Source of the DNA: a virus
Taxonomy: Duplodnaviria > Caudoviricetes
Strand: one strand, 5' to 3'
Virus record (IMG/VR): IMGVR_UViG_3300035670_000211
Span: 1-62,132 of that record
Length of the DNA: 62,132 bases
Under the pieces are notes generated by a model, which saw only the letters and a program-made list of their open reading frames with translations, was not told the DNA's origin and did no database searches. A program made the translations under genes and the position numbers. Of the stretch, positions 1-62,132 are shown in pieces (the first letter of the stretch is position 1; the number at the start of each line of letters is the position of its first letter).

Positions 1-125
1 GTAACCGGAGGAGTTCCCGTTGGAACACTTTCTGTTACATCTGTATCTTGGACAAATGGTTCTTCTCCTCTTGGTGGTTGAACTTGGTTAGGTTTGTTTT
101 GAGCTAAGCCTAAAAGATTATCCAT
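1..125 (-). CDS. hypothetical protein, N-terminal part (runs off window)
   Basis: ATG at 125 preceded by GGAGGAGG, just after the stop of 127..714; open to the window edge (MDNLLGLAQNKPNQ...). Confidence 0.6.
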   Translation of the reverse strand, partial: MDNLLGLAQNKPNQVQPPRGEEPFVQDTDVTESVPTGTPPV

Positions 126-126
126 A

Positions 127-714
127 TTATTGTCCTCCTCCTAACGCTGCTAAAATATCTGGCGCACCTTGTTGCGGCATTTCTTCTTCCATTCCAGGTT
201 GCGAAGTTGCTCCTGCTACCATAGGATTATCCCCTTCAATACCCATAGCTTCTGCTTGGGCTGGAGGCATACCGACTGCATCAGGAGAAGTAATTCTTTT
301 GATTGCTTCTAAAGAAGATTCGGATATCCCAGATAAAGATTCTTCGAAAGCTTCTTGCGTTCCTTTATCGGTAAAGTCTTTAGTTGCTGGGTCATAACCT
401 TTTTTAATAGCATCTTCAACATTCATCATACCCATGGGAGTATCAATCATATATTTTTCTGGATTTTTTTTCATATCAAAAATAAATTTTTCTGCATACT
501 TGCCGAGTTTCTTTTTAATTTTGCCCGGTTTTAATTTAGCTTTTTCGTCAGTTTCTTGAAACAAAGGTTTGTTTGTTTCAGGGTCGATACCATCTTCTGG
601 TTCGATTGTAATATTACCTTCTTGGTTTTCACCTACGGCAACAAGCTTGTTTAAAACCTCAGAGTCAAACTCTTGTTTAGAATCTTGTTGATTTAATTCT
701 TCTTCTTCGTTCAT
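127..714 (-). CDS. acidic hypothetical protein, possibly virion-associated
   Basis: 195-aa ORF with AAGGAG RBS; E/Q/P/G-rich termini. Confidence 0.75.
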   Translation of the reverse strand: MNEEEELNQQDSKQEFDSEVLNKLVAVGENQEGNITIEPEDGIDPETNKPLFQETDEKAKLKPGKIKKKLGKYAEKFIFDMKKNPEKYMIDTPMGMMNVEDAIKKGYDPATKDFTDKGTQEAFEESLSGISESSLEAIKRITSPDAVGMPPAQAEAMGIEGDNPMVAGATSQPGMEEEMPQQGAPDILAALGGGQ

Positions 715-715
715 T

Positions 716-949
716 CTAGATCTCCTTAAGAATGCTAAGATCTTTTCTATTAATGTATCCGTGCTTATCTGCTAATACAATTAATATCCGGTGATCTTTT
801 CTTTTATCATTATACTCTCCGGTCTTAATAAGTCGTATAGCTTGTTTAATGTTTGATTTAAGTATTTGTTCTGGAGTGCGAATTCTTTTTCTTTTTTTTC
901 GCATGACAATACGTTTTATTTTTTTCTCTAAATAATTACTTAAATTCAT
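716..949 (-). CDS. small basic hypothetical protein
   Basis: 77 aa, K/R-rich; TGnTATACT promoter just upstream, apparently leaderless. Confidence 0.6.
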   Translation of the reverse strand: MNLSNYLEKKIKRIVMRKKRKRIRTPEQILKSNIKQAIRLIKTGEYNDKRKDHRILIVLADKHGYINRKDLSILKEI

Positions 950-954
950 ATTCC

Positions 955-966
955 AAGTATATCATA
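955..966 (-). promoter_or_regulatory. extended -10 promoter (TATGATATACTT), leaderless, for 716..949
   Basis: TG-n-TATACT; the 12-mer ends 5 nt before the ATG; identical 12-mer at 1172-1183 on +. Confidence 0.5.
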
Positions 967-973
967 TTACAGG

Positions 974-1053
974 CGAGGACAGGTGGTAATTTAAACCACT
1001 TACATGGGCCAAGACTAAAGGCCATGTTCACGCTTCCTGGAAGTGCTGCCCTC
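974..1053 (-). ncRNA. aberrant tRNA-like RNA / pseudo-tRNA (8-bp acceptor, 5-bp T stem)
   Basis: GAGGGCAG/CTGTCCTC-G; GTGGT-TTAAATT-ACCAC; two internal hairpins; no canonical anticodon loop; ends GCCT, not NCCA. Confidence 0.45.
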
Positions 1054-1056
1054 ATG

Positions 1057-1144
1057 TGGTGGAGAAGAGGGGAGTCGAACCCCTGTCCTGATGCTTCAAT
1101 ATCAAACGCGATTTAATAGTTGCACCAGCGTGCCGTACTTCCCT
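1057..1144 (-). ncRNA. mini-tmRNA-like RNA (tRNA-like domain only, Ala G3-U70)
   Basis: AGGGAAG/CTTCTCC-ACCA acceptor; stemless D-loop TACGGCACG; CTGGTGC/GCATCAG helix; GAC connector; AGGGG-TTCGACT-CCCCT T arm. Confidence 0.7.
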
Positions 1145-1149
1145 AAATA

Positions 1150-1155
1150 ATTATA
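1150..1155 (-). promoter_or_regulatory. -10 box TATAAT for the mini-tmRNA-like RNA
   Basis: TATAAT with 5 nt between it and the first base (1144). Confidence 0.55.
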
Positions 1156-1171
1156 CTATATTTCTTAAGGG

Positions 1172-1183
1172 TATGATATACTT
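1172..1183 (+). promoter_or_regulatory. extended -10 promoter, leaderless, for 1190..1936
   Basis: TATGATATACTT followed by 6 nt then ATG; no SD. Confidence 0.5.
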
Positions 1184-1189
1184 AGTTAT

Positions 1190-1936
1190 ATGTCAAAAGT
1201 GGAAAGAATCTTTCAACCTTTAGTTATTCAAGATAAACAAGAGTTTTTAGAGATCTTAAAATCTGGAAAACTTAAGTATAGTAAGTACAATATTTTAACA
1301 GATCAGCAGAAGTTATTTGTTGAGCTTGTTGTTTTTGGTGGCTACACTGGCGAACAAGCCATGAAAGCTATTGATCCTAACATTCGTAACCCTAAATTAT
1401 TAGCAAATCGTATGGCTTCTGACCCTGACGTTGCAGCTACACTAGAAGAATTATCTGCTCAAAAAGATAAGAAATACATGACAGAGTTAACTGAAGCTAG
1501 AGAACTTGCGCTCTCTAAGCTCATGTTTATTATGTCTAATACGAAAGATGAAGCTCTTGCAGCAGCGGCAGCTAAGACAATTATTGATGCGTCTGGTAAG
1601 GCTAGCGCTGCTATTGCTAAGAAGGATGACGGTCAAGTTGGTCAAGTTAAGTTTTCTATTCAAGTCGAGAATGCTTACATGGGAACCCAGCCACCTTTGA
1701 AAGCAAAAGAGGAGCCTATTATTATTACAATTGATGATCAACAAAAGGAAGCTGAAGAAGCTAAAGCTAAGCAAGAGTTAGATTCTATTCATCAAGAAAT
1801 TGAATTGGAAAAAGAAAAATTAAATGCTGTTAAACAAAATGCAAACGCATTAAATGTAAATCCGGATACTGGATTACCTTATGTTTTTTCTTATGAGTCC
1901 GTGAACGCATATGAAGACAGCGATAACGAAGGCTAA
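1190..1936 (+). CDS. terminase small subunit-like protein (N-terminal HTH, C-terminal coiled coil)
   Basis: LTDQQKLFVELVV..G....AMKA...LANRMASDPDVAATLEEL resembles the TerS HTH pattern. Confidence 0.6.
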   Translation: MSKVERIFQPLVIQDKQEFLEILKSGKLKYSKYNILTDQQKLFVELVVFGGYTGEQAMKAIDPNIRNPKLLANRMASDPDVAATLEELSAQKDKKYMTELTEARELALSKLMFIMSNTKDEALAAAAAKTIIDASGKASAAIAKKDDGQVGQVKFSIQVENAYMGTQPPLKAKEEPIIITIDDQQKEAEEAKAKQELDSIHQEIELEKEKLNAVKQNANALNVNPDTGLPYVFSYESVNAYEDSDNEG

Positions 1937-2186
1937 AGAATTATTAAAAGGATTATTTTTAACCAAGGAAGGTTGGATTTCATGGCTTATTGCAAATGTG
2001 ATTACATCCTTACCGTGGGCAGTACCTTTAATTTACGGTTTTATTTTTAAAGATAGTCGTTCTTATATTATTGCTGGCAGCATTTGGACTTTTATGATGC
2101 TACCGATTACTCCTTTTTGGATCTTAAATGTTTTTATTGCATACTTTTTTTTAAAATTTTTAACCAAAAGAAAAACCCACGACTGA
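1911..2186 (+). CDS. small membrane protein (2-3 TM)
   Basis: 91 aa, hydrophobic and W-rich, basic C-terminus; overlaps the upstream ORF. Confidence 0.7.
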   Translation: MKTAITKAKELLKGLFLTKEGWISWLIANVITSLPWAVPLIYGFIFKDSRSYIIAGSIWTFMMLPITPFWILNVFIAYFFLKFLTKRKTHD

Positions 2187-2209
2187 AAGGTAGGGAAAGA
2201 TCGTGGGTT
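2166..2209 (-). terminator. intrinsic terminator
   Basis: AACCCACGA/TCGTGGGTT stem followed by TTTCTTTT. Confidence 0.65.
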
Positions 2210-2268
2210 CTGCAACCCATTTCAGGGTTGCTAAGAAAGGAGGTGAGTGAGGCGAGGTAAACCTCACT
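2166..2268 (-). ncRNA. candidate sRNA containing the anti-Shine-Dalgarno sequence
   Basis: own promoter; three hairpins; TCACCTCCTTTCTT (2233-2246); last hairpin followed by a U tract. Confidence 0.6.
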
Positions 2269-2273
2269 CTTTT
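2245..2273 (+). terminator. intrinsic terminator for the + strand TerS-like operon
   Basis: GAGTGAGG/CCTCACTC stem followed by TTTT. Confidence 0.5.
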
Positions 2274-2301
2274 ATTATAGCAAATCTTTTTAAACGTACA
2301 A
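2274..2301 (-). promoter_or_regulatory. sigma-A type promoter
   Basis: TTGTAC-N16-TATAAT with TGn extension; no ORF downstream, points into the sRNA. Confidence 0.65.
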
Positions 2302-4209
2302 CTATTTCTTCTTGAATTCAATATTTATTTCTAATTTAACGGAGTTCAAGAAATTTGTTTGGTTCAATGCATGTCGCAATGAGTTTGTGCACCACATCTT
2401 GTAATCAGAATAAGCTTCAGCTTCATTCATGTTTTCAATGTGTCTAATTTGAGCTGAATGTTTTTCGTGGAACCAAGATAATACAGATGAGTTATCAATC
2501 TTATATTGTTCCATCATTGCTACAACTTCCTCTGGTGTTGTAAATTCTTTGGTCGTAGTTAGTAACTTATTGATAGCAACTACCGCTCGGTAAGCTGCGT
2601 AGTCTAACGAGTCTTGCGACAATAACTTTTGTTTAAATACAAGCCCATCAACACGAGATACATTGTTTAAATTTGCTTCGAACGGTATAATTGTTAATCT
2701 TCTATAGAATCCGAATGATTGATCAGGTGTTCTTGGCATTTTATTCGCGGCAAAGAACAGCGTTGCAAACATTGATTTCGATTGTGCGTCTTTGTATTTT
2801 TGTTCAACCATAATTTCATCACCTGAAATAATTGACTTGACAAGATCGCTATCAGTTAGCGGTTGTGCACTAATGTCACCTGCTAATGATGCAAGTTTAT
2901 TATTCATTGCCGATGCTCTGAAGTTATTTGCTAGATCTTTAAATGATATGGCGGTTGTGTTTTCTTTTCCTAAGACTTCTTTAATTAAATCTAAGAAAGT
3001 CGACTTGCCATTTCTACCACTACCCACTAATAAGAACGCTTTTTGTAACTCATTTGTTTTTAACATTGAGTATCCAATTGCTTCATAAAGTAGTTCTTCA
3101 ATATCTTTTTTATTATTGGTTGCCGTTGCGAAATATTCATCTACAATTTTAGAATGTGCATTTGGATTATAGTTACAATTAATTTGTATTGACTCGTTAT
3201 GATCAGGAGTCATTGGTTCAAAGTGCATTGTATTTATATCTAGTACACCATTCTTGAATACAATCGTGTAAGGGTTGTTGTTGAATTTTACTGATTCTTC
3301 GTATAGATATGCTTGAATGTATTTTAATGTTTCTTCTTTTTGGTAATGTTTTAAACTTGGAATTAGTTTTGTCATGTAACCCATTAAGTAATCTACATCT
3401 GTAGAATATACTTTTTTCTTTTCGTTATAGAAGTAAAGCTCTTTGCTAACCTCATCTCTTTTTACAAAACAATTTTTAATAACATAGTTGCCTAGTCTAT
3501 CGTGAAAGAACTTATCTTTATCGAAGAATTGTTTTATTAATTGTTCTTCGCTAAGTTGCAGCACATTCTCTAATTCAAATTCTTGAAGTGGAGTGGTGCA
3601 GAATTCTTTATTTACGAGTCGTACAACTTCAACTTGTTTTAACTGGCTTAATCCAGTTGCTTTCATTTTAGACAGGATATCAAGTAACACAACTTGTTGG
3701 TTTCCGGTTATCGGTAAGTTAATTCCATCATTAATTGAGTTTGATATTTTTCTTATTGGCATTAACCAATCAGGTAGCATACCAATTGTTTGTCCGTATA
3801 CAAGATCTATTTTCTTTAAAGCTTCCGAGCTACTACCTTTAACTTTGAATGGTAGTAATATACTTTTGCCTGCGCCTATGGTGTCTGCATTAATACCACA
3901 AGCAAGTTTGTTTAGCTTTGTCGATCTTGTGAAGCTTGATTTAGCAATGATCTTTATATTTCTTTCTCCGCTTTGTATGACAATAACGGGCTCAGATCTT
4001 GCTTGAATTATTTCTAAGATAGAGATTTGCTCGGTCTCAATAACTATATATCCTTCCGGAATAATCCACATTACTTCCAAACTTGGATCGTCAGAAATTG
4101 TTTTGATTGTTGATGCGTTTGTTTTAATTGCTTGCCTACCAGAGACAGAAGCAACATACATGTCATCGTCGTGTGGATTAACTAGTTTATTGAATTCCCT
4201 AAAGTTCAT
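2302..4209 (-). CDS. D5/P4-family primase-helicase (SF3 helicase)
   Basis: D5_N-like FKNGVLDI; Walker A GSGRNGKST; KSIISGD..VEQKY; FAANKMP; GFYRRLTIIPF; divergent N-terminal region. Confidence 0.9.
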   Translation of the reverse strand: MNFREFNKLVNPHDDDMYVASVSGRQAIKTNASTIKTISDDPSLEVMWIIPEGYIVIETEQISILEIIQARSEPVIVIQSGERNIKIIAKSSFTRSTKLNKLACGINADTIGAGKSILLPFKVKGSSSEALKKIDLVYGQTIGMLPDWLMPIRKISNSINDGINLPITGNQQVVLLDILSKMKATGLSQLKQVEVVRLVNKEFCTTPLQEFELENVLQLSEEQLIKQFFDKDKFFHDRLGNYVIKNCFVKRDEVSKELYFYNEKKKVYSTDVDYLMGYMTKLIPSLKHYQKEETLKYIQAYLYEESVKFNNNPYTIVFKNGVLDINTMHFEPMTPDHNESIQINCNYNPNAHSKIVDEYFATATNNKKDIEELLYEAIGYSMLKTNELQKAFLLVGSGRNGKSTFLDLIKEVLGKENTTAISFKDLANNFRASAMNNKLASLAGDISAQPLTDSDLVKSIISGDEIMVEQKYKDAQSKSMFATLFFAANKMPRTPDQSFGFYRRLTIIPFEANLNNVSRVDGLVFKQKLLSQDSLDYAAYRAVVAINKLLTTTKEFTTPEEVVAMMEQYKIDNSSVLSWFHEKHSAQIRHIENMNEAEAYSDYKMWCTNSLRHALNQTNFLNSVKLEINIEFKKK

Positions 4210-4232
4210 TTTACTCCTTTCTTTTAACGAAT

Positions 4233-4424
4233 CTATTCTCCAAACAAATCATCGATTGTCTTGCCTAGAGATGATGCGATTTTTCTACAAATGCTTATTG
4301 ATGGGTTTAGCTTATTCGTTTCAATCTTTCTTATTGTTTCCCGGCTAATACCACAAAGCCTTGCCAGTCCTTCTTGAGAAAGACCGGCGTCAGTTCTAGC
4401 AAACTTTAATTTGTTGCCATCCAT
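4233..4424 (-). CDS. XRE/Cro-like HTH regulator
   Basis: LKFAR...GLSQEGLARLCGISRETIRKIE...NPS. Confidence 0.9.
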   Translation of the reverse strand: MDGNKLKFARTDAGLSQEGLARLCGISRETIRKIETNKLNPSISICRKIASSLGKTIDDLFGE

Positions 4425-4427
4425 AAA

Positions 4428-4946
4428 CTACCAATTAAAATCGTCTTGGTTAGTTTCAGCTGTTGTGGTTTGTGGTTTAAGCAACGGGTTTTCTTTTTCA
4501 ACTAATTTTGGCTTTTCTGTTTTTACTTCAGGAACATCTACTTGAGCTAATGGTTTGTAATTGATCGTTTGATATGTTTTTGCATTGCCAAGACGATCAA
4601 TACCATCTTTTGTTCCAAGATCAACACGCATTGCTTTGTTTAACAAGATTGCTTCAACGTCAATGTTTGCTGATTCTGTTTCAGAATATGGCACACCAAC
4701 TGCTCGTCGAACGTTTCGATATTTCCAGCTAAGCTTAGAAGTTGGATCAAATGTGATTCGGTCTACAACATAACGATTTTTATTTTCTCCATCTAATACT
4801 TGCATGTTTAATACTAGCGTGTTGTCTAAGTTTTCATCTAATTTAATTTCTACAATTTGAACTAACGCGTTGCGTTGAACAATTGGAGCATATGTTTTTT
4901 TGTCGTTTGATGTATCTTGTTTACCTTGGTTAATAATTAATGGCAT
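4428..4946 (-). CDS. putative ssDNA-binding protein (DUF669-like)
   Basis: start moved to MPLII (GGAGG RBS); beta-rich core, acidic-aromatic tail DDFNW; next to a Sak4-like gene. Confidence 0.65.
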   Translation of the reverse strand: MPLIINQGKQDTSNDKKTYAPIVQRNALVQIVEIKLDENLDNTLVLNMQVLDGENKNRYVVDRITFDPTSKLSWKYRNVRRAVGVPYSETESANIDVEAILLNKAMRVDLGTKDGIDRLGNAKTYQTINYKPLAQVDVPEVKTEKPKLVEKENPLLKPQTTTAETNQDDFNW

Positions 4947-4947
4947 A

Positions 4948-5145
4948 CTATTTGCCTCCATTCTTTTCTTCTCTTTGTGATAAAATTGCTCCACTTAATA
5001 TTTGGAAAGACTTTGCTAAATTTTCTAATGCTCTCCCATAACCTTCATCAGCTGGATTCATTTTATCCAACGCTTCAATAAGTTCATTTGTTTTTGCTAA
5101 TACTGTTTTTAACATTAATTCGACTTTAATTTTTCCTTGTTCCAT
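4948..5145 (-). CDS. hypothetical protein
   Basis: 65-aa ORF tightly packed in the operon. Confidence 0.7.
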   Translation of the reverse strand: MEQGKIKVELMLKTVLAKTNELIEALDKMNPADEGYGRALENLAKSFQILSGAILSQREEKNGGK

Positions 5146-5148
5146 AGG

Positions 5149-5976
5149 TTATTTACCTTCTTTCTTTGGTTCTTTTAGTTCAGACATTTTGTCTAAGACA
5201 TTCTTTTTAAACTTATCAAATGTTAAGTTTTGTACTTTGTTAGGTACAGTCATCTCTTGTGGTTTGCGAGTTTTCGTCAATAAGTACGGATGTGCATCCA
5301 AGTAAGTAAAGTATTTTATTTCATCTTTAACTTCATTAGTTTTTGCATCAATTACTTTTTCCGTTTCAACTTTTGTGTACCATACAAAGGATGCTTTGGC
5401 ACATAAGGCGTATGCAGCGCTATTCATTAATGAAGGAATTACTTTATTAAAAGAACTATTTTCTTCATCTTGAACTTCTTTTTGGTGAGCAATGATTACA
5501 ATTAATGCACCAGTTTTTTTGTGCAAGTATTTGGAAAGGTTCCAGATTTGTTCGTGGCTTGTCTTTGCTTGCCCCCACAAATTTAAATTCATTGTATCCT
5601 TTTGATTTGATTCCATAAGATACTTCTTCATCAAGAATTCAAGTTGCGTAGCACTATCAAATACAATGGTTGAGAATGCGACGTCAACTTTCTTTCCTTG
5701 TTCGTCCATGGTATAACCATTCTCTACGTCAGTTAAAACAGAGTTTAATTCTAAAAAGCCGTTGATGTCAACAACCTGAATATGTTCTGCTTGGTTCATT
5801 GAGATCGAACCTGTACCACCTTCTAAGATATCTAAGATAAGCATTGGCTTTTCTTTTGTCTTTGGGAATGTTGACGCAAGAACAGTTTTACCTGTACCTG
5901 GTCCTCCATAAATTACAAACACTCCGTCAATGGATGTTTCGGCAATCGTCTTACTTTTTTCTGATAATATACTCAT
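5149..5976 (-). CDS. Sak4-like / AAA_24 ATPase (single-strand annealing)
   Basis: IYGGPGTGKT, LDILEGG, TIVFDSAT, IIAH; flanked by nuclease and SSB-like genes. Confidence 0.8.
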   Translation of the reverse strand: MSILSEKSKTIAETSIDGVFVIYGGPGTGKTVLASTFPKTKEKPMLILDILEGGTGSISMNQAEHIQVVDINGFLELNSVLTDVENGYTMDEQGKKVDVAFSTIVFDSATQLEFLMKKYLMESNQKDTMNLNLWGQAKTSHEQIWNLSKYLHKKTGALIVIIAHQKEVQDEENSSFNKVIPSLMNSAAYALCAKASFVWYTKVETEKVIDAKTNEVKDEIKYFTYLDAHPYLLTKTRKPQEMTVPNKVQNLTFDKFKKNVLDKMSELKEPKKEGK

Positions 5977-6071
5977 GTGTTTTCCTCCTGTATATATCTA
6001 TTAGCGAACAATGATTGGCAACTATTCCGATAAAAAAACTACGTTTTCATCGCATTCTTTTTCCTCCTGAT

Positions 6072-6103
6072 ATTATATTAAACGATATCTAATTAAATGT
6101 CAA
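6072..6103 (-). promoter_or_regulatory. sigma-A type promoter
   Basis: TTGACA-N17-TAATAT (overlapping TATAAT). Confidence 0.65.
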
Positions 6104-6117
6104 CTATTATTCGCAAA

Positions 6118-7065
6118 TTATTTATTACTTTTTATTTTATCAATTATGATTTGTCGATCTGATTGTGATGGATTGCTCATGTCCAAATTACAAATATCTT
6201 TGAATGGACAGTAGTTGCACAATATAGACCTATTACGCGAAGGACCTTCGGTCGCTTTCATTGTTTTATAAAGGTTCCACATATCTTGCAGGTTGGTGCG
6301 AACAGCGTGTCCATCCAGCAATTGTATTCTAATTCTTTTAAATAAAGGATGACCGCGTTTGGTTAAGTAATCAATAATGTAAGCGTATTCTGGTAACCCA
6401 GTTAACCCGAGTTCATCTAATTTATTTTGATAGGCTTGCAATGTAACGAGCTCTAATTTCTTTTTATCAACGGTAGGTTTTCCATTAAGATTCATTGGCA
6501 CTGCTTCAAGTCTAGCAATTCGGATCTCGTCGATTTCAATTGCGTTAACTTTAACACCAAGTTTGTCTTCTACGTAAGGTACGTATAACAATAATTGTTG
6601 GTTGTTATTGACATCGTCCCATGTATACTTAAGTGGTTTTAATGTTGTCTTGTGATCTCTTACGGTAATAAAATTATTTTCTTCCACCACTTGATCAACA
6701 ACAAGCATTAAGTAATCATCGTCTTCTAACTTTTCCTCGATCGTTTCTTCGATCATAAGATTCTTTTCTTTTTTTATTTCTTCTTTATAGTAGTCTACGT
6801 ACTGCGTCAAAACATCTGACAATAACCCAGGGTCAAGATTAAGTTTGCCTTGTCTGCATAGCGCATCAAACTCTTGTAATGGTTTGCTAGGATCTTCATC
6901 TTTTAAAAACAATTCTATGGCTTCATGAAATAACTTACCAGGGATTGTTGTTTCTGTTTCTGGTGTTTCAATTTGTTCTTCGTATTGATAGTAATGTTTT
7001 TGAGAACAATTCTGATATGTTTTGAATCTACTAAAACTAAATCGTTTGATATCTTTATCTGCCAT
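6118..7065 (-). CDS. PD-(D/E)XK exonuclease (RecB/Cas4-like, Fe-S cysteines)
   Basis: FSFSRFKTYQNC, GKLFHEAIE, VVD...DHKT, QLLLY, CNYCPFKDIC. Confidence 0.88.
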   Translation of the reverse strand: MADKDIKRFSFSRFKTYQNCSQKHYYQYEEQIETPETETTIPGKLFHEAIELFLKDEDPSKPLQEFDALCRQGKLNLDPGLLSDVLTQYVDYYKEEIKKEKNLMIEETIEEKLEDDDYLMLVVDQVVEENNFITVRDHKTTLKPLKYTWDDVNNNQQLLLYVPYVEDKLGVKVNAIEIDEIRIARLEAVPMNLNGKPTVDKKKLELVTLQAYQNKLDELGLTGLPEYAYIIDYLTKRGHPLFKRIRIQLLDGHAVRTNLQDMWNLYKTMKATEGPSRNRSILCNYCPFKDICNLDMSNPSQSDRQIIIDKIKSNK

Positions 7066-7075
7066 GATTTTCCTC

Positions 7076-7843
7076 CTATAACAAACAAATTTTTTTATAC
7101 TCTAAATAAACTTCTCTTCCGTTTATAAATATCTTTTTATAGTTTTTGTTGTTTCTTTTTCCCACGAGATCTCTTATACCTTGTCTGCTATACTTTGTAA
7201 TTCTAACTGCTTCTGTATTAGTCACTATTTTAAAGATTTTGTTATTGTCTTTAAATTTAACAATGTATCTAAAAACTTTTTTAATTTTAAATTTTCCTTT
7301 TTTTGATTCTTTTACACGTTCGTTAATTAAATTAATTAAACTATTTTCTTCAAAATCTTTTCTTTTAAATACATAATATCCCCCAAGACTTTTTCTATAC
7401 TTAGCTTTTTTGGAAATTGCTAAAGCGCAGTTTATTTTTAATTTAATACTACACTCTGTTGTTGAGTAAAACTCTATTGGTCTCTCTATTAAAAAGCTAG
7501 AGTTTGCTTTTACAGCAATAAGTGCTTTTGTATTTATTCCTCCCCAGCCACCTTTGTTCGAGTTGTAACCATTGTAATATGTGTTTTCTTTTTTTATATA
7601 AAACTTTTCTTTTTCGAAAGCTTTTTTTCTATTTAAATTTTTTTCTAATATAGAAACGTTCCAACACTTATCACCGTAAAGTCTTATCGCTTCGTCTAAT
7701 TTATATTTAAAACCATAAGATCTTGCTGAGTAGACGTGTTGTTTCCATCTTTCTTCTTCGTTTGTTGATGATGTTAGGCCAACGTAAGATAGCCCTGTTA
7801 CTGTGCATGTTCTTTTGTAAATTAAATATTTTTTATTTTTCAA
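7076..7843 (-). CDS. GIY-YIG homing endonuclease (free-standing)
   Basis: LIY-x10-YVG, RWKQH, EKFYI, GYN; basic C-terminal DNA-binding region; very AT-rich. Confidence 0.85.
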   Translation of the reverse strand: MKNKKYLIYKRTCTVTGLSYVGLTSSTNEEERWKQHVYSARSYGFKYKLDEAIRLYGDKCWNVSILEKNLNRKKAFEKEKFYIKKENTYYNGYNSNKGGWGGINTKALIAVKANSSFLIERPIEFYSTTECSIKLKINCALAISKKAKYRKSLGGYYVFKRKDFEENSLINLINERVKESKKGKFKIKKVFRYIVKFKDNNKIFKIVTNTEAVRITKYSRQGIRDLVGKRNNKNYKKIFINGREVYLEYKKICLL

Positions 7844-7844
7844 A

Positions 7845-8147
7845 TTATTTCAAATCACTTTCTTTTACAAAGACTCCGTCAACAACTTTACCGCGGCGAT
7901 CTTTGATTTCATTCCACGCCGAATCAATACATTCTTCGATTGTTAATCCAAGTTGCATAGCCAAGATCGTGAGTACAACGTAAGCATCGCCAATACTGTC
8001 AACAACTTTATCTTCGTTTTCTTTTAACAAGCCGTCAGCTAATTCGCCGATCTCTTCCATTAGTTTTACTAATTGAACTTTAGGATCTGCATTTTCTAAG
8101 TGACGTTCACGAGCCCAGTCTCTAATTAGGTTGGTTACTGTTATCAT
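7845..8147 (-). CDS. MazG-like nucleotide pyrophosphohydrolase
   Basis: QLVKLMEEIGELA...DSIGD...AWNEIKDRRGK..DGVFVKE. Confidence 0.9.
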   Translation of the reverse strand: MITVTNLIRDWARERHLENADPKVQLVKLMEEIGELADGLLKENEDKVVDSIGDAYVVLTILAMQLGLTIEECIDSAWNEIKDRRGKVVDGVFVKESDLK

Positions 8148-8583
8148 ATTCTTCCACCTCCTTCCATTCGATTTTCCATAATCGTTTATTTTTATCTATA
8201 ATATACTTCATATTATTGCGTTTGTGAAGATAAAAGGTTGACTCTGCACAATTTATTGTTTTAATAGCGGAGTAATAGCTTTTAAAATCAAAGCGCGTTA
8301 TATCACTTTCAAACATAGGCCAAGCAGTTAAGAGTACTGGCTCAATATATTCAAAGCGAAATAAAGGCTTTGGTGTTTTCGTTCGAAGGTTTCCTTCGAG
8401 TGTGACGGGTTGCCAGTCATCTGCTCGATTTGAATAATGTAATGGGTTAGTTGCTGACCTACGAATATAGTTAGCATTGCAACCAGTAATTGACATTGCT
8501 TCTTCAATTGTGTCAACTTCAGTTTGTTTGTTGTCTGTGTTTCTAAAGATTCGAATTCTTTTTTGTTTACTAAATGGTTTCAT
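8122..8583 (-). CDS. hypothetical protein with NUMOD1-like DNA-binding repeats
   Basis: DTIEEAMSITGC and FKSYYSAIKTINC motifs. Confidence 0.55.
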   Translation of the reverse strand: MKPFSKQKRIRIFRNTDNKQTEVDTIEEAMSITGCNANYIRRSATNPLHYSNRADDWQPVTLEGNLRTKTPKPLFRFEYIEPVLLTAWPMFESDITRFDFKSYYSAIKTINCAESTFYLHKRNNMKYIIDKNKRLWKIEWKEVEEYDNSNQPN

Positions 8584-8800
8584 TGTTTTCTCCTTCTAGT
8601 ATTTTTTTGTAGTGTTCTACCAAAATAATATAATTAATGTTTAAATATTTTGCTAACTGAATTAACGTATTTAACGTAGGGTTTGGATGTTTATTTGTTA
8701 ACAAACGATAGACTGTTTGACGTGATAACTTTTCTTTGTCGAGTTGATCACAAAACTTATTAATATTTCCGTAGTGCTCTTCAATTAATTTTTTTAACAT
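8570..8800 (-). CDS. XRE-like HTH protein
   Basis: LSRQTVYRLL...NPTLNTLIQLAKYL; GGAGG RBS. Confidence 0.8.
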   Translation of the reverse strand: MLKKLIEEHYGNINKFCDQLDKEKLSRQTVYRLLTNKHPNPTLNTLIQLAKYLNINYIILVEHYKKILEGENNETI

Positions 8801-8809
8801 GAATACCTC

Positions 8810-9199
8810 CTATAAACGATAAACAGTTATTTTTATTCTGTCTTCGTTGCCATGTATTTTGCTTATAAAAACTTCTGCAACTTGTGACTTGCTAACATAA
8901 GCTGCACCTTTTAGTGCTTCTACAACTTCTTTTAAAACCGAACTTACTTCTGGAAAGCTTGTATGATTTTTTTGATTTTGCTTTTCATTTGCATTCATTC
9001 TTCTTACTAAAGTTATGATTTCTATATCTATTCCTACCGGAATCCCATCGTTATAAAACAGACTGCCACCACATTGTTCAACCATAGCTTTGACTATTTC
9101 ATTGTGGTATACGGGTTTAAGTCTTGGTGACAAATAAGTTGGGAATCGTTTGTTTAAAACGAATGTATTATTCTTTGATCGCATATTGCATCCAATCAT
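8810..9199 (-). CDS. degenerate RusA-like protein
   Basis: PEVSSVLKEVVEALKGAAYVSKSQV follows RusA PDxDNxxKxxxDALxGxxxxDDxQV spacing, but the acidic residues are altered; start may be 9184. Confidence 0.5.
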   Translation of the reverse strand: MIGCNMRSKNNTFVLNKRFPTYLSPRLKPVYHNEIVKAMVEQCGGSLFYNDGIPVGIDIEIITLVRRMNANEKQNQKNHTSFPEVSSVLKEVVEALKGAAYVSKSQVAEVFISKIHGNEDRIKITVYRL

Positions 9200-10349
9200 T
9201 CTTAATATGTTTAACGTGCGGGATCATTGAATGGTTGCAGTCAAGCAGTGTACCATCTTCATCCACTGTTACGGTCACAATCAAAGCACCACTATCGTTA
9301 CGAATACGTTTACCTTTTTCCCAATCGGATTGTAAGTGCGTTGAAGGAACTTCAAAATACCAGACGTTACGGTACCACATGCTGATGTACTTATGGTGGT
9401 GTCCTACAAATAACATGTGAGGCTTATCTCCGCCACTCAAGCTATCGAGATACTTTTGACCTGAGTACGACATTGCATAGGAGCTACCATCTTGGGGATG
9501 GAAAAGTTCCATCTTGCAGTTATGCGTAAGATTAATAACAGCTGTGTTAATTCCTAAGTACACCATGTCTTGTCGGCTAGCACTAATACGTTTACCAATG
9601 TTAGCCCCACCATTTTGAATATGGAAGTGATCGTGGTTTCCAGTAATGAAGTATGTGGTAATGCCATCACGTTCAGGATAGTTACGGATAATGTGATCCG
9701 CTTGGTCATCAAAGCTAATGGCATGTAGCGAATAAATGTGATCATCACGAGATTTTTTAAATCCTTCACTAATATCACCGCAGTGATATACATTATGAAT
9801 ACCACGTTCTTGTGCTAAGTCATACAAGTAATGTAAGAAAGTAACTTGCTCGTTCTTGCTACCCATGTGACTGTCACTAATAACCATAAAAGTAAAGGTA
9901 CGAGTGTCACCAATACTGTGGCTGTATTCAACCTTTTGTGGGACTAATGCTTTTTCTAATGTAAAAACATACTCTCCTCCAATGGTTCCAATGTTGACTG
10001 TGTAAATACCTTCGGACTCTATTTCTTTAATGAGCCCGAGTACTTCATACTTATTTAATCCAAGTTTTAAACTTAGCTCTCCCATTGTTTTTGGATTCTT
10101 GATCATGGCAATTAAAGTCTCTCTTTTGTTTTCCACTAATGGTTCTGCAGCGGGGATTGGCGTAACGCTAAAAACAATGTTTAATCTTTCATATCGTTTA
10201 GACCAAGTTTGTGCAGACAAAGATTCTCCGAATAACAAATTTAATTCGTCTTTACAATTTGCCCATTGAATTCTGCCTTTACTATTTTTATTTTTTTCTG
10301 CTATCTTTTTTAAAATAGCAACGTCTTTTGAATTTGTTGAGTTATACAT
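9168..10349 (-). CDS. calcineurin-like metallophosphoesterase with N-terminal HTH-like region
   Basis: ISDSHMG, HCGD, GNHD, FHP, GHHH. Confidence 0.9.
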   Translation of the reverse strand: MYNSTNSKDVAILKKIAEKNKNSKGRIQWANCKDELNLLFGESLSAQTWSKRYERLNIVFSVTPIPAAEPLVENKRETLIAMIKNPKTMGELSLKLGLNKYEVLGLIKEIESEGIYTVNIGTIGGEYVFTLEKALVPQKVEYSHSIGDTRTFTFMVISDSHMGSKNEQVTFLHYLYDLAQERGIHNVYHCGDISEGFKKSRDDHIYSLHAISFDDQADHIIRNYPERDGITTYFITGNHDHFHIQNGGANIGKRISASRQDMVYLGINTAVINLTHNCKMELFHPQDGSSYAMSYSGQKYLDSLSGGDKPHMLFVGHHHKYISMWYRNVWYFEVPSTHLQSDWEKGKRIRNDSGALIVTVTVDEDGTLLDCNHSMIPHVKHIKNDWMQYAIKE

Positions 10350-10358
10350 TTTTTCTAC

Positions 10359-10502
10359 CTACATTCGCGTGATTGTTTCCGCGAATTCCTTTCTTAGTTT
10401 TTTTAATTCCTCAGCTTCTTTTTTTGTGATATCTTTTTTTCTTTCTAATATTTTGATTTTAGTAACAAGCTCTTCAAGATAACTAATTCCTATTTTAATC
10501 AT
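10359..10502 (-). CDS. small basic hypothetical protein (47 aa, not in ORF track)
   Basis: ATGA overlap with the upstream stop; fills the gap (MIKIGISYLEELVTKIK...). Confidence 0.55.
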   Translation of the reverse strand: MIKIGISYLEELVTKIKILERKKDITKKEAEELKKLRKEFAETITRM

Positions 10503-11053
10503 TTCATCAAACTTTCTATTTGATCTTGATAGTCTTTCAACATTCTTTCTTGGCTTGTTGTTAAAGATTCTCTCTCTTTTAGATCTTTAATTCTTTTATT
10601 AAGCCAAGTAATTCGTTCAAGCTTTTTTTTATACTCAGCTCTTTCTTGCCGAATGATTTGTCTTCGAGTTCTCATTGCTTTGGCATAGTCTTCTATCTTA
10701 ACCCAACCGGTTGTCTTAGAATATTTTAGAACCTCTAATTCGTAGTGTGAGTATTTGTATTCGAATAACTTACGATGCATTTCAAACTCAGGAAGCATCA
10801 TGCCTTTTACATCAACAATACGTAATGAACGCGTAACATTGTCATAGAATTGAAAGTCTGCCTCGTAATTCATTGCCTTCCATTGTTTACCATTTTTAGT
10901 AAACGCTGGTTGGAGTTGGAAAACAGGATGAATGATAAGATCTTTGATCTCACCTTTTTCCATCCGTGTTTTTAACTCACAATAGTATAAGTATTCCATT
11001 TCGGAATCAAACTTATATCCGTCTGCTTCAACTTTTTTAGCGTAGATTCTCAT
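10499..11053 (-). CDS. DUF1064-family PD-(D/E)XK endonuclease
   Basis: DGYKFDSEME..YY, FQLQPAF, YEADF, IVDVKG. Confidence 0.85.
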   Translation of the reverse strand: MRIYAKKVEADGYKFDSEMEYLYYCELKTRMEKGEIKDLIIHPVFQLQPAFTKNGKQWKAMNYEADFQFYDNVTRSLRIVDVKGMMLPEFEMHRKLFEYKYSHYELEVLKYSKTTGWVKIEDYAKAMRTRRQIIRQERAEYKKKLERITWLNKRIKDLKERESLTTSQERMLKDYQDQIESLMK

Positions 11054-11078
11054 TGAACCACCTCTCTTTCTAATTAAT

Positions 11079-11106
11079 AGTATACATTATAATAGAAAGA
11101 TGTCAA
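11079..11106 (-). promoter_or_regulatory. sigma-A type promoter for the nuclease/replication block
   Basis: TTGACA-N16-TATACT. Confidence 0.6.
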
Positions 11107-11121
11107 CACTTTTACGTAAAA

Positions 11122-12033
11122 TTAATTAGAAATATAAGCTCCTATTTCGTTGTAGTAAAATTTGTCGTTGTTAACAGTGTTTTCTGAACTTATGCTGTTA
11201 ACATAAATAACTTGAACTTCTCGAACAATTCCATTTTCTTTTACAAAGAATTTATTTTTTGGTTTAATTGGGACAAAGCCTTTTCGGTATTTCAAAAGGC
11301 TTAACCCACTTGGCGCAATAATATCAACAACCATAATAACAGGGGCGCTTAGTTTTAATCCAGAAAATTTGTAAAACAAAATACCTAGCTTGCTACTAAG
11401 ATCTTCGCTTCCGTTTTCTTTTAAAACAACTGCCGCAATTTCTTTCTTAGTAAATGCATCCAGTATTTTTAATTTATAACGAATGCTTTCGTTAATGAAT
11501 TTGTAATTATATTCGTCACTGTATTGGTAATAGACTTTCGTTTCAACTTCTTCTAGGAATTCGTCATTTCCAAGATCGGTGCTAAATGTTTTGATATCTA
11601 CATAATTAATTTCTGGTAAGTTAATTCTTTCAGAAAGCAAATCAAACCTCTCGCTAATCCACACTTGTTCGTTTGTGGTGTTATCAACAACAACAAGTCT
11701 TAATATTTTTTTCCATCGTTCACTAACAATAAACCCATAGCCATTATCGCTAATATCAATTTCAATTGTTTCTTCGTATCGCGTGTTAACATTGACTTCT
11801 TCTAATGTGTTTTGTTGTTCTCCGTAAACAATATTCTTTTTATTAACCCAATAAACAACTCCGTTAGTTTCTTTTAATACATTATTTTCAATAGTAAATA
11901 TCTTAAAGGATTTAGATGGAACGATTCTATCTTTTGCAACAAACACAAATGTAATAAAAGCTTTGTTTTCGTCAATCAATACGCTAGTAACTTCTCCGTA
12001 TATGTTTGAGTTTTTAAACTTATTCGCTGCCAT
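11122..12033 (-). CDS. hypothetical beta-rich protein, possibly virion
   Basis: 303 aa; last gene of the structural operon. Confidence 0.7.
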   Translation of the reverse strand: MAANKFKNSNIYGEVTSVLIDENKAFITFVFVAKDRIVPSKSFKIFTIENNVLKETNGVVYWVNKKNIVYGEQQNTLEEVNVNTRYEETIEIDISDNGYGFIVSERWKKILRLVVVDNTTNEQVWISERFDLLSERINLPEINYVDIKTFSTDLGNDEFLEEVETKVYYQYSDEYNYKFINESIRYKLKILDAFTKKEIAAVVLKENGSEDLSSKLGILFYKFSGLKLSAPVIMVVDIIAPSGLSLLKYRKGFVPIKPKNKFFVKENGIVREVQVIYVNSISSENTVNNDKFYYNEIGAYISN

Positions 12034-12658
12034 AGTTGTCGACCTTTAAATAAACAGTACCGGATGCAGCGCCATCTAAAGCTTCTGTTGCGCTTTCCGT
12101 GCCTGTAATAAATTTATTTTCTAAGGCTTCAACTCTAGCTACTAAAGCATCGAAGTCATTCTTTTTAACAAGCAAGACCGATGTTTCTTCGTCGCCTACA
12201 CTTGGCGTTGTACCGAACAAAGCAGATTGAAATTTCAATTCTGTTCCGTATAGTGAGTTATCAAAACGATAATTAATAATAATAACTTCTGTTTCACTGT
12301 ACATTCTTAACATGTACAATCTGTATGGGAATAAATGTTCTTTTTTGCATTCAATAATTTGTGTACCAGTGATTGCGCTATGTGCTTCTAACATAATTTT
12401 GTATGGTTTAGCTGAGGTTAAAAGCGTTTGTCCTGGAGCCAGCAACATTAAGTATTGTGTATCTGCACCATTGCTAGTAACTTGTCTCGGCACAAAGAAT
12501 ACAATAGAATTAAAATCTAATTCTCCAACTTTGTGTTTGATAAAATGTTCGTTTGGATCAAATTCTCCTTCAACCAATGGCATTTCTCTGTAGATGTACG
12601 GCATATATTTAATGCTATCTGCCGCTTTTTGAAGTAACAAGATTTCTTCTTCAGTCAT
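12020..12658 (-). CDS. hypothetical protein, possibly tail-associated
   Basis: 212 aa; LVARVEALE coiled coil and GTVYLKV motif seen in fibre-type proteins. Confidence 0.65.
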   Translation of the reverse strand: MTEEEILLLQKAADSIKYMPYIYREMPLVEGEFDPNEHFIKHKVGELDFNSIVFFVPRQVTSNGADTQYLMLLAPGQTLLTSAKPYKIMLEAHSAITGTQIIECKKEHLFPYRLYMLRMYSETEVIIINYRFDNSLYGTELKFQSALFGTTPSVGDEETSVLLVKKNDFDALVARVEALENKFITGTESATEALDGAASGTVYLKVDNYGSE

Positions 12659-13562
12659 TTGTTATTACCGCCTTGTTTTCTTGTACTGGAATTTGTTGTT
12701 TTAACCAGACTTTAAATTCTTGTGTTATTGATTTTCTAAATCTTATATCTTTTAAAGTGATTCGAATGTTCCAGTCATTCGCATACTTGATACTATTATA
12801 CACTTGGAATAATAAAACAAATAATTTTGTAACAACGGATAACAATGCTGATGCATCAAAAATAATCGTAACAATAATTGACGAAGCAAAAGATGTAATT
12901 GCAATACCTAAAATTAATACAGGAAATTTATCTTTAATAACTTTTGTTTCTGTATATTTGGTAACAAATTCATTAGGAGAATTGTTGTCTGACGATGAAT
13001 AATATCCACCTAATACAAGCGAAGAAGTAATCTTATCATAAGGTACGTTAATAGAATTTAAATTTTTAACCATCCATACTTCTGTAAGTCTTTCTTCATA
13101 TTTCATTCTTTTTCTGCAGTAAAAGTTTTTTCTTTTTTCTTCTGTAGTTCCATTGTTCCAAACATAAAGATCTTCATCTTTTACTTTTTTATCTAAAGCG
13201 TACAAAGCTTTTTTGGTGTTAAATTCGTGTTGTAATTTTTTTCTTTTTGGATTAATGTATTCTAAAAATCTTGCAAACAAAGTCGGAACGTATTCGTTAT
13301 CAGCAAAGACTTTAATATCGTTTTCTAGTTTTAGATATTCTTCATTTGTTGTTTTATAGTTGTCTGAAATTAAATAAACGGTTGCCATGACCGTTGTAAT
13401 AATTGCAAATGATGTAATGATTTGATCGACGTACCAAGTTAAACTTTGCAAATTACCAAAGTTAATTCCAGAATCTTTATCAATTAAAGAAGTAACCCCA
13501 ATTAATACTAAAGAGATTACATACAGAACAATGTACTGAGTACGTTTATAAAATTTTGTCAT
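12651..13562 (-). CDS. membrane protein (2+2 TM around a soluble loop)
   Basis: hydrophobic pairs at the N- and C-terminal ends. Confidence 0.75.
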   Translation of the reverse strand: MTKFYKRTQYIVLYVISLVLIGVTSLIDKDSGINFGNLQSLTWYVDQIITSFAIITTVMATVYLISDNYKTTNEEYLKLENDIKVFADNEYVPTLFARFLEYINPKRKKLQHEFNTKKALYALDKKVKDEDLYVWNNGTTEEKRKNFYCRKRMKYEERLTEVWMVKNLNSINVPYDKITSSLVLGGYYSSSDNNSPNEFVTKYTETKVIKDKFPVLILGIAITSFASSIIVTIIFDASALLSVVTKLFVLLFQVYNSIKYANDWNIRITLKDIRFRKSITQEFKVWLKQQIPVQENKAVITND

Positions 13563-13565
13563 GCG

Positions 13566-14057
13566 TTATACCTTCCTTTTCTTAGATGGTAACACATTAG
13601 CTCCTTCTTGTAAAGCTTCTTTAATTTCAAGCTTGCGTATTTCTCGTTGCACATTATAGTTTGCTTGCTCCGAAAAGGGTTTGACTGCTAAGTAAGCTAC
13701 AATTTGTGGAATCGATAACCATCCAACAATATATTCAATATTTTCTAAACCATATTTTGCAAGTGTGATAATACCAATGGCCAATAAAAACGCCCATACT
13801 TTGGCAAACCCAAGCAAAACAATTTTTAATAAACTAAACTCCCATCCTTCGATCCATGTATGCAGTTCTTTTCTAAATTGAAAAAGAAGCAGGACGCCTA
13901 TAAGCAACACAACGCCGCTGACTTTTACTTCTGCTTCTTTAAATTGAAAGAAATCAAATCGGATCGCTAAGATTGTAAAAGGTAAAACATATGCAATGGC
14001 CACAAATAACATTCTTAACCAAAATCTTTGGCGTTTGAATTTTTTTATTTTATCCAT
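13566..14057 (-). CDS. 4-TM membrane protein (holin-like candidate)
   Basis: four hydrophobic segments; basic termini. Confidence 0.7.
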   Translation of the reverse strand: MDKIKKFKRQRFWLRMLFVAIAYVLPFTILAIRFDFFQFKEAEVKVSGVVLLIGVLLLFQFRKELHTWIEGWEFSLLKIVLLGFAKVWAFLLAIGIITLAKYGLENIEYIVGWLSIPQIVAYLAVKPFSEQANYNVQREIRKLEIKEALQEGANVLPSKKRKV

Positions 14058-14062
14058 TGCTT

Positions 14063-14569
14063 TTATAACGGTATAGATTCAATAATATCTTTTACCGTTT
14101 CTCCCGTTTCTTTAATTTCTTTTTTAATTTCAGTAGATGTTTGTTCGATCGCCGCAATTTCTTGTGCTAAAACCTTTTGAGGCTCTTCTGTTTCTTTAAC
14201 AAGCTTAACGATTTGTTCTGTTACTGGTTCTAAAATAATTTTTGCTTCTTCTTTAAGCGCTTCTGCATAAGCAATAATTTGTTGTTTGGCTTTTTCTCCA
14301 ATAACTGGCGAAGACAATGCAAGTGTTACTAAGATGTCAGCAACATAGGCATTGGTTGTTTTAATTGATTTTAATTCTTCAGCTAATGTATCTACTTCTT
14401 TTGTTTTTAAAGCAGCCAACGCTTGTGAAACAGTGCTTCTATTTCGATAGATCAAAGCAACAACGCCGCCTCCAATAAGAACAATGCCTTGAATGATATC
14501 CCAAAGCGAACTGAAGAACGATACATCGCCCCCGAACAGTCCAGCTAATAATTCTTGTATTGATTCCAT
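14063..14569 (-). CDS. single-TM coiled-coil protein (holin-like candidate)
   Basis: IIQGIVLIGGGVVALIY followed by heptad-rich region. Confidence 0.7.
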   Translation of the reverse strand: MESIQELLAGLFGGDVSFFSSLWDIIQGIVLIGGGVVALIYRNRSTVSQALAALKTKEVDTLAEELKSIKTTNAYVADILVTLALSSPVIGEKAKQQIIAYAEALKEEAKIILEPVTEQIVKLVKETEEPQKVLAQEIAAIEQTSTEIKKEIKETGETVKDIIESIPL

Positions 14570-14578
14570 GTGATCTCC

Positions 14579-15343
14579 TTAAAACAAAGCTGTATTAATG
14601 TGCTTTGCTAATTTTAATTTTAGTTCTTCAATTTCATTTAACATTTTTAATTGAAGATCTAAAAGTTTTTTGATAGCTTCGCTTTGTGAACGCGATGCTT
14701 CTAACAACAATTGTACAACTTCTTTCGAATTTTTCCCACTTTCTTCAAACGGTATATCTTGCAAGCTTAAGATAATGGCTTCGTTTTTTGCTTCAACGCC
14801 GTTAATAACTTTAACAACATTATCAAATGGATAAGCCGCTGCAAATTCTCCAGACTTTAAAGCAACAGGGATCATTCCTTCTTTTATTTCTTCTTTGTTA
14901 ATTACGGTTGTGTCTTTTAACACACCCTTTTTAACATACGTTTTGAGTTCGCTTTCCAACTTTAAAACTTTTTCTAATAGATCACGAATGTCTTTGTCAG
15001 AATCTTTTTTGATATCAAGTTGCACTTTTTCCATATCAAAGATTAAGTCTACGCTTGTGCTTTCTTTTGAAAATTGTTCGTTAACAAAGTTTACTTTAAC
15101 TTTTGCACCAGGCAAAAATGGTAACAAAGGCTTGGTTACAAAAAGTTTACCTTTATAGATTTCTCCTTCTTTATCTAATGGAACCGTTATCATTCTTTGA
15201 TTATTTAAAATAACAACAGCAAAGAATGCTCCTTCAAATTCAGAACGCAATCTCAAAAAACTAGTAGAACTTTTAATTGTTTCTTCTGCAGAAGTTAAAA
15301 CAAAATCTTTACTAAGCTTCAACATCTTCTTCTTCCTTTCCAC
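14579..15343 (-). CDS. hypothetical structural/coiled-coil protein
   Basis: 254 aa (start may be 15325); VKVINGVEA..EAIILS resembles fibre-associated motif. Confidence 0.65.
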   Translation of the reverse strand: MERKKKMLKLSKDFVLTSAEETIKSSTSFLRLRSEFEGAFFAVVILNNQRMITVPLDKEGEIYKGKLFVTKPLLPFLPGAKVKVNFVNEQFSKESTSVDLIFDMEKVQLDIKKDSDKDIRDLLEKVLKLESELKTYVKKGVLKDTTVINKEEIKEGMIPVALKSGEFAAAYPFDNVVKVINGVEAKNEAIILSLQDIPFEESGKNSKEVVQLLLEASRSQSEAIKKLLDLQLKMLNEIEELKLKLAKHINTALF

Positions 15344-15545
15344 TTGCTTCTAATGCTAATTTTCTTTGAAGCAATTCTTCTATTTGCAACCTGGTTGCAT
15401 TTCGTTTTTCTATTAACTCAATATAATCATAAGGCATTTCTTGCCCAGTAAGCTGAGCTTCCATGCATTTGATAATTTTATAATCTTCTGCCTTTAGCTC
15501 GTCTATTTTTCTAAGATAAGTTACTGTAATTTCTACATATGTCAT
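15312..15545 (-). CDS. small tail-fibre-associated (chaperone-like) protein
   Basis: DYKIIKCME...R...R.QIEEL, directly after the fibre gene. Confidence 0.6.
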   Translation of the reverse strand: MTYVEITVTYLRKIDELKAEDYKIIKCMEAQLTGQEMPYDYIELIEKRNATRLQIEELLQRKLALEASGKEEEDVEA

Positions 15546-15547
15546 AA

Positions 15548-17911
15548 TTATAATACCACCTTGTATACGGAAGAAACATACATCGTTGCTGATGTTTGAG
15601 TTCCGCTTGTAGTTTCTGTTAATCCATTTCTAAACGTAATTTGTGTTCCCGTATAAGCACCACTTGTTGTGCTCGTTCCCATTTGAATACTAAGTTTGCA
15701 AGTAATATCTCCTCCAGGAAAATAGTCTACTGTTTTTTCCAACACCGCAATGTAATCGTTTAAGCTAGTGTTAATTAAAAATACTTCTGATCTAAACTTA
15801 ACAGTTGATGTGTTTCCCCAAATAATAAGCAAGCGATCTCCACTTGTGATAGTTGAGCTTAATGTTACTGTTGAATAAGGAGAAGTGTTGCTAACTGCAA
15901 ACGGCATTGCACTAAACAAAAGTTGCAAATGTCCGTGTGTTGTAGAAGCCTTTCCATCCAGTGCGGTTTGCAACCCAGTTACATCGGCAATTAGGTGAGT
16001 GTGAGACGTATTTGCTTTTCCGTCAAGCGCGGTTTGCAATCCTTTGACATCTGCTACATCAATGGCGTGACCTAATCTTACTTGCATAATGTCTTGAGGT
16101 CCGCCAATCCAAGCCGCAACAATTAATCTTGCGTGTGTGTTGCCTGTTGGTTCAACGTTTGTAAGTCTGCCAGGCGTACTTCCAGCGGCATCAAAATATA
16201 AAATCGATCCTTCCGGAAAGCTATCTATGTAACTATTAAATTCATCTGCGTTATTAATTTGCCCCCAATCAAGAACATTAAAGAATGAGTTTGCAGAAAC
16301 GTTTTCTTCAGCAACACCCATAATTAATTCTGGATAATCATTGCAGCTTTGCACCGTATAACTACCAATAGTTCTGCTTGTTTGACTTGCTTTTGCAACA
16401 AGTTTATGTCCTCCAGAAACCGCAACATACTGAATAAGGTCGCCTTTGTTAATTGATTCCAAAGCTTTAGGGCGATAAGCCAATCTATTTTCAATTGGCA
16501 ATTGATAAACTTCTTCGAGAATAAACGATGGTGTAATTTGTGCAACACGTTTAATAAATCCATCATTAGTGTTAATAAAAGTGTCACCTAAAATTAATGT
16601 TGTCCCCTCCCATGTTGCAATGGTTGGTTCGCTTTCGCCTTCATCAATTAAAAAAATTCGAGAACCTCTTGTTCCGGTATTTCCCCGTGGGATTCCAAAT
16701 GCAAAATCATATTCTTCATCAACGCTATCGTATGTTAAAGTAACTGTTGCACTACTTCCTTCGCTCAATGTAGTTACTGTTGCGTTAAATGTAGGACTAA
16801 ATCCTTCAAGAACTGGTTGTTGTAAATTACCAATAGAAGACCATTCCGCCGGACTTGCAACCGTGTTCCAAATATAAATTTCGTAACCATCTGTCGCATT
16901 TCCAACAGCATATGCATCACCTTCTGCACCAGCAGGAATTGCAGTTTCCAAAGCGGTTAGTGTAGCATATATACCAAGGATGGTGAACGTTTCACCACTA
17001 TCACCTTTGTCACCTTTAGGACCCCTTTCGCCTTGTGGCCCTTTTAAATTTACACTTGGAATTTCCAAAGGACCATCTTTGGTCCATTGCAAAATGATAT
17101 TTCCATTTTCTAGCGTTGTAACTTGAGGATACCATTCGTTTCCTCTAATTCTTAATTGCACCCATGGCTTAGCATCGATCACTTCTTGTGTGTCCGTATT
17201 TAAATATGTTTTGAATTCTAAAAATTTAGTTGCGTCGTTAGGTAATAAAGTATATTCACCTTCGCTTTTGTATCGAAAAGCAATAAGTGTTGTTGCTCCT
17301 TGTTCACCAGCAACGCCATCTTCACCTTTTAAATTTGCTTGCAGTATCCATACTCCAGCAATCTTTTTAAACATATCTAACGTTGTTGTATTTAAATAAA
17401 AATCATCGTCTTCTCCAAGCAAAGTGCTGGGATTGGTCGTTCCACTTAGGATTTGGTTTCCATCTTGCCCATTAATACCAGATGAACCGGCAGGCCCTGT
17501 GTCTCCTTTTGGTCCAACAATTGTTGTAAAGTCTGAAATCGTAATACCAGTTGAAACACCGCCAACTAAAATTTCATTAGTTATTGGATCAACTGTTACT
17601 GTATTCGGATTAGTAAAAATGGTTGTTAAAAAAGCATTAACATCTTCTGCTACTAAAGATTCATATGCAGCTTTTAAATTTAAAAAGGTACTCGTTAAAG
17701 TTTGTAGTGGAACGGCAGATTCTAGCAGCCCAGAAATTTCTTGTCTAATTTCATCAAGTTTATTTTGAAAAGATAAAACTTTAGAATCTACTGTATCATT
17801 CCAGTTTTTAGTATTGTAATAAAGCGCTTCGAGTGTATTTAAAAACGTAACGATTTCGTTAAGTTTGGCGCTTGTAATTTCTTGTCCGAATTTAAATTTT
17901 GAGATTGCCAT
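15548..17911 (-). CDS. tail fibre / receptor-binding protein with collagen-like segments
   Basis: GPKGDTGPAG, GPQGERGPKGDKGD, FGIPRG; DFYLNT..D...K..G.W module; H.H..DV.GLQTALDGK repeats. Confidence 0.88.
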   Translation of the reverse strand: MAISKFKFGQEITSAKLNEIVTFLNTLEALYYNTKNWNDTVDSKVLSFQNKLDEIRQEISGLLESAVPLQTLTSTFLNLKAAYESLVAEDVNAFLTTIFTNPNTVTVDPITNEILVGGVSTGITISDFTTIVGPKGDTGPAGSSGINGQDGNQILSGTTNPSTLLGEDDDFYLNTTTLDMFKKIAGVWILQANLKGEDGVAGEQGATTLIAFRYKSEGEYTLLPNDATKFLEFKTYLNTDTQEVIDAKPWVQLRIRGNEWYPQVTTLENGNIILQWTKDGPLEIPSVNLKGPQGERGPKGDKGDSGETFTILGIYATLTALETAIPAGAEGDAYAVGNATDGYEIYIWNTVASPAEWSSIGNLQQPVLEGFSPTFNATVTTLSEGSSATVTLTYDSVDEEYDFAFGIPRGNTGTRGSRIFLIDEGESEPTIATWEGTTLILGDTFINTNDGFIKRVAQITPSFILEEVYQLPIENRLAYRPKALESINKGDLIQYVAVSGGHKLVAKASQTSRTIGSYTVQSCNDYPELIMGVAEENVSANSFFNVLDWGQINNADEFNSYIDSFPEGSILYFDAAGSTPGRLTNVEPTGNTHARLIVAAWIGGPQDIMQVRLGHAIDVADVKGLQTALDGKANTSHTHLIADVTGLQTALDGKASTTHGHLQLLFSAMPFAVSNTSPYSTVTLSSTITSGDRLLIIWGNTSTVKFRSEVFLINTSLNDYIAVLEKTVDYFPGGDITCKLSIQMGTSTTSGAYTGTQITFRNGLTETTSGTQTSATMYVSSVYKVVL
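15930..16055 (-). repeat. tandem phage-tail repeat (DV.GLQTALDGKA...H.H) x2
   Basis: visible in protein and DNA (gcggtttgcaa twice); approximate limits. Confidence 0.8.
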
Positions 17912-17944
17912 TATTGTTTCCTCTCTGCTTATAATATCACAAGA

Positions 17945-20719
17945 CTACTCTTTTAAAGCGTCAACACTTAACGGTGTCATATCGTCTTTAATTCTGTTTA
18001 TACTTGAATACAATTGGTACGGATTTTGATCGGGAATATCTACCGTAGAATAATTAAATGTAATGCTTGAAAAAGAAAAATCTTTTTCAGATTTGCTAGA
18101 GATAACAATATCTACAAGCAAGAAAGGGAATTTATAAGAAGTATTAATAACCTTACTATCGATGGACGGACTATCTATTTTAATTTTTTCTTTATTAAAA
18201 ATATCTCCAACACTTAATGTTCTTAAGTCTTGCGAAAGTTTAACATTGTTCCACTCGATAATTTTATGACCGGCTTCGTTATAACCAACAACTTCGATAT
18301 CTACGTCTGACTTATGATTCCTATTATAGAACAAGGTAACGTTATCAAGAAGTTTAAACATTTTTGGTTTTTCAAGATCAGTTGATTTTAATCGTATTCT
18401 ACATTCGTATACTTTATCGAAGTCTGTGTAAATCCCGGCATTTAATGTAACAAGATTGTCGTTAAATAAATAAACTGGATTATTGTTTAAGTAAAACAAA
18501 TGTCTTGCGTTAAATAATGGAGACTCGTCTCTTAGCCAAGAGAAATAAATTTTGTTATTAAAGTTTTGATACATTTTGTAATAAAGCTTTAGCTTCATGG
18601 CTGGCCTTACTTGAATGACTTGATCTTCTTCTAAGATGTTTTTTTCTGGCCACATTAAAGCGTAGTAATCTCCGGTAACTTCTGATACACAGTTATTATC
18701 TTCCCAAGGCGCATCAAAGTAATCTGTACTTTTTTTGACTTTATCATTGGCTGAATAAACAGCAACGCGATCTTTATCTAACTCAGGGGCTTGAATAAAA
18801 TAAAGCGTGTCAAAAAATTTAAAGAACAATAAATTTTCTGCAACTTGAATTGTATCCGGGTTATCTGATGAAATAGACGGTGCAATTGTTTTTCTTCGAT
18901 ACGGAGAATAGAATTGATCAGAGTCTACATCATCACCATTTCCTTGGATTAAATGAATCGATCCTCCGACTCCTTTACTGTACGCAAAAGAAATAATAAA
19001 TCCAGCAAAGTATACAACCTTAATAAGTGCTTCGTTTTTATTTGTTTTAAACGATAAACCCCCACGTAAACCAATGTAGTTTGGATTATCAATAACCGTT
19101 TTAAACCATTCACCAGAGTTATAATCATCATCATAAAAACAAAACTTATTACCATCACTGAATATTTTTTTGCAGCTTTGAATTGTTTTAAATAATGAAT
19201 TAATTTCTAATCCCGTATCATAAATTACACTAGAAGCTTGTCCGAAGTAATTACCAGAAACTCGATCAACTTTAAAGTCTAATATTTTTTTATTTTCTTC
19301 ATCAATAAGTTCTTCGTAAACATATTGTACGGTTTCTGTTTCTGTCGGATTAGCTTGAATTTCAAAATTTTTTCCAAAGCTTACTCGGTATTTATATTTG
19401 TCTGCATCATCTACAACAATATACGAGTAATCAATTTTAATTGCCGAAGGACTTCCATCTTCATTTACTGTTGCCCAAACGTTTTCTTCGAAACGTGTAA
19501 CGACAACCCATTGATTGTTAACTAATTTTTCCCATCTGAAATAATATTCAGAGATATCTTCGTTACCTGCAATAGTCATAATGGGTTTAAGAATAAATTT
19601 ATTTTGACCATTAACTTTGAAATATAATGGAACCAAAGCGCTAATGCTTGTAATTGCTTGATTCGTTTCTGTATCCAAACAAAACTCTGGATAGGGCGAT
19701 AGGTAGTTTAACCCTATAGAATTTTGAACAATACCGTTTAAAAGTTTTGGCGGCATAACATAAGCTAATAGTTCTCCGCCTTCGTCAGAATATATTTCAA
19801 CAATTCGCGTACCTGTAGCTAAATAAAATTTATTGTTGAATGTTGCGCCTTCGATTTTCTTTTTGTTTTGGAAGCGCATTTCAAAATCAACTTCGCTAGA
19901 TGCTTTGACGAAGTCACTATCAATGGTAATGTCTACGTTATTAATAACAATGTGATAGTTTAAGCAAATGTAATACGATCCATCTTTTTCTACAATCATA
20001 TCTTTGTTATAATAAATTGTTTTTGGATTCCACGTATTAATCGTATTTGGATCCACTTCGTAAATAGTTCCAATGCCGGATGTAATATCTTCCCAAAAAT
20101 CTGTGTTAACTCCTGGCGTAATGTAAGAAATTAAATATGTCTCTGTTTCATTAATATAGCGGTAATACTCATTATCTGCAAAGAAGTATTGATCGTTCGT
20201 AATATATATTCCTTCTTCTAATTCATAGTAGTCTCCGATAAATTCAAGATCATCGTTTTCTTTTGTAACAAATCCATTGTGAAAACCGTTTTGTGGTTCG
20301 AATCCTTTTGAGTAAAGTGTCAAGCCTTTAGTAAGGTTTAATGGGTTATGAACTAATCCTATTTCTGTTTTGTAAAATTTAATAGGTAACAATTCTAAAT
20401 CGATGGTTCCGCTATCGGAATAAAGCCCGTAATAAAGCTTGCCGTCTGCTGCAACAATAATGTAACTTGACGTTGATGTGAAAAGAAAAATGCCTTGAAT
20501 GTTTTTTAATATTTCTGGAGAGTTTAATCTTGACAAAACTTTTGCACCTTGTCTTTTAACAATGGTTCCAGATTTATAATCTACGTTTAGTGTATCTCTT
20601 AATTCGTTTGGAAATAATTGTTCGTCTCCAAAGTCTGTATTCATTCCACCAAAAAAAGAATTATAAGTTACTGGTTCATCAACCATCAACAAAGGATACT
20701 TTTGTATTTTTGCTGGCAT
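17945..20719 (-). CDS. podovirus tail nozzle / tubular protein B (P22 gp10-like)
   Basis: N-terminal F.GGMNT...N.....G.IVKR.G; beta-rich; follows the adaptor gene. Confidence 0.75.
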   Translation of the reverse strand: MPAKIQKYPLLMVDEPVTYNSFFGGMNTDFGDEQLFPNELRDTLNVDYKSGTIVKRQGAKVLSRLNSPEILKNIQGIFLFTSTSSYIIVAADGKLYYGLYSDSGTIDLELLPIKFYKTEIGLVHNPLNLTKGLTLYSKGFEPQNGFHNGFVTKENDDLEFIGDYYELEEGIYITNDQYFFADNEYYRYINETETYLISYITPGVNTDFWEDITSGIGTIYEVDPNTINTWNPKTIYYNKDMIVEKDGSYYICLNYHIVINNVDITIDSDFVKASSEVDFEMRFQNKKKIEGATFNNKFYLATGTRIVEIYSDEGGELLAYVMPPKLLNGIVQNSIGLNYLSPYPEFCLDTETNQAITSISALVPLYFKVNGQNKFILKPIMTIAGNEDISEYYFRWEKLVNNQWVVVTRFEENVWATVNEDGSPSAIKIDYSYIVVDDADKYKYRVSFGKNFEIQANPTETETVQYVYEELIDEENKKILDFKVDRVSGNYFGQASSVIYDTGLEINSLFKTIQSCKKIFSDGNKFCFYDDDYNSGEWFKTVIDNPNYIGLRGGLSFKTNKNEALIKVVYFAGFIISFAYSKGVGGSIHLIQGNGDDVDSDQFYSPYRRKTIAPSISSDNPDTIQVAENLLFFKFFDTLYFIQAPELDKDRVAVYSANDKVKKSTDYFDAPWEDNNCVSEVTGDYYALMWPEKNILEEDQVIQVRPAMKLKLYYKMYQNFNNKIYFSWLRDESPLFNARHLFYLNNNPVYLFNDNLVTLNAGIYTDFDKVYECRIRLKSTDLEKPKMFKLLDNVTLFYNRNHKSDVDIEVVGYNEAGHKIIEWNNVKLSQDLRTLSVGDIFNKEKIKIDSPSIDSKVINTSYKFPFLLVDIVISSKSEKDFSFSSITFNYSTVDIPDQNPYQLYSSINRIKDDMTPLSVDALKE

Positions 20720-20721
20720 GG

Positions 20722-21420
20722 TTATTCCTCTACGTGAACAATAGCGTCTTCTTCGAAGAACTCATCTTCGTAAGCAAGCTCGTGTGTAATATCCTCTACA
20801 TAATATTTATATTGGTTTAAATACATTTGTACTTTTTCTGTATCTTTCATAAACCGTCCATAATAAAAATACGCTGCATAAAACACTAATGCGTCTTCAA
20901 ATTCTTCTCTGATATCAATCTCTACGTTTTCTAAATTTTCTTCATCGGAAACATTTGAAATTGTTGGAGCAACAAGTCTAGAATAAAATCCAAATTTAAA
21001 ATCAACAAGATCGCCGAGCTCTAAGTCCCATTCGATAATTAAACGATCATCTTTAATAAAGAAGACGGCGCGATGTGGACCTAACCAGGTTCTAAATCTT
21101 CCCATGTAATAATTTTTTTGTACATTTGGATTACTCAAAGAATATCTTTTAGCAACAACGCCAAACGCTGGCAAGAAAATTTTTGTATATAACACTTTTC
21201 TGATTTGAGCAACAGGTATTTTAATTTCTAAAAACCCAACTTCATTTGTAATGATATCTTCGGATGCTAAAGAAGTTAGAGTTATTTCCTTAAATAAACG
21301 ATAACCCCTTGATGTTAAATCTGCCATGCAGTTCGAAACAGCAGTCTGTAAAGAACCCAAGGTAACAACATCTAGTCCTGTGGTTTCCACAACGCGTTCA
21401 TATAATTCTTTTAATTTCAT
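20722..21420 (-). CDS. head-tail adaptor / tubular protein A-like
   Basis: MKLKELYERV... and C-terminal EFEDALVFYAAY; located between capsid and nozzle genes. Confidence 0.65.
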   Translation of the reverse strand: MKLKELYERVVETTGLDVVTLGSLQTAVSNCMADLTSRGYRLFKEITLTSLASEDIITNEVGFLEIKIPVAQIRKVLYTKIFLPAFGVVAKRYSLSNPNVQKNYYMGRFRTWLGPHRAVFFIKDDRLIIEWDLELGDLVDFKFGFYSRLVAPTISNVSDEENLENVEIDIREEFEDALVFYAAYFYYGRFMKDTEKVQMYLNQYKYYVEDITHELAYEDEFFEEDAIVHVEE

Positions 21421-21791
21421 ACTTTGGTACCAATGGTCCTTTCAACGATTTTTAAAGCAGAGTTTTCATTCAATCGTTTTTCTTCTGCTTCTTCTAATCG
21501 GTAATTTATTTTTTCTCTCTTGTCTTGTACTTCATACATAAACTTTTTCAAGTTGTTTGCTTTAAAATCATTAACAAGAAATCCATTTAACATTTCTTTT
21601 TCTAAAGAAACATTTAACGAAATACAATTGATCTTAAAGTTTTCAACGGAATGAAGTTCATAACTTCCTTTTATTACGTTATATGCAATAAAAATATCTC
21701 CGTTAGTTAATTCTAACATACGGTCAGATATCTTGTTTTTGTTAAAGTATCTAAGTTCTGTTTGATAACGAATCACTTGTTTATAATTCAT
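21417..21791 (-). CDS. hypothetical protein
   Basis: 124 aa after the capsid terminator; TATAAT just upstream of ATG (leaderless). Confidence 0.7.
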   Translation of the reverse strand: MNYKQVIRYQTELRYFNKNKISDRMLELTNGDIFIAYNVIKGSYELHSVENFKINCISLNVSLEKEMLNGFLVNDFKANNLKKFMYEVQDKREKINYRLEEAEEKRLNENSALKIVERTIGTKV

Positions 21792-21805
21792 AAAACAATT
21801 ATAAC

Positions 21806-21835
21806 AAAAAAGCCCGCTATTATCTAGCGAGCTTT
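21806..21835 (-). terminator. intrinsic terminator after major capsid gene
   Basis: AAAGCTCGCTA/TAGCGGGCTTT followed by TTT. Confidence 0.85.
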
Positions 21836-21856
21836 AGTGTTATTCAGGTTTAGTTA

Positions 21857-23452
21857 TTATTCAACAACTTCAACAGTGAATAATGGGTTAGCAGCGGTAT
21901 TGGCAACTTTGACAGTACCTTGATCCCATGTGACATTTTCACCAACGCCTGGGGTCTTCGCGTTCAAGATGATTGCGTGAGCTCTCCATGCATCGAGATA
22001 CATATCAGCATACTTGTTCATGATACCTTCATAAAGTTCGGTACCAGGACGGCGTTGTAACACGCCTTCTTTTTCACCATTGGTAATCCAGGTGAAGTCA
22101 CGACGGACAAGTTCTCCGACTTTAGCAGTGTCTAACATGTAGACATTGTTATCGCGAGCATACTTATCTTTGACTAAGGTAAAGTTATCAAACTTGATAT
22201 CAGCACGTCCACCTAATTGGAAACCAGTACCAGCGGTATCTAACGAGTATTGTTTGAATTGGTACAATGCACGTTCAACCGAAGAAATAATACGGTGAGT
22301 AGAAGCAACAAGGTTAATACCGGTAGCTTCTGGCGAAGTTAACATAATGTGATCCGACATATCGCGGAGAATTTCTTCCGTGAGATATTGGGTTCCACCT
22401 AAATCGAGTTGGGTGTTTTGAAGCGAGCTATAAAGGCTTCGATCAACGCCGAATAAGACAGTGTCGTTTTCAACTAAGATATCATGTAAACCATGGTATT
22501 CCGGTTGGACGGCGCCATCATCAACGATTTGACGGGAGTAGACTTTGATACCACCTAAGACAGCGGTAACGCTAGCCGGGGTAACAACGTTAGCCCAAGA
22601 ACCAAGCGTAGGTTCAGTTGCGGCTTCTGGGAACGAAACAGTTCGTTCGATGACTTTTTCGGCAATAAAGATAACCACTTCATCGTGGATACCAGCATTG
22701 GATTTTTGCCAGATACGTCCGATCCAACGGGTATCTTTAGCATTTGCAATACCAGCAGCGTATGGGGTGGCAGGACGAACAGCTAATTGTTCGATCATTA
22801 ATCCCATACCAGGAAGCACGGAGTGCGAGTTTGCCATTTTGAAACGGAAAATTTTAACACCCGAACCTGTGTAGAATTCGTTGTGTTCCGAACCACGAGC
22901 GTAGTTAGGACGTGCACCAGCACCAACTAAGTCTTGGAAAGACATGAAGACACCAGTAGAAATTTCTTGCGTAATTCCACCGATAATACCACTTGCACCA
23001 CCATACGTGAAACGTTGGAGAGTGTGTTTGATATTCATTTGCATACGGTCGAGAGAGTCTTTAACAACATCTAAGAGCGAACCGTCGCCTGTACCTTTTA
23101 AGATTGCTTCGTCAGTAACGGCAAAGGTGGCCATTAATTTGACGGTGTCGAATTCAGCTTCAACCGTTTCAACACCTTTGTTGAAAAATTGATCGAAACC
23201 TAATTCGTAACGATCCGCAGATGCTCCCATCGCGCGAACGTTATCGGTAATACCTAAAGCAAATGCTTTATACTTTTTCTTACCGGAGATTGTGTCTTTG
23301 GAAAGCTTGTTGATTAAAGCTTCCATGACTGAGAATTCGTTGCGAAGACCTTCTTGATATTCGAGTTTTAAGAAGTCTTCAATTACGTTTTTGCTGCTAA
23401 AGGCCAAGTCCATTGAAAGACCGGACGTTACAGCGTTTGGTGTGTAAGCCAT
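21857..23452 (-). CDS. major capsid protein
   Basis: follows portal and scaffold; strong RBS, biased codons, terminator; DRMQ..IK..LQR.TYG.ASG, GL..I and FGVDRS.Y patterns. Confidence 0.85.
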   Translation of the reverse strand: MAYTPNAVTSGLSMDLAFSSKNVIEDFLKLEYQEGLRNEFSVMEALINKLSKDTISGKKKYKAFALGITDNVRAMGASADRYELGFDQFFNKGVETVEAEFDTVKLMATFAVTDEAILKGTGDGSLLDVVKDSLDRMQMNIKHTLQRFTYGGASGIIGGITQEISTGVFMSFQDLVGAGARPNYARGSEHNEFYTGSGVKIFRFKMANSHSVLPGMGLMIEQLAVRPATPYAAGIANAKDTRWIGRIWQKSNAGIHDEVVIFIAEKVIERTVSFPEAATEPTLGSWANVVTPASVTAVLGGIKVYSRQIVDDGAVQPEYHGLHDILVENDTVLFGVDRSLYSSLQNTQLDLGGTQYLTEEILRDMSDHIMLTSPEATGINLVASTHRIISSVERALYQFKQYSLDTAGTGFQLGGRADIKFDNFTLVKDKYARDNNVYMLDTAKVGELVRRDFTWITNGEKEGVLQRRPGTELYEGIMNKYADMYLDAWRAHAIILNAKTPGVGENVTWDQGTVKVANTAANPLFTVEVVE

Positions 23453-23479
23453 GATTGTTTCCTCCTAAGAAACATTAAT

Positions 23480-24100
23480 TTATTGGAACTTATTTCTGCC
23501 TACATTATTAAATTTTGTTTTTAATGCAGCGAAAGCATCTTTGGTATCTTTAACCTGTAGGCCATTATCTGGTAGCGTACCACTAGTTCCGTCTTGTGGT
23601 GAAATGGTAGGCGCTAATGCTTTAATTGCTTGTTCGTTTGCCGTTGCAACCACACTACTATTTGTTTCAGGTGTACTGGTAGGAGCTCCAGCCTTGCCTA
23701 CTTGATGTAAAGCGTGATCTTTATTTTTAACTGCACGACCATACATGAGATCAAACGCGTCAACTACAAAGTTAACTGTCGTATTTTCTTTTCGCATGTT
23801 TTTATCTAAGAATGCAATTAAGTCTGGATAGACTGCTTCGAATTCTTTAATCGGATAAAAACGTTTGATTTCTAATACCGCTTCTTCGATTGTATCGATT
23901 CGCATTTTTCGTTCAATGTATTTTTGAACCGTTGGATCTACAGCTTGAGCACTTGGTTGAGGCTGCGCATTGCTCACTTGAGCGCGACTAGCTTCTAACT
24001 TAGTGATATAGCTATTTTGATCCGCTACTTGTTTCTCTCTCTTTTCGAGTTCCTTTTTCAAGGTCTCAAATTTGGCTTCTAATTCTTCGACTGTTGGCAT
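23480..24100 (-). CDS. capsid scaffolding protein
   Basis: coiled-coil N-terminus, low-complexity C-terminus, between portal and capsid genes. Confidence 0.7.
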   Translation of the reverse strand: MPTVEELEAKFETLKKELEKREKQVADQNSYITKLEASRAQVSNAQPQPSAQAVDPTVQKYIERKMRIDTIEEAVLEIKRFYPIKEFEAVYPDLIAFLDKNMRKENTTVNFVVDAFDLMYGRAVKNKDHALHQVGKAGAPTSTPETNSSVVATANEQAIKALAPTISPQDGTSGTLPDNGLQVKDTKDAFAALKTKFNNVGRNKFQ

Positions 24101-24130
24101 AATTTACCTCCCTAGAGCTGTTTTGCTTTA

Positions 24131-26074
24131 TTAACCTTGGCCCTCGTCGAGCTGTGCTAATGCATTCTTGGCTTCTTGTAAACCCGCCTGGCTTTGTGGG
24201 GAATTCATGGATTGTTCCGCTGCCATCTTTTGATGTTGCTCTATGTGCATAGCTAGCGCATCCATTAAAGCTGCGTACTTCTTTGGATTTTCTTGCTTAA
24301 GCTTTCTAATTTCGGGAGAGATTCGAAACAAGTTATGCTCAGCAATATGCTGACCATGGTTATGGAAGTCTTCCACTTGGGGAACTTCCGTACCATAAAG
24401 CATCGTTAGGTTTTCTTCATCTACCAAATCGTGTGTCGCTCTCTCCATTGGGTCCAATGTATCTTGAAGATAGTTGGCTCTCATTGAATTAAGCAACTCA
24501 ATTTTAGCTTTGTAAGACATACCTGTGTTAGGTGCGTAAACACCAAGCCCCATTGCTTGCTGCATTTTTTTGTCAACAACTTGATCACTTTGCATCAAGA
24601 ATTCCTTGTTTACAATCGTGAGTGTGTCGGCAGAAACGCCTTGCAAGCTATATTGAAAAGCCGAGTTATCGACTTTTGCAACCTTAAGTTGATCGTGCAA
24701 AATCCTTTCGCGATCTTGCTCGAGATAAATAACTTTCTTAAAGACTTTAATTAAAGCTTCAGATAAGTTATCCAGTGCGTTGACTAATTTGTTTTCATCG
24801 GATTCAGTTAGTTTATCAACGACACCATCGGTACGTAAGTTCCCACGTGACATACCGTATGCAGTGATTTGTGACAATCCTGCTGCTACAAGCATATCAT
24901 CTTCTAACGTTCTTAGATAATTTATAAATTCCGCAGAAAGCTTATCTTTCATAACAGGAACAGGTTGTCTTGCGTTTCTTTTTAAGCCAATAAGCTTACC
25001 AGGTTTAGTAGAAAAACTATTTTTGTTAATCAAAGATCCTTCCCAATAATACATTTGCCCAATGGCAATATGATTTACATATTCGAGATAACGGTTTTTA
25101 ACTGCGTTGTAAGTTTCTTGGATTGGAATAATTTGTTGATATACTGTAACACCAACAGTATGGTGCGGCACGGTTTGCAAAGCAACAAAATCAAATGGTA
25201 TTTTTCTTTTGTTTTCTTTATCATTGACAAACGGAAGTACGTCATCCCACAACACTTTTTCGTTGCAAACGATAATATACCTACCGTTTGGATATAAAGC
25301 ATCTGGCTTTTTATAATACTCGTAGATGTATGCGTATTCTAAATCTGTGCTAGCCAAGTAACCAATGTCAGAATATTTTGGATACGTTGGTAAGTTAAAC
25401 TCTTCAATGTCTTCTTTCTGCGCATCGAAACCCCAACGTTTTTTAATATACTCTAATGGGAATGGTCTACGGTGAACAAGTTCGTTAACTTCGTCCATTG
25501 ATTCAATGTGCCAATTGTTAATAAATATTTCGTGTAAAGGAACAGGCAAAACAAAAACCTTTCCTTCTTTAACTTTCATTTGGCCTTTTTCGCCACTACC
25601 AGTTTCAATTTCAACTTGAGCAATTTCTGCACCATCTGACCAATCAATTCCAGTTTTAAACCATTCTAAACCATATACATCTGCATGTTTAACAGCTAAG
25701 TTATATTTATCTTTAAAGTTTGTTGAAGAAATAAAAGAAAGCAAAAATGAATTTACCTTTCTAGAATCTTCAACTTCTTTTGCTGAGTTACTAATAGGCT
25801 TTAATCCCGGCACTGGCATGTTTGCCGTAAGGATTCCATAGCGGGTTAAATAAATTGGCAAGATGCGATTAAAAATTTTCTTTTCCGTGTAAATAGAAGG
25901 ATCAACATTTTTATCTTCGATTGTCAGAGTGCGATTGTTAATCTTTTTATTTTGTCTTCCTTTGATAAATTCGTTGTTATATTTACCTTGAGCAACAAAA
26001 GGACGAAGGTGTGTAGTACTATCGTCGACAAAGTTTCGGATGTAGGTTGGAATAGATCGGGTCTTTTTAATCAC
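24131..26074 (-). CDS. portal protein
   Basis: 647 aa; FNRILP, IIPIQETYN, Q-rich tail; P22-like portal layout downstream of TerL. Confidence 0.85.
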   Translation of the reverse strand: MIKKTRSIPTYIRNFVDDSTTHLRPFVAQGKYNNEFIKGRQNKKINNRTLTIEDKNVDPSIYTEKKIFNRILPIYLTRYGILTANMPVPGLKPISNSAKEVEDSRKVNSFLLSFISSTNFKDKYNLAVKHADVYGLEWFKTGIDWSDGAEIAQVEIETGSGEKGQMKVKEGKVFVLPVPLHEIFINNWHIESMDEVNELVHRRPFPLEYIKKRWGFDAQKEDIEEFNLPTYPKYSDIGYLASTDLEYAYIYEYYKKPDALYPNGRYIIVCNEKVLWDDVLPFVNDKENKRKIPFDFVALQTVPHHTVGVTVYQQIIPIQETYNAVKNRYLEYVNHIAIGQMYYWEGSLINKNSFSTKPGKLIGLKRNARQPVPVMKDKLSAEFINYLRTLEDDMLVAAGLSQITAYGMSRGNLRTDGVVDKLTESDENKLVNALDNLSEALIKVFKKVIYLEQDRERILHDQLKVAKVDNSAFQYSLQGVSADTLTIVNKEFLMQSDQVVDKKMQQAMGLGVYAPNTGMSYKAKIELLNSMRANYLQDTLDPMERATHDLVDEENLTMLYGTEVPQVEDFHNHGQHIAEHNLFRISPEIRKLKQENPKKYAALMDALAMHIEQHQKMAAEQSMNSPQSQAGLQEAKNALAQLDEGQG

Positions 26075-26089
26075 AGAAAACCCTCCTCA

Positions 26090-26389
26090 CTATAGATCGT
26101 TTTCGTTTTGTTGAACTTCTTCTGAATACTTATAAGGGTCAAAAGGTTCTTCATTTGTTTGTTCAGGTGTCTTTGGTAACGGTGCTTCCGGAGAACCACT
26201 GCTTCGAATCCAAGATTCTAACTCTGCCATAGTAAGTCTTTCTTTTTCTTGAGACTCTTTGGCTAAAAGAAGAAGTCTTTTGTTAACTTCGTTGACCATT
26301 AACATCTGGTTATATATTACTATAGAAAGGGCGATTATCGAGGTGATTGCTAAAGCAACAATACTAATTGTTAAGATAATCATTTCCAT
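26090..26389 (-). CDS. small protein with N-terminal TM helix
   Basis: 99 aa; ~25 hydrophobic residues at the N-terminus. Confidence 0.7.
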   Translation of the reverse strand: MEMIILTISIVALAITSIIALSIVIYNQMLMVNEVNKRLLLLAKESQEKERLTMAELESWIRSSGSPEAPLPKTPEQTNEEPFDPYKYSEEVQQNENDL

Positions 26390-26682
26390 TCTACTTCACC
26401 CGGCTCAACTGGTTTCTTTGGATCTTTCTTTATTTTTGTTTTTTCTTTTTTAGGTTCTTCTTGTTTTTTATTTAAATCAATTACTTTAATTTTTAAATAT
26501 TTTTCTAAAAGCTCGACACTGTTTAACAAAGCAGTTCTTAATACAACTGAGTTCATTGTCATAATCAAATCTCTACTAAACTCTGTTGTAAAAACTAAGT
26601 CTGGATAAGTGTAATCTGGTGAACCTACAATGACTGCTACTTTTCTTGCTGCTACTTCTGTTGCTGGTTTAATTTTAAACAT
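26380..26682 (-). CDS. hypothetical protein
   Basis: 100 aa; AAGGAG RBS. Confidence 0.7.
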   Translation of the reverse strand: MFKIKPATEVAARKVAVIVGSPDYTYPDLVFTTEFSRDLIMTMNSVVLRTALLNSVELLEKYLKIKVIDLNKKQEEPKKEKTKIKKDPKKPVEPGEVEWK

Positions 26683-26712
26683 TGATAAATGTTCTCCTTT
26701 TTATTTATTATA

Positions 26713-28296
26713 TTATAAATCGAACATGTTATCAACACTCATCTGCATTTCTTCTTCTTCTTGTTCTTCTAATTGTCTTTCGTCTTCTTCTAGCAACATT
26801 TGTAAATAAGATTTTTTAGGCTGCATATAAATTGATTCTATTCCTAAAGGTTCAATATCATCTGAGTAGTATATTAAAAACAAACCGTACGCATCGAGAG
26901 CATGGTCTTTACTTGCTCTTGCTAGTTGTGTTGGATCAACATCGTCATAAACAGCTTTGTCTAATTCGTCAATTAAGTTTTCGCAAGACTTGCTAATTCT
27001 AAATTTATAAACTCCATCTGAATTAACTAAGTTCATTGCGGAATGTATTTTGTCATAACGCATTTGAACTTTCCCTTTACCTGATTCCACTGATATAGGA
27101 CTTAACCCAGCTGCTTCAAAAACATCTGATTTTGTTTCTCCGATTACTCTTCCTTTTTCATCCCGATAACGATCACCTTGTCTAAACATATCATGAGGCA
27201 AACATGTTGCAACAATTTCCATACCTTCAGACTCTTTTGCGATTTCTTTTACAAAATCTTCAAAGACTAATTTTTGCCCATACATTTCTTTAAACGTAAC
27301 AATACGTTTATCAGGAAAAACTGCGTGCCATAAAGCGGAGTGATAAGATGGCTGGAATCCCCAGTCAATTGAAATATATACTTCGTAGTGTCCTTCCAAT
27401 CCGTTTAAATCTCTTTGGACAAAACGATCTTCTAGTCTTTGTTCTTCTTTCAAATCAAATACTTTTCCAGCAACAACATTCCAATTACCATACATATCCA
27501 TTTGTTTTTGATGTTCCGGCAATGCCATTAAGTTAGCAACATAGGATTCGTTTAAGAATGGATTGTCTTTATAAGAAGCAGGAATAAAACGAACATATCT
27601 TTTAATGACATGATTATCTTTTGGACTAATTACTTCTTCAACTTTATCTTTTGTTTGCGTCGGAGTAAAGTGTTCGTCGTATTTAATAACGGTCGGATCG
27701 ATAAATCTTTCTTTAACCCATGTGTGTCCAATACCACCAGGGTTACACCCGAAGACAACTTTGGTTGGAATCTTAATTGGTTTGCCCGTATACTTATTCA
27801 TAACTGTAGCGGAACGAACCATCGTTAACATATAGTCAATCGTACGTTCTTCGTGCTTGGTAACCTCGTCAACAATAAGATAGTGGAATTCCCACCCTTG
27901 TTTTTCTCTAGCTTCCGCATAAGATGCAACACGTTGTAGAGTTATGTAGCTTCCGTTAGGAAATACAATAGACCTACTAGGATACCAGCTCGATGACTTT
28001 TCTTTGTAATCGTAAAGCTGGACTCCTTGCGCATATTGTGGAAATAAGTTTGGCAACTTATCTAAGAAGGATTGTTTAACGGCGTCTAAGCTTTCGCGAA
28101 AGATTCCGATCTTTGCGCCTGGATATGTTTGAGCAAACATAAAAGCATCTGCTAAAGCCCCGGCTGATTTTCCAGAACCACGCGCTCCGCCGTATAAAAT
28201 AATCCAAAGATCTTCATAACTAACAGGAGCGTTATGTAAAAGCATTTGTTTTTGATGTGGTTTATAATTTGGTCTTACTGTAATTGTGCTAGGCAT
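26713..28296 (-). CDS. terL: terminase large subunit
   Basis: Q motif PHQKQ; Walker A GGARGSGKS; Walker B LIVDE; CNPGGIGHTWVKERF; nuclease SIDWG, DHALDA. Confidence 0.95.
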   Translation of the reverse strand: MPSTITVRPNYKPHQKQMLLHNAPVSYEDLWIILYGGARGSGKSAGALADAFMFAQTYPGAKIGIFRESLDAVKQSFLDKLPNLFPQYAQGVQLYDYKEKSSSWYPSRSIVFPNGSYITLQRVASYAEAREKQGWEFHYLIVDEVTKHEERTIDYMLTMVRSATVMNKYTGKPIKIPTKVVFGCNPGGIGHTWVKERFIDPTVIKYDEHFTPTQTKDKVEEVISPKDNHVIKRYVRFIPASYKDNPFLNESYVANLMALPEHQKQMDMYGNWNVVAGKVFDLKEEQRLEDRFVQRDLNGLEGHYEVYISIDWGFQPSYHSALWHAVFPDKRIVTFKEMYGQKLVFEDFVKEIAKESEGMEIVATCLPHDMFRQGDRYRDEKGRVIGETKSDVFEAAGLSPISVESGKGKVQMRYDKIHSAMNLVNSDGVYKFRISKSCENLIDELDKAVYDDVDPTQLARASKDHALDAYGLFLIYYSDDIEPLGIESIYMQPKKSYLQMLLEEDERQLEEQEEEEMQMSVDNMFDL

Positions 28297-43200: not shown

Positions 43201-45110
43201 GGATCAAACAATGAACCCCATGCTTTTAAGTCAAACATATCACCAGTTGTAGCAAGTGACGATTGTGTTCCCATGGTAAAAAAGTTTTCTACCATATCCA
43301 TAACGGAGTTAACAACAATAAAACTTGTTCTTTGAGAATAATTTTTGCTCCAATTCAAAATAAACGTAGACCAACTATTTGACATCAAATTATTTGCTTT
43401 AATGTTTGCTGCGTTTCCAAACGTTGCTTTTTGCCACGTAGCTAAACGCGTTAAGGCTGGCGTATCACCAACCGATCGCAAGAAGAATGAAATACCAAAG
43501 TTCATGGCAGCCATTGTTGCAGCTTTGCCTACGATTTCTCCAGTTTCCATTCCGAGTTGTGCTTTGTTTGCTTCAAGCGCAGCAACGGTTGTTGTAAAAT
43601 CTTTGACGGCTAAAAAGCCTAGCCCACGTACGGTTGCTTGAGTTGCTGTCAATAACGTACCGGAACTTGAGTAAACACCTTGGCCTAAACCAATCATCCC
43701 GTTAATCGCGTTACCAATACCACGAGCTGCTTGATATTTTAATCCTGTGCCAACGGTAGCTCTTACGGTTTGCCCAGATGCAAGTGTAATTGATTTAACA
43801 CCGGCATTTGCTAGCAAGCTTGCACCTTTGGTTGCCGCCAACATACCGACTAAAAATCCAAGTCCTCTTGCTGTGCCACGGCCAATACCGTCCCAGTTCA
43901 CAGATCCATCAGAGTTTGTCCAACCCCCATTTGCTTCATAAACGCCATTACCAAATAAATATTGAGATGCTTTCCAGCCTTCAACATTTTTATAGGTTTC
44001 GGCAAGAATGTCAAATTCAAAATCGCCGCCGATCATTTGAAGGGCGTCGGCAATACCAGCACCGGCATAAATAAACAAATCACCAATCCCGGCAATGGAA
44101 CTTGCAAACCCTTGAATAAACTGATCTCCGTAAACGCCAAAGATTGCAGGAATTTCAATACGGTTTAACGAACCGTCTTTATTATAGTACGCTTTCGCGC
44201 CACGTTCACCAGCTTCACCTGGATCATAAACTTTATAAAGGATTCCGTTGCGGTGAAGATACCAATCAACCTTACCATCGCCATCTTCATCAATGGTTGG
44301 ATTAAAGTCTTTAAGCAAACCTGCTTTATATAAACGAACGATTTCCGTTTCCGATTCAATGACATCATCGAGTGCATCGAATTGTTCTTTGAACAACACG
44401 GCAAGTTGCTCGTCTTCTAATTTGTTTTGATCTTCGAAATTTGAAAGCAACGAATTACGCGTTGTTAACGTATTACGTTGAGAGTACCATACTTCGCGTT
44501 GATACATAGCTTCGGCTTGCGATAAAATATTTTGTAAATAGGTTAAATTATCGATGGGTGAATCCATCATTCCTTGCTTACGTCGGTTATACCAATAGAG
44601 CGAGGATTTTAAATCATGCCCTTCGGCTTTAAGAATGTCTTCGCCATATGCGCGAAATAAAAAAGTTTGGTATCCGATTCTTCCTTCGGACACATCCTTT
44701 TCTAGTTTCTTAATTTTTTCTTCCCGTAGCAAGAGCTTTGCATCGAGTTCGAATCCTTTTGGTACAAATTGGTTTTGTCTGTAGTATTCCGTAAAGGATT
44801 GATCGTCACTTAATCCAACCGCTGCTCGTAATTCAGTTGCACGGGTAACACCTAAGGTTTCACCGTAAATTGATTTATTGCTAGGGGGTGTATCATATGT
44901 CGAAGCGTCACTTACTCGGACTACTCCAGATGCCCATTGTACCGAACCTTCTTCAGTAGCTTTATTGATCTCATCATCTTGAAAGTCATTTACATTAAAG
45001 CGAGGTGTTTCAAACTTCGGTTCAGGAAGTTTTAACTCTGGAGCTTTAAGCTCGACTTTAAACGGATCAGGAAGCTTACCGAATGAAGGGTCGAAATTTT
45101 GACCATCCAT
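28296..45110 (-). CDS. giant (5,604 aa) polyvalent/ejected protein: putative virion two-barrel RNA polymerase with a DEDDh exonuclease domain
   Basis: R-Y-P...GDVDGD (aa ~3307-3353); DLKFTVAGTKNFK...ADFVF (aa ~3868-3906); ExoI-III motifs (aa ~2637-2861); hydrophobic N- and C-terminal regions. Confidence 0.8.
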   Translation of the reverse strand: MDGQNFDPSFGKLPDPFKVELKAPELKLPEPKFETPRFNVNDFQDDEINKATEEGSVQWASGVVRVSDASTYDTPPSNKSIYGETLGVTRATELRAAVGLSDDQSFTEYYRQNQFVPKGFELDAKLLLREEKIKKLEKDVSEGRIGYQTFLFRAYGEDILKAEGHDLKSSLYWYNRRKQGMMDSPIDNLTYLQNILSQAEAMYQREVWYSQRNTLTTRNSLLSNFEDQNKLEDEQLAVLFKEQFDALDDVIESETEIVRLYKAGLLKDFNPTIDEDGDGKVDWYLHRNGILYKVYDPGEAGERGAKAYYNKDGSLNRIEIPAIFGVYGDQFIQGFASSIAGIGDLFIYAGAGIADALQMIGGDFEFDILAETYKNVEGWKASQYLFGNGVYEANGGWTNSDGSVNWDGIGRGTARGLGFLVGMLAATKGASLLANAGVKSITLASGQTVRATVGTGLKYQAARGIGNAINGMIGLGQGVYSSSGTLLTATQATVRGLGFLAVKDFTTTVAALEANKAQLGMETGEIVGKAATMAAMNFGISFFLRSVGDTPALTRLATWQKATFGNAANIKANNLMSNSWSTFILNWSKNYSQRTSFIVVNSVMDMVENFFTMGTQSSLATTGDMFDLKAWGSLFDPQNIALQGSLLFRNVAGGLRGDDMQMGVAGVTVKLGNLQKMYEGEIVSYLKLADKLSAEGKTDAADAILKTIEKARAMQSGRKDKNIVLGTQDALVYLHETFKNDSNVSPVSKAMEKKFKENMREEIILATNAAVEQYSNFVAAKNGMVQSSFITGDIFDPTSKLYEGMTSDKLKKIDTVVKGFVSGLAQIRTFDKTEASEVVSLLTKNDQIAVFKNREEVIKLLQTSEADPVSMRDVFEIQVTKDKKTKKEKTEIVLKNKFLDKLSKLPEADRTKIIENLNKFIAEKLGGDAKALADFYIIMPRNKGSSDSESQQQYAKAIQILKTLSDVVAAESEVEGGVRTIERIGESDVYLIPMVHIGMGAKNAQNLNAMMVNLFTIKFADNAEDKATALKYLLENLTGEKFDDLMKRPDKVNGVLKTLNALASKGYLTTLQLADVLNNGNIRNIIENNRSLISGTSFSKIEEAFQYSAALEKIKTLKDDISNIPKGNKAVSPEMYKRVQAFITFYENLPAEVKAELIKKRLINEDELKIAASINPQTDVARLKKIFSSSLLGSGFDPNKKEDQEIIRFIEEEFINSEGFKEKFQEESGRTYRQNLEGRIAREKNQFRKLVLQGVLSKVTSSQTPVALTEADIRDIIDNVALKNQDANNKFGKSVTAEDVFETVQEINSQTFRSVFFGDQDKTLVDQFIWNIYKKNSKNKPEYTFDEYSKNKKRNGEKYSPRALVHASVFKDPDMTKTFIENARSGERMTFASKLFSEWFIKDTADAKSSFKIVLNVNELIGSRWKQLRQALSNPNVRAESGNQLDDPQELIKMVFGKDYASVASVELMKELTQKENLPMIYRDQLKETGGLLTFEFYMEDGRIVFKSLDQKQVLINILEKFGYDIYDIENQMEDIDGVYMHVENSGKAMSLSFGSIEEKNAFLRSLRTRATELVDEKIKQEIKSNLDYRERLIQRTGGVPYITDDTVFTFDGVKFIPTFLGVESTEDNPFKVTYVTSVFDAFKGGEIKQGKLGGLLIKAYAMSRALPGASIGIDANLQRDHFIYDVIRTIDEFANKTRGQAEQTEESYNKLIVYLTDEEVQAFKDNGDLYDITPITKRKVAGEQFRQYEIAPKLGFQEKALTYLQNNPNNVQLKYILPLVMYDKPSSYEVAMADYLKQNNLEDSTNRAVSNARRLERNSSGADLIIYVNENVRSIYSENFIKEMYGAPFNITYKSFVSDDIKNGEQEVIDAVKGKTFAEIIELNNDPRFKNNIYFTMLYRQLIGAKFYTEEILFGENNTFGFNSDNKNLAELLADSTIKTMLADGLEEIESANLADKDAIKQKIVNRINDFIKNQNKRERQKVYVLEKDPGSLADFSKKETDKVTSYNIESLGVRNNLKGTISVADIDDIIDTFKNDYEFYRASSYKANNELQDPTISKLLAILETSSSSDNKLNIFVEDLFRLSPEEFKKIKNILVADGRIAKDSIQKLEEKFKSIEKNSTYYRQTFEENYRKPYTYEKSFIKLHNTPSASRTNAVAVVKANDPLSKSNFKKQIQEAASRSKAEPQIGKKQIKLSLADFATDNLMRLFKNMLEEDLYSSFSASRLMNNLSHAKFLGEYVYNIAGVSKALKDFMGEKDPSLTTKDYVKIAMSLYNQASGVTYDRSFPAFFLYDKQTGKVIGIDGTGNNKQALDKIGFIYFKDIENETSDRYWMFNVDKNAFNASGSDLREGFRALELNQENKTKVRSIISNYILKEVGELQALENETMKDKIARVLTRNPTIKDKADYIQTVLETNPTIKKLLDQYTPRGKKQLIKNLFLMGENVRVGSPTNSLALQRSLNSIRWSDPSYRTDTRKQNNLIRNINNFAYLINPEAIPYNFNVAKNIVEKLYNEKTKNQIDFNINKKANQSNEDYRKRIGEIFIEINENGTTSVKAQNQIKALALKYGPLLGEEKVVQDIFAHFVYNKNNGATYNFLMLNNDINNIVVKSLSTEDTKIMNGRYDFRSLLNQELYYGDVESLDNMVYEMSLIKTNPVTDLKETLLNPNNAFANSGKKILIPMFYKGRFLNKTLLNELVPGNQPLEIQIKTLMPEFYDKFIKDNKEVTLRNLENYFKNIDNVVKNIPDFEKLGKKAVQDYIIKEAASYGYTNVGKELPLLVSFNGASFDFGSKDIDGILVKSGIFNTRENIFNQNHLDVLQDIIKEKRFISETIFEDQQKNSLSFLAERFGVKVLGAHDSIEDVKTLAKVLFVLADDFKNTNRITSNILVTLDDIHKAATGREIDQETTIRIGEGVEKIKEEDIGDESTLEFVKAYRDAFDPKNTSAIDEAIGKSMSVIKDYLDSIERDVYRKKVNEMINDDLRNKIKVYENIQKNTSRFLPQMLEYFLAKKYPNKPLDTNVSSYVKKGIESESASGYFTGDLFNLFKFAIGSEYEETGTRAISQYKYDEFFSVESEEEAFNILAKAVKTNWGIQDISYEDFQNNKKLYSGNIIRDASENFLETSFVDETTGVIRTGKEYLQAVNDNEVSRREVNSFRNAQETIFEDVFKGLPEDVVLNMLNKSAEVYLRNVNLDQNSFEERVRLRGLFGSNKFLNQLKSVLNKYSFGSNFRRSEFYDRVTATDRNREYKLYNEKGDVVLEKLKANEIAMSEKTYKELTGISYEDSLKVFYPDDTGKKRYRNIPLNIIRYPQDGIGRQAVLNVRILDKSETKYLNKPIMNLDVLKAFLSGDVDGDSISILQPTKGSVAFNTAISKNYNLIFDIFDQGFDSLLTQEKNILSGSLSETQKVVLDFETQRNFASQFIVADLDNLNKNTINYETLRTQRKDYLKNLLREDANKFSDKDLDDILDQIWIKQYDITEFAKSVGESPFTYVSLNIFASDIEINRNAFLLLNAAKIFNFEKQAAADVYSGYKQKLTNKMSEKINSQDGRALFNYAAFDVSEGTFNIISRNIDATKAAMLTSMVAQADSVRRIIGSDMYKYIVNLVANAETGNDIVSAFQLMNKFIMESEDTKDKFAFGLNQYKNLDKDILDSIKSENLEVLKAFGILTGAFDGKKEFDLENMTMLDFNSKMERIFAAIKSNNLGNYWASSNNSAKRNLNFQLEIQKILDSTENNSRSYKEMYDSVHDIYDKDSDGFVSDMHVNAMILINQNVFGENIEVDTHKIVRGNKKTYGAESISLYKLYGEKVNFEDAKILLGLQAQNRKILKSDILLGNGKTIPAGSKIESVIKNKDGTLNVVFTYKRGYDADLKFTVAGTKNFKSTLGGTVNDNLENAIRDSGVEADFVFSQDSFKQKNATPFFNKILKSRIEKGLVEYYRFVDGKFEKVDSIKDADAWMIKQLPTMISQESFFRRDLKERFTDDIAISTGRRNLTGPIITKDYLFEVDGNEIKFSDKIIEDGYKSFETYNQPTLLENNAASLHAYMLNVINIKYSNLSEAEKTKRYKNLTNYSSSELMDLFSKEFKILHKSEPDFFERLSPIEKILVSDELYQMFLQDGNPRILTSVADLEFSSKTASFARKNAQENKKLRNFRTQGGLARDLTTSKYGENIVLSEAFGNMGMVEYLQFLINKTNEAYGTNIYNLSRKNLQDLSIKKILNLGQGVGGSISDNFGTINLNDALLIDNPQVIGKGSTSQKTGEYIKSPVNSVESGVLKPSLYSEQGAPRLTQEDYTNEEYLNYRSFDSETGKFTSKNYGPELNVELGNGNKRLFRSEARFLANIIGATARAKNNYERATLFGYNPSIYLPFSLTNIAVNPNDQRIQLAYTPDFINSDLKNVTQDLRKKLSSDRFLDIVNAKGKTIKDALGKNLISKGFSEANGKALELQEREDMQSVLKRAAIFGDEIRNTQLDTLLRNLNPEEDFGDSYEAQFQKRIEYQENIEALTTQFKADLLASGGIKVGTTLDLEVERMVKDYATNQKFFMKKFSRPLENLADLAERYGAYQELQKYAALKYYNVVIPQIEAALGKEGILEKDKVELTMLLKNYKEEYSAILGKYNTGEEFVSFFERAYAPLVNYFNSVNKQLGEQFRAYSIVTDQASDMLLYLIKPKVKKGFEKGEQVLSKISMFTYNDESLFKAKDLSGPNYFVNMFDKIAILTKQATIYTMSQKIKQLGLTANKGVMEYVEDSLLNILEIEAKKMVLFKKENAEEAMYNYENFVSDIMRFVPEDEFAAYMQIKKQFISKNTFGENLLSIYKKINETLHNKNVPSKTELENTLRTADKKSKEWDVAYKMMKLYEFKEQTLIMLTNMIDSKDSGNKSVLNGIYEGLKVYAEKNGLELTDRFGRLLSEDPTKYKALFPGSTNELKHLVKFSYFGGGFEKNIVLDALGGEVFVTNKSLANFLDKEVFTTRMPNKILDSIAKLNGITSKLIMSNPFRFIDRLVGFTLYDVATLSSSEPTTMLKIGRAMNEVSAMLQSNFAVISPEMQEFLNETGMGLDKTKLTEIFADYNPEKNTSKLLDNAYFNVFEKGFAAQNIVGRYAYWLAVKEKFDTNKPVNYGPSYDVREAIKNLSAKKDPESGEIIVSASGRKAGYMLSNVLGSPGDFPIMAKKLRGLVMFSTFPLAAARFARNMLGSASVAIKDLMLPENRSDAVRWLSGTALGTAGLFALPWLLFEIWGTLLGLEDEEKEKWKEEGGMPELFRTMYTGSPVINRFNTFNQYALLDSMTIKPFRDAMAEGGTFMDGVGRFFLDNIAARAPAPAKLMAETLGGVDTFGGTIRDVSDQWSMWENFQRKLLGYVIGGSGANALTTYLNKDAQYENNNVIEMIGIGFGKVVEAEMGNTAAYKSEIRNYYKANSLIQTERFKESEGREYSQSNFDLEKYNSLRSEIGRALRRKAKPSVIYGIIVNALESGVGIPEVRSALRNNSLEYKLSTIQNLEGFLSQLSDSEEKTIRDAIAYERQTYPFLDDYVMQVNDLYTTTYNYENTPRKIYIPRVYTNNNRYPARLDTNGYLRNTRFNPYFRIQDPYKAYRASWYNIMNFDDEER

Positions 45111-45132
45111 AATATAATTCTCCTATAGTTAT

Positions 45133-45161
45133 ATATTATACACGAACTTTAAAAAAGTCAA
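45133..45161 (-). promoter_or_regulatory. sigma-A type promoter for the giant gene / structural operon
   Basis: TTGACT-N17-TAATAT (overlapping TATAAT), then AGGAG RBS. Confidence 0.55.
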
Positions 45162-45787
45162 TCTATTTCTTCAACGTATTTAAATTTAATTTTATGAAGA
45201 TCGCTTTTTGAGCGCTTTGTCATCTTGCCTTTAATATGGCGACGGAACGAACTAATCGAAACATTTAATTCATCGGCGGCTTCTTTAAGTGATTCGAATT
45301 TAACCCAATGTTTATTAATTAAAACCATAATCGTTTTTCCTCGGTGTGTGTGATCGAACTCAACATGAGGCGGAACAATCAATAAGTTTTTAAAATTACA
45401 GTCTTGAATCTTTTTATTCCGGTGATAGATCTTTGATCCGGGAACCCAAGTCCGAGAAAACGTGCGTGCCACGAGGTTTTTAACCGAGTAGCGTCGGTGA
45501 TTAATTACCACGGCCAAAAAAATTTCATGCTTTTTATTTTTATCGCGTTTATAAATTTTCATCGGAACGCGAGAAAACTTATTCGCAAGCGGTCCATTTT
45601 CCGTAAGATCTTTTTTCATGTACTTCGTGACGTAGCCACGAGAGTGAACATAATATAAACAATGACGCGTTTCCATAAAGAGCCGTTGATAATGCTCCCA
45701 GTTTTTCCGCCGACGTTCTTCGAGTTCTTCGATCGTCAAAGGATCCGGTCTTCTAATACTTAAAAATAATTCAATGAGATCGTCCAT
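45158..45787 (-). CDS. degenerate HNH-type homing endonuclease with NUMOD1-like C-terminus
   Basis: SVKNLVARTF..IYHRNKKIQDCNFKNL parallels VHRLVA.AF..V.H.DG...NN...NL; FESLKEAADELNV. Confidence 0.7.
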   Translation of the reverse strand: MDDLIELFLSIRRPDPLTIEELEERRRKNWEHYQRLFMETRHCLYYVHSRGYVTKYMKKDLTENGPLANKFSRVPMKIYKRDKNKKHEIFLAVVINHRRYSVKNLVARTFSRTWVPGSKIYHRNKKIQDCNFKNLLIVPPHVEFDHTHRGKTIMVLINKHWVKFESLKEAADELNVSISSFRRHIKGKMTKRSKSDLHKIKFKYVEEID

Positions 45788-46067
45788 ACTTTTATTATAG
45801 TATACACGATTTCATTTCGTCAAGCGAATTCGTCTAACTTTTCTTCCGCCTCATAAAACCAAAGCGGCATAAACATCGCAGCAGCCTTAAGCTTTTGGAA
45901 GGACGCGAAGCGTCCCGCGAATTTTACATTGCCATGACTTTTAATTTCATAAAGGGAATAGATCTTAATTTTCGTTTTCATCGTGCGTATCTCCTAGATA
46001 CTACCAGCATAACACCACCCGAGGCTTACACCGCGGTGAAAACGTTTACATTTTTGTGTAAGTGGTT

Positions 46068-46307
46068 TCAGAAATTCTTTTGTGTCACAGCCAGGAAAGC
46101 TTCGCGGGATTCCGGTCCATCCATATCGATAAACAGATTCGTTTGCATATTCCCATAATACGCAACGAAGAGTTCTCCTTCTTCGCGAAAGTTCAGGCCA
46201 CCGTAGGTCCTGAAGTTCGCTAATGCTTTATTGACTTCACTGATAATCCGCTCTGGACTATCTGCTACTTGAATCAACGTCCGATCTCTTAACAAATAAA
46301 ACATCAT
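46068..46307 (-). CDS. hypothetical protein
   Basis: 79 aa, co-oriented with neighbours. Confidence 0.6.
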   Translation of the reverse strand: MMFYLLRDRTLIQVADSPERIISEVNKALANFRTYGGLNFREEGELFVAYYGNMQTNLFIDMDGPESREAFLAVTQKNF

Positions 46308-46309
46308 GT

Positions 46310-46459
46310 TTATTCATCCCCTTTGTTATACAAACTTGTAATATAGTGTTCGATTGCTGTATAGCCCGAACTTATAAGTACAAGTCCGATAATGATTGCA
46401 CCTACGGTAACAAACGTTGCAATCTCTGTTTGGAACCAGCGAAAGATTTCTTCTAACAT
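46310..46459 (-). CDS. small membrane protein (49 aa, not in ORF track)
   Basis: AGGAG RBS; MLEEIFRWFQTEIATFVTVGAIIIGLVLISSGY... Confidence 0.65.
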   Translation of the reverse strand: MLEEIFRWFQTEIATFVTVGAIIIGLVLISSGYTAIEHYITSLYNKGDE

Positions 46460-46470
46460 TTTTTTCTCCT

Positions 46471-46546
46471 TGGCCTCCCCGATACGATTCGAACGTATGA
46501 CCCACAGCTTAGAAGGCTGTTGCTCTATCCTCTGAGCTACGGAGAG
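46471..46546 (-). tRNA. tRNA-Arg(TCT)
   Basis: CTCTCCG/CGGGGAG-G-CCA; D arm GCTC/GAGC; ACAGC-CTTCTAA-GCTGT; T loop TTCGAAT; 76 nt. Confidence 0.95.
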
Positions 46547-46582
46547 ATCACAGCAGTTTTTCGAGATGCTTAGCTCGTTACT

Positions 46583-46780
46583 TTACAAAACAAATCCGAG
46601 AAAAATTAAAACACTATAAAAAATAATTCCGGCTACGAGCGCTGTTCTACCCACGTTCGTGGTAAACATTTCAAGATCATCCGGAATCTCATTCGTGGTT
46701 AATTCACGAAAAAGATAAACGCCGAGGCCTAATGCCCCTCCGGCTGCAAACCCTAGCAGAATAATTTGTGTTAGGTCCAT
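46583..46780 (-). CDS. small 2-TM membrane protein
   Basis: start moved to MDLTQ (AAGGAGG RBS); the longer track start lies within the promoter. Confidence 0.75.
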   Translation of the reverse strand: MDLTQIILLGFAAGGALGLGVYLFRELTTNEIPDDLEMFTTNVGRTALVAGIIFYSVLIFLGFVL

Positions 46781-46802
46781 ATGTATGTCCTCCTTTTCTT
46801 TT

Positions 46803-46831
46803 ATTATAGACACGTGGTGGCTCCGTGTCAA
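46803..46831 (-). promoter_or_regulatory. consensus sigma-A promoter with internal inverted repeat
   Basis: TTGACA-N17-TATAAT; GACACG/CGTGTC inverted repeat overlaps the -35 and spacer. Confidence 0.85.
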
Positions 46832-46838
46832 CTAGGCT

Positions 46839-47186
46839 TTAATTACGGTAACTAATTTTTATATTAGGCCGAGTATCTTCTTTGGTCACAATATAGATAT
46901 AGGTAAAGCCATCCTTTACCAAGTAATCGATATTATCAATGTCATTCTTTAAATTCTTAATATTCCAACGGTAGTTCGCTGTCGTGAAGAATCCTCCCAT
47001 GATCTCAGTTTTTCCGCTGAGCGTCAGGTAGTTTCCTTCGAAGTCTACTTTAATATCATCTTTTGAAACACCAATCGTGTTCGCTAAGATCACGTAGCCA
47101 TCCTTCGTTTTTGTCGAGACCCATCCGGTAACTTCCGTAATTGGTCTAGACCAGTTCTTCCAAATCAAATCAAAATCTTGTAGCAT
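46839..47186 (-). CDS. small heat-shock protein (Hsp20/alpha-crystallin)
   Basis: DGYVILANTIGVSKDDIKVDFEGNYLTLSG...VKDGFTYI. Confidence 0.8.
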   Translation of the reverse strand: MLQDFDLIWKNWSRPITEVTGWVSTKTKDGYVILANTIGVSKDDIKVDFEGNYLTLSGKTEIMGGFFTTANYRWNIKNLKNDIDNIDYLVKDGFTYIYIVTKEDTRPNIKISYRN

Positions 47187-47343
47187 AAATAAATTCTCCT
47201 TATTTAAATAAATAAATGCGCCGAGCCACCTTCGGCTTCTTTATTATAGCACGCATAACGGATTTTGTATTGCGTTCAAACTTTTCTAATATATTAGAAA
47301 GAGGGTATTCTAATCAGGATCCCCAAAAATTCGGTGACCCTTG

Positions 47344-47570
47344 CTAATAGTATATATTGATGTTGTAAGTACCATTAGTGTATGTGATGTGTGTAAGTAC
47401 TGTTAGTGTTGTGGTGGGGGGGGTATACCTACACAAAAACACCACCCTACCTTTCTACACAGTACCACCAGCACTATAGTACACCACAAAGTACCTACCC
47501 CAACATCACTATATATACTACTAATATATATACTAACCTATATATAACTACTACTACTCTCTCTCTACTA
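47344..47570. repeat. low-complexity imperfect inverted repeat (GT-rich arm / CA-rich arm)
   Basis: TAGTATATATTGATGTTG (47348) vs CAACATCACTATATATACTA (47501-47520); centre G8-TATACC; tandem TGTAAGTAC..TTAGTGT x2. Confidence 0.7.
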
Positions 47571-47609
47571 CGCAAATGAATTTGCCAGAAGCCCTAGTGG
47601 CGTTTGAAC

Positions 47610-47818
47610 GTCGTGGGGATTGAGCGTAAGATTTAGATCGGCACTGGCACTTGAGCCACCTAGACAGTTTCCCCGAGCAACCGGATGACATTGCGTGTTC
47701 AGAACCCTTATCGGGATGTCCCCTGGTTTATCGCTAGACAAGTGATGGTCAAGATCTAGCCTTGTAACGAAGTCGTATCTGATCCCCCTGGATCCCTTAA
47801 CGCTTAATTCCCCGTGAC
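47610..47818 (+). ncRNA. candidate ~210-nt structured RNA
   Basis: ~21-bp closing helix with several G-U pairs, plus nested helices; GC-rich and ORF-free. Confidence 0.45.
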
Positions 47819-47898
47819 CCCCTTACTCCCCTTATTCCTCTTATATACTATTTGGGTAACTTTGTGTGTAACGCTAGTGCGCAGACTGTTATGTCCCC

Positions 47899-47920
47899 TG
47901 TGTGTGTGTGCGTGTGTGTG
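47899..47920. repeat. alternating purine-pyrimidine (TG)n tract
   Basis: tgtgtgtgtgtgcgtgtgtgtg, flanked by the GCAGACT/AGTCTGC inverted repeat. Confidence 0.8.
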
Positions 47921-48067
47921 GGTGTGGAGTCTGCTAGTAATATCTTAGTAGTATATTAGTGGATAAGTGGTAGTTTGGTTGGGTCATGTACAATATATTA
48001 GACATGTGATGTTGGGTATTATCATTGGCATGGGTAAAAAACTTTTTCCACAGCCTCTTTTTCAACC

Positions 48068-48312
48068 AACCTTGGGTGAAAGCATACTTTACGCTCTAAC
48101 CTTTGTCTATTATACTTTACATCATAACGTGTAATTATGCGTTATACCTCATCTTCCTTTTTTCCGAATCTTAATTTGCGTTTTAACCTTGGGTAAAATG
48201 TAAGATACACTCCAACTATGCAGTGTATTCTACGATTTTTAACGTGTATTATATTGTTACAATACTCGAAAATTGTAGTGTATTATGCATTCTATTTTTA
48301 CCTTGGAGAAAA
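48068..48312 (+). repeat. three spaced copies of ACCTTGG(GT/AG)(G/A)AAA
   Basis: starts at 48068, 48185, 48299 (spacing 117 and 114 nt). Confidence 0.6.
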
Positions 48313-48398
48313 GTTTTCTGTGTACTTGAGTGCTTCGCCTCAAGGCTACAGACGACTTGGATAAATGTCTTACTTTTACTTGGATTGTTGTCAAACTT

Positions 48399-48460
48399 TA
48401 AATAGTTTTCCGAAGCTTACTAACTTTTTGTTAGTAGGTTTTGGTGATCTATTTAGATCA
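48399..48460 (+). promoter_or_regulatory. intergenic structured element A, copy 1
   Basis: TAAATA, 15-bp hairpin, then short hairpin containing TATTTA, then RBS. Confidence 0.65.
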
Positions 48461-48475
48461 AGAAAGGAGATTATT

Positions 48476-48790
48476 ATGGCTATTCAATATGCTATCGCGG
48501 TTGACTATCGGGACAATCAAAGCGAAATTAGTACTTATTTTCTTCGTTTTGAATGTGATGTTCTTAAGATTTTTGCTGGAACTTATAACCATGATGACAT
48601 TTTGTTTGTTCGTAACGAAAAGGAAGTTACGTACTTTTCCCAAGCGGACAAAGAAATGGTTGAAGGGTTAGTTCGAAAACTTCATAAAATCTTTCCGAAC
48701 GACATTAGTTTCTACCACAAGTTTACGCTTGTGACTGTGAAGAATGGTTGGCTTTACAAAGAAGACGCTTTAGAAGAATTCTTTAAATAA
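48476..48790 (+). CDS. early hypothetical protein
   Basis: start moved to MAIQY (AGAAAGGAGA RBS). Confidence 0.75.
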   Translation: MAIQYAIAVDYRDNQSEISTYFLRFECDVLKIFAGTYNHDDILFVRNEKEVTYFSQADKEMVEGLVRKLHKIFPNDISFYHKFTLVTVKNGWLYKEDALEEFFK

Positions 48791-48843
48791 ATTCTCCATC
48801 CCTGGTTATTTATAGCTAGGGATTGGGAAGGTATTTACCTTCA
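48784..48843 (+). promoter_or_regulatory. intergenic structured element A, copy 2
   Basis: TAAATA; ATCCCTGGTTA/TAGCTAGGGAT; GAAGG-TATTTA-CCTTC. Confidence 0.65.
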
Positions 48844-48898
48844 CATTTAGGGAGCTCTCCCTTAACAATGAGCAGTCAAATGAAAGGAGATTACCAAC

Positions 48899-49291
48899 AT
48901 GGTAAATCGCCAAAATTTTCAGGAAGCTTTAGAAAAAGCTATACCAACGTTGCGTGGATATGAACAATCCTCGCATGAACGTAGTGATACGATTGACACT
49001 GTGTTCAAAGCTACTGCCTATTTTGATAATGGCTATCGTTTTAATGTTCATTTCATGCCTACCGCGCAAGCTTATCAAGTAACTATTGGTAAGTATCGTA
49101 TTGTTAAAGATCCTGATGGTGACATTTTTCAACCTATAAAAAAACAATCGAAACTTGTCACTAAAATGTATTCAAGTATCCCTTCGCATATACGTTCTTT
49201 TGATTTTAGTTCAAACGATTTTGTTTTTTTCTATGGTCAAACGTATATTTCTTACCTTATTTTTCTTTCTCATCTTGTTTCTAAACTTTAA
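48899..49291 (+). CDS. early hypothetical protein
   Basis: 130 aa; TGAAAGGAGA RBS. Confidence 0.8.
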   Translation: MVNRQNFQEALEKAIPTLRGYEQSSHERSDTIDTVFKATAYFDNGYRFNVHFMPTAQAYQVTIGKYRIVKDPDGDIFQPIKKQSKLVTKMYSSIPSHIRSFDFSSNDFVFFYGQTYISYLIFLSHLVSKL

Positions 49292-49352
49292 ATAAGTTTC
49301 TGAAGTCTATTGGTTTATTCCAGTAGACTTTGGTGATCTATTTATTAGATCA
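49289..49352 (+). promoter_or_regulatory. intergenic structured element A, copy 3
   Basis: TAAATA; 14-bp hairpin; TGATCTA-TTTAT-TAGATCA. Confidence 0.65.
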
Positions 49353-49399
49353 AACATTAGGGTAGCGACCTACGCTAAAATGAAAGGAGGTTTTTACCA

Positions 49400-49699
49400 A
49401 TGGTAAATTACCTTACTGACATCTTCGAAAAGATCGAAGCTTTACTTAAGCTCTTCGAATCGAAAGATGTCACAGTGTCGTACGTGGACCGCATGTTTTA
49501 TGCGATGGATCTCCACGCTCTTGCCTTTGACCTTCGGGTCAATAAGATTCCTCAAATGGAATCTGAAATGGAACGCCTTGATTATAAGGCGATCGATCCA
49601 TTACCTGGCTTTGCTGAAGACTTAGCGAAAGCTAAGCAACTTGAAGCTAAAGCTATGGCTGCCTACAAAGTTTATTTAAATCGTAATAAAGGAGAGTAA
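49400..49699 (+). CDS. early hypothetical protein
   Basis: 99 aa; TGAAAGGAGG RBS. Confidence 0.8.
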   Translation: MVNYLTDIFEKIEALLKLFESKDVTVSYVDRMFYAMDLHALAFDLRVNKIPQMESEMERLDYKAIDPLPGFAEDLAKAKQLEAKAMAAYKVYLNRNKGE

Positions 49700-49700
49700 C

Positions 49701-49859
49701 ATGAGTGAAAACAAAAAAGTAATCTCTAAGAAAGATTACCTTAAGCAACTTCGCGTTGCTATCAAAGATCAATATGGTGTTGATCTTTCTCACTTCACCG
49801 ATGATATGGTGGTTGAATTCTTGAACATAGACTTCACCACTGTTGATTGGGTTAAATAA
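49701..49859 (+). CDS. small hypothetical protein (52 aa, not in ORF track)
   Basis: AAAGGAGAG RBS; MSENKKVISKKDYLKQLRVAIKDQYG... Confidence 0.7.
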   Translation: MSENKKVISKKDYLKQLRVAIKDQYGVDLSHFTDDMVVEFLNIDFTTVDWVK

Positions 49860-49863
49860 TTTT

Positions 49864-49894
49864 ATGACCTGAGTCACGTCATTAAACTGACTCA
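49864..49894 (+). promoter_or_regulatory. H-type pseudoknot element B, copy 1
   Basis: ATGAC/GTCAT stem; loop TGAGTCA pairs with TGACTCA after a TAAAC linker. Confidence 0.65.
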
Positions 49895-50014
49895 TCTTAT
49901 TATGATGTCTTGCGTAAGCCGACATCGTGGTGTAACTCCACAAGACTTTTATTGTTTTCTTGTCTTTTATTGTTATCTTTATTTGTTTGTTCGTAACCTA
50001 TGGAGGGTAAAAAA

Positions 50015-50614
50015 ATGAAAAACAAAACTAAAGACGTTATTATTTCTGAGTTGCAAAAAGATAATGCTGCTCTTCTTTCTAGTCTAGAAAAAATGAAAGC
50101 TGCTTTTGCTGAGGAAGAGAAAGCTCATTATGTAAAGAGAAATGATCTTATCAAAGAAAATCGTTCTCTTTTGTCTGGGCTTTGTTTTTTTACAGATACA
50201 ATAGGGCTTTCCTCTATTATTCAGAAGATCCCCTTGGATCAAAAGAAAGATCTTTTGTTACATTTAGTTCTTACTTATAATGCAAATGGTCCGGAAGATT
50301 TAATCAAAAGTTTTTCTGACGAAAATTTTTCTTCTCGACGTGTTTTTATACGCGATTTACTCGATTCAATAACAAATGAAGAGTATGTTATTCGCTATGA
50401 TATTATACAGGCCACTATTGAAAGAGATAATATTGAGAAGAAAATTTTGCTTAATGACATTTATTATTTTCTTTCTTTGCGTTGTCACAAACGTAAATCT
50501 TTTGAGGCTAAATTTAATGATTATCTTTTTTCTACGTATAAAACTAAGCTTCTTGAGTCTTTAACTTTTAATGAGTTACTTTCATTAAAGGAAAAGTTTT
50601 TTAAGAACAAATAA
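50015..50614 (+). CDS. early hypothetical protein (N-terminal coiled coil)
   Basis: start moved to MKNKT (GGAGG RBS). Confidence 0.75.
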   Translation: MKNKTKDVIISELQKDNAALLSSLEKMKAAFAEEEKAHYVKRNDLIKENRSLLSGLCFFTDTIGLSSIIQKIPLDQKKDLLLHLVLTYNANGPEDLIKSFSDENFSSRRVFIRDLLDSITNEEYVIRYDIIQATIERDNIEKKILLNDIYYFLSLRCHKRKSFEAKFNDYLFSTYKTKLLESLTFNELLSLKEKFFKNK

Positions 50615-50618
50615 TATT

Positions 50619-50647
50619 ACGACCTGAGCATGTCGTTAAAAGGCTCA
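50619..50647 (+). promoter_or_regulatory. H-type pseudoknot element B, copy 2
   Basis: ACGAC/GTCGT stem; loop TGAGC pairs with GCTCA after a TAAAAG linker. Confidence 0.65.
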
Positions 50648-50671
50648 CGCCATAATGAAAGGAGAAATATT

Positions 50672-50839
50672 ATGGAAAAATTACGCGCCGAAAACGAAGA
50701 ACTCAAGATACAAAATGAGATTCTTCGCAAAATCAACAGTGCTTATTACAGCCTGTTGACTTGGAAGCAACGAGAAAAGGCAGACGATAAACGTTTGTCT
50801 TTGATCGAACAAAAAATCTTGAGCGGAGGCAATCGATAA
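50672..50839 (+). CDS. small hypothetical protein
   Basis: start MEKLR after TGAAAGGAGA RBS. Confidence 0.7.
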   Translation: MEKLRAENEELKIQNEILRKINSAYYSLLTWKQREKADDKRLSLIEQKILSGGNR

Positions 50840-50997
50840 TGTTTTATTATTACATTGCTATTGGTTTATCTGTTTTGCTGTTTGTTTCTACTGCTTGGAT
50901 TGTTTTGCTTACACGCAAACATTCAGATATCAAGCGTAAGTTAGAATTTTTAATTGAAGTTGTTTATCGATTACAAGGAGGAGATGATAATGACTGA
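50839..50997 (+). CDS. small single-TM protein (52 aa, not in ORF track)
   Basis: TAATG coupling, GGAGG RBS; MFYYYIAIGLSVLLFVSTAWIVLL... Confidence 0.65.
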   Translation: MFYYYIAIGLSVLLFVSTAWIVLLTRKHSDIKRKLEFLIEVVYRLQGGDDND

Positions 50998-51358
50998 AGG
51001 AACATGGCACGTTGTTGATAACACAATTAAACTTATCGACAACATGAAAGAATTTTTTATTGACGGAGGATACATGGTAGCATCCAGCGATAACGATTGG
51101 ATCTACGCTGTAGACTTTGACTCTAAGTATTTGTTGGACTACATTATCAACTCTACTTGGTATGATGAAAAACATTTTTTTTATGGTACTTGGAAAGATC
51201 GCGATCTTGATATATGGACAGTTGAAAAGTCTTTTTATTTTGAAAAGCTTGACGATGCTGTACGTTTTGGATTACAACACAATCAAAAATTTATCTATGA
51301 CATAGATAATGATTGCTTGATAGCTCTCGAAGTGATAACGAAAGGAGGTGATAAGTAA
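50990..51358 (+). CDS. phage hypothetical protein, possible SAM-lyase-like fold
   Basis: GGYMV...GTW....EKS....A...G..NQ..IYD; start at 50984 or 50990. Confidence 0.65.
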   Translation: MTEGTWHVVDNTIKLIDNMKEFFIDGGYMVASSDNDWIYAVDFDSKYLLDYIINSTWYDEKHFFYGTWKDRDLDIWTVEKSFYFEKLDDAVRFGLQHNQKFIYDIDNDCLIALEVITKGGDK

Positions 51359-51638
51359 TATGAAAACGTCAACACTTGTTGCGTTATTAAAAACGCTACC
51401 ACAAGACATGGACATTACGATTAGTGGATGTCCTGATTTTTATATTTATCTTCGCAAAGAAGGTAAACATAATCGTATGGATTTACATCCATACAAAGTA
51501 GAAGATACTTCTACGTCTGGCTCGTTACTTGTTTTAGATTCTAAACAAGTCAATGTTCAATATGAAAAAGATGTTAACCGTGATGATGAGATCGACTTCT
51601 TTTTGAAGGCGGCTAAGATTCTCGGTGACAAATTATAA
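51348..51638 (+). CDS. hypothetical protein
   Basis: GAAAGGAGGTGA RBS; probable start MKTST at 51360. Confidence 0.7.
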   Translation: MISNMKTSTLVALLKTLPQDMDITISGCPDFYIYLRKEGKHNRMDLHPYKVEDTSTSGSLLVLDSKQVNVQYEKDVNRDDEIDFFLKAAKILGDKL

Positions 51639-51657
51639 TGAAAGGAGTGTTATTACC

Positions 51658-51819
51658 ATGGGTAAACACTACAAACTTCACGGCAACCTTGTGCACTTAG
51701 TTGCTTATGAAGATGACGACTACAGTGCATTTGATGCCATGCCTAAGCATGTGCGTGGAGCTCCTAAGCTTCGCAAGTTTAAAGAAAAGGTAAAGGAATT
51801 GAACAATGTTAAACCTTGA
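51658..51819 (+). CDS. small hypothetical protein
   Basis: start MGKHY after TGAAAGGAG RBS. Confidence 0.65.
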   Translation: MGKHYKLHGNLVHLVAYEDDDYSAFDAMPKHVRGAPKLRKFKEKVKELNNVKP

Positions 51820-53785
51820 ACCTTGGTCTAAAATGATCGCCCAAGCAAAGCTTCTTTCTTGGGGTGATCTTTATTGGAAGCATGGCATTCGTTTTGCTTC
51901 GTCTATTTACCATCATTTAGGTATGGAAATACCTGGTCATCATGACGAAAGGAGGTTTGTTTCTAAAGAAGAATATGATTCTTTTTTTAAGAATCTTTTT
52001 TCTAAGAACATACCTAGCGGAAATGTACTTCAGTTGTATGTTTCTGCCAAAGCTTTTAGCAATGTTTTGTTTAATAACAAGAATCTTAGTGTTGTTATTG
52101 AACCATTCGATAAACCTTTAGATGAATGCCGTGCTCCTGCATACGTTGATATGGAGAATGGGATGATAACATTTGAACCTGCTTTGATATTTGAAGCTAT
52201 TAAAGAACGTTATCGTCATCTAGTTATGTCGAGGTATTTTTCTTATGAGTTTATTTCAGACTTTATGCTTGGCAATGATGTTTTATACGTCTTTGCTTTT
52301 TTATTCTATCACGAGGTTGCTCACCTTATTTACAATAAGCCTAAGGATCAAAACTTTATTGATGCTTTGCTTGCTAAGTGGCAACACCGTGGTATGAACG
52401 AACGTTCTTTACATAGAATGTTTAACTATGCTGCTGATCACTACGATGAAGATCAGTTCCGATTACAATTTGGAACTAAAGAATTTTCTACGGTAGTGAA
52501 CGCCTATGATATTGGTCGTTTTCTTATGCGAGGAAACGAACCAGAAGTAATTGATCCTAGAAATTTTGAAGATCCTTTTGAAGGATTGCAATACAAGATT
52601 TTGATGGAACGATTTACTTTCAAACCGGAATCGTTTGATCCTTTGACGAAACAAATTTTTGCCAAGGTCTTAACGAATCATACTGATTCTAACAAACGCA
52701 AATCTGATTATGTAGACATTATTATGTCTGCTTTGTCGGATTCTATTCCGGTTTCTCCTCCGTCTCCAACTTCTGATGTTGGCTCTCGGCCAATTGACGG
52801 TGCAATAGGAAACATTCCTGTTGAATCTTTGGTTGAAGAAATGACTAAAGAACTAACTGAATGTCCTCCTGGACTTATAGTTTACGAAGCTAATCTTCGT
52901 GACTATGAACCTCAAGCGATTTCTCCTGTCTTAAGAAGGTTTAAAGATACGATATCCGCGAACTTGAATGATGAATGGAGAGATTTTCTTACGAAGTATG
53001 ACGCTCCACTTGATGGCTTTACTAACGGCAAGCTTGACTTGAAGCATGCATACAAGACCGCACTAACACCTCGCGTGTTTACTAAATCAATAGACAAACG
53101 ACGAGAGTCTGATCTTGTTGTTGAAATATCTGTTGACTTTAGTGGGTCCATGTTTATGGACTTAGGGCGCTATGCTAGAAGAAGCTCTACTAGTAACACC
53201 GATGGTCTTTTTAGTTCTGACGATTTATTGACAGTTGCTAAAGATATTGGTACGTATGCTACACAAGTAGAAAGACAAAGGAAGAGTTCTGTTTTTTATT
53301 GCGTTGCTTTTTCTTTGTTACTTGTCGAACTTTTTCATAAGGTCGGCAACAAGGTTAACTTATCTTTTTTCTCTGGTGAATTACTTTTGATTGATGACTT
53401 TATTCCTGATGGAACAGAGTCTCAGTTAGGTAGTTTGTTTTCTATCATAGACAAGCATGACATAAGTGGCGGAGGAACAACTATTTCTAATGTGTTGTCT
53501 ACTCTACCCGATCGTCTTGCTTCTACATCCAACAATGATAGGCTGTTGGTTGTGCTTACTGACGGTGGCTTTTATGCCAACGATGATGTCAAGCAAAGAA
53601 TAGAATACTGTATGTATGAAGGTATCTTTATTCTTTTTGTAGGCATTGGCATTGAGTTGAGAGATGAACTCTTAACTTACTCTAATGTTTATTGTCTATC
53701 TTATACTGACGGAGATGATCTCTCTGTCAGATTCCCGGCAGACTTTGCCGTTTTTATAAAGCAAAAATATTTCATGGAGGTATAA
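51806..53785 (+). CDS. vWA (MIDAS) domain protein with N-terminal HExxH metallopeptidase-like domain (CobT/NorD-like partner)
   Basis: HEVAH; NY.AD..DE; GKLDLK; SVDFSGSM; GGGT; VVLTDG; FVGIG. Confidence 0.88.
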   Translation: MLNLEPWSKMIAQAKLLSWGDLYWKHGIRFASSIYHHLGMEIPGHHDERRFVSKEEYDSFFKNLFSKNIPSGNVLQLYVSAKAFSNVLFNNKNLSVVIEPFDKPLDECRAPAYVDMENGMITFEPALIFEAIKERYRHLVMSRYFSYEFISDFMLGNDVLYVFAFLFYHEVAHLIYNKPKDQNFIDALLAKWQHRGMNERSLHRMFNYAADHYDEDQFRLQFGTKEFSTVVNAYDIGRFLMRGNEPEVIDPRNFEDPFEGLQYKILMERFTFKPESFDPLTKQIFAKVLTNHTDSNKRKSDYVDIIMSALSDSIPVSPPSPTSDVGSRPIDGAIGNIPVESLVEEMTKELTECPPGLIVYEANLRDYEPQAISPVLRRFKDTISANLNDEWRDFLTKYDAPLDGFTNGKLDLKHAYKTALTPRVFTKSIDKRRESDLVVEISVDFSGSMFMDLGRYARRSSTSNTDGLFSSDDLLTVAKDIGTYATQVERQRKSSVFYCVAFSLLLVELFHKVGNKVNLSFFSGELLLIDDFIPDGTESQLGSLFSIIDKHDISGGGTTISNVLSTLPDRLASTSNNDRLLVVLTDGGFYANDDVKQRIEYCMYEGIFILFVGIGIELRDELLTYSNVYCLSYTDGDDLSVRFPADFAVFIKQKYFMEV

Positions 53786-53788
53786 CAA

Positions 53789-54094
53789 ATGAAATACAAA
53801 AATGCTGTCTACACTTCTACCGCAAGGATGAAGTTTGTCTCTCGTGATAATGAAGGTCAATTGGTTACCAATTACATTCTTGTCACAATGTCTCAAGTCG
53901 CTAAGTATTGGTTCGAACATACGAAAGGCTCTTCTTCTTACGAAGAACTTCCAGAACCTACTAAGCTTGCTATCCAACAAGTTGTTTACAACATGTATGT
54001 TGATGGCGCTCTTGATTCTTTTTTTGATGATGAAACTTATGCCGAATTCATGTATGATCAGTTCTATAATGAACTAGAAATAACGGAGGAATAA
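53789..54094 (+). CDS. acidic hypothetical protein
   Basis: 101 aa; GGAGG RBS; D/E/F/Y-rich tail. Confidence 0.75.
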   Translation: MKYKNAVYTSTARMKFVSRDNEGQLVTNYILVTMSQVAKYWFEHTKGSSSYEELPEPTKLAIQQVVYNMYVDGALDSFFDDETYAEFMYDQFYNELEITEE

Positions 54095-54097
54095 AAC

Positions 54098-54562
54098 ATG
54101 AACATTGATGTATTTACTTTTGCCCATAACTATCGTCGTTATTTAGCCGACTTAAGTTCTAAAGGTTCTAACATTACTGTTGAACCTGTGACTGCCCGTA
54201 GCTTTTTACAAGCTTATTGGGACAGAGATATTGAAGCTGCTCACGGCAAGTTTGATATTTTTTCCGAACTAAGTGCTATTAACGACGATGATCCAAATCG
54301 TGGAGAGTCTGTTGTCAACTTGTTTATTTCTTTACACCTTATGGCTACTAAATCTTGTGTAAACACAGGAGCTCTCGGTGCTCTTCCTTATTTGAACATC
54401 TCTGTGCTTCACGCTTCCAGTTTTGTTGGAGGTTATACCGTTAGTTTTGATATTACCAACGATGCTGGTGATATTGTGCCAGTCAAATACACTATTCTCT
54501 TTACCACTAAAGTTGACGGGAATCAACCGTCGTCAGCTTATATTTTCTTAGGAGGAAAATAA
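54098..54562 (+). CDS. hypothetical protein
   Basis: 154 aa; GGAGG RBS. Confidence 0.75.
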   Translation: MNIDVFTFAHNYRRYLADLSSKGSNITVEPVTARSFLQAYWDRDIEAAHGKFDIFSELSAINDDDPNRGESVVNLFISLHLMATKSCVNTGALGALPYLNISVLHASSFVGGYTVSFDITNDAGDIVPVKYTILFTTKVDGNQPSSAYIFLGGK

Positions 54563-54563
54563 C

Positions 54564-56177
54564 ATGGCAAAACAATCTACTACTTTATTCCGTTCGTTTA
54601 TTACTGAAGATAACAATTTTGTTATTTTTTCTGTGATTCCTAATGTGCCTAGCACTATTGCTAAGGTTACTTATACTTATTCTAAGGTTTCATCTCCTAT
54701 TTCAAATAATTCTTACGATGTAAATTTTAAGGTTACGTTGTTAGATGTTTGCCAAGATGGATTTAAACAAAACCTAGAGAACTTGGTTACTCTTTTGTTT
54801 CTGAACACTTTTAAAGTTAGTCTTTCTAATCAAACGTTTACTTACGATACTTCTATTACTCCTTCAGATGTAAATAATGCATCTGATCCAGACTTTATTT
54901 ACATTGCTTTGGGCAAGCCTAAGTTGTTTGCTGATTTGTCTCATCTTCTTATTGAATCTTTAGGCAAACAAAAGTCTCAAAAAATTCTTCCTTCAAGCTT
55001 GAGCTTTTATGGCTCTAAGTTTGATGAATTTGTTAAAGAAACTTTTGGCTTTGAAGTGAAAGAAATTTCTGCTAACCTTCCTGATATTCTTCCTAGTATT
55101 AGTTATGAGAATTCTGAAGCGGCTTGGCAACATCCTCTTATTGCTGCTGAACCTGAAAAGTTTAGACCTAAAGTTGACCCTGAGTTAGTTGATGTTATAT
55201 CTTCTAGCTCTAATGTTTTTAAGTGGTGTATGGATTTCTTGCAAAAGCAAGATCCTACCAATCCTAATAAAAACATTTTGCTTATTGGTGCTGCAGCTGT
55301 TGGTAAGTCTGAAACTGTTCGTGCTATTGCACATGTTTTGAACTTACCTTATGCGGAATATACCTTCACTCGTACTTCCGAGTTTGCTGACTCTGTCGGT
55401 AAGATTACCGCTACGATGGCATCCGATGCTAAAGACTGGGCATTTTTACCTACTGAAGTCTTTGCTGTTATGCAAGCTGGCGGTATTGTAAACTTCGAAG
55501 AAGTAAGTGCGATGGTTGAATCGCATCAAATCGAAGGTAACAATGTTATCTCTGGTTTGAATCGATACTTGTATGCTTCTGGCCACAAGATTAATATCGA
55601 TCCAAGCACAATCTTTTTTGGTACAATGAATGTTGCTTATGGTGGCTTGTCTAAAATACAAACTGCTTTTGCTTCTCGATGGAAACGACTCAACTATGAG
55701 CAACCTTCTGTCGATGTTGTTACGAAATATTATGTTAAGAAATATCAAGGTCTAGCTGACAAGAAACTGATAACTGATATTGTTAAGTTTACTTTTGATA
55801 TCGGTGATGTTCTTTCTAGAAGTCCATCTTTTTCTAAAGACGATCCTCATTTTGGACCAGCTCCTGCTGTTCATAATCGTAATCGCCGAGACTTTGTTTT
55901 TGATTTGTTTTCTAATCCTGACAAATCTGTAAGAGAAATTGTTGAAAATTTTATTCGTCAACAAATTCATACAGATTATTTTTCCGAACAAGCTATTGAT
56001 AAAGTTCTAACAGAATGTGCAATATACATTTCTGATTTTGAACAAAAGCTTACTGCTGAAGATAAGGCTTTGCCAGAGTTTACTCTTGGTGTCCCTAATA
56101 AAGTTTCTGAATCTATTCAAGAAACAACAGAAGAACTTAAGAAAGAAGAACCAAAGGTTTTTAAGGTGGAGTTTTAA
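54564..56177 (+). CDS. MoxR/CbbQ-type AAA+ ATPase
   Basis: NILLIGAAAVGKS; GGIVNFEEV; FGTMN..YGG; AFASRW. Confidence 0.88.
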   Translation: MAKQSTTLFRSFITEDNNFVIFSVIPNVPSTIAKVTYTYSKVSSPISNNSYDVNFKVTLLDVCQDGFKQNLENLVTLLFLNTFKVSLSNQTFTYDTSITPSDVNNASDPDFIYIALGKPKLFADLSHLLIESLGKQKSQKILPSSLSFYGSKFDEFVKETFGFEVKEISANLPDILPSISYENSEAAWQHPLIAAEPEKFRPKVDPELVDVISSSSNVFKWCMDFLQKQDPTNPNKNILLIGAAAVGKSETVRAIAHVLNLPYAEYTFTRTSEFADSVGKITATMASDAKDWAFLPTEVFAVMQAGGIVNFEEVSAMVESHQIEGNNVISGLNRYLYASGHKINIDPSTIFFGTMNVAYGGLSKIQTAFASRWKRLNYEQPSVDVVTKYYVKKYQGLADKKLITDIVKFTFDIGDVLSRSPSFSKDDPHFGPAPAVHNRNRRDFVFDLFSNPDKSVREIVENFIRQQIHTDYFSEQAIDKVLTECAIYISDFEQKLTAEDKALPEFTLGVPNKVSESIQETTEELKKEEPKVFKVEF

Positions 56178-56542
56178 TGAATCCCCTAACAATAGCTATT
56201 GATTATTCTGGTTCGATGGATTACTATCTTGTTGTCCGTCGAGTTAGAGATGTTGATCTCTCCAACTTTTCTTCTGTTTATTTTGGCAGACGTTTTCTTT
56301 CTGAACAAGCTCATTTGCTTTTGATTCCTCAAGGTGTAACCTTTACTCCTCCCTCTTACGAGGGTGGGGTTGGGTTTATGTTGATCAAAGAAAATTTGAT
56401 ACAACTTCGTAATCTTAAATGCTCAAACTGTAGTGACGAACCGCTAGATCCTGAATCATATTTTTTATACAAAGATGATTCTAAATCTTATGTGTGTTCT
56501 CGTTGCCAAGAGTTTGTTGTCTTAATGGAGGATGTTGAATAA
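56177..56542 (+). CDS. small protein: vWA-like N-terminal motif plus CxxC..CxxC zinc ribbon
   Basis: IAIDYSGSM, YEGGVGF, CSNC...CSRC. Confidence 0.65.
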   Translation: MNPLTIAIDYSGSMDYYLVVRRVRDVDLSNFSSVYFGRRFLSEQAHLLLIPQGVTFTPPSYEGGVGFMLIKENLIQLRNLKCSNCSDEPLDPESYFLYKDDSKSYVCSRCQEFVVLMEDVE

Positions 56543-56991
56543 TGATACAATTCATGTACAACTATCAAAACTATTTTATTCCTTGTATTGTTTCTGCTCG
56601 TTACGATTCTAAGTCTCGTTATGTTGTTTCTTCACAAACTTATAATGAGATTCCTTATCTAAAGATGCGCTTAGAGATGCGTAAGATTTCAGCTCCTTTG
56701 AGTCGCGAAGATTATACTCTTATTCGTGATTTTTACTGGCAGCTTTCTGACTTGTTGTATACTCCAGAGATTAGTTTTGTCAAGAACTATTCTCATTCTC
56801 TTTCTGTCTTTCGTATAAGACATCGCAAGGGAAATCTTTTTATCTATGAACTCGACGCTCTTTTCTTGGTCGAACGTAACTTTGACTTTGATTCTCCTGC
56901 TGCAAATGCTATAATCATGTCAAGGTTTCTTCGATTTATTCGAGATGGGTTAGAGTTATTAGAAAAATATTACGGTTCTTTACCATTTTAA
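56542..56991 (+). CDS. hypothetical protein
   Basis: 149 aa; TAATG coupling. Confidence 0.7.
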   Translation: MIQFMYNYQNYFIPCIVSARYDSKSRYVVSSQTYNEIPYLKMRLEMRKISAPLSREDYTLIRDFYWQLSDLLYTPEISFVKNYSHSLSVFRIRHRKGNLFIYELDALFLVERNFDFDSPAANAIIMSRFLRFIRDGLELLEKYYGSLPF

Positions 56992-57003
56992 GGAGGTATA
57001 AAT

Positions 57004-57378
57004 ATGGAACGAAATATTAAATCTGTTTTTGTCGACACTCGAGGTCAATATAATACCATTGAAGAAGTAGACTTAGCATACAAAGGCATTTATACTTTGT
57101 ATAAATATTTAAATTGTTCTACCTTTACGGTTGCAACAAGAAAGATTGGCGAATCTACTTATGATGTTTATTGTGATGACGAAGCCTTGCTTAAACAAGA
57201 TCCTGTTGTTGCTATGGCTTCTGAAGATTTAAGTGAAATGCTTTTTGGGAATTGTTTAATTCTTCGACATGACGATGATGGTAATGTTGCTCCTTTGACA
57301 GACGAAGATGTGTCTGATATTATGGACAACATTCGCTCAACGTCTCGCGGCGATGAAGTTATTGTTTATACATTGTAG
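57004..57378 (+). CDS. DUF3846-like protein
   Basis: YDVYCDDEALLK...LFGNCLIL..D..G....LTDED. Confidence 0.7.
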   Translation: MERNIKSVFVDTRGQYNTIEEVDLAYKGIYTLYKYLNCSTFTVATRKIGESTYDVYCDDEALLKQDPVVAMASEDLSEMLFGNCLILRHDDDGNVAPLTDEDVSDIMDNIRSTSRGDEVIVYTL

Positions 57379-57389
57379 GAGTTATTAAC

Positions 57390-57668
57390 ATGGAACCAAG
57401 AAAAATTCTTTTATCTTTGGCTGTTCACACCAACAATACTTTTGATAAGATGCTTGATATGATTAAGTCTAAGGTTACTCTTCCAAAAGATTTGGTTGAC
57501 GAATATTGTTCTAGAGTTAAGGGTGATTACGTCACGATTATTGATGAGGATTATCCTGAAGCTATTAAGCTTTTAAAGAATCCTCCTATCGTTATATTGT
57601 TATCTAAAAAAGATCGTGATTTTGTTGGCGACGTAACGTCACAAAACTACTTACACTATTTTAATTAA
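57390..57668 (+). CDS. DprA N-terminus-like small protein
   Basis: YVTIIDEDYPEAIKLLKNPPIVI matches the DprA IT..D..YP..L.....PP.VL motif. Confidence 0.7.
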   Translation: MEPRKILLSLAVHTNNTFDKMLDMIKSKVTLPKDLVDEYCSRVKGDYVTIIDEDYPEAIKLLKNPPIVILLSKKDRDFVGDVTSQNYLHYFN

Positions 57669-57675
57669 GGAGGAC

Positions 57676-58017
57676 ATGTTCATGTCAAAGAAAAATAGTA
57701 GACCGTCTATTGTCGTTACTGCCGACGCATTTGATTCAAAGAAGGTTGTTGAGGTTGTCGACTTTAAAACAGGCGACGATTTAAACACTGCTTTAAATTT
57801 TCTTTTGCGTCTTTGTGCCTCATCTATTGTTGGTGCTTCTAGTTTTATGGTCGATGATAACCCTGAATTTTTTGATGCTGACCCTCGAACTGTCGCATTG
57901 TTTATTGCCGACAAGTTTGGTAAGGATCTTGTTGAAGTTTTGGAACGTGGTTTTTCTTCTTCGGAAGACAAAGTAACTAAGCCTACATCAAAACGAAAGA
58001 AAGGAGGTGATGCTTAG
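57676..58017 (+). CDS. hypothetical protein
   Basis: 113 aa; AAGGAGG RBS; basic tail. Confidence 0.75.
   Translation: MFMSKKNSRPSIVVTADAFDSKKVVEVVDFKTGDDLNTALNFLLRLCASSIVGASSFMVDDNPEFFDADPRTVALFIADKFGKDLVEVLERGFSSSEDKVTKPTSKRKKGGDA

Positions 58018-62132: not shown

What the first reader, a model, noticed from the sequence alone, without database searches (positions are those of the whole stretch)
1057..1155. Stand-alone tmRNA tRNA-like domain: an 88-nt mini-tmRNA with no mRNA-like domain
Seen (minus strand): AGGGAAG-TACGGCACG-CTGGTGC-[hairpin]-GCATCAG-GAC-AGGGG-TTCGACT-CCCCT-CTTCTCC-ACCA, with TATAAT just upstream. Known: G3-U70 with A73, a D-loop with GG but no D-stem, helix 2a and the 3-nt GAC connector are the hallmarks of the SmpB-binding tmRNA TLD. 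Here the usual tag ORF and pseudoknot region is replaced by a short hairpin whose 7-nt loop A-T-CGC-G-T could be read as an Ala anticodon (possibly chance). Pair 1-72 is an A-C mismatch. Inference: a phage SmpB sponge that blocks trans-translation, a tag-free ribosome-rescue RNA, or a nuclease decoy. I know TLD-only tmRNAs from some protist mitochondria but not from phages.
Basis: partly seen in the sequence, partly recalled or inferred. Interest (0 to 1): 0.85.

Follow-up and report, generated by a model that had tools for sequence, protein, structure and literature searches.

The report
Phage tmRNA mimic lacking its message
This phage carries an 88-base RNA gene that copies only the tRNA-like end of the bacterial ribosome-rescue RNA (tmRNA), a kind described once before in a phage and, by the scans run here, common in viral contigs.

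Summary
On the minus strand at 1057-1144 lies an 88-nt RNA gene with a 7-bp acceptor stem (G3.U70, A73, CCA), a 9-nt stemless D-loop with GG, a capped helix 2a, a 3-nt connector and a tmRNA-type T-arm. TATAAT sits 5 nt upstream. Rfam's tmRNA model aligns end to end with the whole message and pseudoknot part deleted (35.4 bits, below its cut-off of 47). It is not an attP scar or a decayed gene. Four related phages, found through the neighbouring protein gene, carry a homologue in the same spacer, and 10 of 18 base pairs show compensatory changes. Two pattern scans of IMG/VR gave more than 110 further viral contigs with tRNA-like-domain-only (TLD-only) tmRNAs; in the unbiased set, G3.U70 and A73 are present in 60 of 60. 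The kind is not new: mycobacteriophage DS6A is listed as "TLD only" (Hudson et al. 2014), with SmpB titration proposed as its action. The window's RNA belongs to a reduced-D-loop variant that I found only in metagenomic phages. Most likely it is an alanine-accepting, SmpB-dependent competitor of host tmRNA that suppresses ssrA tagging. This function is inferred; no expression or binding data were available.

The parts
1057..1144 (-). 88-nt TLD-only tmRNA gene (mini-tmRNA). It comprises acceptor stem, stemless 9-nt D-loop, capped helix 2a, GAC connector, T-arm and A73-CCA.
   Evidence: Sequence. Rfam tmRNA, model positions 1-374, 35.4 bits. Own model R1, 56.3 bits, the only hit in the window. 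Homologues at the syntenic site with covariation.
1138..1144 (-). Acceptor 5' strand, nt 1-7. A1 is mismatched with C72; G3 pairs with U70.
   Evidence: Nt 1 is also mismatched in homologues L047 (C) and L048 (A).
1129..1137 (-). D-loop analogue: 9 nt, no D-stem, GG at nt 11-12, A14, G16.
   Evidence: The same 9-nt layout is seen in the four syntenic homologues found by protein synteny.
1088..1128 (-). Helix 2a (7 bp, 1128-1122 with 1094-1088) closed by an AT-rich hairpin (1121-1095). This stands where the tag reading frame and pseudoknots of a tmRNA would be.
   Evidence: Fold. All 6 modelled helix pairs change on both sides among the 5 syntenic sequences. The cap varies in sequence and length.
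1085..1087 (-). 3-nt connector GAC between helix 2a and the T-arm.
   Evidence: In the 27 unique sequences of this subtype the first base is A in 21, G in 3 and T in 3; the AC was fixed by the search pattern.
1068..1084 (-). T-arm: 5-bp stem and 7-nt loop of tmRNA/tRNA type.
   Evidence: The two outer stem pairs covary.
1057..1067 (-). Acceptor 3' strand (1067-1061), discriminator A73 and encoded CCA (1060-1057).
1150..1155 (-). TATAAT -10-like box 5 nt upstream of nt 1. The predicted transcription start falls at or next to nt 1 (inference).
   Evidence: TATAAT lies 4-8 nt upstream in L044, L047 and L048, and TATCAT 6 nt upstream in L046. The consensus scan found no full -35/-10 promoter here.
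972..1053 (-). Second, non-canonical tRNA-shaped RNA directly downstream. It has a closing stem of 8-9 bp, three arms including a 5-bp/7-nt T-arm-like hairpin, and a 3' GCC. It belongs to the same ~195-nt insert; its role is unknown.
   Evidence: Fold: z -1.87, 10 of 200 shuffles fold as well. An analogous element ending GCCA follows the mini in L046 (z -2.59). Not called by ARAGORN and no Rfam match up to E 10 over 950-1300.
716..949 (-). Downstream 77-aa gene of unknown function. It has its own -10-like box (TTACCA-17-TATGAT, 989-961).
   Evidence: Homologues lie at the same place in L003 and L044-L048.
1190..1936 (+). Divergently transcribed 248-aa gene with no family match. It was used as the synteny anchor.

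Best explanation
The element is a functional, phage-encoded tmRNA mimic that keeps only the tRNA-like domain (the DS6A type). It lies on a ~195-nt insert between two divergent phage genes and probably has its own promoter. Shown here: the anatomy, membership of a conserved phage RNA family with compensatory base changes, invariant alanine identity marks (G3.U70, A73), and the absence of any tag reading frame. Inferred: host AlaRS charges it with alanine, and it binds host SmpB (and EF-Tu). It then competes with host tmRNA for SmpB and for the empty A site of stalled ribosomes. Because it carries no resume codon or tag, the net effect is to suppress ssrA tagging. It does so either by titrating SmpB or by occupying stalled ribosomes without templating a degradation tag. 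My odds: real, selected TLD-only RNA gene about 0.9; SmpB-dependent competition with host tmRNA as its mode of action about 0.5.
For: (1) The anatomy is as described. Rfam tmRNA aligns 1-374 with the internal part deleted, E 3.4e-14. (2) Homologues were found without using the RNA. The neighbouring 248-aa protein retrieved 10 metagenome loci. Four of them (L044, L046, L047, L048; 67-71% protein identity) carry a 79-92-nt homologue in the same spacer. Across the five sequences 95.6% of cells pair (shuffles 69.9%) and 10 of 18 pairs change on both sides. The covariation score is 0.761 against 0.172, with 0 of 500 shuffles as high and slid controls at 0.07-0.12. (3) Wider family: 39 sequences give 93.2% paired against 68.3%, and a score of 0.587 against 0.124, with 0 of 500 shuffles as high. 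(4) Alanine identity is under selection. One scan specified only the D-loop hexamer, GGAC and the T-arm. In it, 76 of 80 loci have a 7/7 acceptor stem, and all 60 unique sequences have G3.U70 and A73. The five syntenic sequences have G3.U70 in 5 of 5. (5) Canonical members score over Rfam's tmRNA cut-off: 76, 69.9, 67.5 and 58.9 bits, and 61.8, 59.3 and 57.1 bits in three isolate phages. (6) No SmpB gene was found in the window or in 36 other records that carry such RNAs, so any partner is the host's. (7) Precedent: DS6A is listed as 'TLD only'. Hudson et al. 2014 state that a similar molecule, chargeable or not, strongly inhibits tmRNA, perhaps by titrating SmpB, citing Mao et al. 2009 (PMC4131195, passages read). 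The DS6A element (28478-28560) matches my model at 41.8 bits and Rfam tmRNA at 43.2 bits. (8) Not an att site: no tyrosine integrase or serine recombinase domain in the window, and the RNA sits between a primase/Sak4 module and unknown genes.
Against: There are no expression data: no RNA run holds the stretch. No binding or charging was tested. The Rfam score (35.4) is below the cut-off of 47, and the fold energy is ordinary (z -0.85). The window's subtype has a shortened D-loop and lacks the conserved hexamer of canonical TLDs, so SmpB binding is less certain than for the canonical phage forms. A1.C72 could weaken charging or EF-Tu binding. My model's bit score alone does not discriminate. 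It gives 34-57 bits to 76 pattern-selected 3' parts of ordinary bacterial tmRNAs, so membership rests on acceptor complementarity, size, context and synteny. The element is dispensable: 6 related loci whose spacer is covered lack it (L003, L045, L050-L053). If Mao et al.'s inhibitor did not need charging, as reported second-hand, the invariant G3.U70 and A73 suggest that more than passive SmpB titration is selected. That favours entry into the ribosome and blurs the line with the tag-free-rescue rival. I could not read Mao et al. 2009.
Confidence: 0.55

Rival explanations
1. Tag-free ribosome rescue. The charged RNA, with host SmpB, enters stalled ribosomes and donates alanine. The peptidyl-RNA is then released and hydrolysed, so ribosomes are recycled without marking phage proteins for degradation. 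On this reading it helps translation rather than inhibiting rescue.
For: Alanine identity marks are invariant: 60 of 60 in the unbiased set and 5 of 5 in the syntenic set. CCA is encoded in the window. These fit a requirement for charging, which pure SmpB titration would not need. TLD-only tmRNAs are the sole tmRNA in jakobid mitochondria and some plastids. There they are thought to help with incomplete mRNAs (PMC11915505, passage read).
Against: No release mechanism after alanine transfer is known for a template-less tmRNA. The only functional result on record, seen second-hand in PMC4131195, is inhibition of tmRNA. Nothing was tested here.
Confidence: 0.22
2. Decoy or trigger-blocker for a host factor other than SmpB in rescue. 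Candidates are a tRNA- or tmRNA-cleaving defence nuclease, a defence system with an SmpB-like sensor domain, or RNA repair and processing enzymes.
For: Many of these RNAs sit in phage tRNA arrays. In the window and in L046, a second non-canonical tRNA-shaped RNA follows the mini, which suggests a set of tRNA mimics. Defence systems with SmpB-like domains have been predicted (PMC11090510, passages read).
Against: This is pure inference. No defence or anti-defence gene was linked to the locus here, and the conserved features are exactly those of the SmpB/AlaRS-facing TLD.
Confidence: 0.12
3. Non-functional remnant: a decayed captured ssrA copy or an attP scar carrying the 3' end of the host tmRNA gene.
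For: The element is part of an insert missing from the closest relatives (L003 and L045, 78% identity of the neighbouring protein). The Rfam score is below the cut-off. Nt 1 is mismatched.
Against: The 5' strand and D-loop are conserved and covary with the 3' strand across five phages. Helix 2a is kept through changes on both sides in 6 of 6 pairs. A -10 box is kept upstream. No integrase was found in the window, though the record is only about 45% complete.
Confidence: 0.04
4. An unusual D-armless tRNA-Ala that decodes GCG through the CGC in the cap loop.
For: A 7-nt loop reading A-U-CGC-G-U can be drawn, together with G3.U70. ARAGORN does call two family members as odd tRNAs: L071 as tRNA-Ile and L057 as tRNA-Pro.
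Against: The arm would be about 13-15 bp long with an internal loop, far from a 5-bp anticodon stem. The cap differs in length and sequence in all four syntenic homologues, and none shows an Ala anticodon loop in the printed folds. ARAGORN calls no tRNA here, and any Rfam tRNA match scored below tmRNA in clan competition.
Confidence: 0.02

Closest known systems
TLD-only tmRNA of Mycobacterium phage DS6A (tmRNA Website tmID 11587; Hudson, Lau and Williams 2014, PMC4131195; again in PMC11915505, 2025)
   Same: Phage-borne and about 83 nt. It has an acceptor stem with G3.U70 and A73, a stemless D-loop with GG, a helix 2a closed by a small hairpin, a 3-nt connector and a T-arm, with no tag frame or pseudoknots. 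Like the window's RNA it scores below Rfam's tmRNA cut-off (43.2 against 35.4 bits) and matches my family model (41.8 against 56.3 bits).
   Different: DS6A keeps a longer D-loop ending in the canonical ...TCGAC motif and has no encoded CCA. The window's RNA has a 9-nt D-loop without that motif, an encoded CCA, an A1.C72 mismatch and a -10 box 5 nt upstream. DS6A has an integrase about 10 kb away; none was found in the window.
Bacterial tmRNA (SsrA; Rfam RF00023)
   Same: The tRNA-like domain: acceptor stem with G3.U70, A73-CCA, T-arm, GG in a stemless D-loop, and helix 2a.
   Different: The whole message-like domain is missing: resume codon, tag frame, stop codon and the pseudoknots. Only 41 nt (nt 17-57) lie between the D-loop and the connector. 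The score is below the family cut-off.
Reduced tmRNAs of jakobid mitochondria and some plastids (mt-tmRNA; CDS-less plastid forms, PMC11915505)
   Same: TLD-only architecture with no tag reading frame (PMC11915505 passage; PMC3590771 abstract in the listing).
   Different: Those are the organelle's only tmRNA and work with an imported SmpB. The phage RNA would meet a full-length host tmRNA as a competitor. No sequence comparison was made here, because Rfam's clan filter hid any mt-tmRNA score.
Full-length phage tmRNAs (for example mycobacteriophage Bxz1 group, Streptomyces phages, Melnitz two-piece tmRNA)
   Same: Phage-encoded members of the tmRNA world; the 3' TLD is similar (PMC4131195; PMC9004378 passages).
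   Different: Those encode tag peptides (annotations); the window's RNA cannot.

Membership tests
tmRNA (RF00023), sensu stricto | tRNA-like domain: 7-bp acceptor stem with G3.U70, A73, CCA, T-arm and stemless D-loop with GG | tested here: met
   Pair 1-72 is A.C.
tmRNA (RF00023), sensu stricto | Message-like domain with resume codon, tag reading frame and stop codon | tested here: not met
   Only a 7-bp helix and a 27-nt hairpin lie between the TLD halves. The model's internal positions are deleted.
tmRNA (RF00023), sensu stricto | Pseudoknots PK1-PK4 | tested here: not met
   There is no room in 88 nt. The divergent gene's start codon is 45 nt upstream of nt 1.
tmRNA (RF00023), sensu stricto | Score at or above Rfam's gathering cut-off (47 bits) | tested here: not met
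   35.4 bits; 25.3 and 28.3 bits in truncated alignments.
Phage TLD-only tmRNA (DS6A type) | About 70-100 nt; the 5' and 3' TLD halves are joined directly by a capped helix 2a; phage genome | tested here: met
   The window is a tailed-phage record.
Phage TLD-only tmRNA (DS6A type) | Homology to other members, shown by a family model built without the window | tested here: met
   R1 gives 56.3 bits, E 5.7e-9, and is the only hit in the window. The same model hits DS6A at 41.8 bits. Caveat: R1 also gives 34-57 bits to pattern-selected bacterial tmRNA 3' parts.
Phage TLD-only tmRNA (DS6A type) | Structure kept by compensatory changes in relatives | tested here: met
   Five syntenic sequences: 10 of 18 pairs change on both sides, 0 of 500 shuffles as high. 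39 sequences: 0 of 500.
Phage TLD-only tmRNA (DS6A type) | Alanylation by AlaRS, binding of SmpB, inhibition of tmRNA | not testable with these tools
   Only sequence marks (G3.U70, A73, CCA) are seen. The inhibition result for a similar molecule is known to me only through PMC4131195.
tRNA (RF00005) | Cloverleaf with D-stem, 5-bp anticodon stem and 7-nt anticodon loop | tested here: not met
   No D-stem. The central arm is 7 bp plus a further hairpin. ARAGORN makes no call. tmRNA outranks other clan members.
attP / ssrA 3' fragment of a temperate phage | Only the 3' part of ssrA is present, next to an integrase | tested here: not met
   The 5' half is present and covaries. No PF00589 or PF07508 match in the window. 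The record is about 45% complete, so an integrase elsewhere in the genome is not excluded.
mt-tmRNA (jakobid mitochondria) | Match to the Rfam mt-tmRNA model | not tested
   Lower-scoring clan members are hidden by the tool.

The most novel reading that the evidence does not exclude
TLD-only tmRNA mimics are a widespread, largely unannotated class of phage small RNAs, not a DS6A oddity. They come in at least two architectural types: canonical D-loop, and a reduced 9-nt D-loop as in this window. All keep the alanine identity marks. Through them many unrelated phages take control of host trans-translation or evade a defence that senses it. In this window's lineage the RNA is a leaderless primary transcript whose first base need not pair, and it is sometimes teamed with a second CCA-ended tRNA mimic.
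Probability: 0.4. Interest if true: 0.8.

Novelty: new variant of a known kind. Interest (0 to 1): 0.62.

Why it matters
If these RNAs bind SmpB and enter stalled ribosomes, many phages carry a ready-made natural inhibitor or re-director of trans-translation. That pathway is essential or important in many bacteria and is pursued as an antibiotic target. The family offers dozens of natural minimal SmpB/AlaRS ligands with built-in sequence variation for structure-function work. It also makes a question directly testable: do phages manipulate ribosome rescue? There is an annotation gap as well. ARAGORN misses these RNAs or calls them odd tRNAs. The reduced type falls below Rfam's tmRNA cut-off. 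In one isolate phage the RNA lies under a 'hypothetical protein'.

Tried and rejected
Near-identity searches led nowhere. Megablast of window 1-4300 against isolate phages gave no match. blastn of the element found only generic tmRNA 3' ends. The exact 3' 32-mer had no match in IMG/VR. The exact 5' 19-mer hit one GC-rich coding region by chance (L005).

Two representatives of the reduced subtype (L074, L068) were compared with isolate phages by blastn. One gave a partial hit and the other none, so the subtype is so far metagenomic only.

The genome-contig scan with the reduced-type pattern returned mostly ordinary tmRNA 3' parts. One of 81 matches passed my acceptor filter, and that one looks like an ordinary tmRNA. 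R1 plus inspection showed one true mini, L187.

Expression: no RNA holder was listed. The four DNA holders come from one study. Logan contigs break inside the element, and a separate 442-nt contig shares both halves with other flanks. This suggests a second copy in another context, but it was not followed up.

The permuted (two-piece) tmRNA reading was rejected. The Rfam tmRNA_permuted match (19 and 30.7 bits) covers only the T-arm, the acceptor 3' strand and loose flanks. A complete acceptor stem forms within the 88 nt.

I looked for a tag frame downstream of the CCA and saw no tag-like reading frame by eye.

The host could not be identified. The best primase matches are 27-28% identical, to phages of Bacillota.

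Mao et al. 2009 is not held, so its result is cited only through PMC4131195. Supplements were not consulted; the tmRNA database tables of PMC11915505 may list further phage TLD-only entries that I could not see.

Literature searches for further reports of phage TLD-only tmRNAs found only the DS6A mentions.

Full report
What is there. The window is an IMG/VR virus record of 62,132 bases, linear, with CheckV completeness about 45% and 35.2% G+C. It carries tailed-phage genes: large terminase, head, adaptor, tail fibre, exonuclease, D5-type primase/helicase and a Sak4-like protein.

- a 7-nt acceptor 5' strand;
- a 9-nt loop with GG and no D-stem;
- a 7-bp helix closed by a 27-nt AT-rich hairpin;
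- GAC;
- a 5-bp/7-nt T-arm of the tmRNA/tRNA type;
- the complementary acceptor 3' strand;
- ACCA.

Pair 3-70 is G.U, nt 73 is A and pair 1-72 is A.C. TATAAT lies at 1155-1150, 5 nt upstream of nt 1. RNAfold returns this structure as the minimum-energy and centroid fold, but its energy is ordinary (z -0.85). ARAGORN calls nothing here.

Rfam's tmRNA model, run over the record, aligns model positions 1-374 to 1057-1144 at 35.4 bits, E 3.4e-14, below the gathering cut-off of 47. In other words, both TLD halves align and everything between them is deleted.

Context. The RNA lies between a divergent 248-aa gene (1190-1936, +) and a 77-aa gene (716-949, -). Neither has a family match. The start codon of the 248-aa gene is only 45 nt upstream of nt 1, so there is no room for a full tmRNA. 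No SmpB, tyrosine integrase or serine-recombinase domain was found in the window.

The one IMG/VR relative found through proteins (primase 69% and 248-aa protein 78% identical) lacks the RNA. There a TTATAAT box is followed after 6 nt by the ATG of the 77-aa homologue. The window therefore has a ~195-nt insert made of the 88-nt RNA and a further 107 nt.

Homologues at the same site. I used the alignment of the two 248-aa proteins to scan metagenome contigs, which gave 10 loci. In the spacer upstream of the gene, L044, L046, L047 and L048 each carry a 79-92-nt homologue. L045 and L050-L053 do not, and L049 does not cover the spacer.

These four were found without reference to the RNA, so they are an unbiased sample. 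All have the same layout:
- a 9-nt D-loop with GG at nt 11-12, A14 and G16;
- a helix starting at nt 17, with a cap that varies in length and sequence;
- a connector of the form N-A-C;
- a T-arm, A73 and CC(A).

The acceptor stems differ through paired changes, as do the outer two T-stem pairs and all six modelled helix-2a pairs. On the five sequences 95.6% of cells pair (shuffles 69.9%) and 10 of 18 pairs change on both sides. The covariation score is 0.761 against 0.172 (0 of 500 shuffles as high), and slid controls give 0.07-0.12. The alignment was fitted to the model, which favours the structure somewhat, but the slid controls come from the same alignment.

G3.U70 is present in 5 of 5. Nt 1 pairs with C72 in only 2 of 5 (A, C and A in the window, L047 and L048). 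A TATAAT or TATCAT box lies 4-8 nt upstream in all five, so the predicted start of transcription falls at or next to nt 1. I infer that the RNA may be a primary transcript with little or no leader, which would explain a free choice of first base. This is not shown. The consensus scan finds no full -35/-10 promoter there.

A wider family. A generic pattern (GGG, CGG, a short gap, GGAC, T-arm, CCACCA) hit 29 IMG/VR stretches. Six have a 7/7 acceptor stem only 49-54 nt upstream of GGAC. L023's record is not held. L032 was not included in that search. For the four records searched (L009, L012, L020, L031), Rfam tmRNA gives 58.9-76 bits, all as 1-374 alignments over the cut-off.

blastn with these found unannotated copies in isolate phages:
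- Streptomyces phage Shaeky, inside a tRNA array;
- Streptomyces phage LuckySocke, with a match in GiJojo that was not inspected;
- Stenotrophomonas virus Jojan60, just upstream of its primase and under a 'hypothetical protein'.
Shaeky, LuckySocke and Jojan60 score 57.1-61.8 bits.

A pattern modelled on the window's subtype hit 59 IMG/VR stretches. Of these, 39 have acceptor pairs 2-7 and the T-stem fully paired, and several of the other 20 are the same RNA with a D-loop one base longer. With the window and its four syntenic homologues, the sequences that passed the acceptor filter make 27 unique sequences.

A third scan specified only the canonical D-loop hexamer, a gap of 18-45, GGAC and the T-arm. 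Of these, 76 have a 7/7 acceptor stem and 60 sequences are unique. All 60 have G3.U70 and A73, although neither was in the pattern. CCA is encoded in 16 of 60. This is the cleanest sign that alanine identity is under selection.

Over 39 sequences of both types, 93.2% of cells pair (68.3% in shuffles) and the covariation score is 0.587 against 0.124 (0 of 500). In that set G2-G4 and C71-C72 (and U70 for the second pattern) were fixed by the search patterns.

None of 36 records that carry such RNAs encodes SmpB. Seven of the 36 have a tyrosine integrase, but many records are fragments.

Membership of the window's RNA. A covariance model (R1) built from 26 sequences of the reduced subtype, with the window left out, finds 1057-1144 as the only match in the window (56.3 bits, E 5.7e-9, full length).

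A control weakens the value of that number. On 80 bacterial loci that the same pattern had picked from genome contigs, R1 gives 34-57 bits to 76 segments that are the 3' parts of ordinary tmRNAs, and 68.7 bits to one true 80-nt mini (L187). Membership therefore rests on the whole picture: complementary acceptor strands 77 nt apart, helix 2a closing directly, no space for a tmRNA body, phage context, and above all the syntenic homologues.

What is known. Hudson, Lau and Williams 2014 list 'Mycobacterium phage DS6A (TLD only)'. They write that it is little more than the TLD, and that a similar molecule, chargeable or not, strongly inhibits tmRNA, perhaps by titrating SmpB, citing Mao et al. 2009 (PMC4131195; passages read). 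A 2025 database paper mentions DS6A again, beside CDS-less plastid and mitochondrial forms (PMC11915505; passage read).

I located the DS6A element at 28478-28560, between gp33 and a DNA polymerase III gene. It scores 43.2 bits with Rfam tmRNA (also below the cut-off) and 41.8 bits with R1, and it has the same architecture. Seven literature searches found no other report of phage TLD-only tmRNAs. Mao et al. 2009 is not held, and supplements were not seen.

So the kind is known from one phage. What is added here is that it is common in viral contigs, and that the window represents a reduced-D-loop variant. That variant is missed by ARAGORN, falls below Rfam's cut-off, and was not found in isolate phages.

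How it most likely works. Shown: the TLD anatomy, selection on the structure, selection on the alanine identity marks, the absence of any tag frame, and no phage SmpB. Inferred from established knowledge of trans-translation:
- AlaRS recognises G3.U70;
- SmpB binds the TLD elbow and stands in for the anticodon arm;
- Ala-tmRNA.SmpB.EF-Tu enters the empty A site of a stalled ribosome.

The phage RNA would be charged, would bind host SmpB, and would compete with host tmRNA. With no resume codon it cannot template a tag, so ssrA tagging is suppressed. This could happen by SmpB titration, as proposed for DS6A, or by dead-end or tag-free occupancy of stalled ribosomes. The invariant charging marks suggest that ribosome entry, not only SmpB binding, is selected.

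The rivals are tag-free rescue, a decoy for another host factor, a remnant or att scar, and a decoding tRNA-Ala. The last two are disfavoured by the covariation, the variable cap and the lack of an integrase.

Verdict. The structural interpretation is supported, the function is untested, and the claim of no phage precedent is wrong. Interest is moderate to high because the class appears widespread and testable.

Noticed in passing
window 972-1053 (-); L046 about 2815-2895 (-): Directly after the mini-tmRNA lies a second tRNA-shaped RNA. It has a closing stem of 8-9 bp, a small hairpin, a long central arm with a 9-nt loop, a 5-bp/7-nt T-arm-like hairpin, and a 3' GCC. L046 has an analogous D-armless element ending GCCA at the same place (z -2.59). 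Neither is called by ARAGORN or Rfam. This may be a second kind of tRNA mimic.
   Followed up: partly
window 28299-45110 (-): A single open reading frame of 5,604 codons, very large for a phage, next to the large terminase gene.
   Followed up: no
window 59827-61326 (-), 61326-62060 (-), 7079-7843 (-): A GroEL-like chaperonin (PHROG 5725, E 4.5e-63), a ferredoxin-like gene and a GIY-YIG-type homing endonuclease.
   Followed up: no
L073 around 658-736; L063 around 5806-5890: In these phages the mini-tmRNA is bracketed by a ~15-nt inverted repeat. The two loci differ by a matched change on both arms, which suggests a processing stem around the RNA.
   Followed up: partly
L071 2851-2938; L057 6251-6339; L042 (Jojan60) 1389-1529: ARAGORN calls two family members as odd tRNAs: tRNA-Ile(gat) and tRNA-Pro(agg). 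In Stenotrophomonas virus Jojan60 the RNA overlaps an annotated 'hypothetical protein'. In Shaeky and LuckySocke nothing is annotated there.
   Followed up: partly
L003 about 3950-3965; L044, L045, L047, L048 downstream of the mini: The 77-aa gene's homologues have a TGnTATAAT-like box ending 6-7 nt before the ATG, with no visible ribosome-binding site. These look like leaderless mRNAs.
   Followed up: no
L233 (DS6A) 49300-50502: DS6A, the published TLD-only carrier, also encodes an RtcB-like RNA ligase. A paper read states that tmRNA is the most frequent RtcB target in bacteria.
   Followed up: no
window 1057-1143, runs X1-X3: Assembly contigs of the source community break inside the element. 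A separate 442-nt contig carries both halves (4 differences in the 5' half) with different flanks, so a second copy in another context is likely.
   Followed up: no
L074 988-1215, L088 1233-1463, L065 3370-3624: In three otherwise unrelated contigs the mini-tmRNA lies directly next to a homologue of the window's 91-aa gene (1911-2186, 58-67% identity). That gene has no family match.
   Followed up: no
window 46471-46546 (-): tRNA-Arg(UCU), the only canonical tRNA in the window.
   Followed up: no
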